This document shows positions 1 through 64,000 of a stretch of 64,000 nucleotides of DNA, in pieces. Source of the stretch: Mytilus edulis (lineage: Eukaryota); NCBI RefSeq assembly GCF_963676685.1, contig NC_092344.1:1116001-1180000 (forward strand). Reading direction: 5' to 3'. A program made the translations under genes and the position numbers. The number at the start of each line of letters is the position of its first letter. Position 1 is the stretch's first letter. The notes below the pieces were generated by a model. The model was not told the origin of the DNA. It searched no databases and saw only the letters and a program-made list of their open reading frames with translations.

Positions 1-2421
1 TATATTTCTCGGCTTGAGGTCAATTCGTTTACCTTGTAGCTATTTAGCCGCAGGTGTGAGTTCAAGCGTACACAGGTATAACTGTTGTTATTTGGAAAGG
101 ATAAACAGAAAGAATTAGAAAGAGTATATGCTGCCATGATGTTAATACACTAAGATTTAATACACGATGAGAATAAAGATACAATAATTAAATTGTGTAA
201 ATTAATTGAAAATAAAATTCTGATTCGTAATTCCGAAAGTGTATAAAAATAAAAGGAAACAATTTTTGATTACTTTCTTAGCGGCAATTGGCGTGAAGAT
301 TCAAATATGAAGCAAAAAATAGTAGTTTTAATCTTTAATAAAAACTAAATGCAATATTACCCAATTTGATATACCATTGTACATCTGTTTGATATCTTGT
401 ACAGATAAACGACAGAATTACCATACAAGCATTTATAGTCAACACAATCAGAAAGAGTTCCCATCGTTAGACGGGGAATATGAAGGCTTCCAAGAATGAA
501 CAAGTGACATGTCTCACTCTGAACAGTTAGAAAACAGACTATCGACATCGACCGCTTGTTCTTGATATTTGAAACTGTATGCATATATATACGTATACGT
601 TTATGATATAGTGATGAGTTCTTGCGTCTGACAAAAACTAAATTCCTTCATGGTTATATCTTGCCATACGTTTATATTGGTTTGTAAGGTGATTACTCAA
701 AATCGTTATTTGAAAATCCTGTTTGTGAGATGTAGATTCATTTCAATACAGAAATTTCGTCTATATATTTCACAAGTGTATAACACGGAGAAGCTCTGAA
801 GGTTCATTACTCCCATTTTGTTTGGGTGTGAACCATCGATGTTTACAGCAATATCAAAGAATAAGGTGAAGATGGTAGAAAGAACTATGGGCGTCATGTG
901 GCATATATTACATGCATATCGGACAATGAGTTGTCAATCTGTATGAAAAGATTTCCAATACAACTATATTATTGAGAAGGAATGTTTACATGCTATACTC
1001 TCGTACTAGTATTACAGGGTTCATGTGGCGTTCACCTTAGACACACATCGTTTTAACGATGTTTAAAAAAAGACAGAACCAATTTAATGTCATATTTCCC
1101 TATTTTTTAAATATAACTAAATTCTTTTATCTGACAAGAATACCCCTATTTAGCGAACAAGTAATTTATTCTTTTTTCTGTTATTGAATACCAAGAAAGA
1201 AAATAAATCCCGAAATTAATTTGAAACTTTGATACTCAAAAGTTTCCCAGCAAAATATTCACATCCCCTGGGGATAATTAGTGTTCGTCCAGTGGCATAT
1301 ATAACAATTGTGATGACGAACTCCTTCCTTTGTTTGAGAACAATCTTATTGAAATATAAATCTGTGATTTTCCTAGGTCCACAGCTTCAATGAACCAAAG
1401 TAAAAGTTATACATCAACCTGTATTTAAATCAAATTGGTTCTCTTCTTCTTTTGGTATACAACTGTAGTCTATCGACATTCGATGATTACATACTGTTGG
1501 CATACGTGGACTAGTCTATATTCAACACTTTTACCCCTATTTATTCAAAATATATGTTTTTTTCTTATGTTCAATGTATACACGTATATATTTTAAATTG
1601 CGCTATAGTTCCGTAACTTTCTATCCAGTCGTATAAACGAATCGTCGGCAAGTGCGTACATTTTTTTAAATCAATATTTCTGGTCTGTTCCAATCTGTCC
1701 TTCACTATTGACAATGACTATAGATTACATTTTCCCAAATTCACCCTTGGAAAAAATATTTAAATAGATTTTAATTTCATCAAATCTTATTTTTTGGGTA
1801 TTATTTATATTTTTATGAATTATATTCTTTACACCAGAAATGTTATTTATAAACAAGCGTATGAGTTTAGTAATGACAAGTAAGACAGAGTTGTATATTA
1901 TACATCTGATAGTTCAAAAAGGAAAGTTATAAGTTATAAGTTATCAGCCGTGTACACTGATCAATACCTGCAGAAGTGAAACGATGCATGAACTTGCAAG
2001 CCCGACAGGAAATCGCTTGAATACCTGGACGTGTCACCTCACACCCCTCACAATACCTTTGGAAGTAATACCTTTAGCCATGCTGGTGATCAGATGAGGG
2101 AAGATCAAAATATATTTGAAAAAAGTTTATTACTTTAAAGAATTATGAACAAATTTGATTTTCGAAAACAATTTTCACGGAACACTTAATTATGATTTCG
2201 ACTTTGACTTTTCACCTAATTCCAATATCAACAGTTTAAAAACAACAGACCATGGTATTTTAAAAAAAAGTAAGAATATTTTCCGTATCAAGTTAGTTAG
2301 TCGGATTAAACAACCGTACGATTGACAAGATATCGACACGCAATTACGACTACATCGGTTACTGTAGTTTTGTTTCTTTGTGGTTTATAGACATATCGTT
2401 TTTATTCATCGGGAAAGAAGA

Positions 2422-2432
2422 CAAGATGGCGG
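2422..2432 (+). promoter_or_regulatory. YY1-like CAAGATGGCGG motif in a CpG-rich patch; possible TSS region
   Basis: CAAGATGGCGG at 2422-2432. The surrounding ~2280-2500 is visibly CpG-richer than the DNA downstream. The ATG in the motif opens only a 9-codon ORF (MADLGELIL*). Confidence 0.3.
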
Positions 2433-4076
2433 ATCTCGGAGAATTGATACTCTAAATTTAAAATCGATGGTGATCGCTTATCTAGCGGAATAAAACTTTA
2501 ATATCTATGAATTTGAGCATTTTTATACAGAATGAACATAATATCAATTTTTGATTTTTTTGCGAAGTTTCCCTTTAAATTTTTACAACTATCATTAACA
2601 CCAAGGTTTTTTACAATATCAATCTTCCTAACAATAATGGACAATATCAAACTGAAATTATAAATGAACATTACACATAACCTGAGCATTCCTCACATTT
2701 ATTTTCCTTACTTTCTTGGTGATCAGACAAACCTTTTCCTTTGATCCTCGGTGAAGAAAATTGATTCAAAATTAACATTGGTTCAATTATCTTTATTTAA
2801 TTTCATATGGGTTAAGTAATAATTGCACCTTAGTTATTATTGATAGACATATTTTATTTTACTTTATTCTGGACTAAACTATTTCTACATATAAAATTGT
2901 AGATTATAATTTTTTTTGTTGATAAAACAAAAAGAAACTATTAGGTCTCTGTAGCCCTTTAAAGTTAATTATTTCTTCTGTCTAGGACAAAATCAATACT
3001 GCAAGTATAAAACATCACAATACTGATTTATCATTAAAATAATCTTGTTCTGTCTTAAAACACAATTTACAGATATTACATCCAGTTAATTGTGTTAGGT
3101 TGTTTAGGCTCTCAGAAAACTCTTAAGAGGGTGACCTAAAAAAGATGAAACGTCCATAGCCACATATTAAAAACAATGAAAGGAAACCTACAAATTAACA
3201 ACGCTGGAAAAGTATGACATTTTTATCTGGAAGTGGTAACACTGTAGTAAATATATTTTGTTCAGCACTTGCGATAATCTCCTTTTTCAAAGTAAACTTT
3301 CAATGAACCGAGATATTGAAACACAGATAGGCATGAAGGCACGTACTACACAGAATAGTCATCCGGTTTAGTTTAACAGAAAACTTTCTTAAATATCTAA
3401 AAACATATTTTCCAAGTATTGTCATGAAATTCATCCTATTATACATTTTAAAAAAACAACCTTTAACAATGTCTGAAGAACAAGCATCTGAAGACAATAA
3501 TGACATGAGTAGGAAACTAAAATACAGAAAATATAGTGCCACACATAACACAAAAAAATAACTTTTATAAAAGATACCATGTGTACACTTAGATTGTTGT
3601 TTTTCCGATAGTACTAACTAATGAGATGAAATATCTACAAAAATATCAGTGAAATACGGACAGCATTTGAAATCTAAACAGACAGGTTTTAAATCTAATT
3701 ACTTAAAAGCAACCTTGTAACCTAAATTTGAAAACTGATTGCAAATTTAATTATAACGTGCAGCTTGGGAATCAATGCTGCGACAAATTTCATTTTAATT
3801 CCAAACAGCCTCAGCAAGATAAAGCACCAAAGTGGAAAAACATGAAGTCATTGATAAAATTTAATTAAATCACATTTTGTACTTTCAATTTCATTATTTA
3901 TCATCAAGTGAGGTAAAAAACAATTTATAAATCTGGTTTAAAAAAAATTCATAGAATAGGGATTTTAAATAGGAAATAACGTAAAACATAATGCAATGAC
4001 TGAATAAGCTGATTGAACTACCCCTGTTTTGTCTATTAAGATTAAGGAGGAACTCGATAGGGATCAAAGTTTTCTT

Positions 4077-4680
4077 TATGGTGTTCTGTTTAGGTATTAC
4101 TTTAGTCTTTGGTGCTATATGTAGGTAATGATTGGCTTAAGGTAATGCATGGTTTGTTTTTTTTTTGTGTTCTGATGAAGTAATGCTTGGCTTAGGGTGT
4201 TCTGTTGAGGTAATCCTTTTGTGTTATATCTAGGTAATGTTTGGCCATTGACATTTGTGTTATGTTCACATGGATGTAATGATCCGCCTATGTTGTTATA
4301 TTTAGGCAATCCACAATGCCTGGGTTTTGATGTTCTATTGAGAAAGTGCTTGAATTTAAGTTTTCTGTTGAGATCATGCTTTGATTTTGGTGTTCTGCTG
4401 AGATAATGCTTGGAATTTGGTGACCTGTTGATATAATGCTTAACTTCTGGTGTTCTGAAGAAATAATGCTTGGATTTTGGTAATCTGTTGAGATAATGCT
4501 TAGATTTTGGTGTTGTAGAGATAATGTTTGACTTTTTGGTGTTCTGTTGAGATAATGATTGGCTTTTAATGTTCTTTTGAGATAACGCTTGTATTTGGTG
4601 TTACTTTTATGAAATGCTTGGCTTTTGGTGTCCTGTTTAGTAATGCTTCACTTTTGGTGTTCTGTTAGGTAATACTTGTT
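4077..4680. repeat. Degenerate ~30-bp minisatellite
   Basis: Recurring unit like GGTGTTCTGTTGAGATAATGCTTGGATTTT, clearest at 4325-4680. Confidence 0.75.
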
Positions 4681-4835
4681 CAGTGTTTATGTCTCCTTTA
4701 GATGTTCTAATAGGATGAGTTTTTGTTTTAGTTAGCTGAATATTTATCTGAATTACTGCATTTCCAAAAAGATATAAAACCGTTTTCTGGGAAATGTTTT
4801 TTTAATAATGCTCCCCTATTTCTATATATGTGCAA

Positions 4836-5105
4836 AGGCCTGTTGGTGACCTTCTGCTGTTGTCTGTTCTATGTTGTCAATATAATAGAATTTGATGTGA
4901 CTGTCATACAAGTGAGAGGTTAAGAAAGCTATAAAACAAGGTTTAATCCATCCTTTTCTACATAATAAAATGCCTGTACCAAGTCAGGAATAGGAGTTTT
5001 TGTCCATTCTTTTTATTTGTTTGAGTGTTTGGTTTTACTATTTGGTTATGAACATTCCCTTTTGAAATTTCCACGGAGTTCAGTGTTTTTGCAATTTTAC
5101 TATTT
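4836..5105 (+). mobile_element. Fragments of non-autonomous dispersed repeats sharing modules with the Penelope-like 3' region at 14020-14330
   Basis: CCTGTTGGTGACCTTCTGCTGTTGTCT matches 14243-14270. GCCTGTACCAAGTCAGG matches GCCTGTCCCAAGTCAGG near 14072. Confidence 0.6.
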
Positions 5106-5688
5106 GTTTACCCTGGTGACATAAAAATGTTAATTTTGAACCATTTACTCTTTGAGAAAAACTGACTGTTGTAAAAAAAAAAGAACACACCTTATTTTTT
5201 TTAAACAACAATTTTAAAAGCTGTGTCATAGGAATAAAAATATAAAGTTTTAAAATGTGGCATGTTAATCCTATATTAAAATGTCAAATTTACATAACTT
5301 TTGTTCACTTACCTTTTATTTTAATCAAATCATTAAATGTTTGTGACTGTTAAACTTTTATGTTGTAAATAATATTTGTAAATCTTGTGGAATGTAAATA
5401 GTAATCTGGCATTAGTTCTCCACCAATCTCTGACTCCACTTTAAGTCATGATCTCTGCTGCATGTCAAGTTGTTAAGCCATCCACAGACACCAGAAGAAA
5501 ATAGTAATACTTATTCATCGCTTAATATATTTCATTGCATTAGACATAATATGTGAAAAGTATCAGACTTTATCTTTTTAAGTCAGTTAATTATCAATAA
5601 CAATCCCCTATCAGATATTGTCTGAACTATCACAATTTGATTGTCCATATTAAATCTCTTATGAATACAAAACAAGCTAAGATCTTAC

Positions 5689-5760
5689 ATTTTTTAGCCT
5701 GAGTCGATACACGATGCAACACAAGTCCTTCAATAGCAGCAGAAGGAAATCAATGGACAT
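5689..5760 (-). CDS. Candidate alternative first coding exon of an unidentified minus-strand host gene (MSIDFLLLLLKDLCCIVYRLRLKN)
   Basis: ATG at 5760-5758, 24 open codons, then a phase-0 donor AAT|GTAAGA. Local CpG enrichment at 5700-5840. No downstream exon identified. Confidence 0.3.
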
Positions 5761-8700
5761 GAGATATAAAACTGCCGTAACCACTGGCTCTCCAGATCGA
5801 ACTTCTAATGTAAACAATGGCTTCAAAATCGTGTCTTATAAAGAAACTAGTAATTCACAAGAGATTACAACAGTCTTAGACATTTCTTTCTGACAGCAAA
5901 AGGGGGGTGCAAGAAATGAAGACAATGCTCTCAACTCTTCTTACTGAAATAGACGTATTTACACTTGTATTCCAAGTGTCTGCCATTACTAAAAGTCAAA
6001 CAAGTTGGTGTAAAATGTTGCATCACAATTTAAAACATCTAAAGTCATAATAAAAAAGTGATTTTTGCATGGACACTAGAAGGTTTGGGAGACAAATTTA
6101 ATGTCAATCTTAGTAAATTCAGCTAAAGACCCAAAAGTGTAAATACATCATTGGTTGCTTAGTTATGGCATAAACAATATTGTTATCACATATTTTTTCA
6201 GTTTTTTTAGGACAAAAATATTGCAAATATAGTTCATTTAAAATGTGCCTTAATTTGGATATCCACTTTATATAAGAGGACATCAACAAAACAGTTAGAA
6301 AATCATAAAGAAGTTAGGCTAAGCTATGTCATAATGGGCTAAAGAGGTGAAAAACTATTAATAAGTTGGTATTCTTTACTTACAACCCAGAAACAAAACA
6401 TCATTCATCAGCTCAGTAGCTTCCGGTGCAAAGAAGGACAGAACAAGTATAGGAATGTGTTGCCATTACATTAGATTGACCAAATGATTAAGTCAGGCTC
6501 AGTAAATATTATCAGAAAACAGATTATCATAAATATCATGATACCTATAAATGTTATCTTTAAAGTCTTCAAAACATGGAAGTCAGCAGGCATTCAAAAT
6601 AACAATTAATTTCTCCATAGGGAACAATAGCAGTCTTTTTTTAGATACAGACTTTAAAAAGTTGTTTTTCTTGACCGACCTTATGTCAGTAAACATTTAA
6701 TAAGAAACCTGTATACTAAATAAACTGACAATTTTGTGTTAAAAAAAGGATTCATTTTGAAAACATATTTTACAAGAACATTGGTCAACTTTCTACCACT
6801 GATGAGTTTCTGTACTGACAATAAAAACACTAGCATATAAGCTCAGCATACAAGTTGGTGTTTCAATTATTAACTTGAAATTAAGACAACTTTTTATTTC
6901 AACTCCTCTCTTAAGTAAAAAATTAAGGTTTGATTAGTAATCAATTAAACATTGAAATGAAAATCCAACAGCTGTATTTAATTCTTTAGAATGGATGAGT
7001 TTTCTGTTTGAAGATGTGTCTCTGGAGAATTTCAGTATGAAATGTTAGCTATCTATTCTTTATTCAAGTTAAATTAACACTTTAATTCTCTTCATCAATT
7101 ATTCTAAGCAAGTTTAATGCATGAATTCATTACTTTTAGGTCAATAATTGGTACTTTTAATATTCAAATGAACAATATAAATTAACAATATCTATTGAAC
7201 AGAGTATACGTAAACCTTTCATCATGTTTCATTAAATTTTAATCAATATAAGGGCATGCAAAGCTGGAGCTCTGAATGCTATTTACAGTGTCTTATAATA
7301 TACAAGCTAAAGGTGCATTTGTCATGACTCATCTGTTTTGCTTCTAAAGTCTCATATTATCAAGAGAGAGACTTCAGATTATGTTGTTATGGGTGTTACA
7401 TTGAAAAATACCCTTTTAAGTCTTTGCATATCTATTTTTATGTTGAATAAGGAGATGACATTTGTTTTCAGTAGTCATCTGTTTAAACTGACCTATAACA
7501 TCTAACTTAATCAAATAGCAAATGATCAAAAACATTAATTAACTCTTCTATCAATTCTCTTCCTGGTTCGGGTTAATTGGACATTTTCTGTGTTTCATAT
7601 CATCCAATCAATTAGTTACTTTTTTTACTGGGAAAACTGTATTATCTTACTACATAACATCTATTTAAAAAGTACTTTAATTCTATCCCATAATATACAG
7701 CCCTTAGATTTCTCAAATACCCCCCAAAAACAAAATAAGTGAACCATAAAATCTAGACCAGATGAACACATATTTGGGATATATTTAAAAATTACCATCG
7801 TAATGAAAATATGAATATTATGAGTTTCAAATTGATGTGACAACTTATAAACTTCATGGGAACTTCCTTCAAACAAAACTTACAGGATGGATAGAATCAC
7901 ATTATTTTGTTATAAATGCATTATTGATGCATGCAAAAAGAAAACAAAATGAGGGTCCATGATGACTGAATTAAGTATTGGGAAAGGTTGTTTGGAATAA
8001 TACATTTTAATAAGGGGGTTAAGGATTCATAAAACTAGATGTTAATAACATTTAAGATAAGTTGAATTATTATCCAGTAAATGAAATGTACCGATAATAT
8101 CAATACAAAGATACCAATTATACATTATGACTGATCATGGAGTAATACTTTATCATATGTAAGTTTCAATTAAACTGCGTTCCAGCATTTTACAATCAAA
8201 TAAATATAAAAGAGAAACAAGAGCTTCTTTGATTGATCATCTGATCACAACACTATATGAATTATAGATACCGTAGGCCGTAAATTCAGTGACGAGAAAT
8301 ATTATACAAACCTAACAAAACTATTGATTTCTGGGAAAATCTTTGGTGTTAAATCATTCGTAAACATCTCTTTTAGTGAAAAACCAAATGCAATTTATAA
8401 CCCCATATGAATATTGACTGTGTGTTTGATAACAGAATCAATTTGACTTCCATAAGGGGATGCTAGTCCGACGTAACGATTTTTTATAAACGGATTAGTG
8501 GCATAGATTTACAGTTGGTCATGCAATGTTAATTGTTGTTAATTGGAACATGATGACGACCTATACCAACACATCAAATGATATAGGACAATGGACGAAA
8601 TGTATCCAATAATTCAATAAGTAAATTACATTCGTCATATACCCCCTGTTAATTTTAACCAGCATGTTGGAATAAGTATAATTGATCATGGCATGCACTT

Positions 8701-9846
8701 ACAAAGCTACTTCCCTGTGAATCAATACAAATGCATGTATTAGACACGAAACATATCTATTTTTTTGTCTATACTTTACTAGATACCATGTGCAGTGTAA
8801 AAAAAAAGTAAAAGTTTTACACCAAAATTGTATTATGAAGATGCCTAGTTCTCAAAATCTTATTTTCTCACAGGTGGCCTGATAAAGAAAAGATTTTTGG
8901 TCCTCATTATTATTTCTATTAAAAAATACCAAAATTGTGTCAGTCTTAGCAAAATTTGATGCCATATGGTCAAAAGCTTCAGACCAGGCCTTGCGGTTAT
9001 AAAACTTTCCAGCACGATTTTTGTACTCAGACTCAACCAATCAAAATACTGGATTTTGTGTTTCGAGCATGATTTTTGTGCTTCGAGCACTGAGCAAAGT
9101 TTTATGACTTCAACCCCAGGACTTTTCTAGAACTCTGAGATACTGGACAAGTATATATAAAAATAGAGAAGCAGTCTGACAGAAAAGAAAGATTTTAATA
9201 TCAAATATAATTATATAAATCTATGCCCATTTTTATATGTTGATTAATCAACAAAGTTTTCTGAAACTATTTTTGAAGTGGACCAGCTTATTTCCTCATC
9301 AGACATTAAGGAATAAATGATTAAATCAAAGCGCTGTAAGCGCTGAAGGCAGTTAACCAAAAACCAAGGCAACCGTAATTATGAAAACATTCATATATAG
9401 TACATACATGTTTATCTAATGATTTATTTATTAAGGCAAATAATTTATATGTTATCAAGGTTGCAAAAGCAATGCATATATCAATGTATATTTTTTATGG
9501 TGAGTCTGCAGTGGTGCAAGTTCCCAATGATTGCAGTTGTTCTACTTGGTAGTTAACCTTGGTTTTATTTGACTGCTAGAAGTTGAATTGGACTTAGTAT
9601 GAACATGTAATAGTATGAATGGACTGGTTTCCCTGGAAAGACAACTGAGTTTGTGTTCTATAGTACAAAAGTTATGAGACACGAATCAGACAAATGTTCA
9701 CTACAACAGGGATCAAAGGTGAGGTCTGACTGACCTGCCCATAGTAAATGTAAATGATTTGTTATTTTGTCTCATACATATGAATATATATAATTTAGGG
9801 GTGGGGATCTCAACGGTTTTCAAGTTCTCAAACAGGTAGGGGTAGG

Positions 9847-9982
9847 CAGAGGATTTAGAGGGCAGGGGGCCCGCCCCCCTTTTTGGGAAAAAAATTGGTT
9901 GCTTATATAGGGAATTACTGGAGCGGCCCCACTTAGGTCGGTCAGTGGGCCCCACTTATGAAAATTTCTGGATCCGCTACTG
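9847..9982. mobile_element. Short hAT-type MITE (CAG..GGATCCGCYACTG family) inserted in the 120-bp array
   Basis: Internal GGGCCCCACTTATGAAAATTTCTGGATCCGC is shared with the 37506, 40514 and 53942 copies. Flanked by GGGGTAGG on both sides (9839-9846 and 9983-9990). Confidence 0.8.
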
Positions 9983-10903
9983 GGGGTAGGGTGACCACAG
10001 GGACTTCCCCTACATTTCCTTTTATTTGTTATATTGTCCCATACATGAGTATATATGGTTTAGGGGTAAGGATCTTGACCATTTCCAAGTTCTCAAACAG
10101 GAGGGTGAACAGTGACCTCAGGGACTCCCCCTATCTTTTATTTGAATTGTTATATTGTTCCGTCCATGAAAATATATGGTTTAGGGGTGGGGATCTCATT
10201 GGTTTCCAAGTTCTCAAACAGGAGGGGTAGGGTGACCCCAGGGACTCCACCTATATTTCATTTAATTAGTTATATTGGCCCATACATGAATATATATTGT
10301 TTTGGTGTGGGGCTCTCGACCGTTTCCAAGTTCTCAAACAGGAGGGTTGGGGTGACCACAGGGACTTCCCCTATATTTCATTTGATTCGTTATATTGTCC
10401 CATACATGAGTATATATGGTTTAGGGGTAAGGATCTTGACCATTTCCAAGTTCTCAAACAGGAGGGTGAACAGTGACCTCAGGGACTCCCCCTATCTTTC
10501 ATTTGAATTGTTATATTGTCCCGTACATGAATATATATGGTTAAGGGGTGGCCATCTCAACGGGTTTCAAATTCTCAAACAGGAGGGGGTGGGGTGACCC
10601 AAGGGACTCCCCCTATATTTCATCTGATTTGTTATATTGTCCCATACATGAATATATATGGTTTAGGAGTGGGGATCTCGACCATTTTTAAATTCTAAAA
10701 ACAGGAGGAGTGGGGTGACCCCCAGCGACTCTTCCTATATTTCATTTGATTTTTCATATTGTCACAAACATGAATATATATGGTAAAGGGGTGTGGATCT
10801 CGACCGTTTCCAAGTTCTCAAACAGGAGGGGGTGGGGTAACTCCAGGGACTCCCCCTATATTTCATTTTTTATTCATTATATTGTCCTATACTTGAATAT
10901 ATG

Positions 10904-11090
10904 CAGGGGTTGATTCAGACGGGGGAGGGTTGCTGGCTTGCACACCCCTTAAATTTGCAAAGCATCGGTTGTTCTCAGCTTAATAAAGAATATTTCGATA
11001 ATTTTACCTCAATTTTTTTTTAGCCTCGCTCTGCTCAGCAAAAATTTAAGTTTGCGCCCCTCCTAACCTTAAATCCTGGATCTGCCCCTC
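10904..11090. mobile_element. hAT-type MITE with 5-bp TSD
   Basis: CAGGGGTTGATTCAG...CTGGATCTGCCCCTC termini; ATATG on both flanks. Confidence 0.75.
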
Positions 11091-12823
11091 ATATGGTTTA
11101 GGGGTGGGGAGCTCGACCGTTTCCAAGTTACCAAACAGGATGGGGTAGAGTGGACCAAAGAATGCCACCTATATATCATATGATTTACTTACATTAAGGT
11201 ATATATAATATAGTTGCATTATTTGTGAAAATAAAGAAAGAAACTTTCAGCTACTTTAATTGACCCTTCAAAATTGAGAAAAACAAATAACCCTTCGAAA
11301 TTGCAGTAGTATGTTTACACTTTAAAAGCATCTCGCATGCATTATCATCATTTATCATTTATAAAGAAAATTTAGACTGTGACCATGAACATGTATATTG
11401 TTAGATATACTGTTCCCAGCTGTCACTTTGTATTGGATTTTTAAATTAAAATTTGTCAAAAAGTAATTTTGAGTTTCTGAATAAAATATTTTTCTGTTTT
11501 TTCTTTCTTTTACATATATCTTTTGGTTTACAATCCTAGTGTTTATATTCATTTACCATGCATAGATGTATTTTTTCACCTGCTTGGATTTATTTTGTAA
11601 ATGATCGCCCAACCCGGAATTACGCTTATCCGCTTCCGGAATCGGATCCGATATTGTAAAATTTTGTCTTCACGGCTGCCATTGTTATGTGTTTACAATG
11701 TTGTTTTTGTCAATCAGATACGATTTTACTCGAATTTATACAATATTTGTCGGCGATATTCTGTATAAAGCTAGCTGTTGAACAAAATGAATATCGCTGT
11801 CATGACTAATAATGATAAAAATAAGTTTTTAGCTCGATTAATTGGAGACTTTGGTGAACATGGTGGAAGGTGACTACGCGTACGTCGGGCGTAGCTAGAA
11901 ACCAACTATCCTCTTGCAAAAGTGGAAGGTCGCGGACCTCGGACCACCGCTAATTTGCACACCTGCCTCCAAATTGAAAAGCTACGAAAATTTCTTTTTC
12001 TAATTTGAAATTGCCGCCAACAGCATGAACAGTTGAACTTATTATATAATAGATTACTGACGTAGTTGTACTACGTATTGATGACAAACAATATTCCTAC
12101 GACTTTTGTCATTTGGGAAATCTAAACTACTTGTCTTAAGAGATTTTCGGCGATAAAATATTTCATACAATTGTTATTTGACATCTTAGCTAAAAGCACA
12201 AGTCATAATGAACTACACAAGGATTCTTAATAAGCACTACTTCCTATGTGTAACTTTAAAACTTTTGGATAAATCGACGATCATTTAAGGTTTTTCTGGT
12301 CATATTTTTTGTAATCCAGAATAAAAAGTATTAAAAAAGTGTTCAATTAGTTATATATAACATAGTAGAGAGCTAGATCATAACAATGGCAAGTATTTCA
12401 GCATTTATTGGGTAGAACACAAATCTAGGGTGCTCGCATAATGCAGCTTAACTGCATAAAAACAGACTGAATTTCTATGCCAATTAAAGTTTTAATGCTT
12501 CAATGCTTTTTCTGTTTAATGTTCTATAACTATGACAGTGATAATGTGTTTTAAACTGCTTTATGCACTGTTAATAAGAAATGCTTACTGTACTTTTAAT
12601 ATTTCTGTGTTTATAGTCATAATAACTTAATAACCCTTTTTATGTAATTTATATAGACATGTATATCTATGCTTCATAATTATTTCATGCTTTGTTTTGA
12701 CAGTGTAGTTCTTGTGTGATTGGTATGCCTTGCATTGCTTCAAATATTTTTTCGTAAAAAGATATAAAGGCTCCTGAAGCTCATGTTTTGTGTATATTAA
12801 TATTTTCCTATAAGTTTTTGAAT

Positions 12824-13071
12824 GTGATTGATTTATTGTGTTTTAGGGCCACTTTTAAGCACCTGTTTTGGGCTATTTCTTGGTAGCCAGTTTTTATTGA
12901 TGTGGGAAGCTGGTGTTCCCCTGACCTTCTATAGGACAAATAACTATCTAAGTCAATTACAATCGTAGTCGTGTGCAATCTCACAAGCTGGATTTGAACT
13001 CATAACCTCAGTGTTGACTGGCTAATGAATACAGTAGTAGAACTCCATAGACCACTTGGCCACCGAGGCCC
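12824..13071 (-). mobile_element. tRNA-derived SINE (near full length)
   Basis: Minus strand begins GGGCCTCGGTGGCCAAGTGGTCTA (A box TGGCCAAGTGG), has a B box GAGTTCAAATCC (plus 12990-13001) and ends in a (CAAT)-like tail. Related 3' halves at 15864-15985 (+) and 38251-38320 (-). Confidence 0.75.
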
Positions 13072-13144
13072 ATTTTTTAAACTTAAACCTTCCAGTTTCT
13101 GGTAAAGAAGACATAAACAGAATATTCATACTTCAATTTTTAAA

Positions 13145-14329
13145 AAAAGCTCATACTAACAATGACCACTGCCCTTTCCTCGAACTTGATATATATCTAT
13201 ATCACAAACGGAAAGCTTAATACTAAAATTTATGATAAAAAAGATGATTTTTCATTTCCTTCGTTAATTATCCATTTTTAGATGGTGACGTTCCCTTGTC
13301 ACCATCTTACGGTGTTTATATATCTCAACTTGTACGATTCGCTCGTGTATGTAACAATGTTTTAGATTTTAACGAGAGAAATTTATGTATTACTAAAAAA
13401 TTATTACACCAGGGTTTTCGATATCACAAACTAGTCAAAACATTTACTAAATTTTATCATCGGTATAAGGACATCATTCCTAAATATAGCTCAACATGCA
13501 GACTTCTTATTTCGTTTAGGTATTTCACATCCATTTTTTTATGGAAATATTCTTTATAAAGCACAAAAATGTCAGTATTCACCTCAGAAACTAACAAAAC
13601 CTTTAAATAGACTTATTAAGAAGGGATATAGTTACGATACTGTTAGGTCATTAAAGATTGCATATTTTGGCGTTAGGGTTTTTGCATCGGAACTAAACAC
13701 ATTTATTCAAAAACCAGTTCTTGGCATGACACAGGTTATGTTCTTCCCAAATATGTTATGATGGTATGATACTAAACCCCTAACGGGAAGGATTGTGCCT
13801 GATATTCATATGATGAAATCGTAATCTTTCAATCAGTTTAATTGAAGTCTGGAGCTGGCATGTCAGTTAACTGCTAGTAGTCTGTTGTTATTTATGTATT
13901 ATTGTCATTTTGTTTATTTTCTTTGGTTACATCTTCTGACATCAGACTCAGACTTCTCTTGAACTGAATTTTAATGTGCGTATTGTTATGCGTTTACTTT
14001 TCTACATTGGCTAGAGATATAGGGGGAGGGTTGACATCTCATAAACATGTTGAACCCCACCGCATGTTTGCGCCTGTCCCAAGTCAGGGTCACTCAGGAG
14101 CCTCTGGTCTTTGTTAGTCTTGTATTATTTTTAATTTTAGTATGACGTTCATTATCACTGAACTAGTATTTATTTGTTCAGGAGTCAGCTGAAGGACGCC
14201 TCCGGGGCGTCCAGGTGCGGGAATATCTCGCTACATTGAAGACCTGTTAGTGACCTTCTGCTGTTGTCTTTTCTATGGTCAGGTTGTTGTCTCTTTGACA
14301 CATTCCCCATTTCCATTCTCAATTTTATC
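13145..14329 (+). mobile_element. 5'-truncated Penelope-like retroelement: frameshifted RT C-terminus plus 3' non-coding region
   Basis: Translation across frameshifts gives CPFLELDI..KLNTKIYDKKDDFSF..VNYPFLDGDVPLSPSYGVYISQLVRFARVC, typical of the PLE RT palm/thumb. No C-terminal GIY-YIG follows. It ends in the CCATTCTCAATTTTAT module also found as free copies at 16700-16895, 40925-41056 and 55130-55300 (-). Confidence 0.8.
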
Positions 14330-15863
14330 AATAGTGTTTGCCATAATTCAGGATAACCTGTAAGAACAAGGTGTGACAAAATGTCATTGACCTAGTTTTT
14401 ACTGGTTTGTGCTTATTATTCATAAGTCTGCTTTAGACTTAATACCAAAAACAATCATGTCCTGCAGAAGCCATGGAACTACGATTTAAAGAAAAGCCAT
14501 TTGTAAGCAAGTTTATTAATATAAGCAGATTTTTCTACAACTTTCATATGCTTTTTTATGTCAAAAAGCCTATTAAATTTTGATCATTTAAACCTCAGCA
14601 AATTTGTGCAAGTCACTGAATAATTCTGTTAAATTCATTCAGGTAGATGGTTGTTTCTATACACAGTAGGTCTTTTGAAAATGAATAAAAATGGTCAGAT
14701 GGCTTAAAATGTCAAATGTCCCGTAAATGATAATATATGAGTACAGATTTCTGTAAAGACAAAATCATCTGAAACTGAGCGAGTTCATGCAATATAACTC
14801 AAATTATCACATGCATTTGTATAATGACAATACCTAAGCTTGAATAAGTCACAACATAAAAATAAGGAGATTTGGCATGATTGCCAATGACACAACTTTC
14901 CACCAGAGTTCAAATGAAGTAAACTTAATGAATTCAATTAATCCTGGACTCCACATGCCACATATCAATAACAGTTATTTATTCTATACATTGTGTAACC
15001 TCTGGAAAAACAATTAATCATTCAAAAATTATTTATAAACATACAATTAACCTTAAGCAACCATAAAAAGATATTTTTATAATGATACAAAAATACTCTG
15101 ATGCAAGTTACATGTATATTTTAAACTAAACTCCATGAACTTCAATCAAGGGGAAATAATTACAAATCTCTAATGGTACCAGAGAAATAAGACTTATTTC
15201 TATATGAGTTTTGATAAGAAATCAATAATGCCCCATTGGCAGCCTAAGGTGGAAGACTTTTTTTACAATGACTGATTTCTATCATCAGTGATAATTAAAT
15301 CAATAAGTAAGATTTCTCTCTTCGGCTTCATTTATGCATAATGTTATATGAACAGGCTAAAATATCAATACAAACTTCAATAACTAATTTTCTGATCAAT
15401 TATTCTGCTATTGGGAATCATACAATTGCCGTTTAAATAGTTCCATATCAGGAAATTTTATCTTTGAAATCATTTTCATGCCTAACCAAACATCAAATAT
15501 TGGTTTTATGCTTTTAGAAGGTTTTGTTCTTTTTATTAAAAGTCCTTGTAAAAATCCATTAAAACTCAAAATCCTATCAATATTTTATTATCAAAGACAT
15601 TATTCTCCATGCTACTATAGAAGTGAAATGTTTGCCTTCTTTTCTTCACAGGCCATTATCATATATCACAGTGAAATGTTTGCCTTCTTTTCTTCACAGG
15701 CCATTATCATATCACACAAATGTAACCTTTAAATTCACAAACATTCAAAGAATAACAACCAAAAGTATTAAAATACCATCTGCTGATTATATCAAATACA
15801 AGGTATACATACTGGAGTGAGACAGCAACCTAGAAATATAGAGTAAACAAAGACAAGCAGTAT

Positions 15864-15985
15864 TTCCTATTGAAGGTCAGTGGTTTTCTCTGGGCACTCT
15901 GGCTCCCTTAGATCCACCAATAAAAACTGGTAATAGCCCAAAAGTGGTGCTTCAAAGTGGCTTTAAAAAACAGAAAATCAAAAAG
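15864..15985 (+). mobile_element. 3' half of the tRNA-SINE family
   Basis: GAAGGTCAGTGGTTTTCTCTGGGCACTC...CCAATAAAAACTGG...AATAGCCCAAAA is reverse-complement similar to 12840-12930. Confidence 0.6.
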
Positions 15986-18286
15986 AGCAACACAATGGTA
16001 TGGATGGCAAGCTAAAATTGTGCATGAAAAAGAATTACTCTATACTTCAAAACATCATAATAATTACTATAGAATCTTTACCAGCTTACACAAGAAGTCA
16101 ATGTAATACAACATTTCAATTATAAAAAAACAAAATTTTCAAAAGAACATGTAGTTTCTAAGAAAAAAAAAACACCCAAGGAAACTTTTTTATCTAAATT
16201 ATTATTTTCAATGATGCACTTTCCTCACAGTGACACAAAAAAACAAATATTGTCTCAGGTTTAAATTCTAAGCTGAATGACTTAAATTGCATACACATTC
16301 AATTAAGAACGAAGTCCTCAAAATAATGAGTAGGTGAGCAATGATATAAATTTTTATAATCTAAGATTGCTCAGAGACCAATTGACAGTTTTGGAAACAA
16401 GTGGGTGCTATATTAGGTCCACAGGCTAAACAACCATCAGAGCAATCCCATACTTCTTACAATATAGAAAAAAATGCCCATACTGATTAGAATAGTAGGA
16501 ACGTGTACTAAACTTCAGGTATATGCATGCAGAGTTTAAATGCTGGATATATGCCACCTGCTTTACTGATAATGACTGAATTAAACAGTAAAAGCCTCTC
16601 AGATTCATTTTATTTTAGAAAAGGAAGTCTCTAAGATAAAGCACAGTAATGGTAAAATTGTAAGTTCTATTTTTGATTAGAATTTTCTGGCACACCACCT
16701 CAGGGTCAAGATTTTCTGGCTGTATTGAAGACCCATTGGTGGCCTTCTGCTGTTATCTGCTCTTTGGTCATGTTGTGGTCTCTATGACATATTCCCCATC
16801 TCCATTCTCATGTTGTGATCTCTATGACATATTCCCCATCTCCATTCTCATGTTGTTGTCTCTATGACATATTCCCCATCTCCATTCTCAATTTTCTTCG
16901 TAAATCAATGAAAAGATAACTTAGGCCTTTTACTTAAAATAAAGAGGGAAGGGGTGTATTTCATTGTAATGAAAAGTAAAAACCAGATGCTCCGCAGGGC
17001 GTACCTTTATACAACTGCAGAGGTCGAACCCTGACACAGTTGGGGCAAGTATGGACACAACATTTAAGCTTGATACAGCTCTGAATTTGATTGTGATTAA
17101 ATAGTGACACAATATAGGTTTCTGACACAGAATGAATGTGGTCTAAGAACTTAAACTTAAAAAATTGGACATTTACTTATTATGGTCCAATATCAAAAAT
17201 CTAAATACATGGTTAGATTTAGCATATCATAGAACCCCAAGAATTCAATTTTTGATGAAATCAAATAATGTTCAATTTTAGACCCTTTAGACCTCAATGT
17301 AGACCAATTTGATAATGGGGACCAAATATTAAAAATCTAAATACTTGATTTAGATTCAGCATATTGAATATCTAAATGTGCAATTAGATATTTCTTGCTA
17401 TTGTGCAATACAGTGATATGAAGATTTCTTGCTATTGCACAATAATGTGCAATTGAAGATTTCTTGCTATTGCACAATACTGTGCAATTAAAAATTTATT
17501 GCTATTGCACATTACTGTGCAATTGAAGATTTCTTGCTATTGCAGAATACTGTGCAATTGAAAATTTCTTGCTATTGCACAATACTTAATATAATAATTT
17601 TGGACCCTGATTTGGACCAACTTGAAAACTGGGCCCATAATCAAAAATCTAAGTACATGTTTAGATTCAGCATATCATATAACACCAAGAATTTAATTTT
17701 TGTTAAAATCAAGCTAAGTTTAATTTTGGACCCTTTGGACCTTAATGTAGACCAATTTGAAAACAGGACCAAAATTTAAGAATCTGAATACACGGTTAGA
17801 TTTGGCATATCAAAGAACCCCAATAATTCATTTTTTGATGAAATCAAACAAAGTTTATTTTTGGACCCTTTTGGCCCCTAATTGGTTGTGACCAAAACTA
17901 CCAAAATCAATCCAAACCACCTTTTTGTGGTCATAAACCTTGTGTTAAAATTTCATAGATTTTTATTCACTTATACTAAAGTTATTGTGCAAAAACCAAG
18001 AAAAATGCTTATTTGGGCCCTTTTTAGCTCCTAATTCTTAACAGTTGGAACCAAAACTCCCAAAACCAATCCCAACCTTCCTTTTGTAGTCATAGCCCTG
18101 TTTAAATTTCATAGATTTTTATTCACTTATACTAAAGTTATTGTGCAAAAACCAAGAAAAATGCTTATTTGGGCCCTTTTTAGCTCCTAATTCTTAACAG
18201 TTGGAACCAAAACTCCCAAAACCAATCCCAACCTTCCTTTTGTAGTCATAGCCCTGTTTAAATTTCATAGATTTCTCTTTACTTAT

Positions 18287-19006
18287 AACAACAACAACAA
18301 CAACAACAATACTTTATTTTAAGAGGGTTACACAGTTAGCTATATAACTAATCTTCCCTGAGGCCCTCGTAATGAAAAATCAAACAAAACACAAACATAT
18401 ACTAGTACATTGCATACATACATTAGCATAAAAAGTCAAGTGTGATAATAATGTTCAATACAACTTGATAAAATGTGATGAAAAAATAAACATGATGACA
18501 TGATCAGTTTTTTATATTATTTATACAGTTAGGTTGATTTCAATAAATGATCTGCTATTTTGTATTTGAAAGAATTAATATTTGTAATATTTCTTAACGG
18601 TATTGGCAAATTATTCCACAAGTATGGTCCAGAATACATAAAAGATTTTTTGAATAATTCTGTTTTTGGTTTAGGGAGTATGAGGTTTCCTTGAACAGCA
18701 TTTCTCAAGGGGTACGGATTTCTGTCTGAAACATAATGAAACTTGTTAGTAAGATATGATGGGGCATCATTATTAATACACTTAAATGTCATCACTAACT
18801 TATGATATTTTATTCTCTGTTCAACTGTCATCCAGTTTAAGTGTTTGAATAAGGGTGCAGAAGGAGCGAATGGGTCTGTTTCTAGTATTAATCTAGCAGC
18901 CCTCTTTTGTAATTTTAATATCCTTTTTAAACCCTCACTGCTACAACTACTCCACACTATACAACAATAATCAATAAGTGGCAAGATATAACCATTATAG
19001 AATAAT
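18287..19006 (-). mobile_element. 5'-truncated CR1/L2-group LINE (RT C-terminus, 3' UTR, AATAAA and (TTG)n tail)
   Basis: ORF LFYNGYILPLIDYCCIVWS..LKLQKRAARLIL..LNW..APSYL..KSFMYSGPYLWNNLP is a CR1/L2-type C-terminus. The tail reads (AAC)n on the plus strand at 18287-18309. Confidence 0.85.
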
Positions 19007-19008
19007 TA

Positions 19009-19841
19009 CCGTATTCGGCCGTGTATAGTACGCATTTATGTATAGTCCGCACCCCCTTTCCATCCCCTTAAAATCGAGAAAAAAAGTTTTTTTTACAATT
19101 TTTTTTTTTTTTTTTTTTTTTTAAAGCCTAGTTCAGTGTAAAAATCCATTGAAAGGGACCTATTCTCCATGTATTTTATAAAAAAAAAATGTTTTATTTA
19201 TTTCATGAAAAATAATGAAATGGTAGAACTTTTCATCAGGTAATTAAAATTAAATAATTTTATAAAAGTAGTTATTAATCAAAAGATCCTTGTTAAGATC
19301 AACCTTTGTCTAAGTATCTCCAAGCTGATATATAATATAACAAAAATAATTTGAATATTATGGAACAAAAGAAAAAAGAGATCAAACATTTCTCTAAATT
19401 AATTAGTTGTAATCAAAATGTTAAAACTATTTAATCTTATATAATCTTTTCATTGATCATGTTGTTTTTTTGCCTGGGATTATAATATTTAACACCTGTC
19501 AAAACTTGACATCAGTATTTAATTACTACACAACCATACTTAATCCTTAATTACCCCTCTTGATTACCTTTGCAGGATGTCACACCTTTACTTTGAATAA
19601 TCAATTTTGAAGAGAAAAGTTAAAAAAGAATAAAAGAATAAGAATTAAATGAAATAAATATAATAAACGTCTCCAATATACATTATTAATGCAGAAAAAA
19701 CGAAATTAAAAAAAAAAAAAAAAAAAAAAAAATTTTTATATAAAATTTCAAAAACCGTCTATAGTTGTGTATAATCCGCACCCCTTGTACAACCTACATA
19801 TTTAAAGAAAAAAAGTGCGGACTATACATGCCCAAATACGG
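19009..19841. mobile_element. Tc1/mariner-pogo-type MITE with TA TSD
   Basis: TA|CCGTATTCGGCCGTGTATAGTACGCA ... TGCGGACTATACATGCCCAAATACGG|TA. Confidence 0.8.
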
Positions 19842-22800
19842 TATACTAAAGTTATTGGGGGAAAACCAAGAAAAATGCTTATTTGGGCCCTTTTTGGCCC
19901 CTAATTCCTAAACTGTTGGGACCAAAACACTCAAAATCAATCTCAACCTTCCTTTTATGGTCATAAACCTTATGTTTAAATTTCATAGATTTCTATTTAC
20001 TTTTACTAAAGTTAGAGTGCGAAAACCAAATGTCTTCGGACGACGACGACGATGACGATGACGACGCCAATGTGATACCAATATACGACCAAAAAATTTT
20101 CAATTTTTGCGGTCATATAAAAACAGGTACTTTTAATGTGTTCAGTGTAATCTATTTCAAAATAAGTATTATTGCATTACAAATGAGGACTTAAGTGTAA
20201 ACGTTTTTAGACAGATCTGTTCCTGCACTTGGCAAAGAATGTTTATTCAATATGCATAAGTTGCATTGTTAATTACAAACAAATTTAAGTTATGAAAAGT
20301 CAACATAAAGCATTTCTTAGGCTGTAAAAGCTGCCACAAAAACATTTCACTTCCATTTAATCCTCAATCAAACAGAAACATAAGTTACTATGTACATAAA
20401 TATCTCCAGTTAATTGAAGCCATCTTGGTATTTATTAGCTTAATTATTTTTTTGTTATTTCATACTATGTACATACACTTATTGTAAATATCTGCAAGTA
20501 AGATGAAATAAAATTTTCTTGATCAATTAAAAAAAATAATTATAAAATTATATAATTTGCACTTCTAGAACGAAACAAGCCCAGTATAATTTGTACTGAG
20601 CTTAACATCAGAGGCATTGGGTGCACTTGATTACTTGGCAATTCATTTTAACCTCTGTACATATTCCCAAGAAAGATCAGACATGACAAAATTTCATTAT
20701 TTGTTTAATATGACTCTGATAGCATCAAGCAAGTGTCATCATTGATGAGTAACAAGGTCAAATAGAAGAAAGCAAACCAATGATAGAAATACATTACTTG
20801 TATTTCAATTTCACCACTTTTGTGCATACTTAATGCAGTCACTTATGTTTGCAAGAATAAACTCAGAAATTAAAGACCCTTTAGTGAGCAAGCACATGTA
20901 TCCCACACCTACACATAAGAATAGGAATTGTTCATGAATAGTAACCTGCTTGCTTAGTTTTTGTCTACCTACATCAGGTATGAATCTGATATGAAATATT
21001 TGAGTTAGGACTGACATATGGGTCAAAATCTATATAACCAACCCCATTCAGATACATTTGGATCAGTAAATCATTCTTTTTAAAAAGAAAAGACAGTCTT
21101 CTGCATATTATCCAGAGAGGGATTAAGGAGGAGGCGGGGAACAGGGGGCCTGAGTCCCCTCTTTTGTGTGATACATTTGGTTGATTATATAGGGAATCGC
21201 TGAAACATGACTGGAGCGGGCCCCCACTTTTGGATTCGCCACTGACATATGTTGAACAAGTTTGTTCAAACTGTTTGGTCCAGTAATGGATTACAATATG
21301 GGATAAAATGTCCATTTAAAAATAATATTTAGAATTGATGTTTTTCTATTTTCTTTCCCCAAAGACCCTCACAATAACATTGTTTATCAATATAATGCCT
21401 GATTATCCTACACTATTACAGTTTCCAATTCATTACCAATATAATCTTTGCATCTATCTAACATCTACAGGAAATTAAGTGATTTTTCTTAATAACTGGA
21501 GGACATTTTCCTGTAAATGTCAGCTATGTTCATTATTTCTAGGACATTGCTTTCTCAGCATTATTTGCTTGTTTGCCTTCTGTCAATCTTAGAGTTAATC
21601 TTACTACCCTAGGTTATAACCAGGAGCCTAAAAAGTGATTTTGGTTTATGTAAAATTACAAATTATCTTGCTTTTGTGATTACTTTAAGATAGGGTTGTT
21701 TTCGTTTATGATTTCAGCCATCAATATAGTGTGTCACCTTAAATACAAAAATCTTTTTTTTAATTAACTATGACCTTAACCTTAGACATAGTGACTTTGT
21801 GATCATAGAAATAGCTGTACCAGTGAAGAAATATGTAATAATAATGTAAATAATATTGTTGTTGAATAAAAAAAAAAAGACTTTGTAATCAATAATGATC
21901 TTATTATTATATGAGACCATATATGCAAGTAAGGTTGCAAACTCATATGCAGTACTTCACATAAATTTAGAAATGACTTCTCTACACAAATTTCAGTCTA
22001 ATTTAGAAGCTTTGACCTTCACCTTTGATAGATGATCTCAATATCAATATGGATCTTCTCACTATATGCGACCATTAATAAGTAAAGTTGCCATCCCATA
22101 TGAAATTAGTCAGTTTTTAGAATGAAAATGACCGTGGGCATTCAAAATCCAAAGGGATCTTTCGCTAAGTTAATGTGACCATATTATAAAGTATGGTTGC
22201 TGTCCTATATTTGTATTGTATTTTTAGCAGCCTGAAACCCATTTTTTCATAACTTTTTGTGTAGATTTAGTCATTTTAACCTTGACCTTAGACATAGTGA
22301 CCTGGGATCTACTCATAACTGAACATTACCTTGCAGAATTGTCTCCCTTGATACACATCCTTATACTATCATTCATGTCAACAGTTACAGGTAATAAAAC
22401 AATAAACTAGTTATAACTCCAGTATACTTACAAAAGTACAAAAACATGGAACACTATAAACCATTCATCGTTAAATCTTAGAATTAATAAAAATATCTGT
22501 TGTACTCCAATTACTGCTCATGAAAAAAACACCCAACTATTACGTTAAACTTGATAAACTAAGTAATCACTCAGCAAAAAACTAAAACAACTGTTTCATA
22601 TAGCTGTACATAGCATCCTTAAAGACTGTAAAACTCATTAGTTGAGCTGTCTTAAGAGTACAGTAATTAGGTCAGACGTCTTACCGTCAATGTCACCCCT
22701 GTCATGTAGGGGTTTGTGATGTATGCCTATTTACCTTTCAGCTCATTTAATCTTTAGTGGAGATGATCAGATAACACATGTTCTGACAGATTAGTATCAG

Positions 22801-23624
22801 CACTGTCTACATCTTCTGCAGTATCAATCAAACTAAACCTAGGTGTCTATCATTTATATTACATGTATAGGCAGATTTAGGGGGAGGGGTAGATGGGAAA
22901 CATTTGGTTCATTATTAAGGAAATCACTTAAGCAAGACTGGAAGTGGCCCCATCTTAGGAAGTCTGTTAGCACCATTTATTAAAATTTTTGGATGTGCCA
23001 CTGTATATTTTGTAAATAGTTTCTATTATTGCCTGAAGGCTTAATTCATTCTTCCCATTAAGGTCTTTCCACTATGTTAGGAAAAACCTTATTGTTTTTT
23101 TTCTAATTTTTACATAAATCACATACAAGAAACAATCCAAAAATTTAACTGTTTTCAAAGATTTTTTTAAAAGAATATAATAACTTAATAGTTAAAGACA
23201 TCTAACATCCTAACACAAGGTCATTGAAGGACATATGTGAAGAGAATAGAAACAGAAGTGGGTTATAAAATGTTTTTACTGGGAGATCAATACAAGTTTA
23301 TAAAACACAAATAAATAATGTATTGTAACTGGCCTATAAACTTCCTGACAACAATAAATGTTCATACTTCTGTTGTACTGGTGAACCTCTTAATCACAAA
23401 GTGTTCTACTCAATATAACAATACAACTTCATGCCAAGTACATAATGTATATTGGATATTGGTTTTCAAAGACTTGAAGATAAATATAGCCTACATAGAA
23501 TTAGAGAACCAGAATGTTTTTGTCATTTAGGGTATTTGGTATTGATGGCAGTGGACAATATTAGACTTTTAGCAATTATTGCAATGAATCCCATTTTCAT
23601 GACATTGGTTAATTGATTGTGTTT

Positions 23625-24778
23625 AACACATGTCTCCATCCCTGGCTATTCAGGGCGGTTTTTATTGGTATAAGAAGCATCATGCCCAGAGAGAACCACC
23701 ACCACATGTTTCACCATCCCTGGCTATTCAGGGCGGTTTTTATTGGTATAAGAAGCATCATGCCCAGAGAGAACCACCAACACATGTTTCACCATCCCTG
23801 GCTATTCAGGGCGGTTTTTATTGGTATAAGAAGCATCATGCCCAGAGAGAACCACCAACACATGTCTCCATCCCTGGCTATTCAGGGCGGTTTTTATTGG
23901 TATAAGAAGCATCATGCCCAGAGAGAACCACTAACACATGTTTCACCATCCCTGGCTATTCAGGGCGGTTTTTATTGGTATAAGAAGCATCATGCCCAGA
24001 GAGAACCACCAACACATGTCTCCATCCCTGGCTATTCAGGGCGGTTTTTATTGGTATAAGAAGCATCATGCCCAGAGAGAACCACCAACACATGTCTCCA
24101 TCCCTGGCTATTCAGGGCGGTTTTTATTGGTATAAGAAGCATCATGCCCAGAGAGAACCACCAACACATGTCTCCATCCCTGGCTATTCAGGGCGGTTTT
24201 TATTGGTATAAGAAGCATCATGCCCAGAGAGAACCACCAACACATGTCTCCATCCCTGGCTATTCAGGGCGGTTTTTATTGGTATAAGAAGCATCATGCC
24301 CAGAGAGAACCACCAACACATGTCTCCATCCCTGGCTATTCAGGGCGGTTTTTATTGGTATAAGAAGCATCATGCCCAGAGAGAACCACCAACAAATGTC
24401 TCCATCCCTGGCTATTCAGGGCGGTTTTTATTGGTATAAGAAGCATCATGCCCAGAGAGAACCACCAACACATGTCTCCATCCCTGGCTATTCAGGGCGG
24501 TTTTTATTGGTATAAGAAGCATCATGCCCAGAGAGAACCACCAACACATGTTTCACCATCCCTGGCTATTCAGGGCGGTTTTTATTGGTATAAGAAGCAT
24601 CATGCCCAGAGAGAACCACCAACACATGTTTCACCATCCCTGGCTATTCAGGGCGGTTTTTATTGGTATAAGAAGCATCATGCCCAGAGAGAACCACCAA
24701 CACATGTCTCCATCCCTGGCTATTCAGGGCGGTTTTTATTGGTATAAGAAGCATCATGCCCAGAAAGAACCACTAACC
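23625..24778. repeat. Highly homogeneous 76/78-bp minisatellite (~15 copies), apparently derived from the SINE 3' region
   Basis: Unit AACACATGT(CT/TTCA)CCATCCCTGGCTATTCAGGGCGGTTTTTATTGGTATAAGAAGCATCATGCCCAGAGAGAACCACC. The ORFs here only reflect the repeat. Confidence 0.95.
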
Positions 24779-26067
24779 TATTCTAATAACTATGGAGCAC
24801 ATAATCAATCTTCAAATTCATAGCATAATCATGGACAAAGAAGTTTTGGTTCAACCATTCAAAGGAAACATGGAAATCCAAGTTAATTACGACATTAAAG
24901 ATTTTTACAATTGTAGATCCAGTTAGCTACTATTTAAAATATTCAGTATTTCTTTAATAGCTACTATTTTGGCAAGCAATGTTGATGTCACTTATGTCAG
25001 CTTCTTTTTTTTTAATTCTCAAAATTGACATTTATGAATCCAATATGTTCCTTTTAACAAAAGAATGTTTAACAACCGTCACTCAGACATTCCCAACAGT
25101 GCTAAAATGAACATGCTTTTAAAGAAGTCATGAAATTAGAGAATTTTTTTACACCATAATATATCATGAAGATCTTGCATTAAAAAATATACACCTTTCA
25201 ATATAACTTCAATTGATATAAGTGCATTAAAGATAACTTTACAACAATGTTTTCCCCATTTCTTTACAAAAAAACTATCCCATTATAATGTTGTAACTCA
25301 TATATAACAAAACATTTCCATTCTACAAGTGAATCAAACTTCTTAATAATCAAGTGTTATAACTTTCTACTGTTTTACTTATCGGGTTTATATTAAGACC
25401 AGGAAATATAAATATTTTCGTTCAGCAACAAAACATTGATTATTACAAGCAGCAGCATACCAACTTATAAATATTACTACCATTTTATATGCCTGCTATT
25501 TTATTGTTTAACGAGCAGACAGAAAGATGAATTTCTTAGATTCTTTCCTCTATGTATTGTCTAGTAAGTTTAGTATTGGGAATTCATCAACGTTTCTCAC
25601 TTCTAGAGAAAGTTTATCAAAATAATAATCAATGAATTACTAACACCATGAACATAAAAACCTTGTTCCAAATAAAAGAATTAACTATAGATATATATAT
25701 ATACTTTTGACATATCAAATGTATGTAATGGTAGTTAATAAAAGATATTGTCAAAAGACAAATTAAGAGAAAAAATATTACTTCTGTAGAACTGGACAGG
25801 ATAAAACTTTACTCATTCTAAGTATTTCTTTATTTGAAAGAAAGAAAAATTCTGCACAATTTTTAAAGTGCCAATTAAACAAAAGTTTAAAGAGGAAAAT
25901 CAATGGTGGTATATTACTCATCAAGTTACGCGACTTGAAACACAATGGCGGCTCATTATCTGGAACCCTGTCACTGTTTTCAGGTGCAACAATATGAAAA
26001 TGGGTTGTCTAATGTCATTTAGCAATTCAAATTACCAAATGAAAGACCACTTCAACATATCAAAGCC

Positions 26068-26229
26068 CAGTGGCGGATCCAGCCATTTTAAAAAGGGGGG
26101 TTCCCAACTCAGAGTAAAGGGGGGTTCCAACTATATGCTCCCATTCAAATGCATTGATCGGTCAAAAAAAGGGGGGGGGGGGTTCCAACCCCTGGAACCC
26201 CCCCCCCCCCCTTCCTGGATTTGCCACTG
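26068..26229. mobile_element. hAT-type MITE with 5-bp TSD
   Basis: CAGTGGCGGATCCAG...CTGGATTTGCCACTG flanked by AAGCC/AAGCC. A related, more decayed copy lies at 38523-38682. Confidence 0.85.
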
Positions 26230-29200
26230 AAGCCATCATGCTTGATATCGTTCTTCCTCTTCTTTAGGTTTTCAGTTGGACTTAAATTACCAATTCTTCT
26301 CAACAAACCTTATCTTTCAAATATAATGTCTGTCACACAAAAAATACCTTAAATTCAAAAGCATAAAAGTAACCAATCCATGACTATAAGTTAATAATTT
26401 GACAAACTAGGATTAGTAGAGAGTTGTAGAGAGTAGTAGATAGTAATTAGTGAGTCATTAGTTATTCCCCTAGACAGTACTTACTAAGTGCCATGTAAGT
26501 ACCATTCAGTACAGCAGTCACAATGCATCTTATACACCTATTATCTACAAGACAATAAATGTCACAGAAATCTACTTGTATCCTGATAGACATCAGAGAA
26601 GAATGTAAATTTAATATAATGACTGTCTCCTGCAATCCTTATGTAATATCATCATGATGAACAGAAATTAACAGGGAAGATATATCAACATAAAACAAAT
26701 CTGTCCTATCATCCAAAATATAACAAAATATTATAACTAATAAATTTACACTGGTCTTTTTCTTGTAATTCAATGGGTATCAACTAAATTAGAGAACTTT
26801 TCTTTCAAGTGATGCTCTATGCACAGTTTAACATGGGTAGGCATTATATTTATAAACATCATTATATCCAGCCTGAAATCTGAGGCTGAATGAGATGCGC
26901 CAAATAGAGTGGTTTTACCACTTTTTTTAATATTGGCTGTTTAACCACCCCTATATTTCATTTTTCTTTTTCTTTTTTTTTTGGGGGGGGGGGGGGGGGA
27001 TCCTAGTTGTGTCAGAATATCTTTGAAGTCATAAAATATATCAATACAACCCATATATGGAAGGCACAGATTTTACAAGACTAAAAAAATATATTTCTAA
27101 TAATTTGTTATAATTGAACCGTACATTTTTGGCATGGTCTACAAGACCAGATTCTTTAGTGCTTTTAATAATCAAAGTTATTAAAAGGTCCCAAATTGCT
27201 GCTGTTTTGATTATAGAAATCATTAAATGTTTGAGTTGTTTCCAGGTGCCATCATACAATGTTCAATGAAAATTTGTTTTTTCTAATTTTTCAGTCTGAA
27301 CAGAACCAGATGTATCTAGCTCACTAGAAAATGGAAATTTACATTACAGAGAGTAAAATTACAGATGAACTATAGCAAAGCAATAATTTAAATTATAGAT
27401 AGGAAAGAATCATGTATAGCACCCATGGCAAGATAATCTATAACCAATGTCAGAATTATAATTTACTATTCTGTCAGAAACTGCCATGTTTATACTTTAA
27501 CACATTATCTACAAATGTTGGAGTGATTTACCTCCCTTTAAAAATACCATGACTACTGCTTGTTCATAACTTGTTATCAATCTAATTTCAAAACTGTCAA
27601 TTAAGCATTTCAAGAGTTAATTGAAATAAAGACTTTTTTCAAAAGCAAGTAAAAACTGAAAATAACTAAGTCAAAGAACTAATTTATTGTGGAACATATA
27701 TAATTACAGTGGTTAAAAGAGAGAAAAAGTAAATTTGACAATTAATTATCATAACTGATCTTTTGATATAATTTTTTTTAAGAGTATCCCTGACAAATAT
27801 TTGTGTTCAGATAATGAAAATAATTGAAAAACAAAATAATCTTTCTGACAAAAATAAACTGTTGACAGTTTTTATCAGTTAATAAATATCTGACAGAATA
27901 GAGATTAATTTAAAATAATAATTTGTTAAAAAGTGAAATCACAATTCCCTTAGCCTGATTTACAAAAATCACTAAAAGACTCAATACAATAAAATCATTC
28001 TCCTTTCAAATATTTCTATATTTCAAAATATCTATTTCTTGACCAACTAGATAATTGAACACTATTTTTACAGTACAAGCTTAATTACTGATGGATCATT
28101 AACCTGAGAAAGTATTTAACAATCTTTCACCACTCTATCAGATAAATGACCATCAAACAGATACTGAATCATCTTTACAACTCTGTATATTTATATGTAT
28201 ATTTATATTGCAGGTAAAATATTCTAGGATTCTAGTTTTGATAGAAATACAAGTGTTAGAGATAAGATAGTATTGGTCCAGTCATACAGTCTACAGCAAT
28301 GATCTGCTCTGAAGTGCCACTGTCAGGGGCTCTTGATGGAAACATTGAAATGGCTAATTTTCTATTGAACTCGACACAGCAATAACAAAATCATTAAAAT
28401 TTGTATCAAAACTGAAAAATTACCATATTACACATTTTCAAATCAAATTTCACTAGAAATTTATACAAAGTATGATAACAAGCAAAAGTACCACACAAAA
28501 AAATCAACTTTCACAGTTGATAATATGCAGCTAGAGAGCATTGCATTTTTCAAAGTTCATTTTACTTATAATGTCAGGCTATCTATAGATAGAATACTGT
28601 TTTGTAAAATTGATTCTTTCTTTTTGTTTTTATATTTTGATATTTCAAAACTGATTCAAAAGTAATATTTCAGAGATCATTTATAAGAATTTCTGAGTTT
28701 TTCTAATACTAGAACATAAAAAACCAAAAGAATTTACCCTTGACAATTTGCTAAATTTCAGATGTGCAGTCACAATCCAATGATTATATCTAAATCCGTA
28801 CTCTTGTCTTCATACTTTTTTAACATCTCCCTCCTCACACCCCTCAGTTAAAATCAATGAAAATAGATGCACTGACATTGTAACAAAAAGCTTTCTGTAG
28901 AGTGGTCAGGTGCTAAAGTTATTTGCCTGAAAGGCTACAAAAAAATTAGCTCTTAACTTTTAAGATATCAATTTTCCTTTGAAGAAGACCATTGTACACT
29001 TATATCAGTTCAACTTTCCTTTGAAGAAGACCATTGTACTTATATCAGTTCAATTTCAATTTTTCTATTAACCTTTGATCAAACTGTCTATATCATTTCT
29101 TAAAAACTATAAATGAATGGCTTAATATCTGACACAAGAATAACTAGAATTATGAGATCACTGATACCCCCACTTGTGGAAACTGCTAATGCCGAAACAA

Positions 29201-29327
29201 AAATTAAATATGACCTGTGTTTTATATTTCATAGCATTGGGTTACTACCATCTAGATTTCTTCCTTAAATGGTTCTTTCACAAAAATCAAAGTTTAAGTT
29301 ACAAAGCAGGAAATCTTTTGAAACTAA

Positions 29328-29613
29328 TGCTGAGTTCACACGTAATTCGAATTCGATTCGTAACGTTTTACGTCCTAACGTCTATTCTAATTCGAATTGC
29401 AATGGGCATCAAATTCGTTTTACTGTCCAAACAACGTTAACTTTCAATTCGAATTAACAACAAAACGTAGTTTTAATGCAGATTGGGTAATTTGAAATTA
29501 GCTAATTCGAATAAATTTGAATCAAAGAAGATGAGTGTGTGAACACGATTAGCGAATTAGATTCGCATCCGATTCAAATTCAATTCGAATTAAATGTATG
29601 TGTGAACAAGGCA
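29328..29613. mobile_element. PIF/Harbinger-type MITE
   Basis: TAA|TGCTGAGTTCACAC ... GTGTGAACAAGGCA|TAA; many internal TTCGAA motifs. Confidence 0.75.
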
Positions 29614-29706
29614 TAAATGTAAAAAAACATCATTTTGTTGTATTATCTGAAGGCTTGTTTTTTGCTAGCATCAATGCTCTTTCCAAAACCCTAATGTAAA
29701 GTATGC

Positions 29707-29983
29707 AACTACCAGCAAAGGCATCATGTGTTCCCAAGGTCAAGACTACCAGCAAAGGCGTCATGTGTTCCCAAGGTCAAGACTAACAGCAAAGACGTCA
29801 TGTGTTCCCAAGGTCAAGACTACCAGCAAAGGCGTCATGTGTTCCCAAGGTCAAGACTACCAGCAAAGGCGTCGTGTGTTCCCAAGGTTTAGACTACCAG
29901 CAAAGGCGTCATGTGTTTCCAAGGTCAAGACTACCAGCAAAGGTGTCATGTGTTCCCAAGGTCAAGACTACCAGTAAAGGCGT
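29707..29983. repeat. 37-bp minisatellite, left part (interrupted by the BEL element)
   Basis: Unit GACTACCAGCAAAGGCGTCATGTGTTCCCAAGGTCAA, ~7.5 copies. Confidence 0.95.
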
Positions 29984-30155
29984 TGTTCAGGACTGTGTTT
30001 ATTAGACGTTCGCGGTACCGCTATGTATGTATTGTAACGTCACGCTACTTATGACGTTGAGATTTATGTGCAAGATGAGCTTAGAATCATTACAAGTAGA
30101 AACAGCTAGTATTTCTTATTGTGCCTAACAAGTCTTATAATACCACTCTAAGATA
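29984..30155 (+). repeat. 5' LTR (172 bp)
   Basis: TGTTCAGG...CTCTAAGATA followed by T and the PBS-like TGGTGCCGAAGGACCAAGAT, which overlaps the gag ATG (30175). Confidence 0.9.
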
Positions 30156-30174
30156 TTGGTGCCGAAGGACCAAG

Positions 30175-30252
30175 ATGAGTTCCAAACTACGTTCGATATG
30201 TGCAGGACACAGAAGTGTTATTTCCCGACTTTTGAAGAAATTTGAGGACATC
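30175..30252 (+). pseudogene. BEL gag N-terminal stub (MSSKLRSICAGHRSVISRLLKKFEDI), cut by the inversion
   Basis: ATG immediately follows the PBS. The RxGHR-type N-terminus is typical of BEL/Pao gag. Confidence 0.7.
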
Positions 30253-30267
30253 CTGGTCACGGCACCA
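30250..30267 (-). other. Exact 18-nt complement of the tRNA-His 3' end (TGGTGCCGTGACCAGGAT) attached to the 3' LTR
   Basis: Plus strand reads ATCCTGGTCACGGCACCA, CCA end included. It differs from the 5' PBS at 30157-30176. Confidence 0.8.
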
Positions 30268-30268
30268 A

Positions 30269-30440
30269 TATCTTAGAGTGGTATTATAAGACTTGTTAGG
30301 CACAATAAGAAATACTAGCTGTTTCTACTTGTAATGATTCTAAGCTCATCTTGCACATAAATCTCAACGTCATAAGTAGCGTGACGTTACAATACATACA
30401 TAGCGGTACCGCGAACGTCTAATAAACACAGTCCTGAACA
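30269..30440 (-). repeat. 3' LTR (172 bp), inverted; identical to the 5' LTR
   Basis: Base-by-base reverse complement of 29984-30155. On the minus strand it is preceded by the PPT-position sequence GCGGGCCCCCAGGA and the integrase 3' region. Confidence 0.92.
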
Positions 30441-30563
30441 TCCTGGGGGCCCGCGAATGATAATTTAAGCAATAAATAAAGAAAATTTCTTAAAATGAAA
30501 TAACTATTGTCTCTCAAATGAAATAAAACTGTAACTATTTAACTATTTACACTTAAACAGTCT

Positions 30564-31975
30564 TTATGTTTTACGGAACGGTTGAATCCAACTTTTGATT
30601 TTCTCCTTGGCATCAGTTTTTGCTTTTCTAGTAATAGTATTGTCACTAGAATCACACGGACTATCTGTTGATAAGAGTTCAAGTGGATATAGCTTACTTA
30701 TCGGTCTAGATGTCGTACCATTTTTAGTGCGTAAAATGGCAGACCTACAAAGTCCATCTCTCCCATAAACTAACTTAACGATAATCGCTATATTCCACAC
30801 TGTCCTTGGGGTATCATCATGAATCTGTACAATGTCGCCCACTTTAATGATTTGGGTGTTATTTCCGGTGTTTCTATGTTGTTCCCTGAGTGAAGTGAGA
30901 TATTCTCGTCTCCATCTGTTCCAGAAGTCGTGAATAATGCGTTTTTGAACACTAGATTGTCTATTTGCTGTGTAATGTGTTAAGTTTTGTACGTTCTCCT
31001 CACTGTTGAAATTAATTGTTCCTGAATACGGTAAAGTTTTAATCCGTCTCCCATAGAGAAGATGAGACGGTGTAAGCGGTTCATCATCGGTAAGGTCCGT
31101 TGATACGTGGGTTAACGGACGATCATTTAATATAGCCTCTATCTCGGTCACAATTGTCTCTAGCACTCTAAAAGTAACTATTGCTCGTCCTAACACTTTC
31201 TTTATGCAATTCTTGGTCAAGCCGATCAATCGCTCCCACCAACCACCATACCATGGTGCACGCTTCAGAATAAATTTCCACTGAGTTCCATATATGTTGA
31301 GTTGTTCCTGAATAGTAGTAGATTTTGTAAGCATTTCAATTTCCTTCGCTGCTGCGGTATATGTTGTACAATTGTCAGACATCATGATTTTTGGTAACGA
31401 TTTGCGGCTGGTGAATCTCCTAAACGCTAGAATGAATGTTTGTTCTGTAAGGTCTTCAACGATTTCCAAATGCACAGCTCTAGTGTTAGCGCAGGTGAAT
31501 AGACAAATATATGCTTTACTAATACTGTTGCTTTTTGTTCTCACATTCAATGCTCCTGTGAAGTCGACACCGGTTACGGTAAACGGTGGTGAATCATTAA
31601 GTCTGTCGGACGGCAGTGGTGGTGGTTCGGGTGTTAGATAGGGTCTTCCTGTAATTTTACGGCAAGTAACGCAATTACGGAGTATTGATTTCACACATTG
31701 TCGAATCGACGGAATCCAGTAAGACTGGCGAATAAATGTCACTGTACTTTCTAATCCACAGTGAAAATTCCTTGCGTGTGCATCCATAACAATTAATTTA
31801 CAAAGTCTGTCTTTGTTCGGTATTAGGACTGGAAATTTAGCTGATTTATCAATAGGTGCATTGTTAATTCTCCCGCCACAACGGATAATGTTCATGCTGT
31901 CTATGTACAATCTAAGTTGCTTCACTAGCGCATTTTTCTCTGATTTGTTGTTAAAACTCTCAATAACATCCGGGT
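30564..31975 (-). CDS. BEL/Pao integrase (C-terminal part of pol; 5'-truncated at the rearrangement junction)
   Basis: HHCC zinc finger (DAHARNFHCG...CVTC), DDE core (GVDFTG, MSDNCT, WWERLIG) and the BEL C-terminal domain (FWNRWRREYL...SRPISKLYPLE). The frame is uninterrupted. Confidence 0.92.
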
Positions 31976-33926
31976 TCAATACAAATGCAAAAGATTTCGT
32001 TAGTTATAGCGGCCCTTCTCATTCCGCCCCTGCTCAGCCCACTCATAATCAACAAAGTTATGCTCAGTCCGCTCATGATCAACAAAGTTATGCTCAACCC
32101 GGGAGATACACTAAACAGAATACATGTAATTCAAACTTCCGTGAACCGGAAACTCAGTTTTCACGTAGTAACACTAGAATAAATGAGTACAACAAGTTGC
32201 CCAAATTGAATCTTCCTACCTTTGATGGTAATATTATGCAGTGGCAGTCATTTTGGGATTCATACGAGATATCCGTTCACGAAAACACTACTCTTGGAAA
32301 TGTTCAGAAATTTAATTATTTGAAGTCACTACTCCATGATGAGGCATTGAAAACCGTCACAGGGTTTGCGCTTACACATGCAAATTATGAGAAAGCTATT
32401 TCTTTACTGCAAGAAAGATATGGACAATCGCATGTAATAAGACAGAAGTATATGCAAGCACTAGTGGATATACCAGCCCCTAAATACACGATATCTAGCA
32501 TGAAAAACTTCTACGATGAAATTGAGATACACATTAGAGGTTTGGAGTCATTAGGTCAAAGTGAAGACACATACGGAGCGTTTTTAGTGCCCATTATTAT
32601 GAACAAACTACCCGGTGAAATCCGCAGAAATCTTGCCAGACAATATAGATCTACAGATTTATAACTGAATGAATTACGCCGTGGAATTTTCGATGAACTT
32701 TATATTATGGATGCAGGAAAAACTTCAGAACAGTTAGAACCCCCTACAGCTACCGCCGCCTTTCTGACAAATTCTAGTAATCGAAATAGAGGTAACAAGA
32801 ATACAAACGCAAGTAACACTAAACCCAAGCCACACTGTGCGTACTGTAAGGAGCCACACTCGTCTGTTAATTGCACTAAAGTATCTGATTACAATGGCCG
32901 AATGTCAATCGTGAAAAAAGACCGCTTATGCTTTAACTGTCTAGGACACCATAGCTTATCCGCATGTAAATCTACAAAAACTTGCAACAAGTGTCACAAA
33001 CGTCATCACACCAGCATTTGCAAAGACAATGTTAAAACAAATGAAGACAACAAACCAACAGGGGATGTAAGCGTAGGCACAATTCAACACAACGCGGAGG
33101 AACCAGACATTGTTTTACACTCACAATCGCCAGATCGTGTACTTTTGAAGACAGCAATTAACCCAGTAAGTGCAGAACATGAAATACTTGATGCAAAAAT
33201 ATTGTTTGATGAAGGCGCACAGCGGTCATTTATCACAGAGGAATTAGCCGAGAAATTGAAACTCAAGCCTACTGGAACTGAAAGCGTTAACCTATCCGGA
33301 TTTGGAGACAATGCAAATAGTACTAAAATTCGCCATTTGAGAACAGGATTGGTATATCTCATAACTACAGATGGTAAACTGCCGATTCGAGTCTTGATCG
33401 TTCCAGAGATCGCAGCACCGATGAGAACCTATGTACGCCAAGCAGCAAAACTTACATATTTGTTAGGAATCAAATTAGCTCACCCAGTAACAGCAGATGA
33501 AAACTTTGAAATTTCTATTCTAATTGGAGCTGATTACTTCTGGTCAATTGTTCAGAATGATATTATCCGAGGCGAAGGACCGACAGCTGTTCAATCAAAA
33601 ATCGGATACTTGTTGTCTGGAACGCTACATTCACACAACTCTGACACAGATGGATACAAGAGAGCTTCAATGATGAACGTGATGATCGCAACAAAAACCG
33701 ATGAGTACGACTTGGAGAAATTTTGGAAAATAGAGTCACTGGCCACCGAGAAAATTGACACCACAAAGTTAGAAGAACAGATAGATATTCAAAAGACTTA
33801 TGAAGAGAAACAAATTCGTTACCATGACAACAGATATTTTGTAACGTTACCATGGAAAGAGGATCACCCTACGTTACCGACAAATAAAGCCATTGCACAA
33901 CGAAGAACAGAAAATGTAGTAAGAAG
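31976..33926 (+). pseudogene. BEL/Pao gag-protease-start of pol with one in-frame stop (TAA 32662-32664)
   Basis: KLPKLNLPTFDGNIMQWQSFWD gag domain; zinc knuckles CAYCKEPHSSVNC, CFNCLGHHSLSAC and CNKCHKRHHTSIC; protease LFDEGAQRSFIT; then LEKFWKIES..YFVTLPWK. ORFs 31813-32664 and 32707-33930 are in the same frame. Confidence 0.9.
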
Positions 33927-34147
33927 GTAAAGACTACCAGCAAAGGTGCCATGTGTTCCAAAGGTAAAGACTACCAGCAAAGGCGTCATGTGTTCCCAAG
34001 GTAAACCCTACCAGCAAAGGCATCATGTGTTCCCAAGGTGAAAACCAGTAGAGGCATCATGAGTTCCCAAGGTAAAGACTACCAGTAGAAGCCTCATGTG
34101 TTCCCAAGGTGAAGACTACCAGCAGAAGCGTCATGTGTTCCCAAGGC
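33924..34147. repeat. 37-bp minisatellite, right part
   Basis: Same unit as 29707-29983, with GGTAAAG/GGTGAAG variants; ~6 copies that decay to the right. Confidence 0.9.
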
Positions 34148-37100
34148 TAAGTAATTTATCACCTAAAGAAAAGACAGACTTCTATGGTATCTTTTATGTC
34201 TTATTAAGTAGATGTTTGTCATCAAAATGATTCTTGTCCGTCATTAGCCACATAAACTATCAGACTGCCTTCAAGTCTTACAAAATATGTATTCCTGTCT
34301 ACATAAGCTATTAGTCTGTCAACCCAGACTCCCAGTAAGAAGTTATATGTCATCAAACAATTAATGGCTAGTCTCAGTTTAGAGTTTTTCAATTAAATCA
34401 GCTGAAATCAATAAATAAATAAATACCAGCTTACCCTCATTATTTTAAGATGGTTTTGAAGCCACCCTATACAGCTAAGACAATTGTAATTTAAAGTTGA
34501 TTTCTTTTTGTTAATACATGTTGTTTTACTGAACATTACATGTATATGCAAATAAAATGAAGTAGGGTGGTAATCTGAATATACTTATGATAGAAAACAA
34601 GCAAGCCATTGTGTTTCTACCAGAGATTATTAACAGGAACATTGGCACATCTAAGTGGGGTCATCTCATTAATCCAGGAGGAGTGTAGTATCAAAGTAAA
34701 CATACACCCAGTACAAACCATAATCTAGAGATTAGGCAGATTAAGAGCCAGATATAGGGGATGTCTTATCAACATAAAACGTAAGCTAAAATCAATGCAC
34801 AATTCTTTATCTCCCTTAACAAATAAAATCTGCATACGATGACAGATTGAAACACACTAATGCAACTGCTTCAAAGACTTGTTTTACAATGCATCAAAAT
34901 ATAACCATTGAGTGCTAATCTAACAAAATGCTATAAAACTCAAATTTCTTAATAGACTTGTACAAATAGTTAACATATAAAGTTATATAATTTATTTGAG
35001 TTGATGCTTTGAAGCCCAAACCTCCTTTAAAAAAATAATTCATATATTCAATGTGTTATTTCTGCATTTGATAAGTTTTAGTCTTTCGTCTTTTTATTAT
35101 ACCAGTAATAGCATTTTCATCCCACATCTAAAAAACACTTAATGGAAAATAATCTCTTAGTAGATATAGGAAGATGTGACCAATATGGCAAAATGGACAG
35201 ATATTTAGTTAAGCACTGTTAAATCCTTATTTAGTCTGTATGTAAAAAAGAATAAAATTTAAATCATTTTATCTACTTAAAGATCTTTATTTTTGCTGCT
35301 TGGAGACAGGAAAGTTGTTTACCTTATTAAAATCCCTAAGTTGTAACATTGTTGACCATGTATTTTCACAGCAATTACCAGTACAGTAGACAATATTCTG
35401 TATCTGACAGTTGAATTATTGTTCTGTACAACAAAATAAAGATCTTCTGAATTGAAATGTTAAGATTATTGTGAAGTAATCCTGTATCATATACAGATGT
35501 TTTCTGTCAGGATTTAACTAAAAACCAACAACAAATTAATCACAAATTCACAAATTTAAAACAGCTCATTTTGTTGTCAGCATGCAGTTAATTAAAAGAA
35601 TTACTTTCAATAAATAATTTCACTTTATTAATCTATGTTTTGAAAGCTTAAAATTGTATAAAAAAAAATTCAGAACTGATTAGAAGAATATATCTAATGG
35701 AAAAAAGGGTTACAATGGTACAAAAACATCCCTACATACATTTGACATAACACACAGTAAAAGAACTTCACTTTAAATGAGAAATTTTGTATTTTGATGG
35801 TCACTTTATACTGAGCACAGTACATCCAAAATAAAAGTATGGCATGCTGAATTGTTGATTTTTTTGTCATGTGTTCCAGTGCAGCAATTGTTAGTTAAAC
35901 CAGGGTTTCATATTCAGAGTTCCACGTACCCAACTAAGTCAGTCACCAAGTGCATCATTGTCCAGGTACCCAACTAAGTCAGTCACCAAGTGCGTCATTG
36001 TCATTCAGAGAATTTGTCCATTGTGTGATCAGGGGCATCAGACAGTTCAGTTACTTATAGCAACTCCGTCAGGCTATTGTTACTCAATCTTAGAGGTCAT
36101 CATTATTCCCCAAGCAACTTTGCTAAGTTTTTCATCTTAAAATTAAATAATACATGATTCTTGTCTAGAGAGACAATCTAAGATTGGTCATAATTTGTTG
36201 GTCATCAGACAATCCTTTTACAGTACATGTAATAAATCATTGCACTTTAATATTAGTCATATCTATATACATATATACTGCAGTAAGGTTGATTAATATC
36301 TATTGTTCCCAATAGTCCACTCAATTCTTATAACTACTTTTTATTACAAACATGGGAATTGTAAAAATTGACTGCACTGGTCAGTTTCTAAATGACATTT
36401 GCATTAAGAAGACTCCTTTGGTCTCTTATGGAGAGTTGTCTCATTGGCAATCATACCACATCTTCTTTTTTAAATTCCTAATAGCATAACTGAATTTTTC
36501 AAAATATAATTTTTCACTAAGAATACCACCATTAGGAAATTGCAAGTTTAAAAAAACATTTTTCAAAACATGTACTTTTTTACCTAGACGAAATCTGAAA
36601 TTTGACTAAATTTGATGCATTATTAATGCATCATATCATGCATATTAATGATTATGCTTTAAACTTTTCAATTCAGCTGCTTTGAGTTTATTATTAAGGT
36701 CTTTCCCCTAGGTTAGGAAAGACCTTATCGTTTTTATAATTTTAAATACATTACTACTAAGCATGAACTTCCTTCATATTCAATTAACACTTCATGCCAA
36801 AATGCAATTTGCTAAAACATTAAAAAATAGATATTCACATTTTTTTTTTGTCTTAAAAACAATTTTTAACATGTAATGATGGGAGGTTAGATGGCTTTTA
36901 ATTATTTCTATATCAAAGACTGTGTTCACACTTAAAACCTGGTGGGACGTACTGTTTATGATATTAAATACATAATTTATCAATTATTTTCTGGTAAATT
37001 TCCCATTATAATAGCAGGAAATTTGACTCCTAATAAAACACTACAAAGGAAGAACTTGGTCTCCAAACAATTTAACCTTAAATTAGTTATACATATTGGT

Positions 37101-37505
37101 TTCAAATATTAATTTGTTTTCACTTTTTCAATATATTTTTCTACACATGTCAAACACACTTATCATCAAGAGGAGCTCCAATATCAGCTTTAAAATAACA
37201 TTTTACAAAAATTATAGTCTAAAAGTCTTATTTTCCCATTTATAGCAGTTTAATTGTCCTTTTACAGGAAACTAGAGCTATAAAAGAAACTCAACAATTG
37301 TGGACAAGTTTATTATTTTGAGCTGACATACTCCATAAAAGATATTTTTGAAATAGTATCAAATTTCAAAAGAACATTAAACTAGATGTGTCAAGACAAT
37401 ACAGAATGGTAGAAGGAATCAACAATTCTGTAAAATTAGGTCATCAGTAGGAACACTAACTCCTGTAAAGGGCATAACTTATCAAAAGTCCATAAAAAGA
37501 GGGTC

Positions 37506-37670
37506 CAGTGGCAGATCCACAACTTTTTGTAAGGGGGGCCCACTGACTGACCTAAGGGGTGCCGAGGACCCACTCCAGTCATGCTTCAGTGATTTCATAT
37601 ATAATCTATCAAATTTTTCCCACAAAAGGGGGCCCCCATCCATCACCCCCACCCTCTGGATCTGCCTATG
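37506..37670. mobile_element. hAT-type MITE with 5-bp TSD
   Basis: CAGTGGCAGATCC...GGATCTGCCTATG flanked by GGGTC/GGGTC. Confidence 0.8.
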
Positions 37671-40513
37671 GGGTCAAAATAATGAAATGACTGAAAAAAA
37701 TCCTCTTTAATATATATCAATGGTTAGTCCATTCCAAATTTGTGCTAGGCTCTCTTTGGCTACACTCAAATACTTGACTTTAATAAGACATGTGACTGAA
37801 GTAATTAGCAGATTTTATTTGATACAAGTACTTTCCTCTGACATGGGAAAATGCATTTTCACCATTTAGCTGTAATACTATTCACATAAAGTAAGCAGAT
37901 CTTCAAAGAAATTGCGCAATGTCAATAAACAATTCAAATCTTCAAATGAAGTCACAAAAAATGCAATATCAAAAATTGTGTGTCAAACTCCTTTAGAAAT
38001 TCTTTGAAACTATAAGTACATTAAAATATTATACTTCTAGAAATGAAATAGAGGTACTTAGAATCACAGTTACATTAAGACATGTGGTGCCATATCTTGA
38101 AGCATGTAAGCTACACTTCTCACACAATCCTCTTTTATATATCCCACAAGACTTTCACACACTTTTCTGTCTTAAAGTCAAAGATCTTCATTTTGCAAGA
38201 AGACTAGTCTGACAAGCAAGTGACCAGGTCTTGAAATTGTAACTACTCTTGATTGATTGATTGTTTATTGTTGTTTTAATGCCGATCTGGGGTTATTTTG
38301 TGGCGGTTAGTTTTTACTCTTGAAGCAATGAGATAGACCAAAGATTTATATAAACCTAGCTAGTGTCCTATGTATTACCTTGATTGACCCAAGCCACTTT
38401 AAAATTGAAAGTTACTCTGATTGGACCCAAGTTCTGAAAGCAAAAAATTATAATTGTATTGAGAAAAAAGGTCCAGGTGGATTAATCTTGTTTTTTAATT
38501 CCATCTGTAATCACTTGTTTCGCAGGGGTAGATCCAGCCATTTATAAAAGGAGGGGACAGGGTGGGGGCTCCTAACTTAGGATAAAGTGGCTTTTAACTA
38601 TATGTCCCCCATTCAAAGTATTGATCGTAAAAAATAAGGTGGGTTCCAACCATCTGAACCCCACCCCCTGGATCTACCACAAGGTGAGCTAAAAAAAAAT
38701 ATATTAGATGCAATGTCACTGGGAACTGAAGATCTAGAATTTAGCCAATAACTATTGAATTATTGGAGCATATGTTCTTTTGTTCTGCAAAAATTGAGAC
38801 AGGACAGATTTCACAAAAAATTCAAACTTGCATTTTTAATTTTTGATAGCATTTATTATTTCCTGTTTAATTATAAATAATCCCAGTTTTTGTCAATTCT
38901 TCAACAACTGCCATAATAATAATAACATGCAAAGCTTTCTAAATTTACAGTATACAAAAAAAGATTTGAAAAACAATGAAAATTACCTGTGTGTGCAGCA
39001 GTCTTCTCAATTCTCAGAAAATAATTCCTCAAATCAATTACTACTGTTATAAGTTCATTCTTACACTGATCAATAAAATAAAAGGAAATCTCTCAAATCA
39101 ATACTAATCCAAAATAAAAAAGTATAAAAATGTCAATTAAAATATTCCAATCAGATACAAAATGGATTTCTCATGTACATTTAGACGGAAAATAAACAAA
39201 CGTTTCGTCTGTAATGATTTTGTTACTAGTGTGTTTCCTCTAATCACAATCTGGCAGTAGGCCCTCTTGGTATTAGAGAGGGGGTAAACTGTAGCTATTA
39301 GCATCTTTAATTATCACAATGGCTTTCATTACTTTCTGCAAACACTTATACTTTTTTATTATAAAGGAGATACATTCTGAAGATTTTATTACTGTGAATG
39401 TAGATAAAGAAATACAGGTTTAGAAGTTCTAAAATAAGGAGGAAATATAAAAGAAAGAAAAATTACAGAATTAGATGACAGGAAAAGAAATAAAAGAATA
39501 TACTCAAGTGAAAAATAGTTCATAAAGAAGATCTGAGAGGAAGATAGTATAGAGCAAAGTTTAAAGCACCCTATTAACAGATTCCAAATGAGTTCAAATT
39601 TTTTAAGATATAATCATGAAGAACAATAGGATAGCTAATGTACATAATTATTACCTTGACTAGAAGTTAGAATGGAGCTACCCACTATTCCATTAAACCA
39701 TGTTTCATTATTCACATGATAGTATTGCTTGTTTTGAACACTGACTATATCCAAAATATCAAAATTAACCTAAAGCAGTCTATCTTCCCTTTTACATGTT
39801 TATGTGTACAATTCTATGAAACAAGTTGTCTGGGAAAAGCAATTAACCTGAATTTTGGGTAAATCTAATATACCCATTGGTTGGTCAATCTCAAAGACAA
39901 ACCAAAACTTCCAATTGACTTTTTTTAAAGTTTGAAATAAGCGATACCCTTTTGTTCCCCCTAACGAGTGTATAAACCTGGTGAATTATACCTGTAATCA
40001 GCTGATCAGTCCTGTCATTCTGGTGCCAAACTAAACCTCTGGTATATTAACTTCAAAAACCGTGATTTAACCAGCTTGTGTCACAGTCATCTACGCTGAT
40101 AGTACTAATCTTTATCATACACCATGCTGATATTTAAATGAAGTAGAAACCACTGACAAATCTTATCTGTAAATCTCCGCAGATGCTGGCTTCACTTTAC
40201 ACCTGCAATTTAAATCAAATCAAAACAACATTTTAAATTTTGATTCCGTAATTGAGTAATGAATGCACAGCAGTAGATTCAATAGATCTTTACCAACAAG
40301 TCATTAAAATCAAATCTAAAACACACTGAGAATTACTGAAACATTGTAATGAAGGTACATTTACCTCCAGTAAATAATGTAAACTCATGTCTCAGCCTCA
40401 ATTAATCTGGTACTTCAGTGGACCTAAAATGAATTGAGAGAGAAAAGAATTGATTCCATGGAAATTTTAAAATGTATTGTATATATTTTGCTTTTACAAC
40501 ACACTAACATAGC

Positions 40514-40652
40514 CAGTGGCAGATCCAGAAATTTTCATATGTGGGGGCCAACTGACTGCCTATGACGGGGCCCACTCCAGTCACGCTTCAGTGATTCCCT
40601 TTATAAGTAACCAATTTTTTTCCCAAAAAGGGCCCCCCTAAATCCACCTCTG
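40514..40652. mobile_element. hAT-type MITE with 5-bp TSD
   Basis: CAGTGGCAGATCCAG...AAATCCACCTCTG flanked by ATAGC/ATAGC. Decayed relatives at 21113-21244, 22866-23003 and 41648-41800. Confidence 0.85.
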
Positions 40653-43600
40653 ATAGCAGCTTCAGGTGGAATCAAAGACAGTTTTATGCATCCACCCCTT
40701 TTTAGATTTTTAAGCATAGAATTGTCCATTACAATCCAGAAGCAATATATCATACTGTTTTTGGTTGTCTTTCTTGCTCACTCTATTCTTTAATTTGTGT
40801 TTTGTATAAATTATTATTTGTCCTAATTAAATTGTTTTTTATTTTTTGCCAAGGCGTTGTCAGTTTAATTTTGACTTGTGATTGTTCATTTTAATCCAGA
40901 AGCAATATACATAATAACGTATACAGCTGAGGACCACCTCCAGGTGCATGATTATTTTCTCTCTGCTTTGAAGATCCATTGGTGGCCTTTGGCTGTTATC
41001 TGTTCTTTGGTGGGTTGTTGTCTCTTTGATATATTCCCTATTTCCATTCTCAATTATTATCTCAATAATTTAAGTATACTAGTTAATAGTGTTTTTTTTT
41101 AAATTGTTTTCCTCTTTGACATGTGGGATCATTGTATCAACATAACAGTATTTGTGGTTGTTTCAAATATTGGATACAAACTACAAATTTAAGAAGCCAT
41201 TTATTTGATTGATCCATATGTATGTTTTGATTTATTTCAATACAATGTTTCCAGTCTCTTTGCAATTCTAATCAATAATTATGTGCTTACTGTGGAATCA
41301 ATCTGGATCATCTGTACTTAATCTACCTGTGTTTACCTGACATCTAATTGAACACACCTTTCAGGTAGAGTTGTCACAGTAAACAATACCTAGATAAAAA
41401 GAAGTAATGCAAATTAAGTTCCTGAAACATGAAATAAAGTCAGAGAAGAAAGAGCCATAATTTCTTTATCGATTGATTTAAATTCCTGCATGATGTTTTC
41501 CTCATTAACCTCTAAGACAAGTTCCAAGAACAATTGTCATTTTGTTGTTTCTAAAATCTTTACATAACAATTGCAAAGAAATTCAGTGCAAAATAACTTA
41601 GTTACCAGGTCATCTGCAATAACAGCTATTCTTATAGTATGTCAATTCTGAGGTGGATTAAAGAAGAGCCAGTGGGAAAATTACTGATTGATCATTAAGG
41701 GAATCAATGAATTATGACTAGACTGGGTCTCCTCTTAGGCACTGGCAGTCAGGGGTCTGGACCACCCATCCCCCTTTGAAAATTTCTGGATCTGCCAATG
41801 CATTCATGCAGCTATTCACAGGGCTCGACAATAATGCTTGTCCAAATGTCCAGTAATTGATAAAAATGTAAAGTAGTTTTAAATTTTAATTTCCATTAGA
41901 TATAAATTAGGATTTTTGCATGCACCAATTAAGTAAACTTAGAAATTAATATTGCTAATGAAATGTAAAAATTCACATGTTCGCAAAGTAAATGACAGTC
42001 AGATTGCAACAGTGGAAGGTCTCAAGCACTGCTAATTTGAACCTCTGTGATGAAAGTCAGTTTTGATTGGTTGAAATTTCCAGTACACCTGGCTGTATGA
42101 TGAGAGTCTGGGTTGAGAAAGCTATAAACCCAGTTTTGAGGTACCAGTAGAGAACTACCCACCTGGCAATCCTAGCATAGATATTCCACAAAATAAAATT
42201 CTGTAAGAAGAATATTTGATATACTCTATTAATTCACAGAATTTCAGATTCGTCTGCTTTAATGTGTCATAAATGATCATCTTATCTAAAGGATATCAAT
42301 GTTAGTAAATAATACCCAAAGTTTTTATAAAACTATGTAAACATTATCTTAATTATCCCAGGAACCACCACTTTTCTGGTATCTAACTCTACAGCGTTAT
42401 TAATGCCCTTAAAATTAGTTATAGTACTTGACAAGATATATAAACCAACTGAAGCCATTATTTTAATCATGAATCACTGTCAATCGTGATTATGTTCAAA
42501 CTATAAATTAAGATTCTTCCATTATCATATTATCATTCTAAGGTGCCAGACGTTTTCACAGACAATTTCATGAACATGATCCTGATGATATTCTCAAGTA
42601 AATGATACAGCATTAGGAGAGAGCTTCTTTTTTTTCTTAATTCTAAATGATTAATTTACAACTTTTAACATTAAACAATTTAATTTTCACTCAACTGATT
42701 CATGTAGTTTAAGAGATTGTAATTTATTTTGTACAGTCTAAGAAATAAGCCCAAGAATTTGCATCAAAATGATGTTGAATTATGAAATTTCACTTTCTTG
42801 TACATTGATGTATGACTGTGTAACACTGTTAATAAAAAGTGTTAAGGCAACAAAAATATATTTGCATGTTCATTTCATGCCTCCTGCCAGACAATAGGGT
42901 ATTTTTGACACGTTTTTGATTTTATTCTTCTAAATATTTTAAAATATAATGATAATAAGGAAATAATCAGGACTTAAATGCTGCTCAACCCAAAAAGTCA
43001 ATAAAATGTGTTGGTACTTTATTTTCTTGACCTTATTATATCAATAAGTCTTCTGAATTTCACTGGATATTCAGTTGAGTTCTTCAAAATAATTATCTTA
43101 TAGTGGGTCAAACTACCTTTTACAATAGACTAAACAGTCAAGCAAACCAACTTAGAAAGGTATTTTACAAATGTATCTATACAGGATATTTGGTGTATTC
43201 TTTACAATAAAGCAAAGGTGAAATCAATAGGAGTCTAGTTCAAATACCAATTTCAGGATGGGGACCATAGCCTGATCTCTTCTAAAGAGGAGATAACAAA
43301 TAATAAGGGGAAAAGTTACTCATCACTTGTAAAACAGCAGACAAGCAGATTTGTGTTATCAGAGAATTTTTATTAAAAATTGTGGAAAAGTGAGGGGTTA
43401 TCAGTAAAATCTAAATAACAAGTATGATTTTTGTACTAGATATCATACTGATATTTATTTTTCTGTAGATGTTGTGATAAAATATTGATTTACATTCATA
43501 GTTGTATATATTTCAGTCATAAAGGGATTTGATGGGAATCATGACATCAGCTAAAAATATTTGAATTTTTTTTCATTATTTCTTTTTTCAGTTAATCCAA

Positions 43601-44349
43601 TCATTGATATGATCTGTCAAATGTAACCACTTTGGAAACGCAGAAGTGTGTCTTTGCGATCAGTTAATCAAATTTCAATTGGTCCAACAATCATCAACTG
43701 TTAACACAGAGATATGCCTTGCCTTCTTATTTTTGATAATTGCAAATATGCAAAAAGGCCATATCTAGTTCTTTTTGTAGGATCATCTAAATTTAATTCA
43801 ATATATCAGTGCAAATGTACTCTTTCGTTTCATTGCTTTGATTGGTTAATGTCTAACTAAATCAAACTTTTTTAATGGAATATTTAATGAACAACAATAA
43901 AAAGAAATAAAGTTTTAATTGATAGCTTTTCACTTTAATGAGTTTTCCTTTCTTTAAACATGCTCTTGAATGAATGTTAAATTTATATTGTACATTCATG
44001 ACAAATGGCTGTTGAATGACTTGACAAGATAAATTAAGTACAGTCAGAGTAACATTTCGTTTAAATTGAATTGGCACAAAATGTTAAGTTGGATTGACTA
44101 GAAACAAAAGAGTTAAAAACAAACATATTATGGATGTAAATTTTGTCAAAAGAGCAATGTAAACAAACATTACAGCATCAAACAAGCCCTGTGTGTATCC
44201 TTTAAATTCTTAATTATCAAGTACAGTACATGTAAAAAGTAATATAACAAAATCACCGACCTTTAGAAAATAGTGGATTAAACCTGGTTTTATGTACTGT
44301 TATGTCTTGGACATACACATTTATGCAGAAAAAACAACAAAAAATATCT

Positions 44350-44592
44350 AAAAGAAGAATGTGTCCATAGCACACAGATGCCTCACTCGCACTATCATTT
44401 TCTATGTTCAGTGGACCTTGAAATTGGGGTCAAACTCTTATTTGGCATTAAAATAATAAAGATCATAGCATAGGGAACATGTGTACTAAGTTTCAAGTTG
44501 ATTGGACTTTAACCTGACACTGGACAGACCGACTTACAGATGGAAGATCGGACAGTTAGACAGACCGAAAACCATAAATGGGGCATAAAAAA
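44350..44592 (-). mobile_element. Short decayed HINE (Helentron-derived) element
   Basis: Ends in GACR-type microsatellite remnants and GGGGCATAAAAAA. This end resembles the TTATGCCC..GGGCAT..(GTCY)n piece at 50828-50918. Confidence 0.55.
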
Positions 44593-45594
44593 TGGCAACG
44601 GACAACCTATTACAATGTAGTTTTAATTTTTTTACATTGCAAGGACCAAGAATTTCTAGAAAATTAATCAATAAACATCAGTGATTCCTACAAGTCTCTA
44701 AATCCATAATACAATCATAATTGTAATTTACATTATTCACTGAGGTTTCATTGTTCGTTTAAAATTAGGTTTGTTCATGTAAACAAAATTGTAAGAGGGT
44801 AAGGGCAATAACTCAAACAAGCATTAGGATAGATTTGCAACTCCTGTCACAATTTTGTATTTGCTTTTACTCCATTCCAAACCCAACCTGATCAAAGAAA
44901 ATAGGAGGTACACATAGGTCTACAAATGGTATCTAGAAAAATTGTTATTTATTTTTTAAGATTCAATGTAAATGTTTTTTGAATCAATTGTCAGACAACC
45001 TGAAGTCCGTCTTGCCCACATCTTTGTCATGTGATTATATATATATTCCAAATATGTAAAAATACTAAAATACATGTTTTGTTAGAAATATGATTTTATA
45101 TATAAAATTGAATACTGCCATTAGTAACTTGTGATTCTTTATCGAGAATTACACCAAAGCCAAACTATTGTTTACTAAATTTTATTAACAACAGTAGGCT
45201 AAAGTGATGAAAGGGAAATAATTCAAATGGTAAATTGTTTTGAAACCAGCTTTGAATACAGAAATCAATATAAAAGGCAAGTTCAGCAGTTTATTATGAT
45301 TTGGTCTGTACTTCTTTTTTTATTGCATTTAAAAGTAATTAATTGAATGTAAAAATATATATACAAAGGCTTAACAGTTAGGCCCTGGAAAAAGAAATTG
45401 TTTAGTATTATTTATTTTAGATTGAGGTATAATAACAAAAATTTAGAGTTCCTATGTCCTTTTTCATGTCCTATCAAACTCATTCAAAATAAAAAGGTTT
45501 CATGTTGCCTACATTGCAATAGTCCATATAACTTATATTTCTAAGGAGCTTTATAGTATTCTACTAAAAAATAGTCATTCACCTATAGGCTTAA

Positions 45595-47191
45595 GGTTCA
45601 TCATAACAAACGGACAAATATGGCTGTATTTACATGCCAAAAATTACTCTGAGTACAGACTTACCTGTGCTGTTTGGAAAGTGTTAATGCCTGGCATCCA
45701 CTAGATATAACATGTATAATAAGGTCAAATGCATTTTGTGTGTCAGAAAGATAAAAATCTCTTTTGGATTTTGATGGGCATTTTTTTTTCCATCATGCAA
45801 AAGGTGTGAAAATTAACTAAGTTGAGGTACAACTATGAGATGCTCCCTCAGGTAAAAAAACGATTTGTATTGTTTTGAACCTGGTTGAAATAAAACAAAA
45901 GAATAGAGCTCTTTGTTAGAGAAGGCGATAAACGCTTACTGTAATGTTTACTATAGTGACAAAAATCTTAAAAGTTTAATAGAAACAAACAAAATTACAA
46001 TTTTCTTCTCAATTACGAAGTTTTCAATTTATCTAGTACATAGTTAAGCAGAACAGTTAGATATCAAGTCGACGACATGGGTATCTTTCAAGTTGGATGT
46101 AGAAAATGCATAACCTCTGATTTAAAAAAAATAATTTAATACCACGGATGGAAAACATATCAATCTATTAGTTCAGTAATTTTCGTGTCTGCCCTTCCAT
46201 TATGTGACTCATGAAAAAAATCCAAAAATGGGTAACAATTGTACCGAAAAGAGAAAATCAAGTGCACCTTTTAATGTTAGGGCGTGTTTGAGTTGAATAT
46301 TTTTTCTTGATATCCTACAAAGCAAGAATATTTCATACATCCTCTCGCTTCAGATTCTATCATTTTTATATATCAAAGCTACAGGTTGACTTTATAACAT
46401 AAAAAAAAATCACAGTACTAAAAGATGAAATATATGGGTCAAGAGAAATACCTATCTAATGAATCACAAAACAAGAGTAGGTGTGTTCGAATAGCTATTT
46501 TTTACTGAAAGTACTTGACGACAGTCTTTCAAGTTGGATGATGAAAATGCATATCTTCGAAAAATTATAATTTTTTGTGTGTGATAATTAGGGTTTATAG
46601 TCTTCAACCACTAAAAAATTTCACCTGACAACCGATCAGACAATAGTTTTACGTTGAATCAATGCAGACAAGATCATTAACTGATGCTCATTAGCTAGTT
46701 GATACATTTGTCTTTTAAAATACAACTGACATAAGGATCGTAATGGTGCAATGTGGATAAATTTATCGGTTTCCAAGAGCAAAATTGGCAGCGCTTCATC
46801 CCTACAATGGCTTCCATTTCTACGATTGTGAAAATGAACTGGCGTAATGGGGAGATAATTTTGACGTAGAATTCTGACTGTTAATTGACATGGACAACAG
46901 GTATCTTCACAACTATAGGTGAGTTAAAGAGTTTATCTGAGTCAGTGAGAGGAGAGTATCAAAGCAATTCAGGTGTTTGTTTATTTTTACACCTTCTGCA
47001 GAAAGGAAAAAAAAATGCCCATCAAAATCCAAGAAAGATTTTCTCTTTCTTCAACACAAAATGCATTTAACTTTTATATATCTAGTGGATGCTAGGCATT
47101 AAAACTTTCCAAACAGCACAGGTAAGTCTGTACATAGAGTAGTTTTTTAGGTGAAAATACGGCCATATTTGTTCATTTGTTATGATGAACC
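45595..47191. mobile_element. Non-autonomous Kolobok-type DNA transposon with ~215-bp TIRs
   Basis: TTAA|GGTTCATCATAACAAA ... TTTGTTATGATGAACC|TTAA. The inverted similarity extends 45595-45810 vs 46985-47191. GG...CC termini with a TTAA TSD fit Kolobok rather than piggyBac. Confidence 0.8.
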
Positions 47192-47472
47192 TTAATTTAC
47201 AATTAGTCCTATAATATAAGTCTGAAGGTTTATATCATGCACATTCAATGTTTTTGTTCAATGCAATTTTAATTACCAGGGGGCATACCTCCATTACGTT
47301 AGTTGATCATCAATGTACTGAAGACCATAATCCTCTTTTCAATCATGTCACAAGTGTACCTTAATTTTGTTTAAACTTGACCTTCCGAGTGTTATGGTCT
47401 TTTTTCTTAGTCATAATTTTTTTACAATTTAGTTTTCAACACTGTCAATCAAATAATTTGGTGTTTTTTTAA

Positions 47473-48672
47473 CAGTTTGGGGACAACCCACCAAATAGGG
47501 AACTGTTCCTCAAATGAGTAACAATCCCTCATTTGAGTAATCATTTGGTAGTGCTAAAAAACAAAATTTTCTTAACTGTGTCTTTTTTCTTAAAATGGCA
47601 CATATTCATGAACAAGAGGCTGTCACAACGACAGCAAACCGGATTTATTAATATTTATTTGTGTCCTGGCAATATCACAAGAACCATTACTGATGAATGG
47701 TGAAAGTGAAAATCGTCAATATCAAATTTGACCTCCATTTTATCATCAGTATCAACATCTTAAAATTTGAAAAGCTTAGATTGAATGGTTCATGAGTAAA
47801 TGCAACAACGTGAATTGAAACGCCATTTCACAATCTTTCAAGAACCATAACTCCAGAACGGTAAAAGTCAAAATCGTCATTATTGAACTTGACCTCCATT
47901 TTGTCATCAGTAACAACATATTAAAATTTGGGAAGCTTAGGTAGAACAGTTCATGCGTTAATGCACGGACACGACTGGAAACTCCATTTTTCAATCTTTC
48001 AAGAACCATAACTCCTGAACGGTAAAAGTCAAAATCGCCATTATTGAACTTGACCTCCATTTTGTCATCAGTAACAATATATTAAAATTTGGGAAGCTTA
48101 GGTGGAACAGTTTATGCGTAAATGCACGGACACGACTGGAAACTCCATTTTTCAATCTTTCAAGAACCATAACTCCTGAACAGTAAAAGTCAAAATCGCC
48201 ATTATTGAACTTGACCTTCATTTAGTTGCCAGTAACAACATATTAAAATTTTAAAAAGCTTTGGTTGAACGGTTCATGAGTTAATGCACGGACAACATTT
48301 GATTACCGCCCGCCCGACCACCGTACATCCCCAAATCAATAACCGACATTTTTGTCATAAAAATCCGGTTAAAAATGCAGCAAATTTTCCAAAAGATGAT
48401 TATCCCTATCTTGATTTACTGAGAAGATACAAGCCTATGAAAAATTTGATTATTTTCAAGGCTACTAATTTTTTCAAAACCCCATTATAAAAATATAGTT
48501 CTTTGGTATTAGTTGTAATATAGTTCCATTTTCTATAAATTTATGCCATTTTACCTAAAAACACCCATTTTTTTAAAATTTAGTTTTCAACACTATGAAA
48601 TGATTACTCAAATGAGTAATTGTTACTCATTTTGGGGAATAGCTCCCCATTTGGTTGGTTGTCCCCAACCTG
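47473..48672. mobile_element. MITE with ~100-bp imperfect TIRs, containing a nested HINE
   Basis: CAGTTTGGGGACAACCCACCAAATAGGGAAC... vs ...GCTCCCCATTTGGTTGGTTGTCCCCAACCTG. TSD not clear. Confidence 0.7.
47611..48376 (-). mobile_element. HINE (Helentron non-autonomous) with internal 161-bp tandem repeats
   Basis: SubTIR AACCGGATTT at both ends; terminal hairpin GCTGTC-ACAAC-GACAGC (47619-47635); GCCC-type microsatellite near 48307; AAGAACCATAACTCC at 47840, 48001 and 48162. Confidence 0.85.
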
Positions 48673-48880
48673 ATTAATGTAACACTTTAAGGTATGGGGG
48701 AATTAACAATCAGAAATAATTTTTTTTAATAACCTTCTTGACCAGAATGTTTTATTTCATCAAATTGGGGATCAGAATATTTATTTTAATAAAAAAAAAA
48801 AAACTATAACCATGCCCCCCCTTTTTTACATTTATAAAACACAATTTAACATGTATCAAGTTACAACAATGGGGTAAAGC

Positions 48881-49383
48881 ATATCGTCGCTGTTATACAA
48901 AAACCTCGTATCTAAGGTTTTGATTATTTCACACCAGGCAGTAAAAACTGAAATCTTTTTATCGATTATTTAGAATTAAATGTGTATGTTCCACTGTATG
49001 CGAAAATATCTGATCTTCTAACCAATAAATTACCAAGACGAGCAAAAATGTCTGCACCTATATTGTATTTTTAAAGCTTTTCACATTATTTCTAAGCTTT
49101 ATTAGCTTTGAGAACCTAAAATTGATTCAGTAAACTGTAGCTGTTATGATGTCAGCTGCCGTGCCGTGTGTTTTTCTTTTGAGATACGATATTTTCGAAC
49201 AACAAAATGTCTCACCAATCCGACTACACTTTTTCGTCACATGTCAGAATTCAGGTTAATGATTGGTTAGAAGATCAGATATTTTCGCATACAGTGGAAC
49301 ATACATATTTAATTCTAAATAATCAATAAAAAGATTTCCACAAAAAATTGAGATACGAGGTTTTTGCATAACAGCGACGATAT
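48881..49383. mobile_element. Long-TIR fold-back MITE in a TA/AT context (superfamily unassigned)
   Basis: ATATCGTCGCTGTTATACAAAAACCTCGTATCT ... AGATACGAGGTTTTTGCATAACAGCGACGATAT, plus a second inverted block 48951-49035 vs 49254-49337. Confidence 0.8.
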
Positions 49384-49554
49384 ATATTTCATCATTTGAA
49401 GTCAAAGTCAAACATTTTGCACAGAGTCAGAGAAGGAAAAATAACCCCAAAATAAAAAGGGGGGATACAGATTACAAGTATCGATACCTAATTGAATCAA
49501 TAAATCAGTTTATTGATGGGGAAGTATTTTCTTAGCATTCATTGTAAACAATTT

Positions 49555-49730
49555 ACATACACATTTAAGCTTATCACAATAGTAGTAGACTAGTCTTTTC
49601 ACTGATACTTTTGTGCCATGGTTCTTGATTTCCCGCCAAAAATATTAATTTCTAAATTTGGAATAAAGCTGTCATAGGTAACATTCCGGATGAGATGAAA
49701 CAATAGTTTTTTTCGTGACGTCATTACGTA
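49555..49730 (-). promoter_or_regulatory. Candidate promoter and non-coding first exon of a minus-strand host gene
   Basis: E2F-like TTTCCCGCCAAA at 49629-49640, perfect CRE TGACGTCA at 49716-49723, TTCCGGAT near 49684, and a minus-strand donor T|GTATGT at 49560. It lies at the edge of the CpG-poor domain. Confidence 0.4.
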
Positions 49731-50033
49731 ACAGGGCATGAAATATTGGACCGATCATATAGAAGTCAAGTATTCATAGTTATATAGATATCTATACATC
49801 AACGGAAAGATAATTCCATGAATTTTTCAAATAAATAAAAACTTATATCCAACATTATTGGGTTGGAAATGCATATTGGTACAAGTTATAAGCTGCAATT
49901 ACCATGAATGATCATGAATGTTTATATGATTGTATTACAATAATACTTGGTTTGCTTTTAATTTACTGATCATAATATCAATATTAATACCATGGAAGTA
50001 TTATATTACAATACTTCCATGGTTTATCTAATG

Positions 50034-51616
50034 CAGGCGCGTAGCAACCCGTACGCAAAAACGCAATTGCGTACACATCGAAAATTTCACAAAAATAAAA
50101 ATATGGTAAATCTAGTAAGAACAAAATTAAAGTAATGAAGTTAATAAAAAAAATATACAAATATGTTATAGATCACTTTGTAGCTATATTCCGTTCCGAA
50201 AACTAGTCTTCCCTTTTTATTTACGAAACCAGCATAGTAATTCTGTTGCTGATGCAAACAATTTAAAATGGCTGAGTCCTCCGGGTGTCAAAACACAATT
50301 GTTACGTCTTCTATGCCTCCTTACCCTGACATCTTTTCTGAAGATTCCAAAATAACTGATGAAATAAAATATGACATTCTTAAGAGACCATGGACATCAA
50401 TTCATTCTTATGAATTTCCTGTGAGGTATGTATAAGTCTTAAACAGTCTAGTCCAACTTAAGTTTAACGGGGGTGGTAAAGGGTAATTTTCGTGCAACTG
50501 TATTCACCTTTTTTTTTCATTTGACGTTCAACGTGTTTTCACTTTTTTAAATTTTAGTGCAAGACGGGTGCCTCTTTCGATCAACAAGTTACATGTTCCC
50601 AAATTTAAATAAAAGTGCGTGTTTTCCATGCTTTCAGTTTTAAAGTTTTTGTTTTCCGTAATCCTAACTTGATTTGAATAAAAAAAACTTTTTTTCGCTA
50701 AGTACTGATCCACCATCCCAACCCCACCCTTTACTACCATTTTTAACCTTTACTAACTAGCAAATTTTTAGAATTTTATCTTAAATTTTATTTAATATTG
50801 TTGAAGAAAAAAAATTGATTTGATTTTGTTATGCCCTACCTACGATAATAGATGGGCATTGTGCTTTCTGGTCTGTGAATCCGTCTGTCCGTCCGTCTGT
50901 CTGTTGGTCCGTCTGTCGTATGCCGGTCTCGATGGCAACGGCAGAACGGTCTTTTAGTACCATGAGAAGAGTGAAGGCCTACTTGAGAAATACAATGAAA
51001 ACGAATCGTTTATCTGGACTCGGTCTTTTGAACATATACCGAGATTTTTTTTTTTAAATCAGACACGGTTTTGGACATCTTTAGTAGAAAAAAAGAAAGG
51101 AAATTGGTTTTTCAGAATTAACTTTGAGAGAAAAAAAAAGCTGAAAAACACTGCTTGTTCACTCATAAAATAAAACATAAAGATATATGTGATTCGAATT
51201 TTTATTTGTGTATTTTCTCAATAAAAAAAATACCATTTAAGTTGCACAGTGTTGGCTTAGAAATAAGTTTGTTTTCTAATGTAAAGTGGGTTCAGCATGA
51301 TTAGGTAACAAATAAAATATACCTAATCAAGCCATTTTAACCCACTACACATAAGGAAAAAAAAAAACAAATTGTTAAGCCAACAGTACGGGTTTCTTTG
51401 TTTTTCTCTGATTATTTATTTCCAAAGTTGACTTGTTTCTCCTAAAAGTAAGATTTCTGTGAGGTCATTTTAAGTCCTCGGAAATTGCGAGAATGCAGGA
51501 TTTTGCACCATTTACCCCAGAGCTTCTGGGGGCCTTGAGCGACCCCCAGATTCCCTGCCGTATAACTTCCTTCTCCGGCATTGCGTACACATCAAAATTG
51601 CCTAGCTACGCCCCTG
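50034..51616 (+). mobile_element. Internally deleted hAT transposon (ZMYM1/P52rIPK-like transposase remnants) with 5-bp TSD
   Basis: TAATG|CAGGCGCGTAGC ... GCTACGCCCCTG|TAATG. First exon 50268-50425 (MAESSG..DEIKYDILKRPWTSIHSYEFPV, then GTATGT). hATC dimerisation domain 50920-51121 (PVSMATAERSFSTMRRVKAYLRNTMKTNRLSGLGLLNIYRD..VLDIFSRKKERKL, frameshifted). A HINE 5' fragment sits at 50828-50918. Confidence 0.9.
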
Positions 51617-51825
51617 TAATGCCATCTCCAAACCTCAATTAAACTGATTGAAAGATTATGTCTTCATCATATTAAAATCAAGAAAAATTCCTCCCGATAG
51701 GGGTTTAGTATCATACATCATAAAATATGTGAGAATCAATATTAAAATCAAAATATGCCATATTTAATGATCTGACAACAGTATCGTAACTATATCTCTT
51801 CTTATTAAGCCTGTTTAAAGGTTAA
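51617..51825 (-). mobile_element. Second fragment of the Penelope-like element
   Basis: Reverse-complement similarity to ~13600-13865 (e.g. AATTAAACTGATTGAAAGATT, GGGGTTTAGTATCATAC, CAGTATCGTAACTATAT). Confidence 0.7.
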
Positions 51826-51962
51826 AAAACCCAAAATTAATTATGTCATTGAAATTGTTTTTTTGATGCAGTACTTTTTCCCCTTCTTTTTCATATGCCC
51901 TTTTTTTCTCTCTTTTGTTCAAAACATAATGATATAAGTACACTTGTTAACGTTTATTTGTT

Positions 51963-53684
51963 CCGGTGTCTTATAGCCATTCTTCCCCCGTGCCAATTTT
52001 TCCGGGGGGGAAACCTGGATCGATCCTATATTTCCCACTGGAAAAATTGGCATGATCCAAATTTTCCCCCTCAGCGTTATAGGGGGGAAACGAGGATCAG
52101 GCCAATTTCCCCCCTTTGCAGCGTTGAGAAGCTAGTTTTCCGCCCCCTTGTAATATAACGTCGGAGTGACGTCAGTTAGAAATATTTATCCTAATAAAAC
52201 AATATTAACTTTTTTTTATTAGTTTAGCGGTACTAAAGCTCCACGGAGTCGTATGCATATACATTTGATATATAATTATATATACATGTACATACATTCT
52301 ATATTGATACACACGAAGCACATTCTGATGTGGTTATCACATCCATTCTCTTGAAGAATTTTCCCTGGCCTGACAGACGTCTTTGCTGTCTCCGACATAC
52401 TATGGTGAAATGACTTTACATGATAAACATGTTTGTACCACAAATAAAAGACACCATCAAAGGCATGGATAGAGAAAAATACTTGTCGCCTTAAAGATTT
52501 CATTCAGGAGAAGAAGCCAGATTCGGATGAAACTTCATCAAATCTAGGGGAGATATGTACACCCGCTCTAACCAGCACAGGAGACGTGAAAGGGCAGGAG
52601 CTACCCCATTAGTGTGAGCTACAAAATATCCCGTCTGCCCTAAAGGTGCTAAGGATTGACCACGATCCAGCACTAATGAAACAAATATCCACCGGAGTTA
52701 CACTGACGTGGAAGTAAGTAATTAAAGGCCACCGTACGGCATCCAACGATGAAAAAACCTTATATATGCCTCGACAATAAAAATTTGAAAACAAGTCAAA
52801 CAAAACTAACAACCTTATTGATAACGAAATAATTTACGGAAAAAAAACTTGACAGACATGAACCAGGAACATATATATAGATATACTGTTCCCAGCATGA
52901 ACCATGAACAACAACCACTATATGCTACATGTTCCTGGCTTTGGAATGGGCATTGGCACATAAACAATGTGGTGGCCATAAACTCAACCTTCCCCAATGA
53001 ACCCAACCTAGGACAGCACAACGCAAGAAAAAACTGTAAAATATCAGTTACCTATTGGCTTCATGTCCCTAAAAATGTTGGTACGGTGCACAATAATCAC
53101 TTACATAAAAAAAAACAATAGACACAAAGGACCGAAATAAAAGTACTCGCGGTTACTGAAAGCTATTTTCAAAGGTAGTTAAAATGTACACGGACTAGTG
53201 GACATAGAATGTCAGACTGGTAAACATGTAAACAGACGGGTGAATATGTGGACAGACATGTCAACATATATACAGACATGCAGTTGAGAATTTAGAAAGA
53301 CTAGGGAACACAAAGAAAGACAGATAAGTTGACACATAGACAGACTGATAAACCTGTAGATAGACTTGTGTTAATGTTAATTAAAAGAACTAAACATTTG
53401 TATCATTTGTATATATGAACCTATGTCTAACACTGTTCGGTTTAATTTTCAGATGTGTATATAAATACATGTAGGGAAATCTATAATATAGGGGAAAATG
53501 TTGGCAATGGGGGGGGGGGGGGGGGGGGGGGAGTGACTATATGTATACGTATTGTCAAATTTCCGCGGGGGAAGAATGGCAATGATCCAAAATTTCCGCG
53601 GGGGAAATATTGGCTCATGCCAGTCCTTCCCCCGCCGGGGGAAGAACTGCATGGCATGGGAGGAGAATGGCTATATAACACCGG
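51963..53684. mobile_element. TIR DNA element with CCGGTGT termini and GC-rich subterminal repeats (superfamily unassigned)
   Basis: CCGGTGTCTTATAGCCATTCTTCC ... GGAGAATGGCTATATAACACCGG; subterminal TTTCCGCGGGGG-type repeats. No TSD seen. Confidence 0.55.
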
Positions 53685-53941
53685 CCGCCTAACAGACGTT
53701 CCACTGGAAACTGTGTTACTAAACAATGCCATACTGGCATCATCATATAGCTGTTCCTGTTGGAACTAATGTTATATGATCATTATTCCATTTGGAACTT
53801 ATGTTATAATGGAACTTCTAATTTATTGACAATCTCCTTTTAATATATAGAGTACAGTTTGTATTTTTTCTTATCGTGCTTTCAACAACAATGAGAACGC
53901 AAAATACATAAGAAGTGTTTAAACAACTAGTTTATCTTAAA

Positions 53942-54099
53942 CAGAGGCGGATTTGGGGGGGGGGGCACGGGGCCCGGGCCCCCCTTTTGATATTTTTTTT
54001 TGTATCTTATATAGGGAATCACTGAAGCGTGACAAGATCTGGTCCCCTCTTAGGCAGCCAGTGGGCCCCCACTTATGAAAATTTCTGCATCCGCCACTA
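53942..54099. mobile_element. hAT-type MITE with 5-bp TSD
   Basis: CAGAGGCGGATTT...ATCCGCCACTA flanked by TTAAA/TTAAA. Confidence 0.85.
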
Positions 54100-54881
54100 T
54101 TAAACATTCAATTTCGTGTATGTTGTAGCCCAATGTATAGTGCTATGTTGCTCTGACGTTTGGCGGTCTTTATGTGACTTGATGAGCCGGCCGTGGGATC
54201 GATACAAACAGATATAAATAATTCAATGATAGGCGCGATTGTTAAACCAAGAACCAATTTTACAATGGGACGGCATTGAAACAGAAATTCATCACGTCAT
54301 AATGAAATGATGGTCGAACGTTGTCGTTGGTGAACACGTTGCTCAGTGACTGGTTTATGTCTGGTCAAACGGCGGCAGTTGCAAGATGCGGCTTTTCTTT
54401 TTATTTCAGTATCTACTTTTTCTTTCGTGTTTTGTTTTCTTTACTAGGGAAGCGGCCGATTATTTGTGGTAAGTCATACAGACTGCATATTTTTACATAG
54501 CCTGGATTTCTTTATACAATGCTGTCATTATTTTTTTTTAATTATTGCACATTTATCTTTTTTAAAATTGATTTAGCTGTCTCTCTCTCTCTCTCTTTTT
54601 CTGTTTTTTTTTTAGTTATATATTTAAGCGAAAGAGACTTGAAAAAAAAACCCAATAAAAGCAACAAAAAAAAACATTTAGAATAAACTGTTGGTTTAAC
54701 CGTTGACTGCATAATCACAAATCGCAAAATAATTGTTCTATTTTTTAGTCAATCTGCACTAGAGGATGTGAGTTATTTTACACTGTTACTGAGGAAGATA
54801 CTTACTTTATTCAATAGTTCATACTACACAGTCCCGTATCCGTGTTTACTACACGAAGCTCTAGAAGTAAGTTACAAATAG

Positions 54882-54982
54882 AGAAGTTATTATTTCATAC
54901 GGTTACAGAAGTTATTGTTTCATAAAGATACAGAAGTTATTGTTTCATAAAGATACAGAAGTTATTATTTCATAAAGATACA
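54882..54982. repeat. 25-bp tandem repeat, 4 copies
   Basis: AGAAGTTATT(G/A)TTTCATAAAGATAC. Confidence 0.85.
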
Positions 54983-55664
54983 AAGATGTCAATGTTCATG
55001 GACTCTTATTTTTTTCAGTTTTATTGAATATAAACTCATCAAATATTAACTCAAAGTATATGATCGTATGATGTTGTCTTTCGTAAATCGACATAGACTT
55101 AATTAACCTACTGTCAATAAGTTGTATAAATTATAATTGAAAATGGAAATGGGGAATATGTCAAGTAGACAACAACTCGACTAAAGAGCAGACAACAGCC
55201 GAAGGCCAACAATTGGTCTTCATAGCAGCGAGAAAGTCCCGCACCCGGAGGTAGTATTCAGCTGGCCCCCAAATAAAATTGTGAACTTGTACAGTGAAAA
55301 AATGTTGTATACCATGTTCTGATCAGTATATTGCTTGAACTTTAGTGGATCAAACTATTTTATGACCTGGACAGACCGTCAACATTTTTAACTTCTTCTG
55401 GATGTTAAAACAGAACAATCCGGGAAATTAAACGAACCTTGTAAATAACTATCTAAAAGATTTTTTTCATTCAAACCGCTGTTTCAAAACAGTTATACAA
55501 GTTGATAACTTTTTTGTTCATTTGACCTTCTTGCTGTTAAGCACCCAGTCTTTTTGTCCTAATCATTACTAAGGTTATCTAGCATCTTTACCGCATGTTC
55601 GACTTCCTCTTGGTGTTTCACTTGAAGCCTTATGGAAATATGAATAGGTATAACTGTACTTACA

Positions 55665-56058
55665 TCTTATGGTTTGTTCTTATGTTTTTCTGTTACACAT
55701 CTGTCCCCAGTTAGGAGGAGGGTTGGTTACCGCTAACATGCGTAACGCCTCCACATTCTGTATGTTTGTGCCTGTCTCTAGTAAGAGCCTGTAATTCATT
55801 GGTTGACGTTTTTTGCTGGAATGCATGTTTGTTTTTCGTTCATTTTTTGTTCATTAATTCGGTCGTTAGTTTTCTATTATCAATTGTTTTCTATTTGTGA
55901 TTTCGGGGTCTTTTGAAGCGGACTATATGCGGTATGGGGATTCCGCTCATTACGTACAGTGACCTATAGTTCAAGTGTTAATTTCTGTGACATTTGGTCG
56001 ACTCTTGTCTCTTGTGAAGAGTTGTCTTATTGGCAATCATACCACATCTTCTATTTTC
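55665..56058 (+). mobile_element. Non-autonomous dispersed repeat ending in GAGTTGTCTYATTGGCAATCATACCACATCTT
   Basis: The terminal module recurs at 36425-36470 (+), 14860-14910 (-) and 57192-57295 (-). The core GGAGGGTT..AACATG..GCCTGTC resembles 14020-14090. Confidence 0.65.
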
Positions 56059-56457
56059 ATACATACTCCAAGTTTTATAGTTCATCATTCTTATTTGTTA
56101 GAAGTTCATCCATATTATTGTTATTGCAGTTCCCCTTGATGATATTGATCAGAATAGTGTTTGCCTATACCTGTACCCTTGTGGTTACTCTGGGAGTTAT
56201 CTTTCTTGAGTAAGTATTTACGCTTAATACACAATTCACATATATATGCAACTCATCAAACCTAAATAGCCTTTTCCTTTGGTTTGGAGGTCAATGTTGG
56301 TCTTTAAACTTTTTATTATTTGGAATTTAAAATGTATATTTATATCATTACGTTTCTTCGTATGCTACATGTATTTTTATAATAATTTCTCAGTTAAAAA
56401 CAAATGTTTTACACATTTTTTTTATTATTCTAAGTATATACATGTAAAAGTCTGTTA

Positions 56458-56990
56458 TATTGTCCAGTATTTGGTAGTCGTTTTTATGTACTAGAAGGGT
56501 TGCACATATTTTTCTAGGGTATTGTCCAGTATTTTGGTAATCGTTTTTATGTACTAGAAGGGTTACACATATTTTTCTGGGGTATTGTCCAGTATTTTGG
56601 TAATCGGGTTTATGTACTAAAGGAGTTGCACATATTTTTCTGGGTATTGTCCAGTATTTTGGTAGTCTTGCACATATTTTTCTGGGTACTGTCCAGTATT
56701 TTAATAGCCCGTGTTATGTTCTAAAAGGGTTGTACATATTTTTCTGGGTATTGTCCAGTATTTTGGTAGTCCGTGTTATGTACTAAAAGGGTTGAAAATA
56801 AAAAAATTTTGGGTATTGTCCAGTATTTTAATAGCCCGTGTTATGTTCTAAAAGGGTTGTACATATTTTTCTGGGTATTGTCCAGTATTTTGGTAGTCCG
56901 TGTTATGTACTAAAAGGGTTGAAAATAAATTTTTATGGGGTATTGTCCAGTATTTTGGTAGTCCGTTTTATGTACTAAAAGTTTTTTTTA
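56458..56990. repeat. ~62-bp minisatellite (~9 units, some shortened)
   Basis: Unit GGGTATTGTCCAGTATTTTGGTAGTCCGTGTTATGTACTAAAAGGGTTG(C/T)ACATATTTTTCT. Confidence 0.9.
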
Positions 56991-57654
56991 CATATTTTAT
57001 CTTTTCAGATGGATTGTAGTAAGAGCCAGCCACGAATGCACGTGCTTGCCGTGAACTTTGTAATCGTGTACCATGTCAGTGAATGTAACTTTTTTTCTAA
57101 TAAAAATAATTTATCATAACTTAAAATGTTATTAACACTTCTGGTCCTACATCCTGTCGATACGTATATTATAGCATAAAACCAGATTAGATATAAAAAG
57201 AAGATGTGGTATGATTGACAATGAGACAACTCTCCACAAGAGACCAAATGACACAGAAATTACCAACTAATGATCATCGTACGGCCTTCAACAATATGGA
57301 GTTGGCTTAGGCTCATTCTAAAAACCTATACATTGACTTGATAACTTGTATACAGCCTTGTTGTTTTGTTTCTGTTAATGTTTATCTCATTCAAAGTTTT
57401 ATGATGACATGTACATGTACAGTACTGTAGGTAAAGTCAAATTTCCTATATACCTCAATATAACACAACATAGTAGTTTTTTTTTAGATAAGTGCCTGTG
57501 TCCAACACCTCGAAAATTTGGCGGGAAATGATTCTCTCTGGATGTTTCATACATTTAACATTAGAACATTTTTTCTTCCAAAAAACTATGATTTCAAAAT
57601 TTACCTCAGTTTAGAGTATATGTTGTTAAATTTTGGAGAGCAAAGTAGGGATAA

Positions 57655-57958
57655 GGGAGCTACCATTTGATTTTTATGGTGGGGGGGGGGGGGGGGGGGC
57701 TAGGATGAAATTTGAAAAAAATAGGCAGGACAGGAGTTTTGAGTAAAAAAAAAGGCAGGATGAGACACTTGCAAAAAAAAGTCAGGACGACAATTTAGGT
57801 AAAAAAAAGTCAGGATAAACTAAAAAAAAAAGGCAGGACCGAACAGAGTGAAAAATAAAAAGGCAGGACAGAGATTACTGCTAAAAAAAATGCAGGACAA
57901 AATTTTTCATCCTAGCCCCCCTCCCCCCCCCCCCCATAAAAATCAAATGGTAGCTCCC
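57655..57958. mobile_element. PIF/Harbinger-type MITE
   Basis: TAA|GGGAGCTACCATTTGATTTTTATGG ... CCATAAAAATCAAATGGTAGCTCCC|TAA; internal AAAAAGGCAGGA repeats. Confidence 0.85.
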
Positions 57959-58099
57959 TAAAGTTAACAACAGTTTTGATGGCACTATATGAAGATAAAA
58001 CCAGGGAGTTCCGAATAACCAGAGAAAAATCCAAAACAAGACTAGCAAAGTACCTTAATACTTCATGAGCAAGTGTCTTCTATATTGTACAAGGTCTAA

Positions 58100-58814
58100 T
58101 GCGGGGTTCACACATTGCCGATTATTGCTCCCGTTTGAGATCAGACAGCGATACGACACGAAAAGTGAAAAAGTCGGATTAGTATCCTCAATTATCTGGA
58201 ATGTCCTATTATTGTCTGAACGCAGTCGTTTAAGTTCGTAACAGATTCCTACTGGTCGGGAAGGGTCCGAATAGTTCGGCAAACACCCCGACAGTTAGGT
58301 GCATCCCGTAACATTCGGGGAAACTCAGCCGATTTTGTCTAGACGGATTACAATCGTGCCTATGTCGTGACAGATTCTGCTGTATCGGATCGAATTCCTA
58401 ACAATGTTCTGTGTATTCGGGACGGTGTCCTGTGGAACGGGAATGATCTGGAGAAGTCCAGACAATAACAGAATACAATACGACTGAGACCAGACAAAGC
58501 CGTTTGCAATGCGATAGAGCGGACCGTGATAGGATTACGTTCCGACAGTACCTGATCATCCCGATTATGCCGACAGTTTTCGAACGGATAACTTCCGTCA
58601 GCGTCGGTTCACTGTCTTGTCACTATCTGATCTATTACATTCGGTAGAATCGGGACGCAGTCGTGACAGACTCGGTCGAATTTTACCTGGCGAAAGATAC
58701 AAATCGAATTTCCATCCACGATTCACAGGATCTTGATCAGACTTTTGAAAAATTTTAATCGGGAATGGTCCTGTCAAGGACGGCAGTAAAAATCGTGAAT
58801 GTGTGACCCCAGCT
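58100..58814. mobile_element. Harbinger-type non-autonomous element
   Basis: TGCGGGGTTCACACATT ... AATGTGTGACCCCAGCT; TAA/TTA flanks; CpG-rich interior. Confidence 0.6.
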
Positions 58815-59385
58815 TTATTGAAGACGGTTTTTTTTCTCTTTTGAATCAAATTAGGAATATCGAATCACATTTTGTATAATTATACCAAAAACAATTGCAT
58901 ACAATGTATTGGTAAGTCAGGTGTAGCATTGCAATAAAATACTTCATTCATAAGTGAATACACATAACATCAATAGCAAACCAAACAACGTACTAGTTAA
59001 ACATCTCCCCCAAGAAAAGTAATTAGCTCTGTATCTTAGTTATTTCATTATTATCCAACATTGAAGAGACATTTGTTTTAATTCTGCTTGTCACACTCCT
59101 ACTTCAACACTGAGGAAATTAAGAATTAATTTTATAATGCTTTATCAGTCCAAGTAATCCTTATTTTAAATAAAAGCGCAAAAGTAATCGATTGGTTTTG
59201 AAAATATCTCAGTAACAAAGAATGACAGAGCTGAAATTAAAATGTTAATTAATTCTTAGATTACTAAACTGACCCAATAGAGAACACTTGTCATGTTATG
59301 TTATGCATGGGACTAACACATATCACTCAGTCTCACCATATATAATTACTGAGACTTGGCATATCTAGTTTGGAGAAAAATCACC

Positions 59386-59686
59386 ATGGACGAGTTTTAC
59401 GTGTTGAATTTTCTTTTTATAAATGTTATTACATCTGTTGCTGACATGCAGTTAATGTTTTTCGACGTTTACAAAAATCAGAAAATTTCATCAAACTATC
59501 AAATGCACAGGACATTTTATTTGAGTTCTAAAGAAGAATGTGCGATCTTATGTTTAAATACTTTGACATGTTGGTCTGCTAGCTATCGCAGAAGTACGGG
59601 AGAATGTGGATCAAGTAGCAGGAGTGCAAGATCTGAACCAAACACTACACAATACGACCCTGAGTGGATAATTCTAAACAGAAACG
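59386..59686 (+). CDS. PAN/Apple + C-type lectin gene, exon 1 (signal-like N-terminus + PAN/Apple domain)
   Basis: MDEFYVLNFLFINVITSVA.. then SKEECAILCLNTLTCWSASYRRSTGECGSS (PAN cysteine pattern); phase-1 donor ACG|GTAAGG. Confidence 0.8.
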
Positions 59687-60421
59687 GTAAGGGTAGTTTT
59701 TTCAAGTATATATGATCAATGCCTGTTACGAAGGTAATAAAAAGGTATACACTGGACGTGTTTCACAAATACAAATAATTATGAAGCACAAAACATTAAC
59801 ATCAAAACTAGGTGCTCCACTTAAGAAAACTTATTTGGTAAGGTTAAAATAATAATTTACTAAATTTCTTTAATTTATTTGATGCCAAACAGATACACAT
59901 TTAATTGTCGCTATTGTCTAAAAATGGTCTCAATAAAGATAGACAATCAGCCAGACATTTTTCGATGTCGTCTCAATAAAGATAGACAAGCAGTCAGAAA
60001 TTTGTTAATGTTGTCTCAAAGACTCTCTTGTGAAGAGTATGCTAGTTAATGATAGTCTCGATGCACCAGAGTTACTGTTCTTACAGCCAACAATAACATA
60101 TGCATATGGAGCGTCTGGATAATCGAGACTAGCTAGTTGACAGTCCTACCACATTTTCTTATGTTTATATTTACAAACAGGCAGACATTTGAACATGGGG
60201 AACATATTTAGATTTTTCTTCAAAAAAAGGAAACAATCGCTTGAAAAAAACAGGTTCTTTTTGTATTTTTTGATAGCGTTCTACCTTTTTTTTAAACGTC
60301 ATCTATGGTACTATTCATTTATCAATACTGACCAAATTCAGATACAAATTAAAAAAAAACACCAGTGTATATTTTGATAATTTTTTTAAACTTTGTACAA
60401 TAATTAAATGTAATATTTCAG

Positions 60422-60504
60422 TCGAGTGTTATGACAAATGGATACCAGACGGGGATAGCTGCTATTTGGTTAGTGACGTCGGTGTGACATGGAAAGAAGC
60501 CGAG
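60422..60504 (+). CDS. PAN/Apple + C-type lectin gene, exon 2
   Basis: TTTCAG| (V)ECYDKWIPDGDSCYLVSDVGVTWKEAE |GTCTGT; long-form CTLD N-terminus; phases 1/0 are consistent. Confidence 0.88.
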
Positions 60505-61198
60505 GTCTGTTATTATTATTAATAATTTTTTTGAGGGTGGTGTAAATACATTATTGAAAAGGGTCAAAGTGCAAGTTAACATTTACCCTAAAAAATTGGT
60601 AAAAGTTACAGCGAAGAAAATTAAGAATTTTTTTTAAAAGGAACAAAAGAAGCAAATGACAGAGTTATTTCTTTAAAAAAAAGAATGTACACACAATGGT
60701 ATTTGTCCACTGTGAGAGAGTTTATGTCAATCCACCAGACTATATAATGAAACAAACTTTAGAGGAATTGTATGCTGTAGTAGAACTCGTAGAAGATCAC
60801 ACAACATCCTTAATGCTTACTATAGTTTTAATTATACTTGTGTAGTTGTGAAAATAGGATAGTTAGTGTTTTAACGGTTTTTGATTTTCGTCTTTTGAAT
60901 CGCCGTTTTATTTGCTTAATTTTGTGATATTCCTTTATAAACGCAAAAAGTTTCAATATTAACGGAATTGTAGCGCTTGGTGTCACGTTATGTAATCGAA
61001 GATTTGAAGACGTATCTTACTAGTCAGGATTCTATTTCGTCAAAATTATCTCCCCATTACGCCAGTCCTTTTTACAATCTACTAACTTGTCTAAGTTATT
61101 AAGTCAGGGGAAATAGGATTTCTGCAGCCTACTCTCAGTTGATGTTCTTGTCTGCATTGATTCAACTTAAAACTATTGTCTGTCTGTCTATCTGATAT

Positions 61199-61977
61199 TT
61201 GTTAAATCACAAATCTCATATAAAGTCAATTATCATTAAAAAACTCCGAATTAAATATGATGAAATTTGGCTTAACCTACTAAATAATGACAAACCTGGC
61301 ATGGTGCAAGGAAATAAATTAAGGACCTATAGACTATTTAAAAATAATATAGGCCTTGAAAAACATGTATTGTTAAATAATTGTAAAACATTAAATGAGT
61401 TAACCAAATTTAGAATTAGTACCCATCAACTTGAAATAGAAAAGGGAAGACATAAAGGAATACCCCCATATAAAAGATTTTGTAAATTATGTAATTATGA
61501 CATTGTTGAGAATGAAATTCATTTTCTTCTTCAATGTCCATCACTTAAAACTGAGAGATCCAGTATTATTTAGATTTATCCTCTAAATTTACTAACTTTA
61601 AAACTTTAAATGACCAATCTAAATTTGTATGGTTGATGTTAAATGAAGATCCATTTGTTAATAACATAATGATTAAATTGATAGATATTTAAAGACTAGA
61701 AGAGTAAAATTAAGTATTAATACATGAGTAGCCCACAGCTGTTCTTCTAATTATAAAATGGTACTGATTGTGTTAACTCACTCATTATCTTTGGGAATAT
61801 ATACTGTGTTGGTTGTCTCCCTTCTCTTATATAACATAGTTTTAGTTTTATTGTCATGTATTATAATTTCAATGAAAAAAATCACCACAATCATTTGTAC
61901 ACTTTAATTTAAACTGTAATTGTACTGCTCCTCGGGGCGTCTTGATTGACAAATACAAATTGTTGTTGTTGTTGTTG
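61199..61977 (+). mobile_element. 5'-truncated non-LTR retrotransposon (RTE-X/Proto2-like C-terminus) with (TTG)n tail, in lectin intron 2
   Basis: GNKLRTYRLFK..LTKFRISTHQLEIEKGRH..RFCKLC..ENEIHFLLQCP (CCHC-type C-terminus); 3' UTR ends AATACAAATTGTTGTTGTTG. Confidence 0.8.
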
Positions 61978-62471
61978 ATCGGTTGTCAGGTGGAATTTTC
62001 GAAAATTCATAAACATTTAAAAAAAAATCTAATTAAATATTTCGTGAAAGGGCAGACGAAACTCTTTAGAGGTTGAAGAGTATAAACCCTAATTATCACT
62101 CACAAAAAAAGATTTTTTTTTGTCGAAGATATGCATTTTTAAGATCCAACTTAAAAGACTGTCTTCAACTTTAAGCAAAAATTGGTTATTCGAACACACC
62201 TACTCTGTTTTTGTGATTCATTAGAAAGTTATTTCACTTGACCTTTATATTTCATCTTTTATTACTATAAATTGTTGATGTTATAAAGTCAACATGTAGC
62301 CTTGATATATAAAAATGATAGAATATGAAGCGAGATGACGTATCAAATACTCTTGCTTACGAATTTATAATTTTGTAGACCTAAATCAATATTTCAATTT
62401 CTTTGAGATGGATCTCCCATAAAATGTGTGAGTTGAAATGCACCCAGCATAATGCTTTACAAATATTTCAG

Positions 62472-62583
62472 GCTCACTGCCATCGTTATGACAGTAGTTT
62501 AGTAGAAGTACCCGACACAAACAAGACAGATGCTTTAAAATCCTTGCTGGAAAGCCAATACACGAACCGGCATACAACAGTCG
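62472..62583 (+). CDS. PAN/Apple + C-type lectin gene, exon 3
   Basis: TTTCAG| AHCHRYDSSLVEVPDTNKTDALKSLLESQYTNRHTTV G|GTAAGC; phases 0/1. Confidence 0.88.
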
Positions 62584-63107
62584 GTAAGCTCCCATGTATG
62601 TTAAAGAGTATTATATGTACTGACCCCCCCCCCCCCCCCCCCCAAAAAAAAATGAAGAAAAAACCAATATTGTTTCTTTTGTTTCTTTGTTTGGAAATTA
62701 CCCATGCACTTAAGCAACACATGCTCCTTGAAGTCTCTAGTTCAAATTCAAAAGACCTATAAAGCTAAAATTTATTATGGGAACGTCTTGTTACAGGTCG
62801 AATTTGTTCAATTTTGTTTTATTAGGACTTGTAACTTTAAAAACTCACGGACAGAAAAAAAAACATTGCATAGAAAGTTCGAAATTTACTGAGTTAATTA
62901 ATGATATATCGCTTATTGTAATTCAAAACAAGGCGTTTTAACTTTTATTCATTTACTCAAATGGGCACCATTACATTTATATTTTTTCTCTTTAAACCTG
63001 TTCTCTTAAATTCAAACGGCTTAAAAGTATTCTTATTATAATAAGAAAGAGAGAGAGAGAGAGACAATCTTACAACTGTGACTACTTGATTTGATTTTTT
63101 TTTGTAG

Positions 63108-63334
63108 ATAAATTCTTTTGGATTGGAGGTTATGGACACGATGGTGATTTCATATGGAAGTCTACTGGATCCCTTATCACTTTCCAAAACTGGAATAAAG
63201 GGAACCCATTACCAGTTCCTGGTAGACATTATGAAGAATTGTGTTTAGAAATGGTTCAGAGTAGTGATTTTAAATGGAACTATGCTCTCTGTAATGCCAC
63301 TAACCCGTTTGTGTGTGAACGCAAAAAGAACTGA
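63108..63334 (+). CDS. PAN/Apple + C-type lectin gene, exon 4 (CTLD C-terminus and stop)
   Basis: TTTGTAG| (D)KFFWIGG..FIWKSTG..FQNWNKGNPL..EELCLEM..FKWNYALCNATNPFVCERKKN*. The spliced CDS is 723 nt = 240 aa. Confidence 0.9.
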
Positions 63335-63760
63335 CAACCTTCATTGAGTTATCCCTTCACTGACGACAGTATAATTCATACTTTTATTTATTCATTGAGT
63401 TAGAGCCTGGATGTTCGTCATAATGAATGAGGCAAAAGTCTGTCTGAATCGTGACCAGAATATGATAAACATTTTAAGATGTATTATTTTAAGATGTCTT
63501 TAAGTTATAATGAAATTATCATTAAATAGTATAGGTTCATTTGTGATTTGCATTATAAATATGATATCAAGTGTGCCATGTTATAAACATATTAATAGAG
63601 CAGTGCAAATAGTCACAGTTTTCCAAAAATGGATTGTTCGTGAACAAATAAGAATAGTTGGACAACAGCACAACCTTGGTTTTTATTTTAGTTGGATGAG
63701 AATTCCGGATGAAAGTAAATCCGGAAGAGCAGTTTTGACACCACAATCTTATAAAATGGT

Positions 63761-64000
63761 GAATACTAGTAGTTGTCTCATTCGACCCTATAGGTGTTAT
63801 TACCAATGAGAATACTACTAGTTGTCTCATTCGACCCTATAGGTGTTATTACCAATGAGAATACTACTGGTTGTCTCATTCGACCCTATAGGTGTTATTA
63901 CCAATGAGAATACTAGTGGTTGTCTCATTCGACCCTATAGGTGTTATTACCAATGAGAATACTAGTAGTTGTCTCATTCGACCCTATAGGTGTTATTACC
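63761..64000. repeat. 49-bp minisatellite running off the window end
   Basis: Unit GAATACTASTAGTTGTCTCATTCGACCCTATAGGTGTTATTACCAATGA, ~5 copies. Confidence 0.95.

What the first reader, a model, noticed from the sequence alone, without database searches (positions are those of the whole stretch)
30157..30268. Fossilised reverse-transcription intermediate: an 18-nt tRNA-His copy on the 3' LTR that differs from the element's own PBS
Seen in sequence: the 5' LTR is followed by TGGTGCCGAAGGACCAAGAT. The inverted 3' LTR, which should end the element, is followed by TGGTGCCGTGACCAGGAT, 18 nt including the CCA complement. Established: plus-strand strong-stop synthesis copies the 3' 18 nt of the tRNA primer and stops at m1A58, and TGGTGCCGTGAC.. 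is the tRNA-His-type PBS. Inference: this end is a tRNA-templated extension that failed to transfer to the mismatched PBS and was instead joined into the element's own gag, possibly through ATC(C) microhomology. It would be direct genomic evidence of the primer used by a BEL element with a bulged PBS.
Basis: partly seen in the sequence, partly recalled or inferred. Interest (0 to 1): 0.85.

Follow-up and report, generated by a model that had tools for sequence, protein, structure and literature searches.

The report
Retrotransposon end carrying a tRNA-His copy
A rearranged BEL/Pao retrotransposon copy has an inverted 3' LTR followed by exactly the last 18 bases of the host's tRNA-His, most likely a trapped reverse-transcription intermediate, but that 18-mer is also the normal primer site of close relatives and no reads confirm the junction.

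Summary
A 172-nt LTR (29984-30155) is followed by a bulged primer-binding site (PBS) and 77 nt of gag. Then comes an inverted block: 18 nt identical to the host tRNA-His 3' end, an identical LTR, the 3' UTR and the integrase end. The host tRNA-His(GTG) gene plus CCA matches 30250-30267 exactly, and the match stops one base before A58.

Five full-length family copies carry this perfect His PBS, and the window's internal pieces group with them. So "differs from the element's own PBS" proves nothing by itself, and "failed transfer to a mismatched PBS" is unsupported.

What still favours a plus-strand strong-stop-type end is this: a 3' LTR contiguous with integrase carries a PBS at all, and it breaks exactly at nt 18/19, with (C)ATCC microhomology. 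Both LTR arms share two private substitutions, which points to one source.

A separate and firmer result: one perfect-His copy is nested among bulged-PBS copies (AU p=0.008). This indicates that the PBS was restored from the tRNA.

The junction is unique in the assembly, but no sequencing run confirmed it. The closest precedent is yeast Ty1 cDNA intermediates captured at chromosome breaks. Interest is moderate.

The parts
29671..29983 (.). Left flank: 37-nt tandem array into which the element is inserted
   Evidence: the repeat finder family D2. No homology to full-length family copies.
29984..30155 (+). 5' LTR, 172 nt, with a precise TGTT... terminus abutting the array
   Evidence: Matches both LTRs of full-length copies. 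Limits come from copies with 5-bp TSDs. Carries private bases at LTR positions 17 and 97.
30157..30176 (+). Bulged PBS (type A): the tRNA-His PBS with a 2-nt insertion and 2 substitutions. Preceded by the 1-nt spacer T at 30156.
   Evidence: Only family copies carry it and no tRNA gene matches it. Predicted duplex with the tRNA-His 3' end is -23.7 kcal/mol, against -36.9 for the perfect PBS.
30175..30253 (+). Start of gag (the ATG overlaps the last 2 nt of the PBS). Family-collinear up to 30253.
   Evidence: 17 other copies align through query position 270, which is window 30253. Junction alignment.
30250..30267 (-). 18 nt identical on the + strand to host tRNA-His nt 59-76 including CCA. On the - strand this is a perfect PBS attached to a 3' LTR. 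30250-30253 (ATCC) is shared with gag.
   Evidence: Identity to L039 tRNA gene + CCA. Junction. The junction sequence is unique in the genome.
30269..30440 (-). Inverted 3' LTR, identical to the 5' LTR. The spacer base is at 30268.
   Evidence: Inverted repeat I1, 100%. Shares both private substitutions, which are absent from 28 other LTRs.
30441..31975 (-). 3' UTR (30441-30563) and integrase C-terminal coding region (30564-31975), contiguous with the inverted LTR
   Evidence: blastn to full-length copies at about 97-98%. Pfam Integrase_H2C2 and DUF5641. The sequence upstream of the LTR matches that of intact copies.
31960..31975 (.). Second junction: antisense integrase joined to sense gag inside an imperfect 13/14-nt similarity. 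About 207 nt of gag are missing between this point and 30253.
   Evidence: Overlapping blastn alignments. Three-way comparison.
31976..33926 (+). gag (DUF1759) and protease (DUF1758) segment, collinear with family copies. RT and RNase H are missing.
   Evidence: Groups with the His-PBS copies.
33927..34150 (.). Right flank: the same 37-nt tandem array, joined to internal element sequence. 3-nt AAG overlap, no LTR, no TSD.

Best explanation
The 18-mer at 30250-30267 is the tail that reverse transcriptase adds when plus-sense DNA synthesis runs off the 5' end of minus-strand DNA into the still-attached tRNA-His primer. That synthesis stops at A59, one base before A58. This is the chemistry that makes plus-strand strong-stop DNA.

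The tail did not pair with the minus-strand PBS. Instead its last 4 nt (GGAT-3') paired with ATCC in sense gag, 77 nt beyond the PBS. The resulting join placed an inverted block (integrase end, 3' UTR, 3' LTR, 18 nt) inside gag.

Only about 207 nt of gag are lost between the two flanks of the inverted block, so the event looks like an insertion or a template-switch excursion. I favour an excursion during one reverse-transcription event, with later loss of the right-hand part (or a one-ended integration) into a 37-nt satellite.

Shown: the anatomy, the tRNA identity, the microhomologies and the shared private LTR bases. Inferred: that the tail was copied from tRNA, the order of events, and the m1A58 block itself.
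For: 1. A PBS does not belong after a 3' LTR. The 9 other family LTRs seen as 3' or solo ends (L022-L030) run straight into host flank, and the 7 full-length copies with a 3' LTR that were checked do so through a 5-bp TSD.
2. The inverted LTR is contiguous with the 3' UTR and integrase. The donor therefore had the order IN-LTR-PBS. That order exists only in reverse-transcription intermediates, LTR circles or tandem elements.
3. The donor breaks at nt 18/19 of the PBS. This is exactly tRNA-His nt 59-76 and is where (+)ssDNA synthesis ends before m1A58 in retroviruses (PMC11251516). A random breakpoint in a 5.9-kb element would fall there with a chance of about 3 in 10,000.
4. The terminal 4 nt of that tail form the microhomology, as expected for a free 3' end.
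5. Both LTR arms are identical and share two substitutions absent from 28 other LTRs. This fits one source RNA or one event.
6. The gag flanks on the two sides of the inverted block lie only about 207 nt apart in the family element.
7. [quoted passage not shown]
Against: - The perfect His PBS is the ordinary PBS of 5 full-length relatives. The window's internal pieces belong with those copies: 7/7 and 5/5 diagnostic sites and AU p=0.00085 against grouping with bulged copies. The 18-mer could therefore have been copied from a relative's RNA or DNA rather than from tRNA.
- The base after the PBS (G) is also shared, so a 5-nt CATCC overlap with such a donor fits equally well.
- No read or contig from four runs shows this copy's private bases or its junction. 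The structure rests on the assembly alone.
- Three unusual junctions need at least two steps in any model.
- The identity of the LTR arms could also come from gene conversion within the palindrome.
Confidence: 0.55

Rival explanations
1. The donor end is the same (a reverse-transcription intermediate with the 18-nt tail), but the route differs. A resident, normally integrated copy with the bulged PBS suffered a break in gag. The break was patched by end-joining with a cDNA fragment running from the integrase region to the 3' LTR plus tail. A second deletion then removed the right-hand part. This is a variant nested within the best explanation, not an independent alternative.
For: - It explains the near-contiguity of the gag flanks (207 nt lost) and the microhomologies at both ends.
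- It matches the yeast Ty1 capture events, which carry cDNA-only nucleotides (PMC11372161, citing Moore & Haber 1996 and Yu & Gabriel 1999).
- It explains naturally why the 5' PBS is the chromosomal, bulged form.
Against: The captured LTR shares two private substitutions with the resident LTR. The cDNA would therefore have to come from this very copy and land in it, or the arms were later homogenised.
Confidence: 0.2
2. The 18-mer is not tRNA-templated. It is the ordinary His PBS of a related copy, taken from that copy's RNA, a 1-LTR circle or a tandem element, and joined to gag by illegitimate recombination or mispriming through the 5-nt CATCC overlap. On this view the break at the PBS boundary is chance.
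For: - Five full-length copies carry this PBS followed by G.
- The inverted integrase piece has the His-cluster state at 5/5 diagnostic sites.
- The 5-nt overlap is as good as the 4-nt one.
Against: - The breakpoint must fall within 1-2 nt of the PBS end in a 5.9-kb element.
- No tandem or circle-derived copy of the family was seen among 41 matches.
- The inverted LTR is identical to the 5' LTR, including private bases, whereas every other LTR compared differs from it by 3 or more substitutions, these two private bases included.
Confidence: 0.25
3. The inverted junction is an assembly or library chimera.
For: - No run confirms it. At 12 sites where this copy differs from the family, none of the 128 read observations in raw run X23 carries its base. 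Contigs of X2, X6 and X3 lack those bases too.
- No run holds more than 0.66 of the stretch's words.
Against: - A chimera would also have to break exactly at the PBS end.
- The two arms carry mirrored private substitutions, which errors would not produce.
- X23 was sampled at only about 1.4x and may come from another individual. A young insertion may be private to the assembled animal.
Confidence: 0.08

Closest known systems
Capture of Ty1 cDNA replication intermediates at chromosomal double-strand breaks in yeast (Moore & Haber 1996; Teng et al. 1996; Yu & Gabriel 1999, as cited in PMC11372161)
   Same: A 3' LTR-containing cDNA fragment carries extra nucleotides that exist only in cDNA. It is joined by microhomology, without integrase processing and without a TSD.
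   Different: Here it is a natural germline fossil in an animal BEL/Pao element. It is inserted, inverted, into a copy of the same family with an identical LTR. The route (break capture or template switch inside the particle) is not known.
Retroviral plus-strand strong-stop DNA terminating before m1A58 of the primer tRNA (HIV-1, HTLV-1; PMC11251516)
   Same: The tail is exactly nt 59-76 of the cognate host tRNA, attached to U5 through the normal spacer.
   Different: It is inferred from one genomic junction, not measured. The m1A58 status of this host's tRNA-His is unknown.
[quoted passage not shown]
   Same: The family has a mutated (bulged) PBS that is passed on through many copies. It also has copies in which the exact tRNA complement has reappeared.
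   Different: This is an observational phylogenetic pattern in BEL/Pao. Recombination between co-packaged RNAs cannot be fully excluded.
Retroviral autointegration
   Same: An LTR end is joined into the element's own interior and produces an inversion.
   Different: Autointegration joins the processed LTR terminus. Here 19 extra nt (spacer + PBS) remain, so integrase did not make this join.

Membership tests
BEL/Pao LTR retrotransposon | gag DUF1759, protease DUF1758, RT with the Pao Peptidase_A17 region, RNase H, integrase with H2C2 zinc finger and DUF5641 | tested here: met
   Window: DUF1759 (2e-42), DUF1758, Integrase_H2C2 and DUF5641 (4e-19). Full-length copy L031 adds RVT_1 and Peptidase_A17 (3e-39); RT_RNaseH and rve matched only below Pfam's cut-offs.
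BEL/Pao LTR retrotransposon | Direct LTRs, short TSD, tRNA-complementary PBS next to the 5' LTR | tested here: met
   Family copies have 172-173-nt LTRs, most pairs identical or nearly so, and all but one of the 10 checked have a matching 5-bp TSD; elements are about 5.9 kb. The PBS is complementary to tRNA-His. The window copy itself lacks a direct 3' LTR and a TSD.
Plus-strand strong-stop-type cDNA end | A 3' LTR contiguous with pol/PPT, followed by a PBS | tested here: met
   The 9 other family LTRs seen as 3' or solo ends (L022-L030) run into host flank instead.
Plus-strand strong-stop-type cDNA end | The tail equals the host primer tRNA 3' end including CCA and stops before position 58 | tested here: met
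   18/18 identity to tRNA-His(GTG)+CCA, nt 59-76. The preceding tRNA base is A58. The junction lies at nt 18 or 19.
Plus-strand strong-stop-type cDNA end | The tail can be distinguished from a PBS copied from an element genome | tested here: not met
   The same 18 nt are the normal PBS of 5 full-length relatives. The next base (G) is also compatible.
Plus-strand strong-stop-type cDNA end | m1A58 present in the host tRNA-His | not testable with these tools
   Needs tRNA modification mapping.
cDNA capture / non-integrase joining | Microhomology at junctions, unprocessed LTR end, no TSD | tested here: met
   ATCC/CATCC at 30250-30253, an imperfect 13/14-nt similarity at 31960-31975, and AAG at 33926. 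The array phase shows a loss of 14 (+37n) nt rather than a 5-bp duplication.
Autointegration product | The processed LTR terminus itself is joined to internal sequence | tested here: not met
   19 nt (spacer + PBS) lie between the LTR end and gag.

The most novel reading that the evidence does not exclude
In this BEL/Pao family the primer tRNA sequence is inherited only in a minority of transpositions. A bulged PBS therefore persists across many copies, while the exact tRNA-His complement is restored repeatedly. The window copy preserves both products of one reverse-transcription event side by side: the RNA-derived bulged PBS and the tRNA-derived perfect tail. This would be a natural record of PBS inheritance and of an A59 stop (implying m1A58) outside retroviruses and yeast Ty elements.
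Probability: 0.35. Interest if true: 0.6.

Novelty: new member of a known kind. Interest (0 to 1): 0.45.

Why it matters
Reverse-transcription intermediates are normally seen only in biochemical experiments. A genomic junction that keeps the 18-nt tRNA copy on a 3' LTR would show two things for a poorly studied superfamily (BEL/Pao, in an invertebrate). First, plus-strand synthesis copies the tRNA primer and stops where retroviral synthesis does. Second, such intermediates can end up in the germline.

The family-wide PBS polymorphism is more robust. One perfect-His copy is nested among bulged copies. This offers a natural test of whether the tRNA sequence is inherited, a point on which retroviruses and yeast Ty1 differ.

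Limits: the evidence is one locus, unconfirmed by reads, and the underlying chemistry is textbook.

Tried and rejected
- Another tRNA as primer for the bulged PBS: rejected. The complement of the bulged PBS occurs 14 times in the genome. Thirteen of these coincide with family copies; the fourteenth (C2:81756126) lies in a stretch with no long match to the family. None is a tRNA gene.
- Simple fold-back copying of the 5' end: rejected. The inverted arm continues into 3' UTR and integrase, not into the left flank.
- Nested normal insertion of a second element, and autointegration: rejected. The LTR end keeps the spacer and PBS.
- More 3' LTR+PBS fossils of this family: none found. Exact LTR-end+His-PBS hits not followed by gag (C2:90014069, C13:42010286) turned out to be other families with different LTRs.
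- Read confirmation: one read-laying run was allowed. X23 was sampled at about 3% (about 1.4x), and Logan contigs break in repeats. No spanning evidence for or against was obtained, and no run shows this copy's private bases.
Two small fetches still worked.
- Lauermann & Boeke 1994 and 1997 could not be read. They are cited only through the reference list of PMC5371799.
- Literature search for tRNA-His use by BEL/Pao gave nothing usable.
L031 served only as a coordinate ruler.

Full report
**1. What is there**

The window holds a perfect 181-nt inverted repeat, 29984-30164 against 30260-30440, with 95 nt between the arms. I compared it with full-length family copies elsewhere in the same genome. 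The LTR is 172 nt (29984-30155). It is followed by a 1-nt spacer and then the PBS.

Using the 5.9-kb copy L031 only as a ruler, blastn maps the window as follows:
- 29984-30253 (+): 5' LTR, PBS and the first 77 nt of gag.
- 30250-31975 (-): PBS, 3' LTR, 3' UTR and the integrase C-terminus.
- 31960-33926 (+): gag and protease.
- About 207 nt of gag, and the whole RT/RNase H region, are missing.

Both outer sides are a 37-nt tandem array. The left end is a precise LTR terminus. The right end is internal element sequence joined to the array through a 3-nt overlap, with no TSD.

Pfam shows DUF1759, DUF1758, Integrase_H2C2 and DUF5641 in the window. L031 adds RVT_1 and Peptidase_A17 above the cut-offs, with weaker RT_RNaseH and rve matches. 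The family is BEL/Pao.

**2.

- The 5' LTR is followed by the 20-nt bulged PBS (30157-30176).
- The inverted LTR is followed, on the minus strand, by TGGTGCCGTGACCAGGAT.
- On the plus strand, 30250-30267 is identical to the last 15 nt of the host tRNA-His(GTG) gene plus CCA. These are tRNA positions 59-76, and the base before them is A58.
- About 200 copies of that tRNA 3' end lie in an 820-bp tandem array on another contig.
- Family gag sequence runs to 30253 and the inverted piece begins at 30250. ATCC is therefore shared, or CATCC if the donor continued with the G that follows the PBS in normal copies.
- The junction sequence occurs once in the 1.37-Gb assembly.

**3. The family PBS is polymorphic**

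Among copies with a 5' LTR there are three PBS types:
- Perfect His PBS directly before the gag ATG: five copies.
- Bulged type A: six family copies including the window; one search counts a seventh exact match, at C2:81756126, that is not in a recognisable family copy.
- Bulged type T: seven exact copies, plus one variant with an extra G.

No tRNA gene matches the bulged forms. They are mutated His sites that can still form 16-17 pairs with the tRNA. Predicted duplex energies are -24.9 and -23.7 kcal/mol, against -36.9 for the perfect site.

Copies of all three types are bona fide insertions. They have 5-bp TSDs and identical or nearly identical LTR pairs.

The perfect 18-mer is a normal PBS in this family.

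**4. PBS type does not follow descent**

A maximum-likelihood tree of the internal regions gives two well-supported clades.

In the type-T clade, the perfect-His copy L055 is nested among bulged copies (100/99 support). Forcing the bulged copies together without it is rejected (AU p=0.008; the group was named after seeing the tree). L055 keeps clade-T marker bases 17 nt upstream and 19 nt downstream of the PBS.

A precise loss of the 2-nt insertion together with a back-substitution, restoring the exact tRNA complement, is best explained by copying from the tRNA primer. A double template switch within about 40 nt is the alternative. An older relative (L021) and other families (L060, L061) have unbulged His sites, so the bulge is derived.

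In the other clade, the window's gag-PR and integrase pieces carry the His-cluster base at 7/7 and 5/5 diagnostic sites. Grouping the window's gag-PR piece with the type-A copies is rejected (p=0.00085). Yet its 5' PBS is type A.

So either the bulged state persists in that lineage and is lost repeatedly, or the 5' end has another origin.

**5. Why I still read the 18-mer as a reverse-transcription tail**

Four arguments support this reading:
- A PBS after a 3' LTR that is contiguous with integrase requires a donor with the order IN-LTR-PBS. That order exists only in reverse-transcription intermediates, LTR circles or tandems. No tandem copy was seen among 41 matches.
- The donor ends at nt 18/19 of the PBS. 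This is where plus-sense synthesis stops on the tRNA primer in retroviruses (PMC11251516). By chance the odds are about 3 in 10,000 for one breakpoint. They stay under 1 in 100 after allowing for five breakpoints and several landmarks.
- The last 4 nt of the tail form the microhomology, as expected for a free 3' end.
- Both LTR arms are identical and share two substitutions (LTR positions 17 and 97) found in none of 28 other LTRs. This fits one source.

The two gag flanks of the inverted block are only about 207 nt apart. That suggests an insertion or a template-switch excursion rather than a random scramble.

The second junction lies in an imperfect 13/14-nt similarity that keeps the integrase-side version. 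This is the pattern of a homology-guided switch by a strand moving left to right on the plus strand.

I cannot decide between an excursion inside the particle and capture of a cDNA fragment at a break in a resident copy. Yeast gives a direct precedent for the second route: Ty1 3' LTR fragments with cDNA-only nucleotides at repaired breaks (PMC11372161).

**6. What weakens it**

- The 18-mer could have been copied from the RNA or DNA of a His-type relative, which is the lineage of the window's own internal pieces. The 5-nt overlap fits that equally well.
- No data outside the assembly support the junction. I counted 12 sites where this copy differs from the family. At those sites, none of the 128 read observations in run X23 (about 1.4x sampled) carries its base. 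Contigs of three other runs lack those bases too.
- No run holds more than 0.66 of the stretch's words.
- The likeliest reason is that the copy is private to the assembled animal, which would fit the identical arms. An artefact cannot be excluded, although mirrored private bases in the two arms argue against one.

**7. Verdict**

The tRNA-His match and the strong-stop-like end are real features.

The claim that the difference between the two PBSs shows tRNA templating does not hold. Neither does the claim that a mismatch caused a failed transfer.

The firmer result is the family-level evidence that tRNA-His is the primer and that its sequence can be re-inherited.

Earlier scan notes on the same stretch describe the fold-back (s1-832473) and a one-ended scrambled cDNA with three junctions (s1-832552). 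My mapping agrees with both descriptions.

Noticed in passing
L039:1-3020 (G000:C6:40134597-40137616) and C6:40.13-40.26 Mb: About 200 exact copies of the tRNA-His 3' end sit in a tandem array with an 820-bp period. In L039 one unit is an intact tRNA-His(GTG) (62 bits). The neighbouring unit has a replaced 5' acceptor/D-arm and scores only 30 bits.
   Followed up: partly
window 30175-30177 and family copies: The gag ATG overlaps the last two bases of the PBS (…GGATGAGTTCC), so the PBS and the start codon constrain each other.
   Followed up: no
window 29984-30440: The perfect 181-nt inverted repeat with a 95-nt spacer would fold into a long hairpin if transcribed. I did not test that.
   Followed up: no
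L060 (G000:C2:90013900-90014300), L061 (G000:C13:42010100-42010500): Other LTR families with unrelated LTR bodies end in the same …CAAGATAT plus the perfect tRNA-His PBS. About 20 further near-exact hits (CGATAT…/TGATAT…) suggest that several families here use tRNA-His.
   Followed up: partly
L047 (G000:C14:67383800-67393300): A full-length His-PBS copy is followed, 1.4 kb on, by a second copy of its last 1.2 kb plus the 3' LTR. Both LTR copies are followed by the same host flank, so this is a local segmental duplication.
   Followed up: no
window 23547-24844: Tandem array of about 14 units of 76-78 nt.
   Followed up: no
window 17184-20029: Several interleaved repeat families (35-nt tandem units, 156-nt direct repeats).
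   Followed up: no
window 31976-32101: This stretch of gag aligns to family copies with a shift of about 30 nt (alignments overlap at 32031-32101). It is poorly covered by reads at 97% likeness or more, so gag has a variable short duplication here.
   Followed up: no
L056, L057 (G000:C2:81750000-81762500): An exact match to the type-A bulged PBS lies at C2:81756126. The surrounding 7 kb shows no long match to the family, so this may be a very short fragment.
   Followed up: partly
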